In this document: in pieces, positions 1-41,330 of the stretch | Numbering within the stretch: position 1 is the first letter of the stretch | Layout: each line of letters opens with the position of its first letter | Source: a virus | Length of the DNA stretch: 41,330 bases | Strand: one strand, 5' to 3' | IMG/VR virus record: IMGVR_UViG_3300045988_084973 | The notes under the pieces: model-generated | What the model was told of the DNA's origin: nothing | What the model saw: only the letters and a program-made list of their open reading frames with translations | Database searches by the model: none | Made by a program: the position numbers and the translations under genes

Positions 1-99
1 CATCAACGACGGCGTGACGGTCACGGCGTACAATTCGGTGCTGGTTAAGGTAAAAGAAAAGCCCACCGCCGAAATCCGGGCGCGGTGGGTCATTCAAAG
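1..99. repeat. 99-bp terminal direct repeat, identical to 41232..41330. Interpreted as a circular-contig assembly overlap, not a physical genome end.
   Basis: Base-by-base identity of 1..99 with 41232..41330. The repeat lies inside an open reading frame that continues across the junction. Confidence 0.95.
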
Positions 100-103
100 C
101 TGA
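1..103 (+). CDS. 3' end of the tail fibre/receptor-binding gene that starts at 40339 (wraps through the terminal overlap)
   Basis: The frame of 40339..41330 continues at position 2 and reaches TGA at 101..103. Confidence 0.8.
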   Translation, partial: INDGVTVTAYNSVLVKVKEKPTAEIRARWVIQS

Positions 104-141
104 TGGAGGTTTAGCATGAAACATTGTAAGAAATCTGCGGC

Positions 142-711
142 ATGTGCTGCGCGGGGTGGTTGCTAATGGGTGTAGCACCGAGGATTCCGGGAGGCGGGAC
201 ATCTAAAAAAAGCACTGAACTGACAAATATTATTCCGGCAATGAGCTCTAATTCACAAAACGGTTATAAAGTTAGCATGAAGTCTTTAAGCGGAAATGAT
301 GCTAGCGCTGGAGCCGCCTGGTATATGTTTAACCACAATTATCGCGTTTATAACTGGAATGAAAACGGGTATAACGAAAACGTATGCCATTTTGGTTCTG
401 GAAAAGATGGGCAGATTGACATCGAATTGCCAGAACCGACGGCTGTACATGCTGTTTTTGTTATTGGCCCTAATTATAGCAGTTACGGTGTGAACGGGCC
501 AACAAGTGCTGAACTTTATTTCTCGAATGATGGCACAAATTTTACCAAAGTTGATGATGCAGTGAATATCCGAAAAAATAGTTACGCACAGTTGCCGATG
601 CTTGGCGATAAAATCAATATGTGCCTAAATCCTAGTAAGCATAAATATTATCGCATTGCCGTATACAGAACTGCCGAATATGTTGGCGTAAATGCAATTA
701 TATTGCTCTAA
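142..711 (+). CDS. Small fibre-associated protein with a discoidin/F5-F8-type-C-like (galactose-binding-like) pattern. The start is uncertain (142, 166 or 241).
   Basis: 189-aa ORF. Pattern AAWYMFNHN..W, IDIELPEPTAVHAVFV, AELYFSNDGTNFTKV resembles discoidin-type carbohydrate-binding domains. Visibly AT-richer than its neighbours. Confidence 0.6.
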   Translation: MCCAGWLLMGVAPRIPGGGTSKKSTELTNIIPAMSSNSQNGYKVSMKSLSGNDASAGAAWYMFNHNYRVYNWNENGYNENVCHFGSGKDGQIDIELPEPTAVHAVFVIGPNYSSYGVNGPTSAELYFSNDGTNFTKVDDAVNIRKNSYAQLPMLGDKINMCLNPSKHKYYRIAVYRTAEYVGVNAIILL

Positions 712-756
712 TTTGTACACCAAGAATTCAACAAAAAGGAGCTGAAAGATAAAAAT

Positions 757-1074
757 ATGAAAATCTACGATGAAATCACAAAGGCCGAAATGATAACCCC
801 TGACCTTGACAAGGGTTATCTCTACACCGCCAGGCGGGTTGCCGAGCATGTGCCGGAGAGCCGGGAAGTGATGCAGGGCACTGTCACCGAGGACGATCCC
901 AAAGGCCTTGAGCACATCATCTCCGGCTACGATGTGTACGAGGACTGCCAGTTCTACCACGCTTACACGGCAGAGGAACTGGCCGAGCGGGAAAAACCCA
1001 CGCTGCAGGAACAGGTGGACGCCAACGCGGCGGCCATTTTGGAGCTGGCCCAGATGCTGGCTGGAGGTGAATGA
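757..1074 (+). CDS. Small fibre-module protein in the XkdW-like position; paralogue of 3904..4254
   Basis: 105-aa ORF with an AAAGGAG RBS. C-terminal motif LQEQVDANAAAILELAQMLAGG parallels LNQRMDAVETALADIVDIMTGG in 3904..4254. Confidence 0.6.
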   Translation: MKIYDEITKAEMITPDLDKGYLYTARRVAEHVPESREVMQGTVTEDDPKGLEHIISGYDVYEDCQFYHAYTAEELAEREKPTLQEQVDANAAAILELAQMLAGGE

Positions 1075-1075
1075 T

Positions 1076-1180
1076 ATGGTACAGTTCTATGTCTGCTGCA
1101 TCAAGCGCGGGCTGATTACGCTGGACAAAGTGCCGGAGAAATGGCGTGAGGCCGTAATGGCAGAGATGGAGGGAGCATGA
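1076..1180 (+). CDS. 34-aa XkdX-like small phage protein
   Basis: GGAGGTG RBS then ATG at 1076. MVQFYVCCIKRGLITLDKVPEKWREAVMAEMEGA. ATGA overlap with the next gene. Confidence 0.5.
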   Translation: MVQFYVCCIKRGLITLDKVPEKWREAVMAEMEGA

Positions 1181-3849
1181 CGCATGAAGTAGTGCTGCAG
1201 GGGTACAACGTAAAGCCTGGCTCTCTGCAGCTTGGAACTTTTGACAGCTACGGCATTGAGAAAATCCACGTGACGGCAGATGACAGTTGGGATGGGCTGG
1301 CCATTGTTGTAACTTTTAATCCACCCGAAGGTGACGCGGTAGAAGTGCGCGTGCCTGCAGATGGTACGGTAGATGTACCGCCTGAAGCGACCACTTACGA
1401 AGGCAAGGGCACCATTGTATTTTGCGGTGTTGACAGCGGTGTACAGCGCATTACAAAAACAATGGGCTATGTGGTAATCACTCATGCAAATGTGGGCACT
1501 GACACAGCCTTTACGCCGAGTGAGGATTTGGCCGCGCAGGTATTGAACGCCGCTTTGAGCGCAGAGCGCAGCAGCACAGAAGCAAACACGGCGGCACAGG
1601 GCGCACAGAAGGCAGCAGAAAATGCAGCAAGCGCGGCACAGGCAAGTGCCGAATCCGCTAACAAGGCAGCGGCGGAAGCGGCAGCGGCCAAACCTTACAC
1701 CGAAAGTGCAAAAGCAAGTGCAGAAGCGGCAAGGGATTCGGAAAATCAGGCGCAGCAATCCAGCACGGAAGCAACCGCTGCGAAAAATGCCGCACAAAAT
1801 GCACAGGCTGGTGCAGAAAGCTCCGCATCGGCTGCGGCAAAGTCAGCAAAAGAAGCGGCTGCCAGTGCGGTAAATCTGGACAATGCTGTAAACACGGCAA
1901 CGCAGAAAGCAGCGGCAGCAAGCGCTTCGGCAGCAGCGGCAAAGGCGAGCGAGAATGCAGCAGCCAACAGTGAGGCAGCGGCGAAAACGTATGCCGAGAG
2001 TGCGCGGACGGCCAAAAACAGTGCTGCCGCCAGTGCGGAAACCGCGAACGCGGCGAAAGATTCGGCCAGCGCCAGTGCCAGAGATGCAGCCGCAAGTAAA
2101 ATTGCAGCTGCGGCCAGTGAGAAAAATGCAGCGAACAGCGCCAGCTCTGCGGCGGGCAGCGCCAGCGCCGCCAAAGAAAGCGAAAAGGCGGCCGCCAAGA
2201 GTGCCGAAGAAGCCAAGGCATCTACCCCGGCGTCTACGCTGGACGGCATGTACACGGCCATGCTGGACGGCACCAACACGCAGAAGATCTTTAAACTGTG
2301 GTGGCCGTTTGCCGTAACGCAGAGCGAAAACAAGTACAGCTGCCTGGAACGCTTTGCCGCCATGCTGGACACCGCCTGGGGCGATAAGACCTACACGGTG
2401 CGGAACATCCACGAGAGCGTGAGCGGCGATGCCAGCGGCACCCCGCTGGATGATCTGGCAGACGGCCGCAGCGCTGCGCCCCTGGTGACGGATGCCAGCA
2501 CGGGCGTGGCAGATTGGGCCGAAAACGACCCCATGACCTGGTATGTGCGTGCCAACGCCAAGAGCCTGGCAGACGGCACCATGGAGGTGCTGGCCGTTGA
2601 GACCGAAGCCGCCTTTGATGTGGCCGGCGAGACCGCGCCGGTGTACTGCTTTTCCCCTGCCCTGGCCGTGAAGGAATGGGATGACGGCAGCTACCTTTAC
2701 ACTAGCTGGCACATGCGCGCAGGCGACGGCTATGTGCCGATGGCGGGCGATGTAGCCCCAGACGGCACCCACCGCCTGCTGACCTGGCACCCTGCTTTTT
2801 ACGGCGGTAAAAACAGCGCGGGCGGCATGACAAGCGGCGCTGGCCTGCTGCCCATGTCCTGGACCAGCGCCAACGCGGCGCTACCGCTGGCCCGGAAGCT
2901 GACCGCCTACGATGGGCTGTGGTGCGATTGTGACACCCAGTTTGCCCTGATGGCCTGGCGGCTGCGCCACTGGACGTTAAGCAACAGCGGCCAGCTGGAA
3001 GGATGCACCAACTACAACTACCAGTACACCCTTGCGGCAGCCGAAACCGGCGTGAAGCGTGTGCTGCTGACCAAAGCCCAGGGTACCAACCTGCTGGTGG
3101 GCAGCTGCGTGTGCCTGGGTGAACACGGAAGCAATACGAACAACGACCGAAACCAGGCATACAACCACGATGTGTTCAATGTTGCCAAGATTTTGAGCGT
3201 TGAGACCGTAACCGTGAACGATACCGAGTATGCGGCCGTAAACCTGGACCTGGCAAGCACCATCGACACCACGACCACGATGCTGGTAAGCACCATGCCG
3301 TGGCCGAACGGCACCACCGAAGCACTGCCCGGCCATAGTGACGGCTGCATTGGTAACCTGACCAACGGCAAATACCCGTACCGCATTGCCGGTATGGAAA
3401 TGCAGATCGGCAGCTATTGCGAAGAACTTGACCCGCTGTGGAAGGCCAGCCTGGTGGACGATGACCACTGGCACTATGATGTGTACAGTTGCCGGGACAG
3501 TGAGAAGCTGGCCGGAAGCATCACCGCCAACTACCAGAAGGTGGGTGAATTTGACCTGCCGAACGCGAACAAGTGGAGCTGGAACTTTATCCGCGCATTG
3601 AACAAAATGGCGGCAGAAGCACAAATCCCGACGAAGTTCGGCGGTTCCAGCAGCACCTACGTCAAGGCCGCCTTCCTTTCCCCTGGCGGGGCCGGTGTGT
3701 GTGCGCCCTGGCGCTTCGGCTCCCTCAACGATGGGGGCGCCTGTGGTTTGCCCTGCGCGCATGGTGGCTCTGGCACCGGCACCTCCGGCTGGAACGGCGT
3801 GCCGCGGCTTGCTGGATCGGGCAAAAAGCGGGGTGAATGGCCCGCGTAA
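1177..3849 (+). CDS. Tail fibre protein with a long Ala/Ser/Glu/Asn-rich coiled-coil stalk and a large C-terminal domain
   Basis: 890-aa ORF. About 220 aa of AAxxAxxSA-type low-complexity repeats (about nt 1540..2230). Its position is in the fibre module. Confidence 0.8.
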   Translation: MTHEVVLQGYNVKPGSLQLGTFDSYGIEKIHVTADDSWDGLAIVVTFNPPEGDAVEVRVPADGTVDVPPEATTYEGKGTIVFCGVDSGVQRITKTMGYVVITHANVGTDTAFTPSEDLAAQVLNAALSAERSSTEANTAAQGAQKAAENAASAAQASAESANKAAAEAAAAKPYTESAKASAEAARDSENQAQQSSTEATAAKNAAQNAQAGAESSASAAAKSAKEAAASAVNLDNAVNTATQKAAAASASAAAAKASENAAANSEAAAKTYAESARTAKNSAAASAETANAAKDSASASARDAAASKIAAAASEKNAANSASSAAGSASAAKESEKAAAKSAEEAKASTPASTLDGMYTAMLDGTNTQKIFKLWWPFAVTQSENKYSCLERFAAMLDTAWGDKTYTVRNIHESVSGDASGTPLDDLADGRSAAPLVTDASTGVADWAENDPMTWYVRANAKSLADGTMEVLAVETEAAFDVAGETAPVYCFSPALAVKEWDDGSYLYTSWHMRAGDGYVPMAGDVAPDGTHRLLTWHPAFYGGKNSAGGMTSGAGLLPMSWTSANAALPLARKLTAYDGLWCDCDTQFALMAWRLRHWTLSNSGQLEGCTNYNYQYTLAAAETGVKRVLLTKAQGTNLLVGSCVCLGEHGSNTNNDRNQAYNHDVFNVAKILSVETVTVNDTEYAAVNLDLASTIDTTTTMLVSTMPWPNGTTEALPGHSDGCIGNLTNGKYPYRIAGMEMQIGSYCEELDPLWKASLVDDDHWHYDVYSCRDSEKLAGSITANYQKVGEFDLPNANKWSWNFIRALNKMAAEAQIPTKFGGSSSTYVKAAFLSPGGAGVCAPWRFGSLNDGGACGLPCAHGGSGTGTSGWNGVPRLAGSGKKRGEWPA

Positions 3850-3903
3850 GCAGGGCCAGAGGGGCAGCAGGCCCCTTTTGACGATAAGAGAGGTGAAAGC
3901 AGG

Positions 3904-4254
3904 ATGAAGTACACGGAAACACTGGACCACGCCCCCGCTGCTGTGGAGCTGGAACGGCTGCCTGATGGCACCGCCTGGCTGCGGCTGCACAAGGATGTGG
4001 TGCAGGGAAAGACCGAAGCGCCGGAGGGTGAAGAGGGCGGGCCGTGCTGGACGGCCACCACTGCGGTGGCCCAGCTGGGCACCGACCGCGCGGCCGAAAC
4101 GGTGGAGAGCATCACCGCCAACCTGGACGACTGGTGGACCTATGCCGAAGCATGGGAAGAACAGCCGCCCATGACGCTGAACCAGCGCATGGATGCGGTG
4201 GAAACCGCCCTGGCCGACATTGTGGACATTATGACGGGAGGTGCCGAAGCATGA
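3904..4254 (+). CDS. Small fibre-module protein in the XkdW-like position; paralogue of 757..1074
   Basis: 116-aa ORF with an AGAGGTGAAAGCAGG RBS region and a C-terminal motif shared with 757..1074. Confidence 0.6.
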   Translation: MKYTETLDHAPAAVELERLPDGTAWLRLHKDVVQGKTEAPEGEEGGPCWTATTAVAQLGTDRAAETVESITANLDDWWTYAEAWEEQPPMTLNQRMDAVETALADIVDIMTGGAEA

Positions 4255-4373
4255 GCATTTGGCTGCTTTTGTACCGCATGAAAAAGATCACTGCGGCACA
4301 GATTTGGGAGCGCGTTGACAGCGGCGCAATCAGCGCCGAAGAGGCCGTGAAAATCTGCGGCCCCAGACCGTGA
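4251..4373 (+). CDS. 40-aa XkdX-like small phage protein
   Basis: ATGA overlap with the upstream gene. MSIWLLLYRMKKITAAQIWERVDSGAISAEEAVKICGPRP fits the XkdX-type pattern (..G.IS.EEA..I.G). Confidence 0.6.
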   Translation: MSIWLLLYRMKKITAAQIWERVDSGAISAEEAVKICGPRP

Positions 4374-4499
4374 GCGTAAAGGTCGGCCTGCTGACGCGTG
4401 CGATGCTCGTGCTGTGGGATTATAAAGAGGCCATCCCGGACGCACTGCCCTGCTGAGGGAGTATGAGCGTCTGGTGATGAATAATGATGAGGTGATACC

Positions 4500-5744
4500 T
4501 TGACAGGAATTTTTAAAGGACGATTTCGGGTGCGGTACAACTACGCCCGATTTGGTTACACGCGGGGTGGCGGTAAGACGTGGCACGGCGGCATTGATTT
4601 GGAAGCGCTGGACGATGATACCATTTACATGCCAACCTACAAGGGCAAGAGCATTTCCGGCACGGTGACCCGGGCGCGGATTGTGACCGACAAAAACAAT
4701 GCGACGTGGGAGTGGGGATATTACGTCTGTGTCCAGCTGGACGCAAACCAGACGCCGGATGCCGTCAACTACCTGTATTTCTGCCACTGCGCCAAGCTGT
4801 TGGTCAAGGCTGGGCAGAAAGTCAAAAGCGGCGATGCACTGGCCGTTATGGGCAACACCGGCAATGCCGCGTTGGCAGACCCGCCGTACAAACACTGTCA
4901 CTTCGAGGTGCGTGCCACTGCCACCGGCAAGGGGCTTGACCCGACGGCGTATGCGGGCTGCCCGAATGAAGTGGGAACCTACGGCGACCAGCCTGCGCAG
5001 ACAAGCGGTGAGGAAGTGCTGATTGATGTATCCCACCACCAGGGCGCTATCGACTGGGCGAGTGTTCCCTACCGCGCCATTGTTCGCATCGGGTATCGCG
5101 GTTACGGCAGCGAAAAGCTCATGAAGGATGAGCAGTTCGACGCCAACCTTGCAGGGGCAAAAGCAAGCGGAAAGCTGTTCGGCTTTTACTTCTTCTCGCA
5201 GGCCGTCACGGTGGACGAAGCCCGCGAGGAAGCAGACTTCTGCGCAAGCCTTGCACCGACAGGCTATCCCTTGTTCTTCGACAGCGAATGGGGACACACA
5301 ACCAAGACCGGCGCCCACGATGGCCGCGCAGACAACCTGACGAAAGACCAGCGCACGGCAATCGCAATGGCATTTTGCGAGAAGGCCAAAGCGCACGGAT
5401 TTACGGCAGGCATTTACACATTCACATCGTTTGCAAGCGGGAACATCGACTACGCTTACCTGTGTGAAGATTACATCGGTTGGCTGGCCGATACCCGCAC
5501 AAACTACGACAAAACGCTGCCGCGCTACATCCACCAATACGGGCAGGGCAGCGTCGCAGGCATCACCGGCACGGTCGACCTCAACCATTTTGTTAAGACC
5601 CTGCCTGCAGTGAACAAGCCTGCAAGCAAGCTACAAGTAATTACCATTGGGCCGGTATCGCAGGGAGATGCGGATGCAATCTACTTGCTGTGTAGGGAAC
5701 GCGGCCTGGCGGATGCCGGGCTGTATAAGAGTGAGTGGGCATAA
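4500..5744 (+). CDS. Two-domain endolysin: N-terminal M23 (LytM-type) peptidase plus GH25 muramidase
   Basis: TTG start after GAGGTGA. M23 motifs WHGGID (HxxxD) and HCHFE (HxH). GH25 motif IDVSHHQGAIDW and FFDSEW. Confidence 0.9.
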   Translation: MTGIFKGRFRVRYNYARFGYTRGGGKTWHGGIDLEALDDDTIYMPTYKGKSISGTVTRARIVTDKNNATWEWGYYVCVQLDANQTPDAVNYLYFCHCAKLLVKAGQKVKSGDALAVMGNTGNAALADPPYKHCHFEVRATATGKGLDPTAYAGCPNEVGTYGDQPAQTSGEEVLIDVSHHQGAIDWASVPYRAIVRIGYRGYGSEKLMKDEQFDANLAGAKASGKLFGFYFFSQAVTVDEAREEADFCASLAPTGYPLFFDSEWGHTTKTGAHDGRADNLTKDQRTAIAMAFCEKAKAHGFTAGIYTFTSFASGNIDYAYLCEDYIGWLADTRTNYDKTLPRYIHQYGQGSVAGITGTVDLNHFVKTLPAVNKPASKLQVITIGPVSQGDADAIYLLCRERGLADAGLYKSEWA

Positions 5745-5763
5745 AGCCTGGAAAGACGTAAAA

Positions 5764-6015
5764 ATGACGGATTGGGATATCGTAAAAGACATCGTTGTCC
5801 TTTTGGGGATCATCGTCACCGTGACGGGGCCACTGCTTAAGCTTAACACAAGCATTGTGGAGTTAAAAACGCTGTTGGATAACGTCATCAAGCAGGTGGC
5901 GGACAACGATAAGGGCAACACAGAAAGTCATCGCCGCTTGTGGGCGCACAACACCGAGCAAGACAAAATTTTGACAGACCACGAGCAGCGTTTACACGAC
6001 CTTGAGGATAAGTGA
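5764..6015 (+). CDS. Holin-like or lysis accessory protein (one N-terminal TM segment plus a coiled coil)
   Basis: 83 aa. IVKDIVVLLGIIVTVTGPLL hydrophobic segment followed by a charged helical tail. Lies directly after the endolysin. Confidence 0.5.
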   Translation: MTDWDIVKDIVVLLGIIVTVTGPLLKLNTSIVELKTLLDNVIKQVADNDKGNTESHRRLWAHNTEQDKILTDHEQRLHDLEDK

Positions 6016-6025
6016 GGTAAAATCC

Positions 6026-6220
6026 ATGAACGATTTTTTAAAAAATTTTGCGGCGCTGATTAAGGTGAAAACCATTGTGACGCTTGTGGTGGTTGCGGTT
6101 TTTGCGGTGCTGGCATTGCAGAGCAAATTACAGCCTGACACGGTCATGACCATTGTGACAATGGTCGTGGCTTTTTATTTTGGTACACAGACCGAAAGCA
6201 AGAACAAGAAGGATGAGTAA
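6026..6220 (+). CDS. Holin (two TM segments, charged C-terminus)
   Basis: GAGGTAAAA RBS. 64 aa with TIVTLVVVAVFAVLAL and VMTIVTMVVAFYFG, then a KNKKDE tail. Confidence 0.65.
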   Translation: MNDFLKNFAALIKVKTIVTLVVVAVFAVLALQSKLQPDTVMTIVTMVVAFYFGTQTESKNKKDE

Positions 6221-6222
6221 TC

Positions 6223-6387
6223 ATGCCAAAGTTTGATTTTGTCGGCGGTTTGCTGACCGATGAAGAAACGGACGTTTTGCAGCTTCGGCGGCGCGGCTGG
6301 CGCAATGCTGATATTGCGGCAGAACTGAATTGCAGCGAGCGCACGGTAAAACGGCGCGTACACAGCATCAAAAACAAAATAGGCTGA
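6223..6387 (+). CDS. 54-aa stand-alone LuxR/GerE-type (sigma-70 region-4-like) HTH protein
   Basis: MPKFDFVGGLLTDEETDVLQLRRRGWRNADIAAELNCSERTVKRRVHSIKNKIG matches the LT..E..VL.L...G....IA..L..S..TVK pattern. Confidence 0.6.
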   Translation: MPKFDFVGGLLTDEETDVLQLRRRGWRNADIAAELNCSERTVKRRVHSIKNKIG

Positions 6388-6393
6388 TTTAAA

Positions 6394-6430
6394 GGGCACG
6401 GCTGCTTTTGCGGCCGCGCCCTTTTTTCTT
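6394..6430 (+). terminator. Rho-independent terminator
   Basis: GGGCACGGC / GCCGCGCCC stem (one mismatch) followed by TTTTTT. Confidence 0.7.
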
Positions 6431-6442
6431 TTGTCCCAAAGA

Positions 6443-6490
6443 CGGCACAATGTTGGCACTTTACTGGCCTACGTTGTGCCGTTTTTTTTT
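6443..6490 (+). terminator. Second tandem rho-independent terminator
   Basis: CGGCACAA / TTGTGCCG stem followed by a run of nine T. Confidence 0.65.
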
Positions 6491-6519
6491 GTACAATTAA
6501 GGAAAAAGGAGCGGTGCAG

Positions 6520-6897
6520 ATGGCATATAGGCAAATCAACCTAAACCCAGAGCAAAAGCGCGTTGGCGATTGCACCGTCAGAGCCATTGCGGCCGCCACG
6601 CATCAAGAGTGGGCGGCTGTATATGCGGCGCTTGTGTTGGCAGGATTTGAACTACATGATATGCCGTCTGCAAACTATGTTTGGGGCAGCTATCTGCGCC
6701 GATGCGGGTGGAAGCGCTACACGTTGCCAAACAGCTGCCCGGATTGTTACACAGTGGCGCAGTTTGCAAAAGACCACCCGGACGGAACATACATTTTGGC
6801 AATGGCTACGCATGTTGTGTGCGTGCAGAATGGGGATTGGCTAGATACATGGGACAGCGGAGATGAAGTGCCGCTGTACTACTGGCAGAAAGGATGA
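6520..6897 (+). CDS. Hypothetical protein with an ordered Cys..His..Asp pattern (possible papain-fold)
   Basis: AAGGAAAAAGGAG RBS. GDCTVRA ... ATHVVCV ... DTWDSGD. First gene of the accessory cassette. Confidence 0.6.
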   Translation: MAYRQINLNPEQKRVGDCTVRAIAAATHQEWAAVYAALVLAGFELHDMPSANYVWGSYLRRCGWKRYTLPNSCPDCYTVAQFAKDHPDGTYILAMATHVVCVQNGDWLDTWDSGDEVPLYYWQKG

Positions 6898-6903
6898 TTG
6901 ACA

Positions 6904-7335
6904 ATGGCGTTTGGCGTACCGTATCAGCCCGGATTTGCGCCGGGATATTACCCGATGGGGCAGCCGTCCGCAATGCCAGACCAGCTGGCGCAGCTGCGGC
7001 AGAACTACCAGCAACCGCAGCAGTCCGCGCCTATCATCTGGGTGCAGGGTGAAGAGGGCGCGAAGGCCTACATGGTGGCGGCTGGAAACAGTGTGCTACT
7101 GATGGACAGCGAAAACAGTGTGTTCTACATCAAGTCTACTGATGCAAGCGGGATGCCGCAACCACTGCGAGTATTTGACTACACAGAGCGCGGCAAACAG
7201 GCCCCGCAGAAGCCCGAAACAGTAGACGATAAGTTTGTCACGCGAGCAGAGTTTGACGCTCTACGTGCCCGCTTTGACGCGCTGACGGCAGATAAGCCGG
7301 GAAAGGGTGATAACAATGCCAAATCCACTGTTTAA
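6904..7335 (+). CDS. Hypothetical protein (accessory cassette)
   Basis: 143-aa ORF. Pro/Gln-rich N-terminus, IIWVQGEEGAKAYMV core, helical C-terminus. Confidence 0.6.
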   Translation: MAFGVPYQPGFAPGYYPMGQPSAMPDQLAQLRQNYQQPQQSAPIIWVQGEEGAKAYMVAAGNSVLLMDSENSVFYIKSTDASGMPQPLRVFDYTERGKQAPQKPETVDDKFVTRAEFDALRARFDALTADKPGKGDNNAKSTV

Positions 7336-7534
7336 TGCTCTGGGCGGCGGTAAGCTGCCCGGCCCGATGGGGCAGTTTCAGCAGATGATGCAGCAGTTTC
7401 AGCAATTTCGGCAAAATTTTCAGGGCGACCCAAAACAAGAGGTGCAGAAACTGCTACAGTCCGGGAAGATGAGCCAGCAGCAGCTTAACCAGTTGCAGAC
7501 GATGGCGCAGCAGTTTCAAGGATTTCTGAAATAG
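7316..7534 (+). CDS. Gln-rich small protein (accessory cassette)
   Basis: 72 aa, MPNPLFNALGGG..QFQQMMQQFQQFRQNFQ. Overlaps the end of the upstream gene. Confidence 0.5.
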   Translation: MPNPLFNALGGGKLPGPMGQFQQMMQQFQQFRQNFQGDPKQEVQKLLQSGKMSQQQLNQLQTMAQQFQGFLK

Positions 7535-7594
7535 GTTTGACCGTGCGCACGGTGAACATACATTAACTTTGATATTTTTTGAAAGGAGAATAAC

Positions 7595-8353
7595 ATGAGT
7601 CTTTCTTCGGACGGCACTGTAATGACGATGCCTGTTCAGCCCGCAAATACCAACAGCGGCAACGGCTGGGGTTTTGGAGGCGACGGCGCGTGGTGGATTA
7701 TTATTCTGTTCTTGTTCGTATTTTGCGGCTGGGGCGGTAACTGGGGTGGCAATGGCGGCTTTGGTGCTGGCAACGGCGCTGGGGTGGTTGACGGCTATGT
7801 GCTGACCTCTGATTTCGCCAACGTTGAGCGAAAAATCGACAGTGTGAACGATGGCCTGTGCAATGGTTTCTACCAGCAGGCGCAGCTTGTAAACGGTGTG
7901 CAGAACGCTATGCAGCAGGGCTTTATGTCGGCTGAAATCAGCCGTGCAAATCAGCAGGCGGCGTTTATGCAGCAGCTGAATGCCATGCAGATGCAGCAGG
8001 CCAACTGCTGCTGCGAGACCCGCGCAGCAATCCAGGGAGTGAATTACAACCTGGCCACGCAGGCATGCGAGACCCGGCAGAGCATCAACACTGGTACGCG
8101 CGACATCATCGACAACCAGAACGCCAACGCAAGAGCGATTCTTGACGCGATGACCGCACAGCGCATCGAAGCTAAGGACGCCAAGATTGCCGAGCAGAAC
8201 CAGCAGATTTTCGCTGCTCAGCTTGCCGCAAGTCAGGCGGCGCAGAACAGCTATCTGCTGAACCAGCTGCGCCCATTGCCTGTGCCCGCCTACCAGTCTT
8301 GCAACCCCTGGGCAGCTGGCACTTATAACGGCTGCAACGGCTGCGGCTGCTAA
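7595..8353 (+). CDS. Membrane protein with a Gly/Trp-rich segment flanking one TM helix, a Gln/Asn-rich coiled coil and a Cys-rich C-terminus
   Basis: AAAGGAGAATAAC RBS. GWGFGGDGAWWIIILFLFVFCGWGGNWGGNGGFGAGNG, NCCCETR, C-terminal NGCNGCGC. Confidence 0.65.
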   Translation: MSLSSDGTVMTMPVQPANTNSGNGWGFGGDGAWWIIILFLFVFCGWGGNWGGNGGFGAGNGAGVVDGYVLTSDFANVERKIDSVNDGLCNGFYQQAQLVNGVQNAMQQGFMSAEISRANQQAAFMQQLNAMQMQQANCCCETRAAIQGVNYNLATQACETRQSINTGTRDIIDNQNANARAILDAMTAQRIEAKDAKIAEQNQQIFAAQLAASQAAQNSYLLNQLRPLPVPAYQSCNPWAAGTYNGCNGCGC

Positions 8354-8464
8354 AACCGAATACGGCAACTTGTCGGAACAGCCGACATGTTCGGCCCCGT
8401 GCCGATGATGCAAAATGTGGCGGGGCAATCGTCCCGCCACTATTTTTTTGAAAGGAATGATTTT

Positions 8465-8887
8465 ATGGCTGAATTTACAAACGCCAATACCGTAAGCGTG
8501 GCAGCAGGCCAGAACGTGCCACTGACGGAAACGGCAGTAGCGGGTAAGGGCTGTGTCGTACACAGAGAGGGCGCCGGTATTGTTACGCTGCGCGGCATTA
8601 CAAACCAGTGCAAAGCCCGTTTCAAAGTAGGATTTGGTGCAAACATTGCTATCCCTACCGGCGGCACAGTGGAAGCTATTACGGCTGCACTTTCCATCAA
8701 CGGAGAACCGCTGAACAGTGCGAGTGCAATCGTGACACCGGCAGCAGTAGAAAACTATTTTAATATTTACGTCACGGCTTTTGTTGAAGTTCCGCGCGGC
8801 TGCTGCCTTACCGTTGCCGCCGAAAACACAAGCACACAAACCGTTTTGTTTGCGAACGCAAACTTTATGGTTGAGAGAGTGAGCTGA
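8465..8887 (+). CDS. Small beta-rich protein. Pattern-level resemblance to BclA C-terminal / C1q-TNF-like jelly-roll domains (tentative).
   Basis: 140 aa. QNVPLTETAV..ARFKVGFGANIA..LSINGEPL..ANANFMVERV. Confidence 0.6.
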   Translation: MAEFTNANTVSVAAGQNVPLTETAVAGKGCVVHREGAGIVTLRGITNQCKARFKVGFGANIAIPTGGTVEAITAALSINGEPLNSASAIVTPAAVENYFNIYVTAFVEVPRGCCLTVAAENTSTQTVLFANANFMVERVS

Positions 8888-8900
8888 AAGGAGCGCTATT

Positions 8901-9296
8901 ATGAGTATGAAAGTTATGTACGATTTAAAGGACATGCTGTGCGCAGAGCTTGACGAAATCGGCAAAAAAGGCGAAATGTCTGCTGGCGACTTGGAAACTG
9001 TTCACAAGCTGACTGACACCATCAAAAACATCGACAAAATTGTCATGCTGGAAGATGACGGCTACAGCCGAGATGAAGATTACAGCCGGGATGGTGATTG
9101 GGGCACCAATATGCGCGGCAATTATGGACGCGGAAGCAGCTATGCGCGGCGCGGTTCGCATTATGTGCGCGGCCATTACAGCCGAGACGATGCGCGAGAC
9201 AGCATGATGCGAAAGCTGGAAGACATGTTGCGAAACGTCGATGGATACGACCGCGAGACTATCCAGCATTGCATCGATGAACTGAAAAACACTTGA
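8901..9296 (+). CDS. Hypothetical protein with an Arg/Gly/Tyr/Asp-rich disordered centre
   Basis: AAAGGAG RBS. 131 aa, YSRDEDYSRDGDWG..GSSYARRGSHYVRGHYSRDD. Confidence 0.6.
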   Translation: MSMKVMYDLKDMLCAELDEIGKKGEMSAGDLETVHKLTDTIKNIDKIVMLEDDGYSRDEDYSRDGDWGTNMRGNYGRGSSYARRGSHYVRGHYSRDDARDSMMRKLEDMLRNVDGYDRETIQHCIDELKNT

Positions 9297-9310
9297 CGGG
9301 GGTGGCGGCT

Positions 9311-9664
9311 ATGGTGGACGTGCGAGAGATTGACGGCGCTATAGCCGAAATCGAAAATAGCGAACTTACCATGACCAGAGTTAAAAATCTGGCGGCGCTG
9401 TATGTTGTGAAAAATCAGCAACTTGCAGATGTATCCCCTGCCCCACAAAAAGCAGAATGGCAAGAGCCTGCGCGTTACTACGAAGCGGCAGAGCCACCCA
9501 CAAGGGCTGCTGTTGGCGGCAGTGACTTTTTGCAGGCTGTGTCAAACGTAGACACCACAGCGGCGCTGAACGTGCTGGATGAGCTTATGTCGGCCTTGTA
9601 TGTAACAAACCCTAAAGTTTATAATGGCGTAATGCGGAAATTGGAGCGTTTACAGGATGAGTGA
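9311..9664 (+). CDS. Hypothetical protein (accessory cassette)
   Basis: 117 aa counted from the internal ATG after GGGGGTGG. C-terminal motif is shared with the next small ORF. Confidence 0.55.
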   Translation: MVDVREIDGAIAEIENSELTMTRVKNLAALYVVKNQQLADVSPAPQKAEWQEPARYYEAAEPPTRAAVGGSDFLQAVSNVDTTAALNVLDELMSALYVTNPKVYNGVMRKLERLQDE

Positions 9665-9794
9665 ATTTTTGGAGATTGTAAACAAGGCCGATACCGGGCG
9701 AGTGTGGCGTGTGCTGGATGAGTTTATGGATGCGCTGAAAGAAGCACGGCCGGAAGTGTATAACGATTTGGTACACAGCTTGCAGAGAAAATAA
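9657..9794 (+). CDS. 45-aa hypothetical protein, paralogous to the C-terminus of 9311..9664
   Basis: MSEFLEIVNKADTGRVWRVLDEFMDALKEARPEVYNDLVHSLQRK compared with ..ALNVLDELMSALYVTNPKVYNGVMRKLERLQ. Confidence 0.4.
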   Translation: MSEFLEIVNKADTGRVWRVLDEFMDALKEARPEVYNDLVHSLQRK

Positions 9795-9796
9795 GC

Positions 9797-9819
9797 AAGT
9801 GTGTACTAAAGTGTGTACT
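9797..9819 (+). repeat. Two tandem copies of AAGTGTGTACT; candidate integrase arm-type sites (P arm)
   Basis: Copies at 9797..9807 and 9809..9819. The same 11-mer recurs twice at 9993..10016. Confidence 0.6.
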
Positions 9820-9829
9820 TGAAAAAGGA

Positions 9830-9866
9830 AACACCGTAGATTTCAACGAATCTACGGTGTTTTTTG
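9830..9866 (+). terminator. Rho-independent terminator closing the accessory cassette
   Basis: AACACCGTAGA / TCTACGGTGTT stem followed by TTTTT. Confidence 0.8.
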
Positions 9867-9892
9867 TGGTGGAGGATGGGGGACTCGAACCC
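9867..9892 (-). other. attP core candidate: a 3'-terminal fragment of a tRNA gene (T-loop, acceptor 3' strand, ACCA)
   Basis: The reverse complement reads GGGTTCGAGTCCCCCATCCTCCACCA. Sequence further 5' does not fold into D or anticodon arms, so only the 3' end of a tRNA is present. Confidence 0.7.
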
Positions 9893-9992
9893 TGACGGAT
9901 TAAAACCCGCCCGTTCCAAATCATCGTATTGCCGCTATTTATTCAACGCGCCGTTTTGCATTTCCGCCCCTAAAAAACGTCCCCACAGAAAA

Positions 9993-10016
9993 AAGTGTGT
10001 ACTAAAAGTGTGTACT
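9993..10016 (+). repeat. Two more copies of AAGTGTGTACT; candidate arm-type sites (P' arm), overlapping the integrase stop codon
   Basis: Copies at 9993..10003 and 10006..10016, in the same orientation as 9797..9819. Confidence 0.6.
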
Positions 10017-11081
10017 TTTTACAATCTCATCAAAGACGTTTTCAAGGTTGTTTGCAATCGCTCTGTCCTGTCCATTGATCGCATGAGAATATACCCCGTA
10101 GGTGTCCATGTTTCGGCTGTGTCCTACAGTCTGTTTCAGCTGCCCCATCGGCAGGTTTGCCGCAATGCTGACGAATGTGTGCCGCAGCTCGTACAAGGTG
10201 CATTTTGTAATGCCGTTTGCCTCGCAGTATCGCTCCCACCCCCGCCGGACGTTCCGTTCTTCCTCTTGGATGAACACCCGTTGCTGCATTCCGGTCAACT
10301 CTTTCTGTGCTTCCAGCTCGGCCATCGACCGCGCCGACAGCACGACAGCGCGCGGTGCATTTTCGTTTTTCCCTCTTGTTTCCCTTTTATATATAGTAAC
10401 TGATCTGTGTATCAATGCTTTCCCGTCCTGGATGTCGCCCCATTCAAGGCCCAGCAGCTCGCCGGGCCTCATCCCGGTAAACACTGCCAGCCGGTAATAA
10501 TGGATGCGTTCATCCGGCACCCTGCGCCCTCTGTATAAGGTAGTATCCACGTTTAAAAGCGTCACAATGTCAGACGGTTGCAGGATGGTCCGATCTTTAT
10601 AGCGCGCCCCATCTGGTACATGCAGGTCTTCCGGCTCAAATGTGGACCATCCAGACCGACGGCAGAACTTGAAGAAAGCCCGGAGATCACCTGCTATATT
10701 CTTGATTGTTTTCTTGCTCCGGCCAGCAGCAAAAGCGTCATCAAGGATGTTCTGCACTGTCTGCTCTGTGATTGCAGTCAATCGCTTGGTTCCGATTCTC
10801 GGCCCTATCCAGGCATTATACCGGCCCTGCATGGGCTTCCAGTTTCCCTCAGATGATACTTTCATCTGCCGTGTCATAAACTCAGCGTAAGCCGCCTCTA
10901 CGGTATAGGTTCGCGTCTGCAATCCCTTTTCCAGCCAGTCATCCGCCTTCTTGTTTGCTTCCCTCTGGCCGGTTCTTCCAGGCTTGGCGCTGGTAAAGGT
11001 TTTGCGCACGCCGTCTTTCTGCACGTTTATCTGCCAGCGCTGGGCAGATTCAATCCATCTCGCTGTATTTGTTCTTTTCAT
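10002..11081 (-). CDS. int: Tyrosine recombinase (phage integrase)
   Basis: 359 aa. C-terminal catalytic pattern LRHTFVS ... GHSRNMDTYGVYSH. Lies adjacent to the tRNA fragment. Confidence 0.95.
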   Translation of the reverse strand: MKRTNTARWIESAQRWQINVQKDGVRKTFTSAKPGRTGQREANKKADDWLEKGLQTRTYTVEAAYAEFMTRQMKVSSEGNWKPMQGRYNAWIGPRIGTKRLTAITEQTVQNILDDAFAAGRSKKTIKNIAGDLRAFFKFCRRSGWSTFEPEDLHVPDGARYKDRTILQPSDIVTLLNVDTTLYRGRRVPDERIHYYRLAVFTGMRPGELLGLEWGDIQDGKALIHRSVTIYKRETRGKNENAPRAVVLSARSMAELEAQKELTGMQQRVFIQEEERNVRRGWERYCEANGITKCTLYELRHTFVSIAANLPMGQLKQTVGHSRNMDTYGVYSHAINGQDRAIANNLENVFDEIVKSTHF

Positions 11082-11144
11082 ATTGCGGCTCCTTTTTTTG
11101 TGTGTTATAATAATGCCGTCAACTTTTTATGTTGACGGCTCTTT

Positions 11145-11184
11145 GCCCTTGTCGGTGGTACGAACACCGGCAGGGGCTTTTTTG
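11145..11184 (+). terminator. Strong plus-strand hairpin with a T-run (orphan terminator upstream of int)
   Basis: GCCCTTGTCGGTG / CACCGGCAGGGGC (13 bp including 2 G-U pairs) followed by TTTTTT. Confidence 0.6.
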
Positions 11185-11441
11185 TTTAGTAGCGGATAAA
11201 ACCAACAGACCCAATGCAAATATCAATAAGTTGTCGATATTGGTCATTTACAGCCTTTGACAAAAAGCATATTGTGGATGCAGTACAATTTTGGTCAAGG
11301 GGGGCAGACAAATGGAAAGGCTGGTAAACAAGCCGCCGTCCCATCATGGGCGGAAGCGACAAAAAAAGTTGTTGTCAAGTGCTGGAAATCCGATATATAG
11401 GACAGATAAAACTTGACAAATGAGTATTTTTGTAAAAGCAC

Positions 11442-11470
11442 TTGAATACAACCGTTAATTGTATTATAGT
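11442..11470 (+). promoter_or_regulatory. Sigma-70-like promoter candidate (TTGAAT, 17-nt spacer, TATAGT)
   Basis: Hexamers at 11442..11447 and 11465..11470 with a 17-nt spacer. Points antisense into 11476..11892 and toward the plus-strand ORFs at 11925..12303. Confidence 0.4.
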
Positions 11471-11475
11471 TGTAT

Positions 11476-11892
11476 TCACAACTTCTTCTGCTTGCTTTTG
11501 AGCGTTTTTACGCGATTGATATAAGAATCTCTCTTTTCAATGTAGTAAGGATTTTTTATCTTTTTTAGGATGGCGAGAGCCTTATCATACTCGCCAATTT
11601 TTATATACAAATCAGGGAGCCGGAATGTCCATTTTGAACCGCTGAACAGCAGCCCGCCGCTTTTCCAGATGCCCTCCCAAAATTCAACCAAAAACCCAAT
11701 ATCACCCGTTTTTTCAAAATAGGATTCTGCGTATTTGATTTGTTCAAGCTGCTTGTCCTGCGCTTTTAAATCGCGCTGTAACTTTCTAATTTCTGGATCA
11801 TCAAACACAACATTTTCAATCCTTTTTGATTGCGTTTGTTTAACAGGAACAAGCTTTTGCGGTTTTGGCTTCAAAAAGTCAAAAAAGCCCAT
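11476..11892 (-). CDS. Hypothetical protein in the AT-rich accessory island (possible TPR-like C-terminus)
   Basis: 138-aa ORF, MGFFDFLKPK.., ..YIKIGEYDKALAILKKI... Clearly AT-richer than the phage backbone. Confidence 0.65.
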   Translation of the reverse strand: MGFFDFLKPKPQKLVPVKQTQSKRIENVVFDDPEIRKLQRDLKAQDKQLEQIKYAESYFEKTGDIGFLVEFWEGIWKSGGLLFSGSKWTFRLPDLYIKIGEYDKALAILKKIKNPYYIEKRDSYINRVKTLKSKQKKL

Positions 11893-11924
11893 AGTATCAC
11901 AACCTTATTTAATTTGGGGGAATT

Positions 11925-12080
11925 ATGATGAAAAAAGAACCATTGACAAAAGTTGAAAAAAGTACGATACTTAGTCTAAGAGAACAGGCAAAGAAACTTA
12001 TGCGGGAACTGCCGCTCAAAGATGCTATTGCAATTTGTAATGAGGTTATAAAGGAGACAAGCAATGCGCAACAGAATTGA
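11925..12080 (+). CDS. 51-aa hypothetical protein
   Basis: GGGGGAATT then ATG. MMKKEPLTKVEKSTILSLREQAKKLMRELPLKDAIAICNEVIKETSNAQQN. Overlaps the next ORF by 17 nt. Confidence 0.35.
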   Translation: MMKKEPLTKVEKSTILSLREQAKKLMRELPLKDAIAICNEVIKETSNAQQN

Positions 12081-12303
12081 TGTCTACAATAAGTGCGATG
12101 ACAGCGAGTACAGGCAGAAAAAGGATGAAGTCGTTGAAAAAATGCTGAAACTGATTGAAGTCTCTGGCATGAACTTTTACGATGCGCAAAATCTTCCGTT
12201 AGAGCTGGACAGAGCTATTGCGGCCAGTGTAATTGCCGCACAGGGAAACACGGCGTTCCGCCCGCACAATGCCTTTAAGAGCCGGATTGATGATGCTCAA
12301 TAA
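12064..12303 (+). CDS. 79-aa hypothetical protein
   Basis: AAAGGAGACAAGCA then ATG. ORF converges on the repressor operon. Confidence 0.5.
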   Translation: MRNRIDVYNKCDDSEYRQKKDEVVEKMLKLIEVSGMNFYDAQNLPLELDRAIAASVIAAQGNTAFRPHNAFKSRIDDAQ

Positions 12304-12709
12304 GCGCAGTTACCGCACCTTTTGCAATCGTTTCAATCACAGTAAGAGACACATTGCCTACCGCTGACAAGGTGGGCTTTATTTTTTCCTGCCACGTCTG
12401 CTGATTGGAAATTGACGCAATAAAGTCATGGCCTTTTGGCGTAATATATAGGATTCCGTAAAACTCTATAGTATTTAACTGTTTGTCAATACGGTAGTCC
12501 GCCACAATATAGCCATTTTCAGCAGCCTGCAAGCAAGAATAAAACAAATCTTCCCGTGAATACCCTTTACCCTTTATAAAAGAGGATTTTTTCAGCTTAT
12601 CAGGGCTGGAACATTCAAACTCCATATTGCATTTATCATTCAGGAACAAACCGAGCTGTTCCTCAAGACCGAGCATAACATCTCGGACGCAATCAGGATT
12701 TATCTTCAT
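12275..12709 (-). CDS. DUF2513/YjcQ-like winged-helix-type protein, co-transcribed with the repressor
   Basis: MKINPDCVRDVMLGLEEQ.. N-terminus is typical of that family. Overlaps the repressor stop by 17 nt. Confidence 0.6.
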   Translation of the reverse strand: MKINPDCVRDVMLGLEEQLGLFLNDKCNMEFECSSPDKLKKSSFIKGKGYSREDLFYSCLQAAENGYIVADYRIDKQLNTIEFYGILYITPKGHDFIASISNQQTWQEKIKPTLSAVGNVSLTVIETIAKGAVTALIEHHQSGS

Positions 12710-13043
12710 TGACTTTCACCTTCTTTGCTGCGGCCATCGCAATTACCATATCAAGACCTTTGCCATCTAAAGTGTCAAGCCACTTATCTATGTCTTCATA
12801 GGAATCGAGTCTTAGCCCATCGCCTTGCGCGGTGGGCTTTTCTTTTTGCGCGGAATCGTCTCCTATGAGGTCGTCTACGGGAACGCCAAAATAGTTTGCT
12901 ACCCTTTCAAGCGTTGCTTTACGAACGTTCCCACCCTTGCCCCAGCGAGTAACAACAGACCTGTAAAATCCCATCTCTTCTGCTGCCGCACTGGGGGATA
13001 TATTTTCTTTTGCGCACAATCGAATAAAGTTGTCATAGAACAT
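12693..13043 (-). CDS. XRE-family HTH repressor (CI-like)
   Basis: AGGTGA RBS then ATG at 13043. ISPSAAAEEMGFYRSVVTRWGKGGNVRKATLERVANYFGV is an XRE-type HTH. Divergent from the early operon. Confidence 0.85.
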   Translation of the reverse strand: MFYDNFIRLCAKENISPSAAAEEMGFYRSVVTRWGKGGNVRKATLERVANYFGVPVDDLIGDDSAQKEKPTAQGDGLRLDSYEDIDKWLDTLDGKGLDMVIAMAAAKKVKVNEDKS

Positions 13044-13070
13044 ACAATTTTTCACCTAATTATTTGTGCA

Positions 13071-13098
13071 ATCATACAAACGTAAACAAAAGCAACAA
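13071..13098 (-). promoter_or_regulatory. Repressor promoter candidate (TTGTTG, 16-nt spacer, TATGAT on the minus strand)
   Basis: Reverse-complement hexamers at 13093..13098 and 13071..13076. The -35 and part of the spacer overlap the left operator half-site (13081..13096). Confidence 0.5.
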
Positions 13099-13126
13099 AA
13101 CCGCTTGACTGTTGCGTATGTTTACG
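13081..13126. promoter_or_regulatory. Operator candidate: imperfect 16-bp inverted repeat (GTAAACA-N3-GCAAC motif) bracketing the early -35 element
   Basis: CGTAAACAAAAGCAAC (13081..13096) against the reverse complement of GTTGCGTATGTTTACG (13111..13126) matches 14 of 16. A third motif copy TGTAAACATTTGCAAC lies at 13236..13251. Confidence 0.5.
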
Positions 13127-13133
13127 GTATAAT
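13105..13133 (+). promoter_or_regulatory. Early (lytic) sigma-70 promoter: TTGACT, 17-nt spacer, TATAAT
   Basis: Hexamers at 13105..13110 and 13128..13133 with a 17-nt spacer. Confidence 0.75.
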
Positions 13134-13139
13134 GGCACT

Positions 13140-13312
13140 TGTAAGGCAACAAACGCAACAAAACACCAAGCCCAGACAGCTATATGCCTGAACTAAATGC
13201 TATTACGTATCTGACAACTACAATATAGCACGTTTTGTAAACATTTGCAACACCTTACACTGCCGCGACAGCAAAAAAAATCCGTCTGCTGTTCGTTAGC
13301 AGACGGATTTTT
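13140..13312 (+). ncRNA. Candidate leader RNA or small RNA of about 170 nt, running from the early promoter to the intrinsic terminator
   Basis: Predicted start just downstream of TATAAT. The 5' TGTAAGG (13140..13146) can pair with CCTTACA (13253..13259) just before the terminator. No credible ORF. Confidence 0.35.
13273..13312. terminator. Intrinsic terminator, bidirectional in form (A-run, 10-bp stem, T-run), inside the early leader
   Basis: AAAAAAAA TCCGTCTGCT gttcgtt AGCAGACGGA TTTTT. Confidence 0.8.
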
Positions 13313-13641
13313 CCCAAAGTTTTTTACCAGAACAAGTTTGCAGCAACGGAACCGCTCAATGTGAGCGGGCAAGTACACGGTCCTTTGTGCAATGCGCATC
13401 CGCTGCTTGCAAAACGAACTTGCAATTCTGTGGACTTGCCGTAACCTTTGGCAGCTTTGGGGCAGCCGTTTAAGCCATAGCGCGTTACGCAATTTCTTTA
13501 GTCTGGAACTGGCATACTCAAAAGTTGGGTCAAGGGACGACCACCTTCCTTTCTGCCTTACTCTGGCAATTCAGATTATAGCATATTGTGTCGCGGCAGT
13601 CAATTTTGTTTACTTCTAATTTTTACTAGGGAGGTGAAAAA

Positions 13642-13836
13642 ATGCCCGAAGCTTGGACTGGTCGTTTGATTGGGAAGATGCACAACAACGACATTTCTTA
13701 TGAAGACGTAGCAAAAAAGCTCGGTTACGGCAAGCCTTACATCTGTTTGATTCTGAACAGCAAGCGTAAACCGCCTGACATTCAGAAGAAGATGGAAGCG
13801 GCTGTAAGTGAACTTATCGCGGAAAGAAAGGAGTAA
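13642..13836 (+). CDS. Small HTH protein in the Cro/Xis-like position
   Basis: GGGAGGTGAAAAA RBS. 64 aa with ISYEDVAKKLGYGKPYICLILN. Confidence 0.7.
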   Translation: MPEAWTGRLIGKMHNNDISYEDVAKKLGYGKPYICLILNSKRKPPDIQKKMEAAVSELIAERKE

Positions 13837-13841
13837 CCACC

Positions 13842-14141
13842 ATGACAAGCCTCGCCTTTACCGCCTTTATCAAAGCCAAAGGCTATACCACCAAAGGCGC
13901 GCTGGCTGATGCCTGCGGCATGGACCGCACAGTCTTTTGTGACCGCTGCCGGGGCCGCTCTCCCTGGCTCTGGAAAGAAGCCTGCAAGGTTTGTTCCGTG
14001 CTGGACATCTCCCTGGACGACTTTGCCGCCTACTTCCCCGCCGCCGCCGTCCGCCGGTCAACCCCCGTCAAGCCCAAATCCGACCGCGAACAGCTGGCCG
14101 ACGCGCTGCAGCTTGCCGCTGACCTCCTCAAAAAAGCGTAG
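13842..14141 (+). CDS. HTH-type early regulator
   Basis: 99 aa. TKGALADACGMDRTVFCDRCRGRSP..ACKVCSVLDISLDDF. Confidence 0.65.
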   Translation: MTSLAFTAFIKAKGYTTKGALADACGMDRTVFCDRCRGRSPWLWKEACKVCSVLDISLDDFAAYFPAAAVRRSTPVKPKSDREQLADALQLAADLLKKA

Positions 14142-14203
14142 GAATTGCTTGGAAAGGCGGAGCAAAGGAAAAGCCATGCTTGCCCATACAATGGCAAGGC
14201 TAT

Positions 14204-14292
14204 GCGATGCTATGAAAGGCAATGGCGATGCTCTGAAAGGCATTGGCGATGCGCAGCTTGGAAAGGAATGGATTTGCATTGGAAAAGCACCG
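14204..14292 (+). repeat. Iteron-like tandem repeats: 21-bp units GCGATGCT(A/C)TGAAAGGCA(A/T)TG x2 plus two degenerate units
   Basis: Units at 14204..14224 and 14225..14245, degenerate units at 14246..14270 and 14271..14292. GCAAAGG and GGCAAAGCA motifs recur through to 14435. Confidence 0.6.
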
Positions 14293-14478
14293 TTTAGCAT
14301 CGTTTTGCAATAGCAAAGAGATGTATGGAGCAGCAAAGGCACAGCTACGCAGAGCACAGCAGTGGCAAAGCAGGGCGTAGAAGGGCACCGCAAAGGCGTA
14401 GCATTTCATTGCGACGCGACGGCAAAGCAAAGACTTGAAGAGCAACCGTAATTTATCAATTAGAAAGGACGACCACAA

Positions 14479-15084
14479 ATGAAAATCCGTATCACTTTAA
14501 CCGAAGAGGTTTTAGGTTCCAGCCCCAGCAATGAGGAGCTGCTGGCCGCTTACATCGCCAGCAAGGCCCCCACCGATGACCTGACCGCGCAGGAAGTCGA
14601 CAACATCAAAGCGCAGGCGGCAGAGGAAAGAACGACCATTTTTCCCAAGACTGCCGACGGAACGCCGTTCATCTACGATTATCAGATCAAGGGCATGTTT
14701 AAGGACAGCTGCAAGGCCCTTGCCACTGCCGGTAAGGCAGGCTATCCGGGCGGCAAGCACTGTGCCGCGTTGAAAGCTTACAAGAAAGCCATTGACGGCC
14801 TGATTTTCGTTTCCCCGCGTGAGATTCCATACAACCTTCACGGCCTAAAGATGGGCTTCTGTGAGCGCCCCCTGCGCGCACAGACCCCGATGGGTGAGCG
14901 CGTCAGCATCGCCAAGAGCGAGAGCGTGCCCGCCGGAGCAACCGCAGAATTTGAAATCGAATGCCTGGATGAAAAGCTGGAAGATATGGTACGCGAATGT
15001 TTGGACTACGGCGCAAAGCGCGGCTTGGGCCAGTGGCGCAACTCCGGCAAGGGCCGCTTTGAATGGGAGGAAGTAAAAGAATGA
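14479..15084 (+). CDS. Early protein of unknown function with a C-terminal G-h-G-x5-G-x-G glycine-rich loop (RAMP-like pattern, hypothesis only)
   Basis: AGAAAGGACGACCACAA then ATG. 201 aa, starts MKIRITLTEEVLGSSPS, ends ..YGAKRGLGQWRNSGKGRFEWEEV. Confidence 0.7.
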   Translation: MKIRITLTEEVLGSSPSNEELLAAYIASKAPTDDLTAQEVDNIKAQAAEERTTIFPKTADGTPFIYDYQIKGMFKDSCKALATAGKAGYPGGKHCAALKAYKKAIDGLIFVSPREIPYNLHGLKMGFCERPLRAQTPMGERVSIAKSESVPAGATAEFEIECLDEKLEDMVRECLDYGAKRGLGQWRNSGKGRFEWEEVKE

Positions 15085-15326
15085 TGGCGACAGCAACAAA
15101 AAAACGCCGCCCCTGTGCTGGCACACAGAGACGGCAGAACGAACAGAGCATCGCAAAAAGCTCTAACTATATTCTATCACTTACCAGTGCTGCCGTCAAG
15201 CTGGCAATCACCGCAGATTTGGTGCTGCTTCTGGCAGCGCTCGGCAGCCTGAACATTCCCGTAACCATCCTCGCACTGCTGGCCCTGAATCCGCTGTGCG
15301 GCAATCTTTTGGAGGCAACCAGATGA
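15081..15326 (+). CDS. Small membrane protein
   Basis: ATGA overlap with the upstream gene. Basic N-terminus, then LAITADLVLLLAALGSLNIPVTILALLAL. Confidence 0.5.
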   Translation: MMATATKKRRPCAGTQRRQNEQSIAKSSNYILSLTSAAVKLAITADLVLLLAALGSLNIPVTILALLALNPLCGNLLEATR

Positions 15327-16033
15327 AAGCATATAAAGGATTTGATAAAGACCTGAAATGCAAAGATTTCCAGTATGAAATCGGCAAGACCTACGAGGAA
15401 CCCACCGCCGAACTGTGCGAGAAAGGCTTTCACGCCTGCGAGTACCCGTTGGATGTATTTGAATACTACGCCCCCGGCAACATGAGCCGCTACTGTGAGG
15501 TGGATTTGGACGATGTGAGCGATAAAAAAAGCAACAAAGATAGCAAGCGCTGCGGCAAAAAGATTGCTGTGAAAGCAGAAATCGGCATTGCTGGGCTTGT
15601 AAAAGCTGCCGTTAAGTACACGATGGAGAAAGCCATCCCGGAAAACTCCAAACATGCTACAGGCTGGCGGGGCGCGGCATCTGCTACAGGCACTCAGGGC
15701 GCGGCATCTGCTACAGGCACTCAGGGCGCGGCATCTGCTACAGGCTGGCGGGGCGCGGCATCTGCTACAGGCGACCAGGGCGCGGCATCTGCTACAGGCA
15801 CTCAGGGCGCGGCATCTGCTACAGGCACAGAAAGCGTTGCTGCTGCGCTCGGCATTAATAGTAAAGCTAAAGGCGCTTTAGGATGCTGGATTGTGATTGC
15901 AGAATGGGAAAGCGACGAGAAATTTAACTGGAATCGTAAAGATGTGCAGTGCTTTAAAGTTGACGGTGAAAACATCAAGTCCGATACCTGGTACAAGCTG
16001 AAAAACGGCGAGCTTGTGGAGGTGTCCGAATGA
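15323..16033 (+). CDS. Phage protein with a conserved MKAYKGF..C..FQYE.GKTYE N-domain and an internal 9-aa repeat array
   Basis: 236 aa. Six tandem GAASATG(T/W/D)(Q/R)G units. Confidence 0.75.
   Translation: MKAYKGFDKDLKCKDFQYEIGKTYEEPTAELCEKGFHACEYPLDVFEYYAPGNMSRYCEVDLDDVSDKKSNKDSKRCGKKIAVKAEIGIAGLVKAAVKYTMEKAIPENSKHATGWRGAASATGTQGAASATGTQGAASATGWRGAASATGDQGAASATGTQGAASATGTESVAAALGINSKAKGALGCWIVIAEWESDEKFNWNRKDVQCFKVDGENIKSDTWYKLKNGELVEVSE
15656..15829 (+). repeat. 27-bp tandem repeat, six full copies plus a partial copy, in frame inside 15323..16033
   Basis: GCTACAGGC-NNNN-GGGGCGCGGCATCT units starting at 15656, 15683, 15710, 15737, 15764 and 15791. Confidence 0.9.
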
Positions 16034-16233
16034 CCAGCTTTTGGGGCCATCAAGATAACCCCTTTCCGCCCGCAGATGATAACCGCCCCATCTGCCCTAT
16101 TTGTGGTAAAAATTGCACCACCGTTTTCCGCCTTAAAAAGACTGGAGAAGTTTACGGATGCAATAAGTGCATAAGAGAGCAGGATGCCTGGGAATGGCAA
16201 AACGAACAGGAGGAACCCAATGAATTTATTTGA
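16030..16233 (+). CDS. Zinc-ribbon small protein
   Basis: 67 aa, CPICGKNC ... CNKC. Confidence 0.6.
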   Translation: MTSFWGHQDNPFPPADDNRPICPICGKNCTTVFRLKKTGEVYGCNKCIREQDAWEWQNEQEEPNEFI

Positions 16234-16537
16234 ACAGCTTTCCGCTGCTGCGGCAGCCACAAAGGCACTTAAACAGCCCGAAGCACGGTTTTTTGCATGC
16301 AACAACAACGGCATCGTTTCCGCTTACTACCCCAACGACCTGTACGCCATCGCATCCTTTACCGGCAGCCGCGTTTATGGCACGTCGAAGAAGCGTTACG
16401 TATCCCTTAACACCCCTTATGCAGGGCTGAAAATCGAGGTTCCCATCGTCCGCCCTGTACCGCTGGAGCACACCTGCCCGGCAGAATGCTACCGCATCCA
16501 CCTGACCACCCCCGACCCGGAAGGAGAAGCAATCTAA
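16220..16537 (+). CDS. Hypothetical early protein
   Basis: AGGAGGAACCCA then ATG at 16220. 105 aa. Confidence 0.55.
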   Translation: MNLFEQLSAAAAATKALKQPEARFFACNNNGIVSAYYPNDLYAIASFTGSRVYGTSKKRYVSLNTPYAGLKIEVPIVRPVPLEHTCPAECYRIHLTTPDPEGEAI

Positions 16538-17193
16538 TGAGCATCTATGAAACCCTGTCCAACATTCAAGTGGAACTCAAAGCCCCCAAGAATCTGTATA
16601 ACAAATTTGGCAGATACTACTACCGCAACGCCGAGAGCATCCTTGAAGCGGCCAAACCTCTGTGCGCCAAATATGGCTGCACACTGACCGTCTCCGATGA
16701 AATCCAGCTGATCGGTAACCGCTATTACGTCAAGGCCACCGCCACCGTGCAGGACAAGGACGGCAGCACCGCCAGCGTCACTGCCTTCGCCCGCGAGGAC
16801 GAGACCAAAAAGGGCATGGACGGCGCGCAGATCACCGGCACTGCATCCAGCTATGCCAGAAAATACGCCTTGAACGGCCTGTTCTGCATCGACGATACCA
16901 AAGATCCCGACACAAATGAATACCACAACCAGACCACAGAAGACCCCCAGGAGGTCACAGCATCGCCAGAAGTTACCGCAGCAGAACCGCAGCCTGTCAC
17001 AGCAGCGCCAGAAGTTACCGCACAGGTCGTAAAGGACATGGCAACAACTGCGCTGGCAGGATATGCACAGCGAACTGGTAAGGACAAAAAGACAGTCCAA
17101 ACAGAAGCAAAGACCTTTATTGGCAAGTTGTTTAAGGACTTCACAGATGATGATTGGCGCAGCGTTGCAAAGGAGTTTGAACACAGAAAATGA
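16537..17193 (+). CDS. erf: ERF-family single-strand annealing protein
   Basis: 218 aa. ..NKFGRYYYRNAESILEAAKPL.., ..GTASSYARKYALNGLF.. is typical of ERF. Repetitive acidic/Pro linker. Confidence 0.85.
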   Translation: MSIYETLSNIQVELKAPKNLYNKFGRYYYRNAESILEAAKPLCAKYGCTLTVSDEIQLIGNRYYVKATATVQDKDGSTASVTAFAREDETKKGMDGAQITGTASSYARKYALNGLFCIDDTKDPDTNEYHNQTTEDPQEVTASPEVTAAEPQPVTAAPEVTAQVVKDMATTALAGYAQRTGKDKKTVQTEAKTFIGKLFKDFTDDDWRSVAKEFEHRK

Positions 17194-17741
17194 AGCAACA
17201 AATCTCCATCAAACAGGCCGTTGTTATCGGCAACACAATCACGCTGGAATGTTCCCCGGCTGATTGCGATAAAGTCCGCGCTGTCATCGACGAAAACAAG
17301 CCCCTTGCTGCCGTCATCGGCACGGCCTCACAAAAGCGCAGCCTGTCTGCCAACGCTTATGCTTGGACGCTCATGAATCAGCTTGCCGCCAAAATCAACC
17401 GCCCTGTACTGGACATCTACCGCGATTTGATACGCGACATCGGCGGCAGCTCTGCTATTATCACCATTTCAGCCCCCGCCGCTAAGGCGTTTAAGGTCGG
17501 CTGGGAAGCAAAAGGCGATGGCTGGCAGGTGCATAAGTTGGACGAAATGGCAACCCCGCAGGGCGCGTTCTACACCCTGCAATGCTGGTACGGTTCCAGC
17601 GTGTTTGATACATCTCAGATGCACCGCCTGATTGAGCTGATTGTGCAGGAATGCCAACAGCAGAGCATTCCCACCATGACCCCGGAAGAAATCGCAAAAC
17701 TGAAAGGACTGACAGACGATGCGCCGACCGACGCACAATGA
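17190..17741 (+). CDS. NinB/Orf-like recombination mediator (tentative)
   Basis: QKRSLSANAYAWTLMNQLA and GSSVFDTSQMHRLIELIVQ parallel lambda NinB RSLDQNRKLWACLGDVS and STSRMRVGEFAELLELIQ. Confidence 0.5.
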   Translation: MKQQISIKQAVVIGNTITLECSPADCDKVRAVIDENKPLAAVIGTASQKRSLSANAYAWTLMNQLAAKINRPVLDIYRDLIRDIGGSSAIITISAPAAKAFKVGWEAKGDGWQVHKLDEMATPQGAFYTLQCWYGSSVFDTSQMHRLIELIVQECQQQSIPTMTPEEIAKLKGLTDDAPTDAQ

Positions 17742-18090
17742 ATACGGCATTCAGCTTGACCGAAACGGTTATGCGCCATCTATTATGCCAATTGATGGGT
17801 TTAAATGCTACAAATGCCAGCAATGGAAACCGACCGAGCGTCATGAAATCTTTTTTGGCAGCGGAAGCAAGTACAATGGCCGCCGCGATAAAAGCAAGCA
17901 ATACGGGCTTTGGGTTCCTCTGTGTGCAGATTGCCATAGAAACGCGCCTGATGCTGTACATAACTGTGCCGCTACGCGGCTGTGGCTTGAACAAGATGGC
18001 CAACGCCATGCAATGGCCTACTATCACTGGACGGTGGCAGATTTTCGCAGCCGCTTTTACAAAAACTATCTCGATATTACGGAGGACTAA
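17719..18090 (+). CDS. Cys/His-rich putative zinc-binding, nuclease-like phage protein
   Basis: 123 aa. CYKCQ...ERHEIFFG...LCADCH...VHN. Confidence 0.55.
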   Translation: MRRPTHNEYGIQLDRNGYAPSIMPIDGFKCYKCQQWKPTERHEIFFGSGSKYNGRRDKSKQYGLWVPLCADCHRNAPDAVHNCAATRLWLEQDGQRHAMAYYHWTVADFRSRFYKNYLDITED

Positions 18091-18093
18091 TCT

Positions 18094-18744
18094 ATGAAAG
18101 ACCCATCTTGGGAAGAGGCTGAGCTTACAAACCTAAAGAAGTATTATAGCTCGTACACAAATGAAGAACTTGTCAAGATATTCCCGAACCGCACTCTCCT
18201 TGGCATTTGCAAAAAAGCCAGAAAAATAGGTTTAAAACGTTCTGCACATTCCATTAGCGCCAATCGTTCTGCTGGTCAACGTAAAAGGAATTTTAACCAC
18301 GCCCCGAGATATACAGCAAAAGGCTACAAGATTATTTATGCCCCGGATTTTCACCGCGCTGACAAAAATGGGATGGTACTCGAACACATTTATATCTTTG
18401 AAAAGGAAACCGGGGTTGAAATTCCAAAAGGCTATTGCATCCATCACATTAATGGCAAAAAGGACGATAACCGAATCGAGAATTTGTGTATGCTGTCTAC
18501 GTCTGCGCACACAATTCTTCACAACTCCGGTAAAAAATTCTCTGACGAAAGAAAAAGTAAGATTTCAAAGGCTGCTAAAGAGCGTTTGAAAACAAGGTTA
18601 AATCACCCGCGTTACAAAAGCGTTGATTTATCAGAGATTGACAATCTTATAAAATCTGGAGTTACCGTAACTGAGGCCTGCAAAATGGCCGGCATCGATA
18701 AAACCACATATTATCACAAAAAGAAGGTAGAAAGTTATGCTTAA
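18094..18744 (+). CDS. Free-standing HNH homing-type endonuclease with a C-terminal HTH
   Basis: CIHHINGKKDDNRIENLCMLSTSAHTILH. The gene is AT-rich and wedged between recombination genes and ssb. Confidence 0.85.
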   Translation: MKDPSWEEAELTNLKKYYSSYTNEELVKIFPNRTLLGICKKARKIGLKRSAHSISANRSAGQRKRNFNHAPRYTAKGYKIIYAPDFHRADKNGMVLEHIYIFEKETGVEIPKGYCIHHINGKKDDNRIENLCMLSTSAHTILHNSGKKFSDERKSKISKAAKERLKTRLNHPRYKSVDLSEIDNLIKSGVTVTEACKMAGIDKTTYYHKKKVESYA

Positions 18745-19180
18745 TGTTGTTGCTATTATCGGAAGACTCGCTGCATCGCCGGAACTCAAAACCACGAACA
18801 GCGGTAAATCCGTCTGTTCTTTCCGCATCGCCAACGATTCCGGCTATAAGGATGCCAGCGGCCAGAGCCAGACAAACTGGCTGGACGTTACTGCCTGGGG
18901 CAAAACCGCAGAGTTTGTCTGCAAATACTTCCCCAAAGGTGCGCTGATCGCCATTGATGGCCGCTTACAGACCCGCCAGTATCAGGACAAGAACGGCCAG
19001 AACCGCACAGCGACCGAAATCGTGGCCCAGAACGCGAATTTCTGCGGCAGTAAGGAAAGTACTAGCCCCACCCCGCAGAACGCTGCACAGCGCCCCGCAG
19101 CCCACTCACAGCGCACGCAGGGCGAACCCGCTGCAGACTACGCCCCGATTGACGATGACGAGGGCGACCTCCCCTTTTAA
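18737..19180 (+). CDS. ssb: Single-stranded DNA-binding protein
   Basis: OB-fold N-terminus MLNVVAIIGRLAASPELKTT..; acidic tail DDDEGDLPF. Confidence 0.95.
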   Translation: MLNVVAIIGRLAASPELKTTNSGKSVCSFRIANDSGYKDASGQSQTNWLDVTAWGKTAEFVCKYFPKGALIAIDGRLQTRQYQDKNGQNRTATEIVAQNANFCGSKESTSPTPQNAAQRPAAHSQRTQGEPAADYAPIDDDEGDLPF

Positions 19181-19208
19181 TTTTTGAAAGAAAGGCAGGT
19201 GATGCACC

Positions 19209-19418
19209 GTGACACAATGTGATAGAATCCTTCGCCACTTAGAGAGCGGCGGCAGCTTGACCGCTGCACAGGCCATAAGCGAGTACGGCATATACCGCCT
19301 TGCCAGCCGCATCAACGATCTGAAAAAACAAGGCATCCCCATCCGTAAGCGGCAAGGAAAATCAAAAAACCGCTACGGAGAGAACGTCACATTTGCCGAG
19401 TATTACTTGGAGAAATAG
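19209..19418 (+). CDS. Small winged-helix/HTH protein
   Basis: GTG start. ILRHLESGGSLTAAQAISEYGIYRLASRINDLKKQG. Confidence 0.6.
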   Translation: MTQCDRILRHLESGGSLTAAQAISEYGIYRLASRINDLKKQGIPIRKRQGKSKNRYGENVTFAEYYLEK

Positions 19419-19421
19419 AAA

Positions 19422-20225
19422 ATGGGCAACGATGGATACATCAAACTGTACCGCCGGATGATGAAATGGGGCTGGTACACAGATACCCCGACAAAATGTG
19501 TGTTCCTGCATCTGCTTTTCCTCGCCTGCTATGAGCCTTGCTATTTTAGAGGAGTTCAGCTTGAAGCCGGGCAAACAGTCGCATCTATCCGGCAGATAGC
19601 GACAGATACCGGACTTTCTGTGAAGCAAGTTCGAACCGCAATTGAACACTTAAAACAGACACAAGAAGTGGCACAAAAATCATGTGGAAAATTCAGCGTG
19701 TACACGGTAAATAATTACACCGACTATCAGTGTATAGGCACAGAAACAGGCACGAATGAGGGCACAGCAAGGGCACAGCAAGGGCACAGCAAGGGCACAC
19801 ACCCTAATATAAAGAAGAATAAAGAAGATAAAGAAGTATATATGTCCACCCAAGATGCACCTGAAAATGAACCTACTTCAATGTTCGATCAGTTCTGGTA
19901 TGCTTACCCGAAAAAGACAGGAAAGCTAAAAGCCCGTGAAAGCTTTGCAAAGAACGTCAAAGATACTGCTACCATGAAATCCTTGCTTGATAGCCTCGCC
20001 TACTTAAAGACTACAGAGGGCTGGAAAAAAGAGAACGGCAGCTTTATTCCGATGCCGACAACGTTCCTTAACCAGCACCGGTGGGAAGATGAGACAGCGC
20101 AGCCACCAAAGCCGAAACCTGAACCGAAAAAGCGCGTCCCTATTTTTGACCGTGAATACACGCGGGAAGATATGCTGAATGGTGCGGTTCCAATAGTTGT
20201 CGGGTGGAAAGAGGTGGACGACTGA
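19422..20225 (+). CDS. Replication initiation / replisome-organiser protein (DnaD-like N-terminal winged helix)
   Basis: GYIKLYRRMMKWGWY..VFLHLLFLA.., then FDQFWYAYPKK. Lies immediately upstream of the helicase. Confidence 0.75.
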   Translation: MGNDGYIKLYRRMMKWGWYTDTPTKCVFLHLLFLACYEPCYFRGVQLEAGQTVASIRQIATDTGLSVKQVRTAIEHLKQTQEVAQKSCGKFSVYTVNNYTDYQCIGTETGTNEGTARAQQGHSKGTHPNIKKNKEDKEVYMSTQDAPENEPTSMFDQFWYAYPKKTGKLKARESFAKNVKDTATMKSLLDSLAYLKTTEGWKKENGSFIPMPTTFLNQHRWEDETAQPPKPKPEPKKRVPIFDREYTREDMLNGAVPIVVGWKEVDD

Positions 20226-21484
20226 TGGACACTGTAAAAGCAGAGATGTCTGTAATCGGCATCATGCTGGAATATCCAGAAAAGCAGGACGAAGCGTTTA
20301 AGAGCCTATCCGCTCAGATGTTCAGTATAAAAGAGCTTGGCAATATTTTCCTGCTTTGCAAAGAGATGCATTCCAGAGGCCAGCAGGGCGATACCATATC
20401 GGTAATTGCTAAATGCGGCGACGATATGAAAATGCTTGCCATGCAATGTGCGGAGACGATTCTTTCCATCAGCGGCTATAACACCTACATCAACTGCATT
20501 TTAGACGGTTACCGCAAACGCTGCATGATCTCCACGATGAGCAAGCTTGTTACCAGCAATGCAGATGTAGACGAAATGTACAGCACGGTTTCAGCCATGA
20601 TGCAAAAGCAGCAACGCATTATCGAGCATCAGCGCGAACGTAGCGCTAAAGATTTTGCGGATGGCATTGAGGACTTTCTGAAATGGATGAAAACGCCCAG
20701 CGATAACATCCAGACGGGGTTTTGCCAGTTGGATGCCATTACCGGCGGTCTTGCCCGCAGCGGCGTTACCGTTATTGCAGCACGCCCCGGCAAAGGCAAG
20801 TCAACGCTCGCCCTGCAGATGGCGGCACAGATTTCTCAAAACGTGCTTACCCTCTATCAATCAATGGAAATGAGCCGGGAGCAGCTATACACCGCTATCT
20901 TTTCCCGCTGGGAACAAATCGACAGCAAGCGCATTGCAAATCACGCGCTTACGCCAGAAGAAGAAACCAAGATTGCAGATGATGCCGAGTTTCTCAAAAA
21001 GCGGTACAAGCTCATTCTGGACGATTCCAGCCTGACAAGCCTTGAAGACGTAGAAGCGACCATCAAAGCACGCAAGCCGGAGGTGGTTGTCATTGACCAT
21101 CTGGGGCTTGTCGCACCGCCCAACGTGAAAGAAAAGCGTAACGACGAATTAGCGGCCCTTACACGGGGCTTAAAGCAGCTGGCAATGAAATATCATATCT
21201 GCATAATCGAGCTCGTACAGGCCGCGAGAGCCGCCGATACGGAGCTTATCAAAATGAGCGATATGTTCGGTTCTGCCACCATTGAGCATGATGCCGATAT
21301 GATTTTAGCTATCAACCCGGAACGGTACACCAGAGAGCGTGAACGCACAGAATCGAATCCGCCAAGCGAAAGCGACACAGTGCTGGAAATTGTCAAGAAC
21401 CGGCACGGCGCTTGCGGACAGTTGGATTTCATCTGGGTTAAACCGTTTCATATGTTTTGCGAGGTAGAAAAACATGCACGATAA
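20225..21484 (+). CDS. dnaB: DnaB-type replicative helicase
   Basis: Walker A ARPGKGKSTLALQMA, IIDHLGL, ..SATIEHDADMIL. Confidence 0.9.
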   Translation: MDTVKAEMSVIGIMLEYPEKQDEAFKSLSAQMFSIKELGNIFLLCKEMHSRGQQGDTISVIAKCGDDMKMLAMQCAETILSISGYNTYINCILDGYRKRCMISTMSKLVTSNADVDEMYSTVSAMMQKQQRIIEHQRERSAKDFADGIEDFLKWMKTPSDNIQTGFCQLDAITGGLARSGVTVIAARPGKGKSTLALQMAAQISQNVLTLYQSMEMSREQLYTAIFSRWEQIDSKRIANHALTPEEETKIADDAEFLKKRYKLILDDSSLTSLEDVEATIKARKPEVVVIDHLGLVAPPNVKEKRNDELAALTRGLKQLAMKYHICIIELVQAARAADTELIKMSDMFGSATIEHDADMILAINPERYTRERERTESNPPSESDTVLEIVKNRHGACGQLDFIWVKPFHMFCEVEKHAR

Positions 21485-21653
21485 ATTTACCGATAAAGAG
21501 TTTTGCGAAAGATTCAGCACAGTAGCTTACAATAAAGCACTTGAATTTTTGAATGAAGCACAGGAACTTATAGGTTCCGCCGATCAATTGTTTATCATAT
21601 ACAAGATTTACGCCGAAATGGCAGAGAGAATGAAAGAGCATGACCCGTTTTGA
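21474..21653 (+). CDS. 59-aa hypothetical protein
   Basis: ATG overlaps the dnaB stop. MHDKFTDKEFCERF... Confidence 0.35.
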   Translation: MHDKFTDKEFCERFSTVAYNKALEFLNEAQELIGSADQLFIIYKIYAEMAERMKEHDPF

Positions 21654-21828
21654 GATTATCGTATACTCACGCTCTACCGGCGATGTCCGGCATTCCTCTG
21701 CTAACTACCATACGCAGATGGCAGCCGAAAAGGAGCTGCAAAAGGCAGGCTTTACCCAAAACCCGCGCCTGCCGGACATATGGTACAGCGAGAAGTATTA
21801 CGCCAAAGTAAAGGAGATTGTGCCGTGA
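21640..21828 (+). CDS. 62-aa hypothetical protein
   Basis: ORF with translational coupling on both sides. Confidence 0.5.
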   Translation: MTRFEIIVYSRSTGDVRHSSANYHTQMAAEKELQKAGFTQNPRLPDIWYSEKYYAKVKEIVP

Positions 21829-22223
21829 TACAAAAATACATAATCTCCCTGCCCCCTATCACAAAAAAAAACTCCCAGCAGATACTTACCAACCACCGCA
21901 CCGGCAAGCCGTTCATCGCCCCCAGCAGGCAGTACAAGAAGTACGAACAGGCCGCTATGTGGTATCTCACCCCAAAGCCGAAAGCCCCGCTGTCAGGTCG
22001 TTACCGCGTCGCCACGGTGTTTTACATGCCGACTCGCCGCAAAGTAGACCTCACGAACTTAATGGAAGCTGCCCATGACACCCTTGTCGCCGCCAAAATC
22101 CTTGCAGACGATAATAACGCCATCATTGCCAGCGTGGACGGCTCCCGCGTGATGTACGACAAAGAAAACCCACGCACCGAAATTTTTATTGAGGAGATGC
22201 CGAACGATGAACAACCCGTGTAA
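21825..22223 (+). CDS. rusA: RusA-family Holliday junction resolvase
   Basis: GTGA overlap start. ..PPITKKNSQQI.., ..VDLTNLMEAAHDTLVAAKILADDN.. is typical of RusA. Confidence 0.8.
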   Translation: MIQKYIISLPPITKKNSQQILTNHRTGKPFIAPSRQYKKYEQAAMWYLTPKPKAPLSGRYRVATVFYMPTRRKVDLTNLMEAAHDTLVAAKILADDNNAIIASVDGSRVMYDKENPRTEIFIEEMPNDEQPV

Positions 22224-22413
22224 AGACTGCCCAGACCGCCATGCGCACTGCCACAGCGTTTGCAATCGTTACGGCGAGTATGCGGCCATGTTTGAGAAAA
22301 TCCGCGCACAGCGGCTTGCAGATGCCGCAGCGGACGCGGCAGATGCAGAGCGCGGAATTAAGATCCGCCGAGATGTCAGAAAATACGGATTATACAAAAC
22401 AGGAAAGAGTTGA
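22207..22413 (+). CDS. Cys/His-rich small protein
   Basis: MNNPCKDCPDRHAHCHSVCNRYGEY... Confidence 0.55.
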   Translation: MNNPCKDCPDRHAHCHSVCNRYGEYAAMFEKIRAQRLADAAADAADAERGIKIRRDVRKYGLYKTGKS

Positions 22414-22748
22414 AAGACGTGAAAGCAAGACTACACCCTACCCCGGCATTGCAGAAAGCCGTTGACGAATATGCCGAAGAAAAAATTAAGGACATTCAAT
22501 CCCGCGCCTATGAAGCGGTAATGAAAGAGCGCAACGACATTGCCACGCGGGCGACATATCTATGCCTGCTGGCCTGCTATCAGGCCGGCCTGTCGCCCAG
22601 GACCTTAGTCAGAATCCAGAATTACATGACCGGCCCGGTGGCCGACAAATACAATGAGTACCGCAACGAACAGCTTGCAGACCTTTGGGCACAGGTAACA
22701 CTACAGGGCATCGGCATTGATGCCAAAAAGACGGAGGAGCCGCTATGA
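22410..22748 (+). CDS. Hypothetical protein
   Basis: TTGA overlap start. 112-aa ORF. Confidence 0.5.
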   Translation: MKDVKARLHPTPALQKAVDEYAEEKIKDIQSRAYEAVMKERNDIATRATYLCLLACYQAGLSPRTLVRIQNYMTGPVADKYNEYRNEQLADLWAQVTLQGIGIDAKKTEEPL

Positions 22749-23038
22749 CAGTATCTAAATTCTGCGAGAAATGCGGCAAGATGATGTGGGACGTGCAGCC
22801 CTGCAAGCGGTTCTGCGATGCTTGCATAAAAGAAAAAGCGAGGCAAAAGGCAAAGCTGAACTACGAAAAAAAGAAAGCGCAGCAGCAAGGCGTTATTTCC
22901 GCCATGCAGGCAAAGAAGCCGGATAAAAAGGCAGCACTGAAACCCCGCATCAAATCTATTGAACAATGCGTAAGAGAAGCCGCCGCGCTGGGCATCTCCT
23001 ACGGCCAGTATGTGCAGCGCGGACTGGATAAGGAGTGA
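22745..23038 (+). CDS. Zinc-ribbon protein with a Lys-rich centre
   Basis: CEKCGK...CKRFCDAC. Confidence 0.55.
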   Translation: MTVSKFCEKCGKMMWDVQPCKRFCDACIKEKARQKAKLNYEKKKAQQQGVISAMQAKKPDKKAALKPRIKSIEQCVREAAALGISYGQYVQRGLDKE

Positions 23039-23090
23039 TTATATGCCGATTAGTACTTTGATAGCAGTAATTATTTGAGGAGGTTTCTTT

Positions 23091-23216
23091 ATGCTCAACA
23101 AAGAATTTTGCATTCCTCTTGAAGAGCTTGTTGAGGAATTGGCACAGCCTATGAGCACTACCGATATTGCAGAATTGACCATTCAGCTGCAAATCGGAAA
23201 AGACAGCAAAGATTGA
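23091..23216 (+). CDS. 41-aa hypothetical protein
   Basis: GAGGAGG RBS 8 nt upstream of the ATG. Confidence 0.4.
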   Translation: MLNKEFCIPLEELVEELAQPMSTTDIAELTIQLQIGKDSKD

Positions 23217-23231
23217 ATAAGGAGTGAGACT

Positions 23232-23621
23232 ATGGACGCATTAGAGTACGAAAAGGCGCGCATTCGGATGTGCCAAACGATGATTCTCAAAAAGGGCGGG
23301 TGTGAGCCCTGCCCCCTGTACAGCGTACTAGCGCGAAAATGCGGGTTTGCCGCGAGTGTAATACCAAATCCTGATATAGATACAATAAAGAACAATGTTG
23401 ACCGCGTAATTAAGTGGGCAAAAGACCACCCCGTCAAGACCCGTCAGAGTGAGTTCTTGAAGTTGTTTCCTAATGCAACAATAGATGAAGATAATGGAAT
23501 TTTATGTATTAAACCTTGCACCATTGATGAAAGCATTGGATGCACAAATGGAAAAGGCTGCGACGACTGCTACCGCAAATACTGGCTCACGGAGGTAACC
23601 GACAATGGTAACGTTTATTGA
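23232..23621 (+). CDS. Cys-rich hypothetical protein
   Basis: AAGGAGTGAGACT then ATG. 129 aa. Confidence 0.55.
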   Translation: MDALEYEKARIRMCQTMILKKGGCEPCPLYSVLARKCGFAASVIPNPDIDTIKNNVDRVIKWAKDHPVKTRQSEFLKLFPNATIDEDNGILCIKPCTIDESIGCTNGKGCDDCYRKYWLTEVTDNGNVY

Positions 23622-23814
23622 TGATGATGATATCGAACTAAAGCCTTGCCCGTTCTGTGGTGCCTTCCTAGAAAACGAAGCGCCCAGCACTATCTGGTGT
23701 CATCCGCAAAACAGTTGTTTGCTGAGCCTCCGTGGCATTGTTGGAGCTGACCAAATCGCTCAGTGGAATACGCGCTACGATGCAAAGGGAAAGAAGGTGC
23801 TTGACAATGACTAA
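23605..23814 (+). CDS. Lar-like (restriction-alleviation family) zinc-ribbon protein
   Basis: LKPCPFCGA ... WCHP..C ... IAQWNTR matches the Lar-family pattern CPFCG...WN.R. Confidence 0.6.
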   Translation: MVTFIDDDDIELKPCPFCGAFLENEAPSTIWCHPQNSCLLSLRGIVGADQIAQWNTRYDAKGKKVLDND

Positions 23815-24394
23815 CATTACAACCCTGCGCCCAGGCGAACACTTCATGTTCAAGAATTTTGAGTGGGTCTGCCTTGACCCGAACCACCCTGACGGCGGCG
23901 TGCTGGCTATTATGGCAACGCCGTGGACAAAAGATGTAAAATTCTGCCCAAGTGATAAATTCACAGATGAGAAAGGAAACTGGAATAACTACCGCACCAG
24001 TAATGTACGTGAGATTCTATCTGATATGGCGAACGCTGTTTTTGAGGAAAAGAGTCTGCTGCCACATACCGTTGACCTTGTTGCCGACAACGGAGACAGA
24101 GCTTATGGCACTGTACAGGACTTTGTTTTTATCCTCACTTGTGACGAGTACCGCAAGTACCGTGAGTTCATCCCGCACTACGACAGATGGATTTGGACTG
24201 CCACACCGTGGTATTGCGGTGACATAGATTCCGAAACGGGCCACGTTTACAGCGTTCGCAGTGTGGGCACTGTGGGACAGTTGAACGACTTCTTGGCGTA
24301 CTACGGTTATTCCGTCGCCCCTGCCTGTGTTCTAAATCCGAAATTTCTCAATCTGCGCCAGAGCATGGCCTATGTAGAGGAGGTATCAGAATGA
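23807..24394 (+). CDS. Hypothetical phage protein (DUF6273-like pattern, tentative)
   Basis: 195 aa. ..FEWVCLD.., ..VFILTCDEYRKY.., ..WTATPW.., ..VAPACVL. Confidence 0.65.
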   Translation: MTNITTLRPGEHFMFKNFEWVCLDPNHPDGGVLAIMATPWTKDVKFCPSDKFTDEKGNWNNYRTSNVREILSDMANAVFEEKSLLPHTVDLVADNGDRAYGTVQDFVFILTCDEYRKYREFIPHYDRWIWTATPWYCGDIDSETGHVYSVRSVGTVGQLNDFLAYYGYSVAPACVLNPKFLNLRQSMAYVEEVSE

Positions 24395-24681
24395 CGAAAA
24401 AGAAAGCTATCAAAACGATTATGGCTGTTACCCACTATGGAAATAGAATCTGGGCGAATAAGTTGTTTGACTATGTAAAAAAACAAATGATGGAAAACTC
24501 AAGCAATGTCGATATCTGCTATCGCACGCTTTGCATGATTTATAATACTACGGTGTCAGAACAAAACCAGAAAAATGCGATTGCCGGTTTACGGTCGTGG
24601 CTTATGGGAAAACAATTCCGAGACCGCTATGGTAAAGACATCGGCGGGAAGCTCCTTGCAGACGTGGAGGTATCCGAATGA
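24391..24681 (+). CDS. Hypothetical protein
   Basis: 96-aa ORF with an ATGA overlap. Confidence 0.55.
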   Translation: MTKKKAIKTIMAVTHYGNRIWANKLFDYVKKQMMENSSNVDICYRTLCMIYNTTVSEQNQKNAIAGLRSWLMGKQFRDRYGKDIGGKLLADVEVSE

Positions 24682-24833
24682 CTATCCTAGCAAATATCAT
24701 CGGCGCTGCAGCGCTTGCCGCCATGTTTGTTGTATTCTACGCTCTGGGCGTATCCGCTGGCCGCGAAGCAACGCAACAGCGGAAAGAAGATATTAGCATG
24801 GAGCATACACACGGAGGTAATGACGGTGAATAA
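24678..24833 (+). CDS. 51-aa membrane peptide
   Basis: MTILANIIGAAALAAMFVVFYALGV.. followed by a charged tail. Confidence 0.4.
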   Translation: MTILANIIGAAALAAMFVVFYALGVSAGREATQQRKEDISMEHTHGGNDGE

Positions 24834-24969
24834 GTCTTGCGAAAACTGCCAATATTGTGACGATTTTGACCACGTTTGCTTAAATGGGAAAAGCCCAAAT
24901 GCTTTTGAGTTTACATTTGACACAAAACTATGTAATCAATGGAAGGGAAAAGACAATGCGGCTAATTGA
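24826..24969 (+). CDS. Cys-rich small protein (start at 24820 or 24826)
   Basis: GGAGGT then GTG. CENCQYC..C..C. Confidence 0.4.
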   Translation: MNKSCENCQYCDDFDHVCLNGKSPNAFEFTFDTKLCNQWKGKDNAAN

Positions 24970-25249
24970 TGCAGATGAATTATGCGAGTATTGGCTCTAT
25001 AACGGTCTGAACGAGAGGATATACGATACAAACGATGTGCTTGAAAGTATTGATGAGCAGCCAGACGTTGACCCCTAATCCCTGCGACCTACGGCGCATT
25101 GGATAAACCGAGGATATGTTTGCGGAGAAAACGCATACGAGTGTTCCGCTTGCCACCAAACAGAGTGGAGAACAAGCGCAAGCCGTATGAAGTATTGCAT
25201 GTTTTGCGGCGCAAGGATGGTGAACACAGATGAAAAGCATTGTACTTGA
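24956..25249 (+). pseudogene. Zinc-ribbon gene interrupted by one in-frame TAA (25076..25078). Either a nonsense pseudogene or a read-through gene.
   Basis: The MRLIDADELCEY..PDVDP ORF stops at TAA. The same frame then stays open for 57 more codons: SLRPTAHWINRGYVCGENAYECSACH...YCMFCGARM... That extension has no start codon or RBS of its own. Confidence 0.6.
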
Positions 25250-25700
25250 TGGAGATAAGATTGCTGAAGCTATCAAAAAGGCAAAAGATAAAATGATAAA
25301 TGGAGAATATGACAACAATGATTTGATTTTGCGCGGCGATGCGTTAAAAGCAATCAGACAGAGGTGCATTAGCGAGCATTTGCCTTTTAAATCAAATACG
25401 CCAGTTGGCGCGCGGGTTTTTGATGCTCTTGCTGCTGTATATCAGGTTAAACCATATAAAGAGGAGTCTAAAACGATCGTTTGGCACGATGCGCAGAATG
25501 ACCCGCCCAAAGAAAACGGAGAATACCTGTGTTACTACGAATACTTCCGTTATGGCAACTACTACTGCATGTACCGTACAATTGATCGTGGATATTTTTT
25601 CAATGGTCAATGGGGCGGTGAGCCTACGCGTGGAACTAGCACAAAAGTCCTCAAATGGACAGAACTGCCGCTCCCCGAACCCCTGGATGTGACCACATGA
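25230..25700 (+). CDS. Hypothetical protein with a DUF551-like C-terminal domain
   Basis: ..IVWHDAQNDPPKENGEYL....VLKWTELPLPEP. Confidence 0.65.
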   Translation: MKSIVLDGDKIAEAIKKAKDKMINGEYDNNDLILRGDALKAIRQRCISEHLPFKSNTPVGARVFDALAAVYQVKPYKEESKTIVWHDAQNDPPKENGEYLCYYEYFRYGNYYCMYRTIDRGYFFNGQWGGEPTRGTSTKVLKWTELPLPEPLDVTT

Positions 25701-25885
25701 CAAAACAGCAACTAGTTGACGAATACGCCCGAGAACATCTTTGCGCGACATGCGAGTGGAAGAATGGCAATATTTGCACGCTGCCGCGCTGCATGAAAGT
25801 GGAAGAAAGGAGATACAATGACCCGAGAAGAATTCAACCAAAAGAAAACGTGGCTATGGAGATACCAACGCAGCAGGAATCATGA
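25697..25885 (+). CDS. Cys-rich small protein; overlaps the start of the next gene
   Basis: ATGA overlap. CATCEWKNGNICTLPRC. Confidence 0.4.
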   Translation: MTKQQLVDEYAREHLCATCEWKNGNICTLPRCMKVEERRYNDPRRIQPKENVAMEIPTQQES

Positions 25886-26249
25886 ACGGCAGCTGCGCCA
25901 GCAGATACAGAGCGAACGTGAACGAGCAGCAGCGACAACTAAAGCATTATCCCCCGTTGTGGTGTCTGCTGGCGGTAAAAATAAAATCGAGGATGCCGTT
26001 TGCAGAATCATGGAGCGTCAAGAAGCTCTATACAAGCAGATTATTGACACCGAGATGCAAAGGGAAGAAATTGAAACCGTAATAAACTCTGTGCAAGACC
26101 AAATGCAGCGGGACGTTTTGCGGGAGCGGTATATTGTCGGCACACCGTATTGGTGGAAAATTGCGATAAATCTAAATATTTCCGAGCGATGGGCAAAAAA
26201 ATTACACCGCGCTGCAATTGAAAATCTGTGCACTCCAGTTCACTTTTAA
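25818..26249 (+). CDS. Sigma-70 region-4-like late transcription regulator (DUF1492/RinA-ArpU-type position)
   Basis: AAGGAG RBS. ..RDVLRERYIVGTPYWWKIAINLNISERWAKKLHRAAIENL. Last gene before the packaging module. Confidence 0.7.
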   Translation: MTREEFNQKKTWLWRYQRSRNHERQLRQQIQSERERAAATTKALSPVVVSAGGKNKIEDAVCRIMERQEALYKQIIDTEMQREEIETVINSVQDQMQRDVLRERYIVGTPYWWKIAINLNISERWAKKLHRAAIENLCTPVHF

Positions 26250-26379
26250 TCTGTTATTATAGATATGCTGGATGATGTAGGAACGGGACAGCCTACGACA
26301 TTGCTAAAACCTCTTTTCTTTATTGTTTCAATTCTCCTATTCTTATAGCTGGCAGCCCGGAAAGACGGGCATTTTATAT

Positions 26380-26461
26380 GCCGCATAGCCAATCGCAAGA
26401 TAAGGGCGCTACGCTTAGAAGCGACCGCGTAGAAATGGTGTGAGACCTATGTGCGGCTCCA
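26380..26461 (+). ncRNA. tRNA-like element A (82 nt): 7-bp acceptor-type helix, T-loop-like hairpin, encoded TCCA end
   Basis: GCCGCAT pairs with GTGCGGC, followed by T and CCA. GG-TGTGAGA-CC hairpin. The core does not fold as a canonical cloverleaf. Confidence 0.5.
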
Positions 26462-26610
26462 AGGCCATGCAATGGGTCTGTCCTATCCGTAAGGGACGAA
26501 ACTTTTCCCCGCATCTGCTGGCGGGTAAGTTCAGCAGAACCGTGCCGGGTCAAGGCTGGCGCTGCTGGCTTCTGCAACAAGAGTCGTTCCTGAGCGGCGC
26601 TATTTTATAT

Positions 26611-26715
26611 GCTGCATAGCCAGCCGCAAACTTGGCCTGACAAGTCAATACGGCAAGGGCGCTGCGTTCCGCAAGCTACGGCGTGGCAAAGGTGCAAGAC
26701 CTATGTGCAGTACCA
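26611..26715 (+). ncRNA. tRNA-like element B (105 nt), paralogue of element A, with an encoded ACCA end
   Basis: GCTGCAT pairs with GTGCAGT, followed by A and CCA. Blocks shared with A: TTTTATATGCyGCATAGCCA, AAGGGCGCT, AGACCTATGTGC. Confidence 0.5.
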
Positions 26716-26879
26716 GAGGTCGGGTAGCGCCCGAACGATGTGAGCGTGTATGGCATACCTCACCCAGAATAAAAATGCCTGCTGAAAACTATCGGAATGG
26801 ATGGTACGTAACGTCTGTTCGTGAAAGAGACCATGACTCTCAAGTAGACGATAGATAATCTAAGCGGGAAGCCTACCAT

Positions 26880-26955
26880 GCTGGATTAACTCAACTGGTA
26901 GAGTATCTGTTTTGTAATCAGACGGTTCGGGGTTCAAGTCCTCGATTCAGCACCA
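26880..26955 (+). tRNA. tRNA-Thr (anticodon UGU), CCA encoded
   Basis: Manual cloverleaf: GCTGGAT/ATTCAGC acceptor, ACTC/GAGT D stem, loop TTTGTAA, CGGGG-TTCAAGT-CCTCG T arm. 76 nt. Confidence 0.85.
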
Positions 26956-27198
26956 ATGCCGATGATACGGGTAAAGGTAGCAGGGCCGGACGCGGCAATT
27001 GTGTTCCCCGTTAGGCAACCGCCACGAGCCTACTGACAGTGCGTAACATGTGGCGGATTCTGCAATACAGGGTGGCTCTCTGCCGTGGAAGTCGGCCAAC
27101 TTTAGCTGAAACATTGCTATGGATTGCCAAGCCAAACAGGTTCATGCCGATATGCCCCGCTAAAGAAACTTGCAGGGCAGAGCGCATGAGCCTTATAT

Positions 27199-27282
27199 GC
27201 CAACATAGCTTAACTGGTAAAGCCGGGCCTCATGACAGCATAGCTGCGGGTTTAGTTGCGGGTTCAAATCCTGCTGTTGGCG
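27199..27282 (+). ncRNA. tRNA-like element C, or a pseudo-tRNA: canonical acceptor, D and T arms and a CTCATGA segment, but no anticodon stem
   Basis: GCCAACA/TGTTGGC, GCTT-AACTGGTA-AAGC, GCGGG-TTCAAAT-CCTGC. The 34 nt between the D and T arms cannot form a 5-bp stem around CAT. Confidence 0.5.
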
Positions 27283-27681
27283 AAAGCTGGGTCGCTCCCA
27301 CCGGTGAAAGCCCGGCGCAGGCAAAACGCGATAGCTAACCTGAACGCTATAAGCAAAGCGGCAAGCCGATACGGAGCGCGGAGCGATGGCAAGACGCAAC
27401 GGGACTGTGAGAGCCTGAAAACTTTTGCCCGCACAGTGAAGTGCGAAACCAAACTTCAACCGCGAATCGGTGCGCGGGTATAAATGCCGCCGGATGCCGC
27501 AAGCCCGGGCGGGGTACAAATGCAGGGAATCAAAAAGCGCGTGGACAGCAGGCACGTTAAATTCTGACTGTACAAAAGCGTTGCGGATTTGCTCACCGCA
27601 ACGGGTGAGACCGGCACAGCATAAACCGGTAGGGCGGGAACGCGCTTTTCCTCCGGCGCAAAGGGGTTCTGGGGGATATAA

Positions 27682-27709
27682 GCCTACACAAATTGTGTGG
27701 GCTTTTTGT
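27682..27709 (+). terminator. Rho-independent terminator just upstream of terS
   Basis: GCCTACACA aat TGTGTGGGC followed by TTTTT. Confidence 0.75.
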
Positions 27710-27730
27710 GTTGTAAAGCGAGGTGATAAA

Positions 27731-28156
27731 GTGGCATCAAGAAAAAATCCGGGTGGCGCACCACCTAAATACAGAAGCGTAAAGGCAATGCAAGAAAAGA
27801 TCGATGTCTACTTTGAAGCCTGCAAAGGGAAGCCGTTCTTAGACGATAACGGTGAACCGATGCGAAATAAAAACGGCTATATCATCTATGACGATAAAAA
27901 GCCGCCTACTGTGACAGGATTGGCGCTTGCACTTGGATTCACATCAAGGCAAGCGCTTTTGAATTACCAAAACAAACCAGAGTTCGTTGACACGATTACG
28001 CGCGCAAAGACCATTTGTGAACAGTACGCCGAAGAAAGATTGTACGACAAAGACGGCTCCGGCGGCGCACAGTTCAGCTTGCGGGCAAATTTTGGATGGC
28101 AGGATAAGCCAGAACAACAGCAGGATAGCGAGGTGCAAATCATAGATGACTTGTAA
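27731..28156 (+). CDS. terS: Terminase small subunit
   Basis: GAGGTGA RBS then GTG. ..PPTVTGLALALGFTSRQALLNY..ITRAKTICEQYAEERL..GAQFSLRANFGW. Confidence 0.8.
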   Translation: MASRKNPGGAPPKYRSVKAMQEKIDVYFEACKGKPFLDDNGEPMRNKNGYIIYDDKKPPTVTGLALALGFTSRQALLNYQNKPEFVDTITRAKTICEQYAEERLYDKDGSGGAQFSLRANFGWQDKPEQQQDSEVQIIDDL

Positions 28157-29417
28157 GCTATCCGGGATTGTTTCTCCTTGTTTCGCCGAAGTTCACCGCG
28201 AAATCAAGGCGGGCAATGTAAAAGAGCTTGTCGCAAAGGGCGGGCGCGGCAGTACAAAATCCAGCTATATTAGCATAGAGCTAATTTTGCAGCTTATAAA
28301 GCATCCGCAATGCCACGCAGCAGTGTTCCGCAAGGTCGGCAACACACTGCGCACAAGCGTTTATGCGCAGATTGTATGGGCAATCAATGAGCTTGGTTTG
28401 CGCGACCGTTTTCGCTGCACGGTCAGCCCGATGGAATGCACCTATTTGCCAACTGGGCAAAAGGTGCTTTTTTTTGGCATGGACGACCCAGGCAAAGTAA
28501 AGTCAATCAAGATGCCGTTTGGATACATCGGCATCGCATGGTTTGAGGAGCTAGATCAGTTCGACGGTGAAGAGCAAATCCGAAATGTGGAGCAATCCTG
28601 CATGCGCGGCGGTGACTGGTTCATCACGTTCAAGAGCTTCAACCCACCTGCAATGGCGCGGAACTGGGCGAACGGCTACGCGCTGAAAGCACGCAACGGA
28701 AAGCTGATACATCATTCCACCTACAAAACAACGCCCGCAGAATGGCTCGGAGAGCGGTTCCTGGCAGATGCGGAATACTTGGAACGCACAAACGAAACGG
28801 CCTACCGACACGAGTATCTGGGCGAGGTTGTCGGTAGCGGCACGGCGGTATTTGAGAATCTGCGCATTGAACCAATCACAGATGAACAGGTGCAGACCTT
28901 CGACCGCATCAAGCGCGGCGTGGACTGGGGCTGGTACCCTGACCCGTGGACATACAATGCTATGCACTATGACGCGGCACGTCGAACACTGTACATCTTT
29001 GATGAACTGACACGGCGCAGAACCAGCAACCGAGACACCGCGCAGCTGCTTTTGGATAGAGGGCTGACGCGCGAGGACAAAGTCTGCGCGGATAGTGCTG
29101 AGCCGAAATCTATTGCGGACTATAACAAGTACGGAGTAAAGACATTCCCCGCCCGCAAGGGGCCGAAATCGGTTCGATACGGCACAAAGTGGCTGCAAAT
29201 GCTGGAAGCTATTGTCATTGACCCAGAACGTTGCCCGGACACAGCAAAGGAATTCAGCGAGTACGAGTACGAGCGAGACAGCAAGACGGGGGAAGTGCTG
29301 GAAGGCTACCCGGATTTGAACAACCATCACATTGACGCAGTGCGTTATGGGATGGAAAGCACAGCGAACAAAGCCGGAGACAATACGGCAATGAAGTATC
29401 AAAGCATTTACAGATAG
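28146..29417 (+). CDS. terL: Terminase large subunit (PBSX/Terminase_3 type)
   Basis: Walker A GGRGSTKS. 423 aa. Nuclease-domain C-terminus with ..HHIDAVRYG. Confidence 0.95.
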   Translation: MTCKLSGIVSPCFAEVHREIKAGNVKELVAKGGRGSTKSSYISIELILQLIKHPQCHAAVFRKVGNTLRTSVYAQIVWAINELGLRDRFRCTVSPMECTYLPTGQKVLFFGMDDPGKVKSIKMPFGYIGIAWFEELDQFDGEEQIRNVEQSCMRGGDWFITFKSFNPPAMARNWANGYALKARNGKLIHHSTYKTTPAEWLGERFLADAEYLERTNETAYRHEYLGEVVGSGTAVFENLRIEPITDEQVQTFDRIKRGVDWGWYPDPWTYNAMHYDAARRTLYIFDELTRRRTSNRDTAQLLLDRGLTREDKVCADSAEPKSIADYNKYGVKTFPARKGPKSVRYGTKWLQMLEAIVIDPERCPDTAKEFSEYEYERDSKTGEVLEGYPDLNNHHIDAVRYGMESTANKAGDNTAMKYQSIYR

Positions 29418-29451
29418 GCGGTGAGGGAAAATCAGAACATATCAAGACTTT

Positions 29452-30831
29452 GTGGCGGTCGGTGAAGATGAACGTTCCCGCATGGGGTTTGTGTTTGACA
29501 CCATCAACGATTTTAAAGGCCAGAAAAAGACGCGGGACATGCTGGATGCAAAGCTGTACTATTGGGGCGAAAATCCCACAATCAACCGCTACGAAAAAAT
29601 GGTGTACGACCTTGAAGGGAAAGCGCATCCCGATATGTACACAGCAAACCACAAGATTGCCAGCAAGTTTTTTGGATTTGTTGTAGACCAGGAAGTTTCT
29701 TACCTGCTGGGCAACGGCGTTGCGTTTAACAAGGACGCCACAAAAAAGGCGCTTGGCGCCACGTTTGATGAAGATATTATGGATGCTGCCCGCCATGCGT
29801 TGATTGGTGGGCAGTCTTTTGTATTCTGGAATCTTGACCATATTCAGGTGTTCGCGCCGGAGCAGTTTGTGCCGTTATACGATGAAGAAGACGGCGCGCT
29901 AAAAGCTGGAATCAGGTTCTGGCAGATTGACCCGGACAAGCCGCTGCGGGCAACTCTGTACGAGATGGACGGTTACACTAACTACATCAAGCCGCGCAAC
30001 GGTGAAGTGCGCAGTTTGAACGGGAAACTGCCGTACAAGCTGAAAGTGCGGTACTCGGAGATTGACGGCACAGAGATTTATGACGGCGAGAATTATCCCG
30101 GGTTTCCCATTATCCCGCTGAAAAACGGTGAACAAGCACGCAGCGAACTGTGCGGCAGGAAAAACACCGTTGACGCGCTCGACCTTGCCAGCAGCAACAT
30201 GGTAAACAATGTGGATGAGGGCAACCTGATCTATTGGGTGCTTACAAACTGCGGCGGTATGGATGAAATTGACGATGCAAAGTTTGTGGAGCGACTTAAA
30301 ACCACCCACGTTGCCCATGCAGATGGCGACGAGGGCGCGAAGGCCACGCCACAGAGCATTGAAGCACCGTTCCAGGGCACGCAAGCAACCATTGACATGC
30401 TGACCAAAAAGCTGTACACGGATTTTCAAGCGTTTGACGCATCTGCCGTGAGCGCTGGAAACCAGACGGCAACGGCTATCAAGGCCAGTTATGTGCCACT
30501 TGACCTGAAAACGGATAAGTTTGAAAGCTGGGTCTCGCGCTGCATCAAGGGCGTTTTGGCAATTGCCGGGCTTGATGATGAACCAACTTACACGCGCAAC
30601 CAGATTATCAATAAGCAGGAAGAAGCGCAGACTGTGCTGCTCGGCGCAGAATACTACGACGCTGAGTACACAACCAGAAAACTTCTGACCATTAACGGCG
30701 ATGCAGACCAGTACGATGAATTGATGAAGCGAAAGGCGGCAGAGGAGCTTGACCGCACGATTAACAATCCGCAGCCTAACGAACCGCAGAACCAGCCGGG
30801 AGAAGGACTGAACGGCAATGGCGAGACCTGA
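29452..30831 (+). CDS. Portal protein (SPP1 Gp6-like). The true start may lie upstream at ATC 29431.
   Basis: 459-aa ORF directly after terL. The frame is open from 25425 codon position 29425 (GKIRTYQDF..), and no canonical start precedes the GTG at 29452. Confidence 0.9.
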   Translation: MAVGEDERSRMGFVFDTINDFKGQKKTRDMLDAKLYYWGENPTINRYEKMVYDLEGKAHPDMYTANHKIASKFFGFVVDQEVSYLLGNGVAFNKDATKKALGATFDEDIMDAARHALIGGQSFVFWNLDHIQVFAPEQFVPLYDEEDGALKAGIRFWQIDPDKPLRATLYEMDGYTNYIKPRNGEVRSLNGKLPYKLKVRYSEIDGTEIYDGENYPGFPIIPLKNGEQARSELCGRKNTVDALDLASSNMVNNVDEGNLIYWVLTNCGGMDEIDDAKFVERLKTTHVAHADGDEGAKATPQSIEAPFQGTQATIDMLTKKLYTDFQAFDASAVSAGNQTATAIKASYVPLDLKTDKFESWVSRCIKGVLAIAGLDDEPTYTRNQIINKQEEAQTVLLGAEYYDAEYTTRKLLTINGDADQYDELMKRKAAEELDRTINNPQPNEPQNQPGEGLNGNGET

Positions 30832-31816
30832 TTACGCTCACAAAATGACAGATGCGCAGCTTGCCAAGCTGGAACAGCGCATCGCCAAGATATATAAGCA
30901 AGCTGCCGATGAGTTGAGCGAAACCATTACCGCGTATTTCAAGCAATTCGAGAAGCGCGATGCTGATATGCTGGAAAAGGTCAAAAACGGAACGGTTTCA
31001 GAGCAGCAATACAAGCAATGGCGGCTTACACAGATTGGACGCGGAAATCGCTTTATAGCACTCCGCGACAAAGTGGCAGAACGGTATACAAACGCCAACG
31101 AGGTTGCAATAGCATATATAAACGATGCCACACCTGGCATTTATACGCTCAACCGCAATTATAGTGCGTATACCATTGAGCAAGTCAGCAGCAGCGCGGA
31201 CTTTACGCTGTTTGATGAGCAGACAGTCAAGCGGCTGGCGATGGAACAGCCGGATTTGATGCCCTATTATCCAAAAGACAGGGCGCTGAAGCGCGGTATA
31301 GATCTTGCGTATGGCAAACAGCAGATTACTGCCAACGTGACAAGCGGCATCTTGCAGGGCAAGAGCATTTACAGGCTGGCAGATGACTTGCAAAAAAGCA
31401 TCCGCGATATGAACCGCACAAGCGCTGTAAGAACGGCGCGAACGGCGGTCACAGGGGCGCAGAACGCTGGCAGAATGGACGCATACACAGCAGCCGAGAA
31501 GATGGGCATACATGTGCGGAAACAATGGCTTGCAACGCTGGATAACCGCACCAGACACGCGCACGCGATGCTGGACGGTCAGACAGTTGACAATGACAAG
31601 CCGTTTAAAGTAGACGGCTATGAGATTATGTTTCCAGGCGATGCAAGTGCACCCGGCTACTTGGTGTATAACTGCCGATGCACGCTTGTTCCCGCACTGG
31701 ATGGCATCGAAAGCAGTTCAAGACGCGCCAGAGACCCAAAAACCGGCGAATGGGTGCTTGTTGATGATATGACATATAAGGAATGGGCTGGGTGGAAGAA
31801 TGCAAATCACCCTTGA
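30818..31816 (+). CDS. Minor head / head morphogenesis protein (SPP1 gp7 / Mu F-like)
   Basis: ..TRHAHAMLDGQTV..DKPF.. and ..YNCRCTL motifs. Confidence 0.85.
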   Translation: MARPDYAHKMTDAQLAKLEQRIAKIYKQAADELSETITAYFKQFEKRDADMLEKVKNGTVSEQQYKQWRLTQIGRGNRFIALRDKVAERYTNANEVAIAYINDATPGIYTLNRNYSAYTIEQVSSSADFTLFDEQTVKRLAMEQPDLMPYYPKDRALKRGIDLAYGKQQITANVTSGILQGKSIYRLADDLQKSIRDMNRTSAVRTARTAVTGAQNAGRMDAYTAAEKMGIHVRKQWLATLDNRTRHAHAMLDGQTVDNDKPFKVDGYEIMFPGDASAPGYLVYNCRCTLVPALDGIESSSRRARDPKTGEWVLVDDMTYKEWAGWKNANHP

Positions 31817-32204
31817 AGACCACAGCGATGAAGTCCTTGCTGCAATGGAATCCGCTTGCCTAAAGGCATTGGAAACCTGCGGGCTTGCTGGCGAGAGGTA
31901 TGCAAAAAAGCTATGCCCCGTGGACACAGGCGACCTGCGCGACAGCATTACACATACTGTCAGCGACGGCGAAAAAGCTGCATATGTCGGCACAAATAGC
32001 GAATACGGCGTATACGTGGAGTGCGGCACTGGCATTTATTATGAAGGCGAAGGCGGTAGGCATACAGCGTGGACGTATAAAGACCATAAGGGAAATTATC
32101 ACCTTGTTCATGGACAACGCGCCAAGCCGTATATCAAACCTGCAGTGGCAGACCATGCCGCGCAGTACACAAGAATTATCGAACAAGAGCTGAAAGGCAA
32201 ATAA
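31800..32204 (+). CDS. HK97 gp10-like phage protein
   Basis: ..CPVDTGDLRDSITH..VGTNSEYGVYVE.G. Confidence 0.6.
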   Translation: MQITLEDHSDEVLAAMESACLKALETCGLAGERYAKKLCPVDTGDLRDSITHTVSDGEKAAYVGTNSEYGVYVECGTGIYYEGEGGRHTAWTYKDHKGNYHLVHGQRAKPYIKPAVADHAAQYTRIIEQELKGK

Positions 32205-32265
32205 GCCTCTCGGCTCTTTTTATTAGCATCTACCGCACTTGCGGCAGGTGCTATTTTTATACGCA

Positions 32266-32289
32266 AAAACGGCGAAGAACTGCCGTTTT
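32266..32289 (+). terminator. Hairpin/terminator candidate
   Basis: AAAACGGC gaagaact GCCGTTTT. Confidence 0.5.
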
Positions 32290-32341
32290 GAATAAAACGC
32301 GAATGTCGAAGAACTGACACCGAAGAAAAGGAGCGAAAACA

Positions 32342-32977
32342 TTGGCTATTACTCGCAAGCTGCTGAAAGGTATGGGGCTGACTGAAGAGCAGCAGGACAC
32401 GATTATTGAAGCCCACACTGACACCGTAAACGGTTTGAAAGCGGACGTTGACCGCTATAAAGCTGATGCGGAAAAACTTCCCGGCGTTCAAAAGGAACTG
32501 GACGACCTGAAAGGAAAGGGCGATGACGGTTACAAGGAAAAGTATGAATCCGAGCACAAGGCTTTTGAGGATTACAAAACAAGCGTGGCCGCCGAAAAGA
32601 CTACTGCTGCCAAAGAAAAGGCATTGGAGACCGCCCTGAAAAAAGTCGGCATTGCCGACAAACGCTTGCAGTCTGTTGCCAGACTTTGCAAAGGCGATGG
32701 TCTGCTGGACAAGCTGGAACTGGACGATAAAGGCGCTATCAAGGATTCTGACAAGCTGGAAACCAGCCTGAAAGAATCTTACAGCGACTACATCGTTACT
32801 ACCAGCACGCAGGGCGCAAACACACCGAATCCGCCCGCAGGCAATAGCGGCGCAGGCGCAGGCTCTATTGATGCAGCAGCATTTGCAAAGATGGGCTATG
32901 CCGACCGCTTGAAGCTCAAAAAAACTGACCCTGACCAGTACAATACACTGGTCAATGGAACCGACAAAGGAGATTAA
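32342..32977 (+). CDS. Scaffolding protein (GP20-like)
   Basis: TTG start. Helical and charged, 211 aa. Lies immediately before the capsid gene. Confidence 0.75.
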   Translation: MAITRKLLKGMGLTEEQQDTIIEAHTDTVNGLKADVDRYKADAEKLPGVQKELDDLKGKGDDGYKEKYESEHKAFEDYKTSVAAEKTTAAKEKALETALKKVGIADKRLQSVARLCKGDGLLDKLELDDKGAIKDSDKLETSLKESYSDYIVTTSTQGANTPNPPAGNSGAGAGSIDAAAFAKMGYADRLKLKKTDPDQYNTLVNGTDKGD

Positions 32978-32980
32978 CAC

Positions 32981-33979
32981 ATGGCAGATACTATTTTGAC
33001 CAAACTCGCAGACCTGATCGACCCGGAAGTCATGGCCGATATGATTTCGGCTAAAATCCCTGACAAAATCCGCGTTGCACCTTTTGCAAAGGTGGATGAC
33101 ACCCTTGCTGGCGTTCCCGGCGATACTATCACTGTGCCGTCTTACGGTTACATTGGTGACGCGGAGGACGTTGCAGAGGGCGTTGACGTTGACATCGACA
33201 AGATGAGCACGAAGGACAAGAAGTACAAAATCAAGAAGGCTATGAAGGGCGTTGGCCTGACCGATGAAGCTGTGCTGTCCGGCTACGGCAACCCTGTTGG
33301 CGAAGCCAATGCGCAGCTGGCTCTGTCTATCGCCGCTAAAATCGACAATGACTGCATGGAAGCCTTGCAGGGCGCTACGCTGGTGTACGACGGCACTGCT
33401 GCCGCTATCAAGTACAGCGGCGTTGTGGACGCTATCGACGTGTTCAACGAGGAGATCAACAGCGACAAGGTCATGTTCATCAACCCCAAACAGATGGCGA
33501 CACTGCGCAAGGATGCTGATTTTATCAGCGCTGACAAGTATCAGGCTGGCGTTGCTGTCACCGGCGAAATCGGCAAGATCGCCAACACACGCGTTGTGGC
33601 ATCTCGCAAGGTTCCTTCTATCGAGTACGAGAAGGACAATAGCACCGGCACCATTGAGATTGTCGCTGATTCTACCACCGAAACCGCCACCAAAAAGCAT
33701 CTGGCGACCATCCAGCCGCATTGCGCTACTGCACTGATTGTCGGCGATAAGGTCAAGGCCGCTGCTGCCGCCTACTACGCTTGCCCCATCGTCAAGCTGA
33801 ACGAGGACAGCGAGACCGAGGACGATGTGCCCGCCCTGACCATCTACCGCAAGCGCAATATCAACGTGGAGACCGAGCGCAAGCCGCGTAACCGATCTAC
33901 CGAGATCACCGCTGACGAATTTTACGTTGCGGCTCTGACCAACGAAGCCAAAGTTGTGCTGGCAAAGTTCAAAAAGTAA
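32981..33979 (+). CDS. Major capsid protein
   Basis: 332 aa. Position and composition fit a capsid protein; starts MADTILTKLADLIDPEVMADMI... Confidence 0.85.
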   Translation: MADTILTKLADLIDPEVMADMISAKIPDKIRVAPFAKVDDTLAGVPGDTITVPSYGYIGDAEDVAEGVDVDIDKMSTKDKKYKIKKAMKGVGLTDEAVLSGYGNPVGEANAQLALSIAAKIDNDCMEALQGATLVYDGTAAAIKYSGVVDAIDVFNEEINSDKVMFINPKQMATLRKDADFISADKYQAGVAVTGEIGKIANTRVVASRKVPSIEYEKDNSTGTIEIVADSTTETATKKHLATIQPHCATALIVGDKVKAAAAAYYACPIVKLNEDSETEDDVPALTIYRKRNINVETERKPRNRSTEITADEFYVAALTNEAKVVLAKFKK

Positions 33980-33994
33980 TAAGGAGGCAGCGGA

Positions 33995-34417
33995 ATGCTT
34001 GAAGAATTGATGCGAGAGTGTAGAAACTGGTTTGTTGCGCCGAATGGCGTGCATCTGGGCACTTTTACCGTCAAGGAAGGCAGCATTACGCTGCCTTTTC
34101 TTGTTTATGGGCAATATTTCCGCATCGTTGGCAGCGTTTTTAACGACGGCGTTTACGAGTATGGCAACGTTTATCTGCAGGACGAAACATTTGATGGCTC
34201 TATCTGGGCTTTAAGTGTTCCGCCTGCATTTATAAAGCTTTCCGAAGAAATCAAAAGCTGGCGCGACCAGTACGAGAACACCGCAAACAGCCCTTTTCAG
34301 AGCGAATCGTTTGCGGGGTATAGTTACACCCTAAAAAGCGACGGCGCGCAGGGCGGCTCTGCTAATGGCTGGCGCAGCGCATTTTCTACCCGGCTGAATA
34401 AGTGGAGGAAACTGTAA
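33995..34417 (+). CDS. Head-tail connector/adaptor (positional call)
   Basis: AAGGAGG RBS. 140 aa. Confidence 0.6.
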   Translation: MLEELMRECRNWFVAPNGVHLGTFTVKEGSITLPFLVYGQYFRIVGSVFNDGVYEYGNVYLQDETFDGSIWALSVPPAFIKLSEEIKSWRDQYENTANSPFQSESFAGYSYTLKSDGAQGGSANGWRSAFSTRLNKWRKL

Positions 34418-34593
34418 TGGTAGCAAATAGACCCGGCGTTGATGTTACGGTAAATCTTAGCATGAACATCGACAAATGTACGGCTGAGGGTTGCTTGAAA
34501 ATCGTTGAAATGTACGTAAACGCAAACAATGCCCGCGTTATTGCCGATAGAGAGCCAAACGGTGATGTGAGGTATCATTATGAGTTTGCTTGA
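34417..34593 (+). CDS. 58-aa hypothetical structural-module protein
   Basis: TAATG overlap. GGAGGAAA RBS. Confidence 0.45.
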   Translation: MVANRPGVDVTVNLSMNIDKCTAEGCLKIVEMYVNANNARVIADREPNGDVRYHYEFA

Positions 34594-34939
34594 TGATTTC
34601 GGCGCAAAATGCGTCCTGCTGGACAGAAAGCGCACACCAGACGGCGAGGGCGGCTTTACTACTGTATGGGCAGACGGCATTGCATTTTTGAATTATTCCG
34701 CGTTGGATAATTCGATGCAAGCCCGTGTGGCCGAAGCGCAGGGCGTTAACAGCGTGTATACCGTGCTTGTGAAGAAAGATATCCCTATTGAGTATGGGGA
34801 CTTTTACAGGGACTTGCAGACAGGCGCAACTTACCGTGTTACGAGCCGCCCGGAAGAAAAGCAAGCCCCTAAAAGCGCATCGACTATGCTGAGTGAACTT
34901 AAATCGTTTACAGCCGAAAGAAAGGAGCTGCCGCAATGA
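34580..34939 (+). CDS. Head closure / head-tail joining protein
   Basis: 119 aa, ..RKRTPDGEGGFTTVW... pattern typical of head-closure proteins. Confidence 0.6.
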   Translation: MSLLDDFGAKCVLLDRKRTPDGEGGFTTVWADGIAFLNYSALDNSMQARVAEAQGVNSVYTVLVKKDIPIEYGDFYRDLQTGATYRVTSRPEEKQAPKSASTMLSELKSFTAERKELPQ

Positions 34940-35304
34940 CGAAAGGTGCAACGTTACAGCAGTTCTTTTCGCAGTTTCTTACCGCGTATGCGGCAACGTC
35001 TGTCCCGGAAGATGTGATATTCCCCTATCTTACGTATGATGCGGTTTTTGATGCGTGGGGCGGCGAGCCTGTCTCTCTGACTGTGAATCTGTGGTTTTAC
35101 ACGGAATCGGAAGCAGTGCCAAATGCCAAAGCGGATGAGATTTCCAAAGCGCTTGAAGGCGGCGCGGTGCTCGATATGGGAAATGGTGAGTACATCGTGC
35201 TACATCGAGGCTCGCCCTGGTGCCAAGCGCTACGAGACGAAACAAACAACAATGTGAAACGGCGGTATCTGAATGTTACCGCCGATTATTTATGCCATTT
35301 TTGA
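34936..35304 (+). CDS. Tail completion/terminator protein (positional call)
   Basis: 122 aa with an ATGA overlap. Confidence 0.55.
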   Translation: MTKGATLQQFFSQFLTAYAATSVPEDVIFPYLTYDAVFDAWGGEPVSLTVNLWFYTESEAVPNAKADEISKALEGGAVLDMGNGEYIVLHRGSPWCQALRDETNNNVKRRYLNVTADYLCHF

Positions 35305-35313
35305 GGTGATAGA

Positions 35314-35874
35314 ATGAGCAAATTTACCGTAATCCCTAAGGATACGTTCAGCGGTATGCAGTTGGACGCTGGCGTGCTGCTGAAAACATTTAATCCTACA
35401 TCAGTGGCAGCCCCGCAGGATACTGATATTATCTGCGCCACTACCGGCGGCATCAATCCCACTTGCGTGCCGACCTATAGCGATCTGGGCGAGGACGTAG
35501 ACAACTGCCCTGTCAACATGAAGGAATTGAAGCATCTGGATGGATGGGAGTGCAAGATGTCCTTTACCGCACTGGGCACTTCCGCTGATAACATCCGCCT
35601 TGCACTGGGCGCTGCTGACGTTGCTACCAACAAGATTACGCCGCGCCGCGATCTGAAGCAGAGCGATTTCAGCGACATTTGGTGGGTTGGTGACCGTGCA
35701 GACGGCGGTTGTGTAGCCATTCAGTTGAAGAACGCGCTTTCTACCGGCGGATTCAGCCTGCAGACCACTAAGAGCGGCAAGGGCAAGATATCTTGTGAGC
35801 TGACAGGCCATGTATCTATTGACGCACAGGACGAAATGCCGATGATCTTCTATAGTATCGATAAACAGGAGTAA
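35314..35874 (+). CDS. Major tail protein
   Basis: 186 aa. Lies immediately before the chaperone pair and the tape measure gene. Confidence 0.75.
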   Translation: MSKFTVIPKDTFSGMQLDAGVLLKTFNPTSVAAPQDTDIICATTGGINPTCVPTYSDLGEDVDNCPVNMKELKHLDGWECKMSFTALGTSADNIRLALGAADVATNKITPRRDLKQSDFSDIWWVGDRADGGCVAIQLKNALSTGGFSLQTTKSGKGKISCELTGHVSIDAQDEMPMIFYSIDKQE

Positions 35875-35878
35875 AAAA

Positions 35879-36250
35879 ATGAAAATTCTTTCTGCTATGA
35901 CAACCGACGAAGCGTGCGACGCCATGTGCATTGCAGCACCGGCACTGCAGGCAATGGCTGACGACGAAAATCTTGCAAAGGAAATGCAGGTTGTTCTTCC
36001 TGCTGGCGATCACAGTAGGATGGACATTTACCGCTTTGGGATTTCCCGCATCGCGGTATTTGTGCCCATCGTGCTGAAAGAACACCGTGCAGACCTGTAT
36101 ACGGTGCTATCCCCGTTTAATGGCGTTCCCGCTGATGAGTGCGGCAAGCAGCCATTGATGGAAACGCTGGAACAGGTTAAAGCCCTGCTGAACGACAAGG
36201 ATTTTGTCGATTTTTTCAAATCTGTATTCGGTATGGGGCAGAAAGAGTAA
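35879..36250 (+). CDS. Tail assembly chaperone (G-like)
   Basis: 123 aa, acidic. Contains the slippery site near its 3' end. Confidence 0.75.
   Translation: MKILSAMTTDEACDAMCIAAPALQAMADDENLAKEMQVVLPAGDHSRMDIYRFGISRIAVFVPIVLKEHRADLYTVLSPFNGVPADECGKQPLMETLEQVKALLNDKDFVDFFKSVFGMGQKE
36211..36217 (+). promoter_or_regulatory. -1 programmed ribosomal frameshift site T_TTT_TTC
   Basis: The zero frame reads gaT TTT TTC. The -1 frame is open from 36217 and merges with the frame of 36268..36510 with no stop. Confidence 0.65.
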
Positions 36251-36267
36251 TTAGAGCTCTGATTGCT

Positions 36268-36510
36268 ATGCCGAAACTGAGCGCCAAAGCGCTTGTGTCG
36301 GCGTTACCGTATCGAATAAAGCAGGACTTAGAAGAACTGCATTATAAAGTTTATATGTCGGACTTGGCACTTGCGATGGCAAAGCGAGTGATTCAGCCAG
36401 CGGAAAAACCTCCGCGCTATTGGGACATCATAAACCCGAAACCGGAAGAAACTAGGACGGCAGATGAAGTAATAGCGCACATAAAGAATAAAATTCGGGA
36501 GGTGAGTTAA
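36268..36510 (+). CDS. Chaperone extension (GT-like -1 frame product, 35879..36217 joined to 36217..36510). Could also be translated from its own ATG.
   Basis: Same frame as the -1 frame of the slippery site. 80-aa ORF ending just before the tape measure gene. Confidence 0.65.
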   Translation: MPKLSAKALVSALPYRIKQDLEELHYKVYMSDLALAMAKRVIQPAEKPPRYWDIINPKPEETRTADEVIAHIKNKIREVS

Positions 36511-36511
36511 A

Positions 36512-38476
36512 ATAGACGCATTTAACCTTTTTGCAAAAATCAGCCTCAATACAGAAGAATATGAGAAGCAGCTCGGAGAAGCAAAATCCGGCGCGAAGGG
36601 ACTTGCAGGTGCTTTTGAAAAATCCGGCTCTATGTTATCAAAAATTGGAAGCGGTATGGAGACGGTTGCAAAGGGCGCTGTAAAAATAACGGCTGGAACC
36701 GTAACTGCAGTCGGCGGAGCCATTTCGGCACTTACAGGGTTTGCTATAAACGGCTATGCCGAATGTGAGCAGCTTGTTGGTGGCGTTGAAACACTGTATA
36801 AAACAAGCGCAGACACCGTACAAAAGTATGCGGCAGATGCGTACAAAACAGCTGGATTGTCTGCCAATGATTATATGGAGACGGCGACATCGTTTGCAGC
36901 TGCGCTTGTAAACAGCCTTGGCGGCGATACGGCAAAAGCTGCCGATATGGCAAACACCGCTATTACTGATATGGCCGATAACTCAAATAAAATGGGTACG
37001 GCGATGTCTTCTATCCAAGATGCGTATAACGGTTTTGCCAAGCAAAATTATACGATGCTTGATAACCTTAAGCTCGGCTATGGCGGCACAAAGACAGAAA
37101 TGCAGCGCTTACTTGATGATGCAAACAAACTGAACGCGGCACAGGGGAACTACACAAAATACAGCATTGACAGCTATTCTGATATTGTTAGCGCTATCCA
37201 TGACGTGCAAAACGAAATGGGCATTACTGGTACAACCGCTAAGGAAGCATCAACAACAATCCAAGGGAGTGTAAATGCTACAAAATCCGCGTGGTCAAAC
37301 CTTGTAACTGGAATTGCCGATGATAATGCCGATTTTGATAAGCTTATCAGCAACTTTGTTGATAGCGCAAGTACAGCGGCAAGTAACATCATCCCTCGCA
37401 TAGAAGTCGCCCTGAATGGCGCCGCTAAGCTGATAGAGAGCCTTGTCCCGCCCATTATGGCAGAGCTGCCGAGCTTGATTGAAACCGTCCTGCCGCAGCT
37501 GGCGCAGTCTGCCGTGAACATCGTGCAGACGCTTGTTACGGAAATCAGCGATAACGCGGCGCAGCTTATTGATTCGGCAATTCAAATTATAACCGTGCTT
37601 GGAAATGGCATTTATCAAATGCTGCCTACCATAGCCAAGTCAGCGTTTGACTTGGTTATGACAATTACCAGCAAAATTTCTGAAAATTTGCCAGCAATTT
37701 TAGATGTAGCTGGCGAAATGATTATTGCGCTTGCAAGTGGCATTTGGAACCATCTTCCGGAAATTGCACAAGCTGCAAATGATGTTGTTACGGCGTTGAT
37801 CTCCTATTTCGCAGAACGCTTGCCGGATATTTTGGAAAATGGCACTCAAATGCTGATCTCGCTCGTAAACGGCATCATTACGACGATTCCCGTACTTGTT
37901 GCAGCACTCCCGGAAATCATTACTACAATTACAGGGTACATTTCGGAAAACAGCCCGACCATTATCCAGACAGGCTTTGATATTCTGACTGCCATTATCA
38001 CTGGTATTATGAATGCTATTCCTGACCTTATCGCCACTGTTCCTGAATTAATCGCGGCGCTTGTGCAAGCATTTGCTGATTTGTCCACTACAATTTTTGA
38101 GATTGGCAATTCTATTGTCGAAGGGATTAAAGGCGGAATTGCTGCCGCATGGGATGGACTTGTAAGCTGGTTCAATGGTCTTTGGAATAGTCTGTTTGGA
38201 AACCGTTCCGTTGATGTAAATGTCAATCAAAATTCAAATACAAATGGCAGTCATGCAGGCGGCTTGGATTATGTGCCTTTTAATAACTATGTGGCGAATC
38301 TGCATCGCGGTGAAATGGTTCTGACAGCACAGGAAGCCGACAACTACCGCAGAAACGGCGCACAGGGCGGCACGGGGTTTGTTGTAAACCAGACTATCTA
38401 CGCGGCAAAGCAAACGCCGGTTGAACTGGCAGCAAGTACAGCAGCGTATTTTCAGCGGGCGAGGTGGGCGATATGA
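36512..38476 (+). CDS. Tape measure protein. The first canonical start is ATG 36632, but the conserved-looking N-terminus begins at ATA 36512.
   Basis: The frame is open from 36506. IDAFNLFAKISLNTEEYEKQLGEAKSG.. is typical of a tape-measure N-terminus. GGGAGGTGA RBS about 6 nt upstream of the ATA. Confidence 0.9.
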   Translation: MDAFNLFAKISLNTEEYEKQLGEAKSGAKGLAGAFEKSGSMLSKIGSGMETVAKGAVKITAGTVTAVGGAISALTGFAINGYAECEQLVGGVETLYKTSADTVQKYAADAYKTAGLSANDYMETATSFAAALVNSLGGDTAKAADMANTAITDMADNSNKMGTAMSSIQDAYNGFAKQNYTMLDNLKLGYGGTKTEMQRLLDDANKLNAAQGNYTKYSIDSYSDIVSAIHDVQNEMGITGTTAKEASTTIQGSVNATKSAWSNLVTGIADDNADFDKLISNFVDSASTAASNIIPRIEVALNGAAKLIESLVPPIMAELPSLIETVLPQLAQSAVNIVQTLVTEISDNAAQLIDSAIQIITVLGNGIYQMLPTIAKSAFDLVMTITSKISENLPAILDVAGEMIIALASGIWNHLPEIAQAANDVVTALISYFAERLPDILENGTQMLISLVNGIITTIPVLVAALPEIITTITGYISENSPTIIQTGFDILTAIITGIMNAIPDLIATVPELIAALVQAFADLSTTIFEIGNSIVEGIKGGIAAAWDGLVSWFNGLWNSLFGNRSVDVNVNQNSNTNGSHAGGLDYVPFNNYVANLHRGEMVLTAQEADNYRRNGAQGGTGFVVNQTIYAAKQTPVELAASTAAYFQRARWAI

Positions 38477-39327
38477 GTTTTTTAAGCAAGACTTTTAAAT
38501 ACGTCAACTCGCTGAGGCAGTCTATCGTGTTTGACTATGAGCACGGTTATCTCATCAGTAAGCCGGATGGCATTGATACAATTTCGGTCACTGCCAACAC
38601 GGCGAAGGGCATCGGTCAAGTAGGCGCTACTGTGCAATCTAAGGCCATTCAGACTCGGCCTATTACCATCAATGGCAGAGTTATAGGCAAGGACGCGCAA
38701 TCGCTGAAAGACGCGCTTATGACCGTTGTACGGCCTGACCTGACAGGGGTGTTGTATGCCGGGGACTGGCACATAGACGTTATTGTAACGGCATCGCCTA
38801 CCATTGGCGCATCAAAACGCGGTGCGCCGTTTCAGCTTGGCTTGCTTGCCCCCTACCCGTATTGGGAAAGTGGCGAACGAAAGGCAATGCAGCTGCGCGG
38901 CGTGCAAAAAGGTTTTAAATTCCCATGGAATATCAGCAAAACGTATTATTTCGGCAAAGTCATTGTGCTGAAATACATTGTTTTGCAGAATTTCGGGCAG
39001 TTTGATGTTCCGTTTATTCTGGAAATCAATTGCGTTGGCGAGACGGCAACAAACGTAGGCATTGAAAACATGCTGACAGGTGAAGTGCTGCGGCTGGAAA
39101 AAACGCTTGTGGAAGATGAGCGTGTCGTTATCAAGACATCGCACGGGAAAACAACGGTCACAAGCTCTAAGGACGGTGACTGCCGGGGTGCACTTACGCT
39201 TGAAAGTACACTGTACAGAATCCATACGGGCGATAATGCGTGGAAACCTACTGCGGACAGTGGGCTTGAAAACGTTGAGATGAGTGTTTCGTTTGCGGAA
39301 GAAAGTGCGGGTGTAACGGTAATATGA
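38473..39327 (+). CDS. Distal tail protein (Dit-like)
   Basis: ATGA overlap with the tape measure gene. GAGGTGG RBS. 284 aa. Confidence 0.75.
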   Translation: MSFLSKTFKYVNSLRQSIVFDYEHGYLISKPDGIDTISVTANTAKGIGQVGATVQSKAIQTRPITINGRVIGKDAQSLKDALMTVVRPDLTGVLYAGDWHIDVIVTASPTIGASKRGAPFQLGLLAPYPYWESGERKAMQLRGVQKGFKFPWNISKTYYFGKVIVLKYIVLQNFGQFDVPFILEINCVGETATNVGIENMLTGEVLRLEKTLVEDERVVIKTSHGKTTVTSSKDGDCRGALTLESTLYRIHTGDNAWKPTADSGLENVEMSVSFAEESAGVTVI

Positions 39328-40334
39328 GATTAGAGCTGTTCTCCCCCGACCTTAGCAACCGACACGAAATCACGCACGCGATCAGCAGCGAATTCAGCGA
39401 CTACTATAACGATGTGGGAAAATTTACGGTAGTTTTGCCGATGGATGAGTACAACATCGGGATAGTGGAACTGGATGCTGTTTTGTACATTGTAGAGCGA
39501 AGACTTGCGTATACGGTGGAAGAAATACAGTTCGATTGCGACAACAGCGAAATCACGTTGAACGGTTACAGCTTGAACAACAAACTGAACCGGCGTGTTA
39601 TTGCGGCAACTGCCAGCATTGCCAACGTGGAAACGGATGTATACAGCGTTATTACTGCCAACCTACGCGGGCTGCCTGTACTGCTGGCGAAGAAAAAAGG
39701 CTTGACAGAAACCGTGACGGCAACAGAGGTGTACGGGGATGAACTGTTAAACTGCATACAGCCGATTTTGACAGATGCCGAGATTGGGAACCGGATGGTT
39801 TTGGACTACAGATCCAAAACGGAAACGTTTGAATTGTATAAGGGCGTTGACCGTACAGATGGATTAAACGCGGTCCTGTTTGTGCAGGAACGCGGAACGG
39901 CGCCCGGGCTGGTAGTTGACAAGGATATTTCTGAATACAAAAATGTGTGCTACTGTGAAGCGCAGTACAAAGACGGTACAAAGTTTGTGGTGCAGGCTGG
40001 CACGGCCAGCGATGCGGAACGGCGCGAACTATGGGCGCGGTTCAGCGGAGACGCACAGCAGGATGGCGAGACAAACGCTGCGTTTCAGACGCGCGTTAAG
40101 CAGTATGCAGCGTTGCAGCTAGGCAGCCATTTGAACCGAAACGGATTTGACATTGACGCGGACGGCGATGAACTGGGCACGGCATATAATGTCGGAGATT
40201 TGGTTTGGTGCGTTTCTTTGCGGCTGGGTGTAAAGTACAAGGCAAGAATAACGGCGGCAAAGTATTCACAAGATGCAAACGGGTCGAGCGTTAAGCTGGT
40301 TATTGGCGACCCGATTTTAACAGTGTTGAGGTGA
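39324..40334 (+). CDS. Baseplate/tail-tip protein (Siphovirus Gp37-like pattern)
   Basis: MRLELFSPDL..HEITHAISSEFSDYYNDVGKFTVVLP... Confidence 0.7.
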   Translation: MRLELFSPDLSNRHEITHAISSEFSDYYNDVGKFTVVLPMDEYNIGIVELDAVLYIVERRLAYTVEEIQFDCDNSEITLNGYSLNNKLNRRVIAATASIANVETDVYSVITANLRGLPVLLAKKKGLTETVTATEVYGDELLNCIQPILTDAEIGNRMVLDYRSKTETFELYKGVDRTDGLNAVLFVQERGTAPGLVVDKDISEYKNVCYCEAQYKDGTKFVVQAGTASDAERRELWARFSGDAQQDGETNAAFQTRVKQYAALQLGSHLNRNGFDIDADGDELGTAYNVGDLVWCVSLRLGVKYKARITAAKYSQDANGSSVKLVIGDPILTVLR

Positions 40335-40338
40335 GACA

Positions 40339-41330
40339 GTGGCAGAAATTAAAAATTTTCCAAATAACGTAGACGAATACATCGGGGCACAAAATGTCAT
40401 GAAGTGGCTGCACGGGCGTACAAGCGGCGTTTTTGGCGCGGATGGCAATTTAAGTGTTACTGCAAACGGCAATATGACGGTAAGGGTATCGGATGGTGTT
40501 GGTTGGCTTGCAAACGACAAAGCAGACGGTACGGTTTTTTGGAATGATACCAAAGAACAGACCGGCAGCGAGTTACAGCTGACAATCCCGCTGGCGAATG
40601 CTGTATCGCCGCGTATTGACCGTGTTGTTGTGAGTTGGGACACAGTAGACTATGCAGCAAAACCGCGCATTGAAGTGTTGAAGGGTACGGCGGCTTCTAC
40701 ACCTGTTGCACCGGCACTGACAAACAATAGTCTGTTGCGGCAGATTTCGCTTGCACAGATTGCAATTCCTGCGGCAGCAAGCAAAATTACGTCGTCCAAT
40801 ATTACCGATGAACGACTTGACAGCACAGTATGCGGGCTTGTGACGGATTGGGTAAACGTTGATACCAAGATGATGCAAGAACAATTCGCCGCTTTTCTGA
40901 CCCAAATTAAAACTGAGCTAGATCAGCTGCATGCTGGAACGGCTACGATGATGCGAGCGACCTATGACCCGCAGGGGCGGCAGACCGATATTTTTAAGGC
41001 GATCGACAAGGTCTCCAACATCTACTACGCCAGGCTTACGCTGAACGGGTGGACGGCTTGCAGCAGCGCCGACCAGGCCAAAGGCCTGCTGTACCAGCAG
41101 ACGGCTACGCTGACCTGCGCGAACAGCCATGCGCCGGTGGTGACGGCTGCCAGCGTGTTTTTGTCCGGCATCGGCTACGACAAGACCGGGGTGCCCGCTA
41201 CCGATGATGTGCTGAATGAAGTGCAGGACATCATCAACGACGGCGTGACGGTCACGGCGTACAATTCGGTGCTGGTTAAGGTAAAAGAAAAGCCCACCGC
41301 CGAAATCCGGGCGCGGTGGGTCATTCAAAG
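40339..41330 (+). CDS. Tail fibre / receptor-binding protein (BppU-N-like N-terminus). Runs off the window end and finishes at 1..103.
   Basis: GAGGTGAGA RBS then GTG 40339. No stop codon before position 41330. Confidence 0.8.
   Translation, partial: MAEIKNFPNNVDEYIGAQNVMKWLHGRTSGVFGADGNLSVTANGNMTVRVSDGVGWLANDKADGTVFWNDTKEQTGSELQLTIPLANAVSPRIDRVVVSWDTVDYAAKPRIEVLKGTAASTPVAPALTNNSLLRQISLAQIAIPAAASKITSSNITDERLDSTVCGLVTDWVNVDTKMMQEQFAAFLTQIKTELDQLHAGTATMMRATYDPQGRQTDIFKAIDKVSNIYYARLTLNGWTACSSADQAKGLLYQQTATLTCANSHAPVVTAASVFLSGIGYDKTGVPATDDVLNEVQDIINDGVTVTAYNSVLVKVKEKPTAEIRARWVIQ
41232..41330. repeat. Second copy of the 99-bp terminal overlap
   Basis: Identical to 1..99. Confidence 0.95.

Follow-up and report, generated by a model that had tools for sequence, protein, structure and literature searches.

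The gene cassette described here has a full counterpart in Butyrivibrio phage Ceridwen, a plaque-forming phage without an integrase that was seen only in the lytic cycle on Butyrivibrio fibrisolvens, where the full cassette follows lysin, holin and HTH genes and gene order is conserved down to 25-45% protein identity. A reduced form occurs in Clostridium perfringens phages and lies, in phage CPD1, between KilA and the recombination genes. More distantly, a parallel layout is found in Crassvirales, where the order in the crAss-like phage cr116_1 is holin, endolysin, HTH, peptidase, o4-like protein, small beta/Cys protein, coiled-coil protein, Arg/Asp/Tyr-rich protein and PolyVal peptidase, and the same core occurs in the plaque-forming Bacteroides phage C3_41T2LP, so that a peptidase is kept, but by a non-homologous replacement. 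Proteins similar to o4, the membrane protein of the cassette, occur alone in viruses of Methanomassiliicoccales. The nearest structural counterparts of one product, o5, are the Bacillus exosporium proteins BclA (C-terminal domain, CTD), ExsF and BxpB (background in PMC12357932).

The locus studied here lies in a window of 41,330 nucleotides, the whole stretch of viral DNA that was analyzed (IMG/VR record IMGVR_UViG_3300045988_084973). A sequence-only reading had described eight tightly packed plus-strand genes of unrecognized function between the lysis genes and attP, and had interpreted them as a moron or lysogenic-conversion cassette and a multi-component system. The observation was confirmed, as all eight ORFs (6520-9794, referred to as o1-o8) are present and under purifying selection, with a median dN/dS of 0.07-0.23 against 22-71 diverged homologs per gene. 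The interpretation was only partly supported: the genes behave as a coherent unit, but the lysogenic-conversion reading based on the position next to attP was not supported. The features of the region are as follows (o1 residues are numbered from GTG 6514).

6223..6387, plus strand: 54-aa stand-alone HTH protein (LuxR/GerE type, sigma-70 region-4-like), starting 3 nt after the holin gene; probable regulator of the cassette.
6399..6428, plus strand: intrinsic-terminator-like hairpin (stem 6399-6416) and T run after the HTH gene.
6433..6497, plus strand: putative cassette promoter/operator, with five 11-nt direct repeats (6433-6480; cores GTCCC, GGCAC, GGCAC, GGCCT, GTGCC; TTGNCNC-like, resembling -35 boxes) abutting a conserved -10 element, TACAAT (6492-6497).
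6520..6897, plus strand: o1, predicted 125-aa cytoplasmic minimal papain-like protein with invariant Cys20, His100 and Asp111 and a conserved CPDC motif.
6898..7335, plus strand: o2, with a Pro/Gln/Tyr-rich N-terminal low-complexity region, a conserved central domain (IIWVQGEEGAKAY...FYIKSxDASGMP) and a short C-terminal coiled coil.
7307..7534, plus strand: o3, helical Gln/Met/Phe-rich peptide of about 72 aa (27% Gln).
7540..7553, plus strand: GC-rich palindrome/hairpin in the o3-o4 spacer.
7595..8353, plus strand: o4, 252-aa bitopic membrane protein with one hydrophobic helix (residues about 27-45) flanked by Gly/Trp-rich segments, a Gln/Asn-rich helical stalk of about 190 residues with a nearly invariant (>=90% conserved) CCC motif, an LRPxPxPAY motif and a C-terminal Cys cluster.
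8372..8449, plus strand: structured RNA element in the o4-o5 spacer, with three hairpins (8372-8386, 8391-8405, 8417-8440) followed by a T run directly before the o5 RBS.
8465..8887, plus strand: o5, 140-aa all-beta protein, predicted C1q/TNF-like jelly roll, with invariant Cys30, Cys49 and Cys113-Cys114 and no signal peptide.
8901..9296, plus strand: o6, with helical ends flanking an Arg/Gly/Tyr/Ser/Asp-rich disordered center.
9293..9664, plus strand: o7, helical protein with the C-terminal domain LDELMxxLxxxNPxxYxxVMRKL.
9657..9794, plus strand: o8, 45-aa paralog of the C-terminal domain of o7.
9829..9866, no strand assigned: 14-bp-stem hairpin with T runs on both sides, a bidirectional terminator between the cassette and the convergent integrase gene (10002-11081, minus strand).
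9867..9901, minus strand: tRNA 3'-end-like sequence (T-arm, acceptor stem and CCA), probably the attP core, flanked by two GTGTGTACTAAA(A)GTGTGTACT repeats at 9799-9819 and 9995-10016; ARAGORN finds no complete tRNA there.

Judged from RBS spacing and homolog N-termini, the likely true starts are ATG 6520 for o1, ATG 6904 for o2, ATG 7316 for o3 (72 aa, as originally described), ATG 8465 for o5 (140 aa, not the 166-aa ORF) and ATG 9311 for o7. Some structural details of the sequence-only reading needed correction. Of the two tandem terminators placed after the lysis genes, only the first looks like a plain terminator, while the second (about 6444-6490) coincides with the phased repeats and the -10 element and is better read as the promoter/operator of the cassette. 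Nor is the unit uniformly tight, since a 60-nt spacer with the conserved GC palindrome, whose structure is kept across divergent loci while the sequence changes, lies between o3 and o4, and a 111-nt spacer with three conserved hairpins, the last of them terminator-like (8417-8440 plus T run), lies between o4 and o5. Of the 22 predicted pairs in the latter spacer, 10 show compensatory changes over 11 loci, and no Rfam family matches; the element probably acts as an attenuator, terminator or stabilizer separating two sub-units. The closing hairpin (9829-9862) is real and abuts the tRNA-like fragment next to the integrase gene.

Co-occurrence and synteny of the genes in other genomes, which had been named beforehand as a check, were far beyond chance. 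Genes o1-o6 are in the same order in 147-154 of 160 viral loci, although these were fetched by similarity to o4 or o5, or by DNA similarity to the cassette (2 loci), and are thus biased toward carriers; o8 is present in 130 of the 160 and is more variable than the other genes. Most of 31 loci from bacterial genomes also hold o1-o6 in this order where the contig is long enough, with o5 identity down to 42%, whereas three of them (L182, L184 and L188 in our numbering of loci) show only o4/o5, with or without o6. Across these about 190 loci the surrounding lysin, holin and integrase modules are exchanged. The module is found in thousands of gut phages, and o4, its most widely distributed component, forms 1920 clusters at 50% identity, with homologs in C. 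perfringens phages, Crassvirales, a Bacteroides phage and archaeal viruses.

Each product matches a PHROG family of unknown function, except o8, which has no hit, and o7, which matches only at E=0.043; the families include phrog_3754 (o1), phrog_21718 (o2, E=4e-34), phrog_22984 (o3, E=1e-22), phrog_16490 (o4, E=3e-46) and phrog_28802 (o6). No product matches a standard phage function in Pfam, NCBIfam, PADLOC or PDB sequence searches. The earlier suggestion that o1 is papain-like fits its AF2 model (pLDDT 93), in which the Cys lies at a helix N-terminus and His and Asp on adjacent strands, but o1 has no close solved relative, the best PDB fold hits being weak (Josephin deubiquitinases, E=0.11). 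For o2, an alignment including the Ceridwen, CPD1 and Lachnospira homologs supports the conserved domain, with no Pfam or PDB match. The dN/dS of o3 is 0.07. With a hydropathy maximum of 1.78, o4 is the only transmembrane candidate of the cassette, and no product has a signal peptide. The protein o5, previously described as small and beta-rich, is confidently modeled as a C1q/TNF-like jelly roll (AF2 pLDDT 86.8); the top Foldseek PDB hits are F-BclA CTD, BxpB and ExsF/ExsFA (E about 2e-7, TM 0.68-0.77), hits in BFVD are stand-alone 130-145-aa proteins of gut phages (TM 0.81-0.91), and Pfam BclA_C remains below threshold (E=0.005, 17 versus 38 bits). Homologs of o6 occur in Ceridwen (35% identity), with Arg/Asp/Tyr-rich positional analogs in the Crassvirales and Bacteroides phage modules, and homologs of o7 in Ceridwen (E=2e-10) and CPD1 (E=7e-9). 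The C-terminal helix motif reported to be shared by the last two proteins was confirmed by hhalign (probability 99.7%, E=9.5e-26) and corresponds to a 45-residue domain.

The upstream HTH protein matches NCBIfam sigma70-ECF region 4 (E=6e-6) and LuxR-type regulators, and a homolog carries the Pfam domain GerE. Its recognition-helix variant covaries with the repeat core upstream of o1 in 135 loci, even across insertions of 1-2 kb. The architecture of repeats plus -10 element is conserved in most loci with the repeat sequence changed, but a few divergent loci (L001, L002, L082 and L139) show neither.

Together with the HTH gene, the eight genes form a self-contained accessory module of tailed viruses of strictly anaerobic gut microbes with its own regulation, and not cargo specific to this prophage. 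In further support, homing endonuclease genes are inserted at five different places in or beside the module in relatives, which fits a highly conserved stretch of DNA shared among co-infecting phages. As for its mechanism, we tentatively propose, with less than even confidence, that the module builds a membrane-anchored stalk-and-head assembly during lytic development. In this view, o4 would supply the membrane anchor, the Gly/Trp-rich juxtamembrane segments, the long helical stalk and a Cys-rich tip, and o5 a trimeric head of the BclA-CTD/ExsF type, while the papain-like hydrolase o1 would process one of the components and the low-complexity and helical proteins o2, o3 and o6-o8 would act as scaffolds or chaperones. 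Since only o4 has a hydrophobic segment and none has a signal peptide, assembly would take place in the cytoplasm or on the inner face of the membrane. Transcription would start at a dedicated promoter whose -35 region is replaced by phased repeats bound by the HTH protein, and co-transcription of the HTH gene with the holin gene would make the cassette a very late unit associated with lysis or egress. The analysis itself establishes the genes, their synteny and distribution, the (modeled) folds of o1 and o5, the single transmembrane segment of o4, the o7/o8 paralogy, the promoter and repeat architecture with its covariation with the HTH, and the structured internal spacer; the physical association of o4 with o5, a protease substrate within the cassette, binding of the HTH protein to the repeats, late timing and any role in egress are inferred from sequence, without experimental or expression data on timing, localization or interactions.

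The stalk-and-head proposal draws on the architecture of o4, on the C1q/TNF-like fold of o5, on the position of o5 directly downstream of o4 wherever both occur, on depositors' annotations of o4 homologs as "spike" or "viral fiber", and on a weak resemblance of the o4 profile to the influenza HA2 fusion-peptide-plus-coiled-coil region (E about 0.08), which is below significance and may only reflect composition. However, the o4-o5 partnership rests on adjacency alone and the sub-units are separable: locus L316 keeps o5-o7 without o1-o4, archaeal virus vir215 has only an o4-like gene, the group of locus L283 has a shorter o4 analog without an o5-like gene, and the structured terminator splits the cassette into o1-o4 and o5-o8. 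The repeats, covering positions -71 to -27, could equally be a repressor operator, in which case the cassette would be on in lysogens and off late in infection. Adjacency to lysis genes is not universal either, as the module lies among recombination genes in C3_41T2LP and about 3 kb after the holin gene in CPD1, and an egress role across Gram-positive, Gram-negative and archaeal envelopes has no precedent.

Alternatively, o4 and o5 might form the shaft and knob of an accessory head or tail fiber, with o3 and o6-o8 as assembly chaperones and o1 as a maturation protease that might remove the hydrophobic N-terminus. A coiled-coil shaft with a C1q/TNF-like knob is the classic viral fiber design, no component needs secretion, the BFVD hits of o5 include collagen/C1q fiber proteins and a "fibritin neck whiskers" entry, its PDB hits include phage receptor-binding knobs (the phi812 central spike and the A-1(L) short tail fiber), and o4 homologs have been annotated as "outer capsid protein/viral fiber" or "spike". 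These names are automatic annotations, not tests, and we consider this reading unlikely, as the module sits after the lysis genes behind a terminator and its own regulated promoter instead of in the structural operon, o4 has a strongly hydrophobic TM-like helix, and the module is shared by sipho-, podo- (Crassvirales) and myo-type viruses with unrelated virion parts, between which a fiber needing a docking site would not move easily. Somewhat less likely still is superinfection exclusion or inter-phage competition by a system anchored in the cytoplasmic membrane through o4 and expressed from its own promoter in lysogens, or early by virulent phages, to block entry or development of other phages. 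The promoter and terminators, the membrane component, the position at the prophage end next to attR, the horizontal movement as a unit between phages with different structural, lysis and integration modules, and other accessory inserts at the same spot (minus-strand genes in L035 and L316, a giant ORF in L283) would fit. But none of 5027 PADLOC models is matched, the only hit being weak and sub-significant (o3 against RTas1808, E=0.0036). Exclusion genes are usually single, small and fast-evolving, while these eight are strongly conserved (o5 is 90-100% identical across hundreds of genomes, dN/dS about 0.1), and conservation across phyla and into archaeal viruses is hard to reconcile with recognition of a particular invader.

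The lysogenic-conversion reading appears more doubtful yet. In its sharpest form, Cys-, Tyr- and Gln-rich coat-like proteins, an ExsF/BclA-like protein, a papain/transglutaminase-like enzyme and a GerE-type regulator would be made in the mother cell to modify the spores of lysogens. The structural matches of o5, the Pfam GerE assignment, the lack of signal peptides expected for coat proteins made in the mother cell, a sigma-70-family gene beside the cassette in Lachnospira intestinalis and the attP-side position speak for it, and since the cassette ends up at the attR end of this prophage, expression in lysogens is not excluded. However, the integrase-less Ceridwen, the reduced form in C. perfringens phage CPD1 and the parallel module in Crassvirales and a plaque-forming Bacteroides phage speak against a reading based on the position next to attP. 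Moreover, the cassette is intact in Ceridwen and abundant in Gemmiger-type prophages, and core parts occur in phages of Bacteroides and of methanogenic archaea; none of these hosts is known to sporulate. Its G+C content (0.50-0.54) does not stand out from the flanks, there is neither a collagen stalk nor an exosporium leader, and GerE is only the Pfam name for LuxR-type HTH domains. That the genes are unrelated small cargo is very unlikely and already largely refuted by the synteny, and the parallel architecture in Crassvirales with its functionally equivalent but non-homologous peptidase also speaks against it, although sub-units do occur apart, as in L316 and vir215, and o1 homologs occur alone in Bacillus Tsamsa-like phages, Geobacillus GBK2 and Prevotella Lak phages.

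The window is a complete temperate siphophage genome of about 41 kb, in which the cassette of eight open reading frames, here named o1 to o8 in their order along the plus strand, lies between the lysis genes and the integrase gene. The region is laid out as follows:

4500-5744, endolysin
5764-6015, BhlA-like protein
6026-6220, holin
6223-6387, 54-aa HTH protein
6399-6416, stem followed by a T run
6433-6480, five direct repeats with an 11-nt period
6492-6497, conserved TACAAT element
6514/6520-9794, eight plus-strand ORFs (o1 to o8)
8372-8449, three-hairpin RNA element in the o4-o5 spacer
9829-9862, closing hairpin
9867-9901, minus strand, fragment resembling a tRNA 3' end
10002-11081, minus strand, integrase

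Homolog N-termini and RBS spacing suggest that the true starts are at 6520 (o1), 6904 (o2), 7316 (o3), 8465 (o5) and 9311 (o7). Seven of the eight ORFs match PHROG families, all annotated as "unknown function" (o7 only at E=0.043), while o8 matches none, and no product reaches a Pfam, NCBIfam or PADLOC threshold. All eight evolve under purifying selection, with median dN/dS of 0.07-0.23 over 22-71 pairs each, and are therefore real genes. The closing hairpin is real as well, as is the tRNA-like fragment that probably marks attP. The eight-gene cassette described by the sequence-only reading is thus confirmed. Two near-identical copies of GTGTGTACTAAA(A)GTGTGTACT, at 9799-9819 and 9995-10016, flank the putative attP core and may be integrase arm-type sites, the second copy overlapping the end of the integrase gene.

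The anatomy differs in part from that reading, which had placed two tandem terminators after the lysis genes. The first stem with its T run looks like an ordinary terminator, but the second coincides with five direct repeats of a TTGNCNC-like core which run up to the conserved TACAAT. In most loci the same architecture is kept, with three to five phased repeats followed by a TAYAAT-like -10 element about 30 nt before the start codon, although a few divergent loci (L001, L002, L082 and L139; L numbers designate the individual loci compared) show neither. The repeat sequence itself changes between loci (GGCAC, GGCGY, GTCGC, GTCCY), and in 135 loci the repeat core tracks the recognition-helix variant of the upstream HTH protein, even where 1-2 kb of other genes separates the two. 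We read this arrangement as a putative promoter/operator of the cassette controlled by the HTH protein, but this is inferred from sequence covariation alone, and shared ancestry could produce the same correlation. NCBIfam matches of the HTH protein (E=2e-6 to 6e-6) to LuxR/GerE-type or sigma region-4 HTH domains cover only the HTH segment and are below the full-family cut-offs, while Pfam GerE is recorded for a homolog. Six direct repeats that share the 5-nt GGCAC core, with an 11-12-nt period, also lie at 19737-19798 inside a 267-aa ORF (19422-20225), where they look like the iterons of a replication origin.

The cassette is also internally divided. A GC palindrome whose structure is conserved lies in the o3-o4 spacer, and the 111-nt o4-o5 spacer folds into three hairpins, of which the last is terminator-like and is followed by a T run directly before the o5 RBS. 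Of 22 predicted pairs in this element, ten show compensatory changes over 11 divergent loci, and an Rfam search of the cassette region returned no family. A sigma-E/K-type promoter upstream of o4 (CATACATTA) was considered but rejected, since the motif is not conserved in other loci.

The o5 product is modeled (AF2, pLDDT 86.8) as a nine-strand jelly roll of the C1q/TNF type. Its best Foldseek matches in the PDB, at probability 1.00, are the Bacillus exosporium proteins F-BclA CTD (the tip of F-ENA), BxpB, ExsF/ExsFA and BclA-CTD (PDB 1wck, 7r1m, 8d02, 9h3d, 9h38; E about 2e-7, TM 0.68-0.77), followed by TNF-family ligands and phage receptor-binding knobs. In the viral structure library the closest matches are stand-alone 130-145-aa proteins of uncultured gut sipho-, podo- and myoviruses (TM 0.81-0.91), two of which are automatically named "BclA protein." Like ExsF/BxpB, o5 is a stand-alone domain of about 140 aa without signal peptide, and since ExsF trimers act as docking platforms for the N-termini of filament proteins (PMC12357932), a head or adaptor role is suggested. 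However, sequence identity is only 10-15%, and although the match to Pfam BclA_C (PF18573) is full length (5-128 of 128 profile positions), its score of 17.2 bits (E=0.005) lies below the gathering threshold of 38. No GXY repeats of a collagen-like stalk occur in any of the eight products, and NCBIfam returned no match at E<=1 to the exosporium-leader model TIGR03720 named in PMC12357932. Four Cys residues of o5 (C30, C49, C113 and C114) are invariant.

The o1 product (125 aa) is modeled with pLDDT 93 and shows the arrangement of papain-like (clan CA) cysteine hydrolases, with Cys20 at the N-terminus of a helix and His100 and Asp111 on adjacent beta strands, all three being invariant in 62 sequences. 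The best matches among solved structures are nevertheless weak, namely Josephin-2 (E=0.11, TM 0.45), ataxin-3 and USP-like deubiquitinases, no sequence match was found in Pfam, NCBIfam or the PDB, and the protein is much smaller than characterized members; its activity is only predicted. One database record calls a homolog a "putative papain-like endopeptidase." We also considered a double-glycine bacteriocin system, with a C39-like peptidase and a leader, but the GG in o3 is not conserved in Butyrivibrio phage Ceridwen or Lachnospira, and o1 does not match C39.

The o4 product is the only one with a transmembrane-grade hydrophobic segment (residues about 27-45), which is flanked by Gly/Trp-rich stretches and followed by a Gln/Asn-rich helical region of about 190 residues with a nearly invariant (>=90% conserved) CCC motif, an LRPxPxPAY motif and a Cys-rich tail. 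Its predicted N-terminal membrane segment, long helical region, conserved cysteines and position just downstream of holin and endolysin genes, in Clostridia phages and in the crAss-like phage cr116_1, recall in outline the i-spanins (Rz type) of two-component spanin systems. But no lipoprotein partner is present (no other product has a hydrophobic N-terminus, and no lipobox was seen in the translations), most hosts are monoderm, mainly Clostridia, or archaeal, and o4, at about 250-300 aa with a C-terminal Cys cluster, comes with six or seven further proteins. Its profile also weakly resembles the Gly/Trp-rich fusion peptide plus coiled coil of influenza HA2, a class I viral fusion protein (E about 0.08), which explains the "spike" and "fiber" annotations of homologs but is not significant.

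Of the remaining products, o2 has a Pro/Gln/Tyr-rich N-terminus, a conserved central domain and a short coiled coil, o3 is 27% Gln, o6 has an Arg/Gly/Tyr/Ser/Asp-rich center, and o7 and o8 share a 45-residue C-terminal domain (hhalign probability 99.7%). None of the products other than o4 has a signal peptide-like N-terminus. Pfam, NCBIfam and PADLOC scans of all products gave only sub-threshold noise, and PDB profile searches for o1, o2, o4 and o5 gave nothing significant. Among the anti-phage defense models of PADLOC, the only hit for o1-o8 was o3 against RTas1808 (E=0.0036), which is not significant, and the HTH protein matches only generic HTH parts of CARF/CasR models. Pfam scans of 51 diverse o4 homologs and 17 o2 homologs found no shared domain and no fusions.

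The module is extremely widespread in gut viruses and crosses phyla and, for o4, domains. Searches with o1, o4 and o5 each returned more than 7,800 significant 90%-identity clusters as a lower bound, and the o4 family alone comprises 1,920 clusters at 50% identity, almost all of 240-300 aa. One o5 cluster is named from Gemmiger formicilis. In 160 IMG/VR and GenBank loci, which had been chosen by similarity to o4 or o5 or by DNA similarity to the cassette, o1-o6 are present in the same order in 147-154, whereas the lysin, BhlA, holin and integrase genes of the same loci vary or are replaced. Thirty-one loci of bacterial genomes carry the cassette or, on short contigs and in L182, parts of it, with o5 identity down to 42%; they come from Oscillospiraceae (Oscillibacter, Lawsonibacter, Dysosmobacter), Ruminococcus, Clostridium sp. 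CAG:413 and Lachnospiraceae. Integrated copies place the cassette at the attR end, next to host rnf genes. In L182 (6108-10071; isolate genome of Lachnospira intestinalis, NZ_JBBMFS010000001) a variant with o2- to o6-like genes but no o1 lies directly beside a host-like sigma-70-family gene (regions 3 and 4) and a gene judged by eye to be YlmC/YmxH-like, with a Rha-type regulator downstream.

Beyond temperate phages of Oscillospiraceae, Butyrivibrio phage Ceridwen, which has been seen only in the lytic cycle and has no integrase (PMC7372960), carries lysin, holin, an HTH gene, a terminator and o1-o7 in the same order at 27-45% identity. Clostridium perfringens phage CPD1 and five relatives carry the o4-like protein, and in CPD1 itself we also found o2- and o3-like genes, a Cys-rich beta protein at the o5 position and an o7-like gene. 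In crAss-like cr116_1 the order is holin, endolysin, HTH, a Zn-peptidase-like gene, o4-like (E=1e-16), a 136-aa beta/Cys protein, a 168-aa protein with a beta domain and coiled coil, a 74-aa Arg/Asp/Tyr-rich protein and a PolyVal metallopeptidase, and the plaque-forming Bacteroides phage C3_41T2LP shows the same core. Viruses assigned to Methanomassiliicoccales carry o4-like alone. Homologs of o1 (38-41% identity) occur without the rest of the cassette in Geobacillus phage GBK2 (L197 5001-5390), where the gene lies just upstream of the recombinase, RecT and SSB genes, and in Bacillus phage Tsamsa (gp15, L198 3974-4369), where in Tsamsa-like phages it lies among small ORFs near the start of the genome; Prevotella Lak megaphages also carry one.

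Natural variants and insertions were found in relatives. L316 (9001-11189) keeps the HTH gene and o5-o7 but lacks o1-o4, and both L316 and L035 (5075-5872) carry minus-strand genes, including one with an excisionase-like HTH, between the HTH gene and the cassette. Homing endonuclease-like insertions lie at five different places in or beside the module, with HNH/I-HmuI-type genes in at least three relatives (L196 9518-10312, L199 5044-5667 and L201 2934-3554) and an insert in L001 (8864-9415) annotated only as "endonuclease," while L107 and L113 carry 0.8-1.0-kb inserts of undetermined content in the o4-o5 spacer; the module appears to be a recurrent homing target. When near-identical phages were compared to ask whether the cassette is dispensable, the apparent cassette-less relatives L206 and L246 turned out to have a 7-kb insertion, after which an HTH gene follows. 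In L206 (the same contig as L283, 2058-9004), a close relative with the same tail fiber, lysin and holin, a 270-aa Gln/Asn/Ala-rich ORF and a 2027-aa giant ORF are inserted between the holin gene and the HTH gene, and the cassette is replaced by a shorter, 187-aa o4 analog and two small ORFs, the L283 group lacking the rest; in L246 (refetched as L287) no cassette gene was detected.

The synteny, the selection and the parallel architectures show one functional unit, and the fact that the peptidase slot is filled by non-homologous enzymes in different lineages points the same way. The proposal that the genes form a multi-component system is therefore supported, but that of a lysogenic-conversion moron at attP is not, so that the interpretation given by the sequence-only reading holds only in part. 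A conserved -10 element with phased repeats and flanking hairpins, a putative autonomous promoter and terminators, is present, and in this phage the cassette does lie between the lysis genes and attP. However, it is conserved as a block in integrase-less Ceridwen and occurs, in whole or in part, in CPD1, Crassvirales and C3_41T2LP, its G+C content matches that of its flanks, and it is under strong purifying selection (dN/dS about 0.1) across thousands of variants. The unit is not specific to this prophage, to lysogeny or to spore-forming hosts.

The best-supported physical picture is a membrane-anchored stalk (o4) with a C1q-like head (o5), which a processing hydrolase (o1) and low-complexity or helical partners would complete. 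As the partners lack export signals, assembly would be inside the cell. The HTH gene abuts the holin gene and the module recurs next to lysis genes in Clostridia phages and in a crAss-like phage, which leads us to favor a very late role associated with egress or the membrane. This remains tentative and is more likely to be wrong than right: in contrast to the unity of the module, the contact between o4 and o5, the activity and substrate of o1, the binding of the HTH protein and the timing of expression are all inferences, and the repeats could equally be a repressor operator.

Among the alternatives, a virion fiber with its chaperones seems unlikely but comes closest, and a system for exclusion of or competition with other phages is somewhat less likely still. 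The lysogenic-conversion reading, including a spore-surface version, we consider improbable. The latter had been prompted by the ExsF-like fold, the GerE-type HTH and the sigma-factor neighbor in Lachnospira, but was downgraded once the cassette was found in Ceridwen, a phage of Butyrivibrio fibrisolvens, and its core in Bacteroides and archaeal viruses; these hosts, like Gemmiger-type organisms, are not known to sporulate. That the genes are unrelated cargo is very improbable. A more far-reaching, and unlikely, possibility is that the module is a mobile viral machine shared across phyla and domains, in viruses of Clostridia and Bacteroidota and, for its o4 core, of methanogenic archaea, all of them gut anaerobes. 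It would build a fusion-protein-like membrane stalk (Gly/Trp-rich segment plus coiled coil, as in HA2) capped by a C1q/TNF-like head, and would represent a new class of virus-encoded device for membrane remodeling or egress, or for targeting vesicles and cells, working on the one envelope layer common to all these hosts or on the animal gut environment after lysis.

No defense, lysis, exosporium or secretion system that we tested fits the whole set. The component families are cataloged as PHROGs of unknown function, and literature searches on prophages with exosporium, Crassvirales "spike" proteins, lysis modules and Bacteroides phage proteomics found no paper describing the module. We therefore regard it as lying outside known kinds of system, where "new" means uncharacterized and not a demonstrated new mechanism. 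A conserved, apparently separately regulated machine of seven or eight proteins, found as a module or by its core in phages of Oscillospiraceae, Lachnospiraceae, C. perfringens and Bacteroides, in Crassvirales and in viruses of gut methanogens, and in some of the most abundant human gut viruses, represents a real gap in phage biology and adds a candidate module to the standard modular map of phage genomes. Its HTH protein and phased repeats form a compact putative regulatory unit whose specificity appears to covary with the repeat sequence, and three cultured, plaque-forming phages, Ceridwen, CPD1 (with its relatives) and C3_41T2LP, carry the module or its core and make it directly accessible to experiment.

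Elsewhere in the genome, two phage-encoded tRNA genes (26880-26955 and 27198-27283) lie just upstream of the packaging genes, one being tRNA-Thr(TGT) and the other an unusually long (86 nt) tRNA called His with anticodon ATG.

What the first reader, a model, noticed from the sequence alone, without database searches (positions are those of the whole stretch)
26250..27709. 1.45-kb ORF-free, hairpin-dense RNA locus between the late regulator and terS
In a genome where genes otherwise abut or overlap, about 1460 nt carry no credible ORF on either strand. The ORFs in the track here are short, mutually overlapping and Arg/Cys/Gly-rich.

The tract begins at the stop of the sigma-like late regulator. 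It ends in a clean intrinsic terminator (27682..27709) about 20 nt before the terS RBS, so it is probably transcribed with the late genes.

It is packed with GC-rich local helices separated by A-rich linkers. Examples are CCGCCAC 27019..27025 with GTGGCGG 27050..27056, GTTGCGG 27580..27586 with CCGCAAC 27596..27602, and ATC-GCAA-GAT (a GNRA-type loop) near 26391..26400. It also embeds one real tRNA and three tRNA-like units.

Established knowledge: the very large 'ornate' bacterial RNAs GOLLD and ROOL are typically found in phages and prophages next to tRNA genes. I cannot tell by eye whether this is one of those classes, a diverged relative, or a new class.
Basis: partly seen in the sequence, partly recalled or inferred. 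Interest (0 to 1): 0.85.

Follow-up and report, generated by a model that had tools for sequence, protein, structure and literature searches.

The report
Mosaic tRNA-like RNA island before terS
The 1.46-kb gene-free stretch is not one giant RNA: it is a shuffled string of small RNA genes, made up of one real tRNA, three tRNA look-alikes, the already catalogued D12-methyl RNA and several hairpin modules, that a family of human-gut phages carries just ahead of its DNA-packaging genes.

Summary

The GOLLD/ROOL reading fails: neither Rfam model matches, even at E<=10.

The tract is a promoter-to-terminator noncoding cassette made of independent modules:
- an extended -10 box (26252-26260);
- two CCA-ended cloverleaf RNAs (26380-26461 and 26611-26715), a family absent from Rfam 15, with compensatory changes in all five helices;
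- tRNA-Thr(UGU);
- an 86-nt tRNA-like element with no anticodon loop;
- 'module X' (27284-27431);
- D12-methyl RNA (RF02950, 94 bits);
- an intrinsic terminator.

In about 200 related gut-phage contigs the gap ranges from 409 to 2805 nt, because modules are gained, lost and swapped. The cloverleaf and D12 are almost always kept. Module X nearly always sits directly after some tRNA-shaped element.

Most likely biogenesis (inferred, not shown): one precursor transcript cut by RNase P and RNase Z at the tRNA-shaped elements into small stable RNAs.

The function of the mimics and of D12 is unknown. The main candidates are a decoy, or a terminator read-through element.

Verdict: a new variant of phage tRNA/small-RNA clusters, of moderate interest.

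The parts
25818..26249 (+). Flanking gene: DUF1492 (LtrB-family, sigma-region-4-like) late transcription regulator
   Evidence: It matches Pfam PF07374 at E=1.6e-7. The family's role comes from PMC3753634.
26252..26260 (+). Candidate promoter of the island: extended -10 box TGtTATTAT, 3 nt after the regulator's stop codon
   Evidence: TGNTATWAT occurs 8 times in the window against 1.95 expected; 0 of 100 shuffles reach 8. The box is kept as TGNTATTAT behind both types of upstream regulator gene (alignment). A sister lineage (L114) has TTGAAA-16-TGgTATAAT, 11 of 12 consensus positions, at the equivalent place. It is a consensus match only; promoter function is inferred.
26277..26296 (+). Leader hairpin GUAGG...CCUAC
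   Evidence: Relatives with the other regulator type have a different sequence of the same shape, CUGUAA...UUACAG.
26355..26379 (+). Hairpin GCCCGGAAAGACGGGC followed by the AUUUUAUAU leader that precedes the first cloverleaf unit
   Evidence: The scan flags it as terminator-like. Its fourth pair flips C-G to G-C in relatives (GCCGGGAAAGACCGGC). The block 26334-26400 is present in about 75 of 79 related loci.
26380..26461 (+). Cloverleaf tRNA-like unit A, ending in U-CCA
   Evidence: Covariance model R1 scores it 88.9 bits, E=2e-27. The cloverleaf is supported by covariation. Neither ARAGORN nor Rfam tRNA calls it.
26462..26601 (+). Rare spacer module with hairpins. It ends in a terminator-like hairpin (26583-26598) followed by the AUUUUAUAU leader sequence.
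   Evidence: Homologues occur in only about 4-5 of 79 loci. Fold. Terminator-like site.
26611..26715 (+). Cloverleaf tRNA-like unit B, ending in A-CCA, with an expanded 'D' hairpin
   Evidence: R1 scores it 141 bits, E=8e-45. The inner hairpin ACUUG/CAAGU covaries with ACUGG/CCAGU.
26716..26879 (+). Spacer modules. 26716-26763 is common; 26764-26879 is rare.
   Evidence: Coverage is 35 loci for the first part and 5 for the second, out of 79. About 80 nt (26710-26790) is shared with the tRNA island of an unrelated gut phage, MT836871.
26880..26955 (+). tRNA-Thr (anticodon UGU) with encoded CCA
   Evidence: Called by ARAGORN and by Rfam RF00005 at 61.8 bits.
26956..27062 (+). Module with a large-loop hairpin, 27019-27056 (CCGCCAC...GUGGCGG)
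   Evidence: The stem covaries with CCCCGC...GCGGGG around a conserved loop, AGCCUACUNACAGUGCGYAAC. In relatives it sits directly in front of a UUUUAUAU leader and a tRNA or tRNA-like element.
27063..27197 (+). Rare spacer modules and the leader of the next tRNA-like element
   Evidence: Coverage is 1-9 of 79 loci. The fold z-score is -2.4.
27198..27283 (+). 86-nt tRNA-like element. It has a canonical acceptor stem, D arm and T arm. The anticodon arm is replaced by a 29-nt irregular hairpin. It has no encoded CCA.
   Evidence: Rfam tRNA scores it 45.3 bits, with a 29-nt insert in place of the 17-nt anticodon arm. ARAGORN forces a reading as 'His(atg)'. Relatives carry tetraloop, 58-nt arm-less or D-arm-less versions at the same position.
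27284..27431 (+). Module X: a conserved multi-hairpin RNA that starts right after the discriminator base of the preceding tRNA-shaped element
   Evidence: It is present in 50-70 of 79 loci. Helix GGCAAGA/CUUUUGCC covaries with GGCAGAC/GUCUGCC and GGCAGGU/AUCUGCC, and CCGG/CCGG covaries with CAGG/CCUG. In 58 of 71 loci it begins 16-19 nt after a GGTTCRANTCC box.
27432..27578 (+). Variable hairpin modules between module X and D12
   Evidence: At least five alternative sequences occupy this position in relatives. Coverage is 13-27 of 79 loci.
27579..27642 (+). D12-methyl RNA (Rfam RF02950)
   Evidence: It scores 94.4 bits against a gathering score of 57, over the full model. Stem 2 covaries: ACCGG/CCGGU, GUCGG/CCGAC, GUCUG/CAGAC and CCCGG/CCGGG. 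Stem 1 covaries: GUUGCGG/CCGCAAC, GUUGCAAAG/CUUUGCAAC and UGCAGA/UCUGCA.
27643..27716 (+). Near-invariant spacer, then an intrinsic terminator (stem 27680-27704, then a U-run)
   Evidence: Terminator site. The block is nearly invariant in 60 of 61 unique relatives. The terminator stem covaries with AAGCUCAUGC/GCAUGGGCUU in lineages where a ParB-like methyltransferase gene follows. The fold z-score is -3.4.
27731..28156 (+). Flanking gene: terS (small terminase), with RBS GAGGTG at 27720-27725
   Evidence: It matches Pfam PF16677 GP3_package at E=1e-20.

Best explanation
The tract is an accessory noncoding cassette, a 'noncoding moron', bounded by a promoter and a terminator.

**Transcription.** It is read in the same direction as the packaging genes. 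The likely start is the extended -10 box at 26252-26260, just after the late-regulator gene. The end is the intrinsic terminator at 27680-27704.

**Content.** The transcript is a polycistronic precursor of small RNAs. tRNA-shaped elements act as punctuation: two CCA-ended cloverleaf mimics, tRNA-Thr, and one tRNA-like element without an anticodon loop.

**Processing (inferred).** Host RNase P would cut at the 5' side of each such element, where the conserved leader ...AUAU|G gives U at -1 and A at -4. RNase Z or 3' trimming would cut at their 3' sides. This would release the mimics, the tRNA, the module X RNA, whose 5' end would be made by the cut behind the preceding tRNA-like element, and a 3'-terminal D12-methyl RNA stabilised by the terminator hairpin.

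**Evolution.** Recombination between the repeated leaders and tRNA-like sequences shuffles, duplicates and deletes modules. That explains the mosaic seen in relatives.

**Function.** tRNA-Thr supplements decoding. For the anticodon-less, CCA-ended mimics, my best guess, held with low confidence, is that they are decoys or sponges for host factors that recognise the acceptor/elbow part of tRNA, such as tRNA-targeting defence nucleases or modifying enzymes. D12 may be a stable small RNA, or a cis element that governs passage into the genes downstream.

**Shown here:** the identity, boundaries, conservation, covariation and modularity of the parts.
**Inferred:** the promoter, the processing steps and the function.
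For: **No coding potential.**
- There is no credible ORF and no Pfam hit.
- Independent gene calls are empty in the same gap.
- Indels of 1 and 2 nt occur inside conserved modules.

**One strand.** All RNA elements lie on the + strand.

**The cloverleaf is a real structure.**
- 98.8% of alignment cells form standard pairs, against 28-53% when partners are slid.
- 7 to 9 pairs show changes on both sides, spread over all five helices. A divergent lineage with acceptor ACCGUAU/AUACGG is included.

**Modularity.**
- Gap length is 409-2805 nt among 38 relatives with the same regulator.
- Per-module coverage ranges from 1 to 75 of 79 loci.
- Breakpoints fall at unit ends and at CCA.
- Truncated or fused units occur in the minimal arrays.

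**Punctuation.**
- Module X follows a canonical T-loop box by 16-19 nt in 58 of 71 loci, yet ARAGORN calls a tRNA in only 13 of 71.
- The preceding element can be a true tRNA-Thr, a 58-nt anticodon-arm-less form, a tetraloop form, a D-arm-less form or a cloverleaf unit.
- What is kept is the part RNase P and RNase Z read: acceptor stem plus elbow. That they read these parts is established knowledge, not a result here.

**Cassette boundaries.**
- The extended -10 motif is enriched in this phage, 8 copies against 1.95 expected. It is conserved at the 5' edge.
- In the L114 lineage the same island sits between terL and portal. There it starts with an 11-of-12 consensus promoter and ends at a 16-bp terminator.

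**Linkage of cloverleaf and D12.**
- The cloverleaf is found in 73 of 80 terS-anchored loci and 35 of 40 loci with other contexts. It is always upstream of D12 on the same strand.
- D12 lies 452-1075 nt downstream of unit cores in further contigs.
Against: - No transcript data were available. The promoter, the processing sites and RNA stability are all inferred.
- A good terminator lies 26 nt before terS. If the late promoter is the 5' box, late transcription must read through that terminator, and no antiterminator was identified.
- Phages with minimal arrays lack an intact cloverleaf (L026, L049, L060). A few lack D12 (L033/L034). So no single module is essential.
- Single-sequence folding energies are not exceptional.
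- Most of module X and D12 is invariant, so covariation power there is small: 3 to 5 pairs.
- Nothing found here bears on the decoy function.
Confidence: 0.6

Rival explanations
1. Long structured 5' leader of the late operon, with D12-methyl as a cis regulator. The Ltr-dependent late promoter would be the 5' box. The whole tract would then be the untranslated leader of the terS-terL-portal mRNA. D12, sitting just before the terminator, would act like the phage HK022 put RNA, or like a riboswitch, to decide whether RNA polymerase passes the terminator into terS or into inserted accessory genes. The tRNA-like cargo would be incidental.
For: - Ltr regulators act on a single late promoter placed just after their own gene (PMC3753634). 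The only promoter-like box lies 3 nt after the DUF1492 stop codon.
- There is no room for a promoter between the terminator and terS, only 26 nt.
- D12, the spacer and the terminator form by far the most conserved block: 60 of 61 unique sequences. They survive in the minimal arrays.
- Whatever follows D12 is the next expressed gene. Cases seen: terS, a D12-class methyltransferase, a ParB-like methyltransferase, terL directly, a 49-aa zinc-ribbon ORF, and a 48-aa hydrophobic ORF inserted in its tail.
- D12 has two hairpins plus highly conserved unpaired G-rich stretches, as put RNAs and aptamers do.
Against: - In the L114 lineage the island lies between terL and portal and has its own consensus promoter. 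D12 therefore does not mark the start of the late operon.
- L191 and L114 have D12 with no terminator after it.
- L033 and L034 lack D12 yet keep the array and terS.
- No alternative antiterminator pairing was found. A candidate outer helix was not conserved.
- Rfam files D12-methyl as an sRNA gene.
Confidence: 0.2
2. A decaying tRNA gene array. The tRNA-like elements would be pseudogenes of once-functional phage tRNAs, and the rest recombination debris carried passively in a permissive intergenic spot.
For: - The content is highly variable, with truncated and fused units.
- Many elements have lost the anticodon arm.
- Phages with arrays of only about 410 nt exist.
- Relatives hold functional tRNAs (Thr, Trp, Gly, Met) at the same places.
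Against: - Compensatory changes maintain all five cloverleaf helices across lineages with different packaging genes.
- The loops (AAGC.AC, and the GNRA-like GCAAG/GUGAG) and the NCCA tail are conserved.
- The cloverleaf is kept in 108 of 120 loci examined.
- The anticodon-less elements keep intact acceptor, D and T arms and still score 40-45 bits on the tRNA model. Random decay would not spare exactly those parts.
Confidence: 0.1
3. One large 'ornate' structured RNA of the GOLLD/ROOL kind, or a new class of that size, folding as a single unit.
For: It lies in a phage, next to tRNAs. It is about 1.4 kb long, without ORFs and with many helices.
Against: - There is no GOLLD or ROOL hit at E<=10.
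- Near-identical phages lack most of the interior.
- All supported helices are local.
- Internal tRNAs and CCA ends imply cleavage into pieces.
Confidence: 0.03
4. The conserved 3' block (27574-27716) works at the DNA level, as the terminase recognition (pac/cos) site or as the late promoter/operator, rather than as RNA.
For: It is nearly invariant, shows little covariation in the 27643-27679 spacer, and lies immediately upstream of terS. A TATAAG box at 27677-27682 could place a transcription start inside the terminator stem.
Against: - D12 stems 1 and 2 and the terminator stem all show compensatory changes, as expected for RNA.
- The TATAAG box is disrupted (AATCAAG) in L050 and L063 and in the ParB-methyltransferase lineages.
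- Contig ends do not pile up at this site.
- The block also occurs in front of methyltransferase genes, away from terS.
Confidence: 0.07

Closest known systems
D12-methyl RNA motif (Rfam RF02950; Weinberg et al. 2017, PMC5737381)
   Same: Window 27579-27642 is a full-length member, scoring 94.4 bits against a gathering score of 57. In relatives a D12-class adenine methyltransferase gene (PF02086) follows it.
   Different: Here it is followed by terS, not by a methyltransferase. Across about 200 contigs it is the 3' end of a tRNA/tRNA-like island, and the gene after it varies. The methyltransferase link therefore looks like insertion at a hot spot. Its function is unknown.
Phage tRNA gene clusters that also encode small stable non-tRNA RNAs, such as the phage T4 tRNA region with RNA species 1 and 2 (rnaC, rnaD). 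This comparison is recalled from memory and was not checked here.
   Same: Both are polycistronic clusters on one strand that mix tRNAs with other small structured RNAs. Processing at tRNA boundaries is expected in both.
   Different: Here most tRNA-shaped elements cannot decode. The cluster is a hypervariable mosaic in temperate gut phages. It ends in D12-methyl. No sequence relationship to the T4 RNAs was tested.
Irregular tRNAs, allo-tRNAs with 8/4 acceptor/T-stem geometry, and polycistrons of irregular tRNAs (Mukai et al. 2017, PMC5389517)
   Same: The cloverleaf units have an 8-bp acceptor stem and a 4-bp T-like stem, 12 bp in all, plus an NCCA tail. They occur in polycistrons with other odd tRNAs in Clostridia-type phages.
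   Different: The units have a 10-11-nt loop where the 7-nt anticodon loop should be. They have a 5-nt GNRA-like loop instead of the T-loop, no long variable arm, and a replaceable 'D' hairpin. They are not detected by ARAGORN or by the Rfam tRNA model.
GOLLD and ROOL large ornate RNAs
   Same: The setting is a phage or prophage, next to tRNAs, in a long ORF-free stretch.
   Different: Neither covariance model matches. The tract is modular rather than a single fold.
tRNA-like processing signals that recruit RNase P or RNase Z to define the ends of neighbouring RNAs, such as MALAT1/mascRNA and gammaherpesvirus tRNA-miRNA units (established knowledge)
   Same: Any tRNA-shaped element, decodable or not, sits directly in front of module X.
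   Different: Those examples are eukaryotic or from eukaryotic viruses. Cleavage was not tested here.
Phage 'morons': promoter-to-terminator accessory cassettes inserted among late genes (established concept)
   Same: The island has a promoter-like box at its 5' end and an intrinsic terminator at its 3' end. Its position varies between lineages (Ltr-terS, or terL-portal). It is dispensable.
   Different: The cargo is RNA rather than a protein gene.
Phage HK022 put antiterminator RNA (established knowledge)
   Same: D12 is about 64 nt with two hairpins. It is positioned in cis ahead of a terminator that separates a promoter from a long phage operon.
   Different: No sequence or model similarity was shown. 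Antitermination was not tested. D12 also occurs without a terminator.

Membership tests
GOLLD (Rfam) / ROOL (Rfam) | Match to the family covariance model, which scores sequence and multi-domain structure together | tested here: not met
   A cmscan of 26150-27800 with permissive filters at E<=10 lists no GOLLD or ROOL hit. The gathering-threshold scan of the whole window lists none either.
GOLLD (Rfam) / ROOL (Rfam) | A single large RNA (roughly 500-800 nt) conserved as one unit | tested here: not met
   Close relatives keep only subsets of the tract. The gap ranges from 409 to 2805 nt.
D12-methyl RNA (RF02950) | Score at or above the curated gathering score over the full model | tested here: met
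   27579-27642 (+) scores 94.4 bits against 57, over model positions 1-64 of 64. All 18 related loci tested score 84-95 bits.
D12-methyl RNA (RF02950) | Two hairpins supported by covariation | tested here: met
   Stem 2 has four alternative pair sets. Stem 1 has three.
D12-methyl RNA (RF02950) | Association with D12-class N6-adenine DNA methyltransferase genes | tested here: inconclusive
   The window itself has none, since terS follows. The gene is present after the terminator in relatives such as L007 and L012 (PF02086). Other lineages have ParB-like methyltransferase, terL, a zinc-ribbon ORF or portal instead.
tRNA (RF00005), for 26880-26955 | Cloverleaf with a 7-nt anticodon loop, a T-loop, and a model score above the gathering score | tested here: met
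   It scores 61.8 bits against 29. ARAGORN calls tRNA-Thr(tgt). CCA is encoded.
tRNA (RF00005), for 27198-27283 | Functional anticodon stem-loop | tested here: not met
   It scores 45.3 bits, but 29 nt replace the 17-nt anticodon arm. Homologues carry a tetraloop or no arm at all. It is tRNA-like, not a decoding tRNA.
tRNA (RF00005), for cloverleaf units A and B | Detection by tRNA models; canonical D-loop and T-loop; anticodon loop | tested here: not met
   There is no RF00005 hit at E<=10 and no ARAGORN call. The T-like loop is 5 nt and the 'anticodon' loop is 10-11 nt.
allo-tRNA, 8/4 type (PMC5389517) | An 8-bp acceptor stem plus a 4-bp T stem | tested here: met
   Alignment columns 10-17 pair with 103-110 (8 pairs), and columns 89-92 pair with 98-101 (4 pairs). 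These helices are 98-100% paired.
allo-tRNA, 8/4 type (PMC5389517) | Anticodon loop with a usable anticodon, a long variable arm, and a canonical T-loop | tested here: not met
   None of the three features is present in 40 unique sequences.
RNase P / RNase Z substrate (punctuation model) | Cleavage at the 5' end of the acceptor stem and after the discriminator base | not testable with these tools
   Only the recognition features are visible: the acceptor stem, the elbow in the tRNA-like elements, U at -1 and A at -4 in the leader, and NCCA.
put-type processive antiterminator RNA | Cis-acting suppression of downstream terminators | not testable with these tools
   Only the arrangement is seen: D12, then a 37-nt spacer, then the terminator and the next gene.

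The most novel reading that the evidence does not exclude
The cloverleaf, module X and D12 together form a dedicated, horizontally mobile noncoding system of gut Clostridia phages. CCA-ended tRNA mimics without an anticodon would act as decoys for host tRNA-targeting immunity or for tRNA-binding enzymes. D12-methyl would be a cis-acting read-through element or ribo-regulator that couples expression of the island to the packaging genes and to inserted accessory genes such as methyltransferases. If so, this would be a new RNA-only counter-defence and regulatory module.
Probability: 0.15. Interest if true: 0.8.

Novelty: new variant of a known kind. Interest (0 to 1): 0.5.

Why it matters
The work gives D12-methyl, an orphan Rfam motif of unknown function, a concrete genomic role. 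It is the conserved 3' element of a mobile tRNA/tRNA-like RNA island at the head of the packaging genes. It is not simply an element that accompanies methyltransferase genes.

It also defines two conserved RNAs that Rfam 15 lacks: a CCA-ended cloverleaf mimic and module X. Both occur in hundreds of human-gut phage contigs.

The phages keep the acceptor/elbow half of tRNAs while discarding the anticodon. The cloverleaf is almost always paired with D12. Together these facts give testable hypotheses about RNase P/Z punctuation in phage transcripts, about tRNA mimicry against host tRNA-directed defences, and about control of late transcription.

It is also a caution for genome scans: a long ORF-free, helix-rich tract next to tRNAs need not be a giant RNA.

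Tried and rejected
- **GOLLD, ROOL or any other Rfam family for the interior.** Only weak chance-level hits appeared: Plastid-ycf2, a group II intron fragment and twister-sister, all far below their gathering scores.
- **Hidden protein genes.** Rejected on three grounds: no Pfam hits for the six longest ORFs, no independent gene calls, and 1- and 2-nt indels inside conserved modules.
- **Host identification.** A scan of 185,579 species genomes with a D12 pattern gave one chance hit inside a cyanobacterial coding region. The closest cultured-phage terL proteins are only 45-48% identical (Blautia and Clostridium perfringens phages). The host remains unknown.
- **Literature on D12-methyl.** The term is absent from the searchable full texts, and the supplements of PMC5737381 and PMC10690425 are not held. 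I therefore cannot exclude that the cloverleaf or module X is among the 8,495 unnamed candidate RNAs of PMC10690425.
- **Single-sequence thermodynamics as evidence of structure.** It does not discriminate the tract from its flanks.
- **Outer helix AAAAGCG/CGCUUUU enclosing D12.** The 5' partner is not conserved.
- **Kissing loops in D12** (UUGCU with AGCAA). There is one supporting double change, in L080, and several exceptions. The evidence is too weak to claim.
- **A late promoter with -10 box TATAAG inside the terminator region.** The box is broken in several relatives.
- **GCAAC as an enriched protein-binding motif.** It is not enriched.
- **A sigma-70 two-hexamer promoter inside the tract.** None is found on the + strand.


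Full report
**Setting.** The window is a complete, circularly permuted genome of about 41 kb from a temperate siphophage.
- Its genes include an integrase, ERF recombinase, SSB, DnaB helicase, RusA, a GH25/M23 endolysin, an SPP1-type portal and terS/terL.
- The finding lies between a DUF1492 protein (25818-26249) and terS (GTG 27731; PF16677).
- DUF1492 is the LtrB family of late-operon activators, which act on a promoter placed just after their own gene (PMC3753634).
- The nearest cultured phages infect Blautia and Clostridium perfringens, with terL only 45-48% identical. All related contigs come from human-gut metagenomes. The host was not identified.

**Check of the observation.**
- The tract holds only short, mutually overlapping ORFs without family matches. 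Three independent assemblies have no gene call in the same 1481-nt gap.
- ARAGORN and Rfam find tRNA-Thr(UGU) at 26880-26955 and an aberrant 86-nt tRNA-like element at 27198-27283.
- Two further repeated units carry the leader AUUUUAUAU, an acceptor-like stem and an NCCA tail.
- The terminator is an 11-bp stem at 27680-27704 followed by a T-run.
- One qualification applies. The tract folds more stably than its flanks (p=1e-5), but not more than its base composition predicts (z -0.34 vs -0.17, p=0.2).

**What Rfam recognises.**
- Besides the two tRNA-model hits, 27579-27642 is a full-length D12-methyl RNA: RF02950, 94.4 bits against a gathering score of 57.
- GOLLD and ROOL do not match even at E<=10 with permissive filters. 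Neither does any other family.
It also shows that one piece of the tract is already catalogued, with unknown function.

**Comparative anatomy.**
- Eighty viral contigs encode a terS at least 89% identical. Against the window, the gap is a mosaic.
- Among 38 loci with the same regulator, its length runs from 409 to 2805 nt. The longest gaps include an inserted D12-class methyltransferase gene after the terminator.
- Four blocks are nearly universal: the 5' block 26334-26400, the cloverleaf unit, module X (27284-27431), and the D12-plus-terminator block (27574-27712).
- Three stretches are rare: 26467-26601, 26764-26930 (which includes tRNA-Thr) and 27063-27134.
- Relatives hold other tRNAs at equivalent places: Trp, Gly, Thr(CGU) and Met.
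- Minimal arrays keep only the leader, a truncated unit and D12 with its terminator. Other loci show units fused to module X through a short stretch of similarity.
- This is the pattern of an array remodelled by recombination between repeated elements. It is not the pattern of one large folded RNA.

**The cloverleaf units.**
- Forty unique sequences align to a cloverleaf:
  - an 8-bp acceptor stem;
  - a two-pair stem closing a replaceable hairpin, which comes in four alternative versions, each internally compensated;
  - a 7-bp stem with a 10-11-nt loop, in which AAGC.AC is conserved;
  - a 4-bp stem with a GNRA-like 5-nt loop (GCAAG or GUGAG);
  - an N-CCA tail.
- For this structure 98.8% of cells form standard pairs, against 28-53% when partners are slid, and seven pairs change on both sides.
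- A covariance model built from the alignment finds exactly two copies in the window, at 26371-26465 and 26602-26719. It finds at least one copy in 73 of 80 loci, always on the + strand upstream of terS.
- In lineages with different packaging genes the acceptor becomes ACCGUAU/AUACGG and the T-like stem becomes UGGU/GCCA. With these included, nine pairs across all five helices show double changes.
- The 8/4 geometry recalls allo-tRNAs (PMC5389517). However, there is no anticodon loop, no T-loop and no variable arm, and tRNA finders do not see the units.

**tRNA-shaped punctuation.**
- Module X begins immediately after the 3' end of some tRNA-shaped element. A GGTTCRANTCC box lies 16-19 nt upstream of it in 58 of 71 loci, yet ARAGORN calls a tRNA in only 13 of 71.
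- That element may be a real tRNA-Thr, the 86-nt form, a 58-nt form lacking the anticodon arm, a tetraloop form, a D-arm-less form or a cloverleaf unit.
- The parts kept are the acceptor stem and the D/T elbow. These are what RNase P and RNase Z recognise, according to established knowledge. The leader gives U at -1 and A at -4.
- Each tRNA-shaped element is also preceded by a GC-rich hairpin whose stem covaries (CCGCCAC/GUGGCGG with CCCCGC/GCGGGG).
- Module X itself has a covarying helix: GGCAAGA/CUUUUGCC, GGCAGAC/GUCUGCC and GGCAGGU/AUCUGCC.

**D12-methyl in context.**
- D12, a 37-nt spacer and the terminator are nearly invariant in 60 of 61 unique relatives.
- Stem 2 has four compensated versions and stem 1 has three.
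- Among 119 further contigs found with a D12 pattern, 73 have D12, then the terminator, then terS or the D12-class methyltransferase. Another 40 have other contexts and 6 are too short to tell:
  - a covarying terminator followed by a ParB-like methyltransferase gene (28 contigs);
  - a gene for an unknown protein (2 contigs);
  - terL directly, with no terminator (L191);
  - in eight contigs, a 49-aa zinc-ribbon ORF, a terminator and then portal.
- In that last lineage (L114) the whole island lies between terL and portal. It starts with a promoter matching 11 of 12 consensus positions with an extended -10 box, followed by tRNA-Met, a cloverleaf unit and tRNA-Thr.
- The cloverleaf accompanies D12 in 35 of these 40 contigs. 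D12 lies 452-1075 nt downstream of the unit in additional contigs.
- The island is thus a mobile cassette, and D12 is its 3' terminal element. The methyltransferase that gave the motif its name is one of several genes inserted behind it.

**Boundaries of the cassette in the window.**
- An extended -10 box, TGtTATTAT, sits at 26252-26260, 3 nt after the regulator's stop codon.
- The motif TGNTATWAT occurs eight times in this genome against 1.95 expected; no shuffle of 100 reaches eight.
- The box is kept behind both kinds of upstream regulator gene, while the sequence upstream of it differs with the regulator.
- The two-hexamer scan finds no + strand promoter inside the tract.
- I therefore read the tract as one transcription unit running from about 26265 to the terminator.
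- It remains open whether this is also the Ltr-dependent late promoter, which would make the terminator an attenuator that late transcription must pass.

**Mechanism and rivals.**
- The best-supported account is a polycistronic small-RNA precursor, punctuated by tRNA-shaped elements and processed by host tRNA-maturation enzymes. Confidence is about 0.6 for identity and biogenesis. The function of the mimics is a low-confidence guess: decoys for tRNA-directed host factors.
- Rivals and their confidence:
  - a regulatory leader with D12 as a read-through element: 0.2;
  - a decaying tRNA array: 0.1;
  - a DNA-level role for the conserved 3' block: 0.07;
  - a single ornate RNA: 0.03.
- No transcript data were available, so processing, stability and promoter use are all inferred.

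**Novelty and score.**
- Phage tRNA clusters, tRNA-like RNAs and D12-methyl are all known.
- New here are the cloverleaf family and module X, which Rfam 15 lacks, although they may be among the unnamed candidates of PMC10690425. Also new are their tight linkage with D12, the rule that any tRNA-shaped element can precede module X, and the cassette architecture.
- This is a new variant of a known kind, of moderate interest (0.5).

Noticed in passing
window 13276-13490 (-): A full-length FuFi-1 RNA (Rfam RF02986, 118 bits against a gathering score of 59.6) lies in the lysogeny/early region. An extended -10 box, TGCTATAAT, sits at 13583-13575 on the same strand, about 85 nt upstream.
   Followed up: no
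L007 3102-3986 and L012 2718-3986: The D12-class methyltransferase genes inserted between the terminator and terS carry in-frame 9-nt tandem repeats (SLQ/RLQ). The copy number differs, giving proteins of 294 and 422 aa. This may be length or phase variation.
   Followed up: partly
L018 3745-3900: An insertion of about 150 nt inside the 3' tail of D12 is flanked by a duplicated TAGGGCGGG. It encodes a 48-aa hydrophobic peptide, MGNLGVSMLVLCVIVAYLLKMPFWWAVLLLCCGFLDDNIIFAFANKKK.
   Followed up: no
window 26290, 26870, 27027, 27681 (+); also 25621 (+): The heptamer AGCCTAC occurs four times on the + strand of the tract, against roughly 0.1 expected. The four copies are in the leader hairpin 3' arm, 3 nt before tRNA-Thr, in the loop of the 27019-27056 hairpin, and in the terminator 5' arm. 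This is unexplained.
   Followed up: partly
L208 (MT836871.1) 3500-4760: An unrelated human-gut phage has an ORF-free tRNA island directly upstream of a GP3_package terS. The island holds tRNA-Gln, a 93-nt 'Thr(cgt)' and tRNA-Trp. It shares an 80-nt module with window 26710-26790 but has no D12.
   Followed up: partly
window 26251-26262 and 26337-26348: A direct repeat, CTGTTATTATAG and CTATTCTTATAG, occurs 86 nt apart at the 5' end of the tract. The first copy overlaps the extended -10 box. These are candidate regulator or promoter boxes.
   Followed up: no
L114 2786-2935: In the lineage where the island lies between terL and portal, D12 is followed directly by a 49-aa CxxC...CxxC zinc-ribbon ORF and a strong 16-bp terminator.
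   Followed up: no
L003 3487-3544 and many other loci: 58-nt tRNA-like elements lack the whole anticodon arm. They still score 40-45 bits over the full Rfam tRNA model. They are the commonest element in front of module X.
   Followed up: partly
window 26673-26682 vs 27596-27604 vs 27395-27403: The cloverleaf's large loop (AAGCUACGG in the window, AAGCAACGG in relatives) and module X (CGCAACGGG) resemble the 3' strand of D12 stem 1 (CCGCAACGG). In principle they could compete for the CGUUGC strand. GCAAC is not enriched overall.
   Followed up: partly

What the first reader, a model, noticed from the sequence alone, without database searches (positions are those of the whole stretch)
26371..26715. 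Two CCA-ending tRNA-like paralogues with a compensatory acceptor-helix substitution and a shared leader motif
Element A (26380..26461) and element B (26611..26715) both start with GCyGCATAGCCA and end with AGACCTATGTGCrG-N-CCA. In each, the 5' 7-mer pairs with the 7-mer just before N-CCA, as in a tRNA acceptor stem with a discriminator base and encoded CCA.

Position 3 of this helix is C:G in A (GCCGCAT/GTGCGGC) and U:A in B (GCTGCAT/GTGCAGT). That is a double, compensatory change and argues for selection on the helix.

Both elements also have a GG-(T-N-N-R-A-G-A)-CC hairpin that keeps the T-loop positions 54 and 58 (T and A). However, neither core (64 and 87 nt) folds into canonical D or anticodon arms. 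A can form either CTACGC/GCGTAG or GGCGCT/AGCG-A-CC.

All three tRNA-like units (A, B and C at 27199) are preceded by TTATATGC, whereas the genuine tRNA-Thr is not.

Possible roles, all speculative: decoys for tRNA-targeting host defences, primers or handles for an RNA-processing enzyme, or domains of a larger RNA.
Basis: seen in the sequence. Interest (0 to 1): 0.75.

Follow-up and report, generated by a model that had tools for sequence, protein, structure and literature searches.

The report
Non-decoding tRNA-like RNAs in gut phage
The two elements are real members of a previously undescribed, conserved family of tRNA-shaped RNAs that cannot decode codons; they occupy the same slots as genuine tRNAs in a long non-coding array of a human-gut (Gemmiger-type) phage and most likely act as tRNA-style RNA-processing signals.

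Summary
Observation confirmed. A (26380-26461, 82 nt) and B (26611-26715, 105 nt) are two members of one RNA family ("X"), found 187 times (81 distinct sequences, 76-121 nt) in related human-gut phage contigs.

Comparative analysis gives a tRNA-like four-way junction:
- a 7-bp acceptor stem, then a discriminator base and an encoded CCA;
- a 3-bp D stem whose loop takes variable, covarying hairpin insertions;
- a 7-bp anticodon-like stem with a 12-13-nt loop and no anticodon;
- a T arm that keeps U54, A58 and G53-C61.

Across the family, 97.7% of cells are paired and 14 pairs show double changes. ARAGORN (including relaxed settings) and Rfam tRNA (E<=10) never call it, and no Rfam family matches.

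Every copy follows a GC hairpin plus an AU-rich leader, with U at -1. X and genuine tRNA-Thr/Ser/Trp precede the same downstream structured modules interchangeably. A further module is always preceded by some tRNA or anticodon-arm-less tRNA-like element.

Best reading (inferred, not shown): X is cut out by RNase P and 3'-end processing like a tRNA, and punctuates a ncRNA/tRNA array that lies between the DUF1492-family gene and terS and ends in the D12-methyl RNA. A trans-acting tRNA mimic remains possible.

The parts
26355..26379 (+). GC hairpin (GCCCG-GAAAGA-CGGGC, 26355-26370) plus AU-rich leader AUUUUAUAU, ending directly at the 5' end of A
   Evidence: Terminator-like site. The stem covaries (GCCCG/CGGGC versus GCCGG/CCGGC). 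Five unrelated hairpins occupy this place in relatives, and U is at -1 in 66/68 contexts.
26380..26461 (+). Element A (family X, 82-nt form). Acceptor 26380-26386 / 26451-26457; A8 26387; D stem 26388-26390 / 26405-26407; D-loop mini-hairpin ATC-GCAA-GAT 26392-26401; anticodon-like stem 26408-26414 / 26427-26433 with 12-nt loop 26415-26426; T stem 26434-26438 / 26446-26450; T loop UGUGAGA 26439-26445; U73 26458; CCA 26459-26461
   Evidence: CM hit of 73.3 bits. Segment parsing and pair tables. Not called by ARAGORN or Rfam tRNA.
26462..26610 (+). Module S1: a conserved structured spacer that ends in hairpin 26583-26598 plus leader GCUAUUUUAUAU, which abuts B
   Evidence: 15 distinct variants, nearly all directly followed by an X copy (three divergent variants and one truncated copy are the exceptions). 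Also present in a phage whose DUF1492 protein is only 55% identical. Terminator-like site.
26611..26715 (+). Element B (family X, 105-nt form). Acceptor 26611-26617 / 26705-26711; A8 26618; D stem 26619-26621 / 26658-26660; D-loop insertion hairpin 26622-26657 (stems 26623-26626/26651-26654 and 26630-26634/26641-26645); anticodon-like stem 26661-26667 / 26681-26687 with 13-nt loop 26668-26680; T stem 26688-26692 / 26700-26704; T loop UGCAAGA 26693-26699; A73 26712; CCA 26713-26715
   Evidence: The RNAfold MFE is a cloverleaf. CM hit of 130.2 bits. Covariation in all helices.
26716..26879 (+). Module S2, the spacer between B and tRNA-Thr
   Evidence: The same module start (GAGGTCGGGT / GAGGGCAGGG) follows X of five size classes in relatives.
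26880..26955 (+). Genuine tRNA-Thr(UGU) with encoded CCA
   Evidence: ARAGORN; Rfam tRNA 61.8 bits.
26956..27198 (+). Module S3 (starts AUGCCGAUGA)
   Evidence: In relatives this module is preceded by tRNA-Thr or, interchangeably, by X of 82-111 nt.
27199..27283 (+). Element C: tRNA-like, with canonical acceptor, D and T arms, but the anticodon arm is replaced by an irregular hairpin and no CCA is encoded
   Evidence: Rfam tRNA 45.3 bits, with a 29-nt insert in place of the anticodon arm. The ARAGORN call 'His(atg)' rests on a non-pairing stem.
27284..27704 (+). Module M (27284-27578), D12-methyl RNA (27579-27642) and intrinsic terminator (27680-27704), which close the array before terS
   Evidence: Rfam D12-methyl 94.4 bits. 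Terminator. M directly follows a tRNA or tRNA-like element of at least 9 kinds in 55 of 57 distinct contexts.

Best explanation
A and B are two copies of a phage-encoded, tRNA-derived but non-decoding RNA (family X).

Architecture. X keeps the parts of a tRNA that the tRNA-maturation machinery reads:
- a 7-bp acceptor helix, a discriminator base and an encoded CCA;
- a T arm with U54, A58 and G53-C61;
- a D-stem/anticodon-stem stack of tRNA-like length (3 + 7 = 10 bp).

It has no anticodon loop. Its D loop tolerates hairpin insertions of up to about 50 nt.

Context. X lies on the + strand inside a roughly 1.4-kb non-coding array between the DUF1492-family gene (which I take to be the late-gene regulator) and terS. 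In this array, tRNAs and tRNA-like elements alternate with structured modules. The array ends with the D12-methyl RNA and a terminator.

Proposed mechanism (inferred):
1. The array is transcribed as one precursor.
2. RNase P cuts at G1 of every tRNA or tRNA-like unit. This leaves the upstream module with a hairpin-oligoU 3' end.
3. The 3'-processing enzymes cut after the CCA (or after the discriminator in CCA-less units such as C).

X would therefore work as a 't-element', a dedicated punctuation mark that releases and stabilises the neighbouring RNAs, and would itself accumulate as a 76-121-nt CCA-ended RNA.

Shown: the fold, its conservation, its strand, its non-tRNA status and its interchangeability with real tRNAs.
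Inferred: transcription as one precursor, cleavage by RNase P and the 3' enzymes, and the punctuation role.
For: Structure
- On 34 distinct sequences, 97.7% of cells are paired. Fourteen pairs show changes on both sides, and 0 of 500 shuffles reach the observed values. Slid controls give only 26-42% paired.
- RNAalifold recovers the same four helices independently.
- RNAfold gives a cloverleaf for B and for the 76-nt form.
- Acceptor pairs 1, 3, 4, 5 and 7 covary, as do D-stem pair 3 and anticodon-like-stem pairs 3, 4 and 7.
- Many G.U pairs exist only on the + strand, which fixes the strand.

Features RNase P reads
- U at -1 in 66 of 68 contexts, with a hairpin plus AU-rich leader.
- NCCA in 78 of 80 distinct sequences.
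- Dependence of bacterial RNase P on the 3' RCCA motif and on the N(-1) residue is established (abstract of PMC12710915).

Syntax of the array
- The same downstream modules follow X or genuine tRNA-Thr, tRNA-Ser or tRNA-Trp interchangeably.
- Recombination joints fall exactly at the CCA.
- Module M is directly preceded by a tRNA or tRNA-like element of at least 9 kinds, including a 58-nt form with no anticodon arm at all.
- Loop content is not fixed. The anticodon-like loop has 18 variants and is replaced by a pentaloop in L199.
Against: - No expression or end-mapping data are available, so processing is inferred only.
- A mere processing handle would not need the anticodon-like arm. Yet that arm is always kept. 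Its 26 nt are identical between the two deepest branches (76-nt and 104-nt forms), although their acceptor and T stems differ. The D-loop hairpins are also maintained by compensatory changes. All this hints at a function of the RNA itself.
- An encoded CCA blocks RNase Z in Bacillus subtilis (established knowledge). The enzyme that would cut after the CCA in this host is therefore unknown.
- Strong terminator-like hairpins sit directly upstream of X, so transcription into X needs read-through or antitermination. That has not been shown.
Confidence: 0.5

Rival explanations
1. X is a trans-acting tRNA mimic. After tRNA-like maturation, the free CCA-ended RNA binds a host or phage factor through its conserved anticodon-like arm and/or its acceptor end. 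It could be a decoy or inhibitor for anti-phage enzymes that attack tRNA anticodon loops or 3' ends, or a regulator of a tRNA-binding protein.
For: - The 26-nt anticodon-like arm is identical across the deepest split of the family, while the acceptor and T stems diverged by compensatory changes.
- NCCA is almost invariant.
- X is the most ubiquitous unit of the arrays. It is present in about 60 of 66 close relatives and in most D12-methyl contigs.
- The D-loop hairpins are kept by covariation.
Against: - The loop is not strictly conserved: there are 18 variants, A's loop differs at 5 of 12 positions, and L199 has a pentaloop.
- Some relatives have lost X together with most of the array.
- No complementary target in the phage exceeds chance.
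- No RNA-binding or tRNA-related protein was found among the 26 ORFs scanned against Pfam.
- A stoichiometric decoy would have to compete with the whole cellular tRNA pool.
Confidence: 0.25
2. X is not a separate RNA. It is the 5' domain of a larger structured RNA (X plus the following module, or the whole array), comparable to large phage-associated RNAs that lie next to tRNAs.
For: - The whole 1.4-kb stretch is non-coding and conserved in blocks.
- CCA is an anti-determinant for RNase Z in B. subtilis, so X might stay attached to what follows (established knowledge).
Against: - X recombines freely with at least six different downstream modules, and the joints fall exactly at the CCA.
- Genuine tRNAs in the same slots must be released to function.
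- There is no Rfam match to GOLLD, ROOL or any other large RNA at E<=10.
Confidence: 0.1
3. X is a decaying tRNA pseudogene, with no function of its own.
For: - The arrays contain obviously degraded tRNAs, such as the truncated tRNA-Met in L192.
- The 5' and 3' ends of X resemble those of the neighbouring tRNA-Thr.
Against: - Compensatory substitutions occur in four helices, and 97.7% of cells are paired across 34 distinct sequences.
- X sits at a fixed position in phages whose neighbouring DUF1492 protein is only 55% identical.
Confidence: 0.05
4. X is a genuine, aminoacylated decoding tRNA of unusual shape.
For: - The 76-nt form has exactly the length of a canonical tRNA, with the T loop at positions 54-60.
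- X has an encoded CCA and occupies tRNA slots in the array.
Against: - The anticodon-like loop is 12-13 nt, with no U33 or R37 frame and a variable centre (AAGC, ACGU, GAGC, AAAC). It is absent in L199.
- No tRNA model fits.
- The terL, portal and terS ORFs are intact under the standard code, so no recoding calls for a special tRNA.
Confidence: 0.03

Closest known systems
Canonical bacterial/phage tRNA (Rfam RF00005)
   Same: 7-bp acceptor stem, discriminator base, encoded CCA, T loop with U54/A58 and G53-C61, four-way junction, U-rich 5' leader. It sits in tRNA slots of a phage tRNA cluster, and the 76-nt form has the length of a tRNA.
   Different: Only one base between the acceptor and D stems. 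The D stem is 3 bp, and the D loop is replaced by hairpins of up to about 50 nt. The D stem abuts a 7-bp stem with a 12-13-nt loop that has no anticodon. There is essentially no variable loop. Position 55 is G, and the T stem has an A.A mismatch. No tRNA detector finds it.
Plant mitochondrial t-elements and mitochondrial tRNA punctuation (PMC1920247, PMC3790967)
   Same: tRNA-like structures without a decoding function, embedded in longer transcripts, whose cleavage by the tRNA-processing enzymes defines the ends of neighbouring RNAs. This is the mechanism proposed here.
   Different: Those are organellar and flank mRNAs. Here the host is a bacteriophage, the neighbours are structured non-coding modules, and the element encodes its own CCA. 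Processing has not been demonstrated for X.
mascRNA / menRNA of MALAT1 and NEAT1 (Rfam RF01684; PMC8457004)
   Same: A tRNA-like cloverleaf with a defective anticodon arm, cut out by RNase P and RNase Z, which sets the 3' end of the upstream RNA. The small RNA then accumulates separately.
   Different: Those are eukaryotic, CCA is added after cleavage, and there is no sequence relation. The Rfam mascRNA model matches only the genuine tRNA-Thr here, weakly.
Phage T4 RNA C and RNA D (PMC3014915, PMC9697503)
   Same: Small stable RNAs of unknown role encoded inside a phage tRNA region and expressed late.
   Different: No sequence similarity was detected. A BLASTN search of 50,697 GenBank phage records found only tRNA-Thr matches. 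Their structures were not compared here.
D12-methyl RNA (Rfam RF02950)
   Same: Co-resident on the same non-coding array in nearly all contigs examined.
   Different: It is a separate 64-nt two-hairpin motif at the 3' end of the array, and it is not tRNA-like.

Membership tests
tRNA (RF00005) | 7-bp acceptor stem, discriminator base and 3' CCA | tested here: met
   Pair tables over 80 distinct sequences; NCCA in 78 of 80.
tRNA (RF00005) | 5-bp anticodon stem with a 7-nt loop (U33, anticodon, R37) | tested here: not met
   The stem is 7 bp and the loop is 12-13 nt with a variable centre. L199 has a pentaloop instead.
tRNA (RF00005) | D arm: two linker bases (8, 9), a 3-4-bp stem, and a 7-11-nt loop with G18 G19 | tested here: not met
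   There is one linker base (A8) and a 3-bp stem. The D loop is 7 to 53 nt and mostly a hairpin insertion. G18 G19 are not conserved as loop bases.
tRNA (RF00005) | T arm: 5-bp stem and a 7-nt loop T54-Psi55-C56-R57-A58 | tested here: inconclusive
   U54, A58 and G53-C61 are near-invariant and C56 is usual. However, position 55 is G and the stem carries an A.A mismatch. In B-type copies the outer pairs are weak.
tRNA (RF00005) | Recognised by tRNA covariance or heuristic models | tested here: not met
   No Rfam tRNA match at E<=10 for the 76-121-nt forms. ARAGORN finds nothing at default settings, with -ps50 to -ps70, or with introns allowed.
t-element / mascRNA-type processing signals (functional class) | tRNA-like fold without a decoding arm, embedded in a longer transcript at the boundaries of other RNAs | tested here: met
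   Fold. Boundary position and interchangeability with real tRNAs.
t-element / mascRNA-type processing signals (functional class) | Cleavage by RNase P at the 5' end and by a 3' endonuclease in vivo | not testable with these tools
   Only indirect evidence: U(-1), the NCCA end and the acceptor/T minihelix.
tmRNA | tRNA-like domain joined to a tag-peptide reading frame and pseudoknots | tested here: not met
   ARAGORN tmRNA search at default thresholds finds none in the window. There is no Rfam tmRNA match.
Any Rfam 15 family (including Y RNA-like, GOLLD, ROOL, T-box) | Covariance-model match | tested here: not met
   No match over A, B or relatives at E<=10.

The most novel reading that the evidence does not exclude
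X is a purpose-built tRNA mimic that acts in trans during late infection. It would be matured by RNase P and carry a genuine CCA end but could not decode. Through its conserved anticodon-like arm and acceptor end it would engage a tRNA-binding factor. One example is a decoy or inhibitor of anti-phage nucleases or transferases that attack tRNA. The swappable D-loop hairpins would tune specificity. This would be the first dedicated non-decoding tRNA decoy described in a bacteriophage.
Probability: 0.25. Interest if true: 0.85.

Novelty: new variant of a known kind. Interest (0 to 1): 0.62.

Why it matters
Phage tRNA genes are usually discussed only in terms of codon supply or escape from tRNA-cleaving defences. 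This phage lineage maintains, under clear structural selection, a tRNA-shaped RNA that cannot decode. It also uses tRNAs and several kinds of anticodon-less tRNA-like elements interchangeably as boundaries of structured non-coding modules.

If processing is confirmed, this would be a bacterial-virus counterpart of mitochondrial tRNA punctuation and t-elements. It would explain how the orphan D12-methyl RNA and its neighbouring modules get their ends. It would also add a family that current tRNA and Rfam annotation pipelines miss. If X instead acts in trans, it would be a new type of tRNA mimic.

Tried and rejected
- **Standard tRNA with an intron or variable arm.** Rejected: ARAGORN with introns and relaxed scores, and Rfam at E<=10, find nothing at A or B.
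- **Known large phage RNAs (GOLLD, ROOL), T-box, tmRNA, Y RNA-like.** No Rfam match.
- **Cultured or GenBank phage homologues.** BLASTN 'distant' against 50,697 records found only tRNA-Thr matches.
- **GTDB genomes.** The 3' motif occurs in one Gemmiger MAG, plus one hit in a Pseudomonadota MAG that the covariance model rejects, so it is treated as a chance match.
- **Metagenome scan.** All true hits are from human-gut assemblies; the JGI environmental hits were not confirmed by the model.
- **Antisense target for the anticodon-like, D or T loops within the phage.** Nothing exceeds chance.
- **8/4 acceptor/T-stem register suggested by RNAfold for B.** Not supported: A8 faces C in the 76-78-nt forms, whereas the 7/5 register covaries (AAAGG/CCUAU versus GGAGG/CCACC).
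- **Inner 3-bp extension of the anticodon-like stem giving a 7-nt loop in B.** Not conserved, because G61 varies to C or A.
- **T-box-ligand idea.** Dropped, because the loop is too long and too variable to present a specifier-pairing triplet, and no T-box is nearby.
- **attP or DNA-level site.** Unlikely: the integrase is 15 kb away, and the many G.U pairs argue for an RNA on the + strand.
- **Literature.** Full-text searches for the sequences and for phage tRNA-like arrays found no description. A 2023 catalogue of phage structured RNAs could include it, but its data were not available.

Full report
**Setting.** The window is a roughly 41-kb temperate siphophage genome. Pfam identifies an integrase, ERF, SSB, DnaB, RusA, an HNH endonuclease, a DUF1492-family protein (25818-26249), and then terS, terL and the portal from about 27.7 kb. 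I take DUF1492 to be the late-gene regulator from background knowledge of that family; no tool result names its function. No credible ORF lies between the DUF1492 stop codon and terS, a stretch of about 1.45 kb from 26250 to 27700. The only genome in the GTDB collection that carries the element is a Gemmiger MAG, and all confirmed metagenomic copies come from human-gut assemblies.

**Checking the observation.** A is 26380-26461 and B is 26611-26715. Each closes with a 7-bp helix followed by a discriminator base and CCA. Pair 3:70 is C-G in A and U-A in B, and pair 1:72 is G-C in A and G.U in B. In the 1.5-kb region only three such closures exist (A, B and the real tRNA-Thr), against 0.95 +/- 0.98 in shuffles. 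ARAGORN reports only tRNA-Thr(UGU) at 26880-26955 and an odd 'tRNA-His(atg)' at 27198-27283, which is element C. Rfam reports those two plus D12-methyl RNA (27579-27642) and, elsewhere, FuFi-1.

**Relatives.**
- A DNA-pattern scan of IMG/VR retrieved nearly identical copies.
- A covariance model built from A and B found one or two copies in about 60 of 66 phages that share the DUF1492 protein at 95-100% identity. The first copy typically lies about 130 nt after that gene.
- More distant phages, with DUF1492 at 55-80% identity, also carry it.
- Most of the 89 IMG/VR stretches that contain a D12-methyl RNA carry it as well.
- Altogether I collected 187 instances and 81 distinct sequences, in size classes of 76, 77, 78, 82 (A), 90, 91, 98, 100, 101, 104, 105 (B), 111 and 121 nt.

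**Structure.** The comparative model has five parts:
1. A 7-bp acceptor stem, then N73 and CCA.
2. A single linker base, A8.
3. A 3-bp D stem (GCC/GGC, covarying to GCU/AGC).
4. A D loop that ranges from 7 nt to a roughly 50-nt hairpin. All length variation in the family sits here.
5. Directly abutting the D stem, a 7-bp anticodon-like stem with a 12-13-nt loop, then a T arm.

For A, the D loop holds a small ATC-GCAA-GAT hairpin. For B it holds a two-step hairpin whose stems covary strongly (ACUUG/CAAGU, ACUGG/CCAGU, GCUGC/GCAGC). The consensus of the anticodon-like loop is UUCCG(C)AAGC(A/U)ACG, and in A it is UUAGAAGCGACC. The T arm has two G-C pairs, an A.A mismatch and a 7-nt loop UGCAAGR, in which U54, A58 and G53-C61 are near-invariant and position 55 is G.

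On 34 distinct sequences, 97.7% of cells pair and 14 pairs show changes on both sides. None of 500 shuffles reaches these values, and sliding the partners drops pairing to 26-42%. RNAalifold finds the same helices on its own. RNAfold gives a cloverleaf for B and for the 76-nt form, although its MFE for A differs from the comparative model. Over 80 distinct sequences, acceptor pairs 1, 3, 4, 5 and 7 show alternative Watson-Crick or wobble pairs. So do D-stem pair 3 and anticodon-like-stem pairs 3, 4 and 7. Natural chimeras such as ACCGUAU/GUGCGGU keep pairing through G.U. The many G.U pairs would be A.C on the other strand, so the RNA is read from the + strand.

The 76-nt form has exactly the length of a tRNA, with the T loop at positions 54-60. 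The D stem and anticodon-like stem together stack to 10 bp, as D plus anticodon stems do in tRNA. An L-shaped mimic is therefore plausible, but this is inference.

**Why it is not a tRNA.** The anticodon-like loop is 12-13 nt. Its centre varies (AAGC, ACGU, GAGC, AAAC), and a pentaloop replaces it in L199. An inner 3-bp extension that would give B a 7-nt loop is not conserved. The 8/4 register that RNAfold proposes for B fails in the 76-78-nt forms, whereas the 7/5 register covaries. The standard genetic code gives intact late genes, so nothing calls for an exotic decoder.

**Context, which carries most of the functional inference.**
- Every X copy follows a GC-rich hairpin and then an AU-rich run ((A)UUUUAUAU or GAUAUAU). 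Five unrelated hairpin sequences fill this place, and U is at -1 in 66 of 68 distinct contexts.
Genuine tRNA-Trp and tRNA-Ser in sister phages have it too.
- The array is mosaic. Joints between modules fall exactly at the CCA of X or of a real tRNA.
- The same downstream modules follow X or tRNA-Thr, tRNA-Ser or tRNA-Trp interchangeably.
- Module M, which leads into the D12-methyl RNA, is directly preceded by a tRNA or tRNA-like element in 55 of 57 distinct contexts. These are of at least nine kinds: element C, a 58-nt form with no anticodon arm, tRNA-Trp, two tRNA-Thr types and several other degenerate forms.
- The stretch between A and B (S1, 26462-26610) is itself a conserved structured module. 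In nearly all variants it ends in a hairpin plus UAUUUUAUAU and is followed by an X copy.
- Some relatives lack X together with most of the array but keep D12-methyl, so the array is accessory.

**Interpretation.** What is invariant in X is what the tRNA-maturation enzymes read: the acceptor/T minihelix, U(-1) and RCCA. The role of these features for bacterial RNase P is established (PMC12710915 abstract). X also sits in the same syntactic slots as real tRNAs and as anticodon-less tRNA-likes.

The most economical mechanism is tRNA-style punctuation of a polycistronic ncRNA/tRNA precursor. RNase P would cut before G1, leaving the upstream module with a hairpin-oligoU 3' end. A 3' activity would then free the downstream module. 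The closest functional analogues are plant mitochondrial t-elements (PMC1920247), mitochondrial tRNA punctuation (PMC3790967) and mascRNA (PMC8457004). Phage T4's RNA C and RNA D are a loose precedent for orphan small RNAs in a phage tRNA region (PMC3014915).

I give this reading 0.5. Nothing about expression is shown, and the anticodon-like arm is better conserved than a mere handle needs. Its 26 nt are identical between the 76-nt and 104-nt forms even though their acceptor and T stems differ. That keeps a trans-acting tRNA mimic alive at 0.25. The remaining readings are weaker: domain of a larger RNA 0.1, pseudogene 0.05 and true decoder 0.03.

**Dead ends.**
- No homologue among 50,697 GenBank phage records other than tRNA-Thr.
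- No complementary target for the loops in the phage beyond chance.
- No tRNA- or RNA-related enzyme among the 26 ORFs scanned against Pfam.
- No description in the searchable literature.

**Verdict.** The elements belong to a new, well-supported family of non-decoding tRNA-like RNAs. This is a new variant of a known kind. It is of moderate to high interest, and both its processing and its role remain to be tested experimentally.

Noticed in passing
window 27284-27704: Module M (starting GCUGGGUCGCUCCCACCGGUGAAAGCCCGG), the D12-methyl RNA and a terminator may form one roughly 420-nt RNA. In 55 of 57 distinct contexts its 5' edge abuts a tRNA or tRNA-like element, of at least 9 kinds. This may explain how the orphan D12-methyl RNA gets its 5' end.
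   Followed up: partly
window 27199-27283: Element C has good acceptor, D and T arms (Rfam tRNA 45.3 bits). Its anticodon arm is replaced by an irregular hairpin with an AUA triloop, and no CCA is encoded. The ARAGORN call 'tRNA-His(atg)' is probably wrong. In sister phages a 58-nt tRNA-like with no anticodon arm at all sits in the same place (L250:694-751).
   Followed up: partly
window 26462-26610: S1 is a conserved structured module with 15 distinct variants. It contains hairpin 26515-26520/26532-26537, whose loop GCGGG (26521-26525) can pair with CCCGC within the run CCCCGC (26507-26512), a possible pseudoknot. It also has a GUCAAGG T-loop-like hairpin.
   Followed up: partly
window 13276-13490 (- strand): FuFi-1 RNA, 118 bits, a known orphan structured RNA, lies in the early/lysogeny region of the same phage.
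   Followed up: no
window 26355-26370, 26583-26598 and 27680-27704: Three terminator-like hairpins with U tracts lie inside or at the edges of the array, upstream of terS. Transcription into the late genes must therefore read through them, which suggests antitermination or processing-coupled control in which the upstream DUF1492 protein might take part.
   Followed up: no
L244:6494-6574 and L244:7203-7253: A related phage contig carries a twister-sister ribozyme (88.7 bits) and a RAGATH-5 RNA (64.9 bits) elsewhere in its genome.
   Followed up: no
L192:4558-4620 and L192:4924-5010: A more distant relative has a 63-nt truncated tRNA-Met remnant that keeps its acceptor stem and CCA. It also has an 87-nt tRNA-Ser(GCU)-like unit that ARAGORN does not call and that follows a hairpin plus UAUUUAAU leader.
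   Followed up: partly
window 26250-26354: The leader after the DUF1492 stop codon is conserved in all close relatives. It contains UAUUAUAGAUAUGCUGGAU, which resembles the leader plus 5' end of the tRNA-like units. No convincing sigma-70 promoter was found on the + strand.
   Followed up: no
L190, L191 and L192 (downstream of the array): In the more distant relatives, the D12-methyl RNA is followed by ParB_N/N6_N4 methyltransferase genes and by a TAGT (PF20691) gene. A PAPS_reduct gene lies upstream of the array in L188 and L190. These phages may modify their DNA (my inference from the domain families). In the window, terS follows instead.
   Followed up: no
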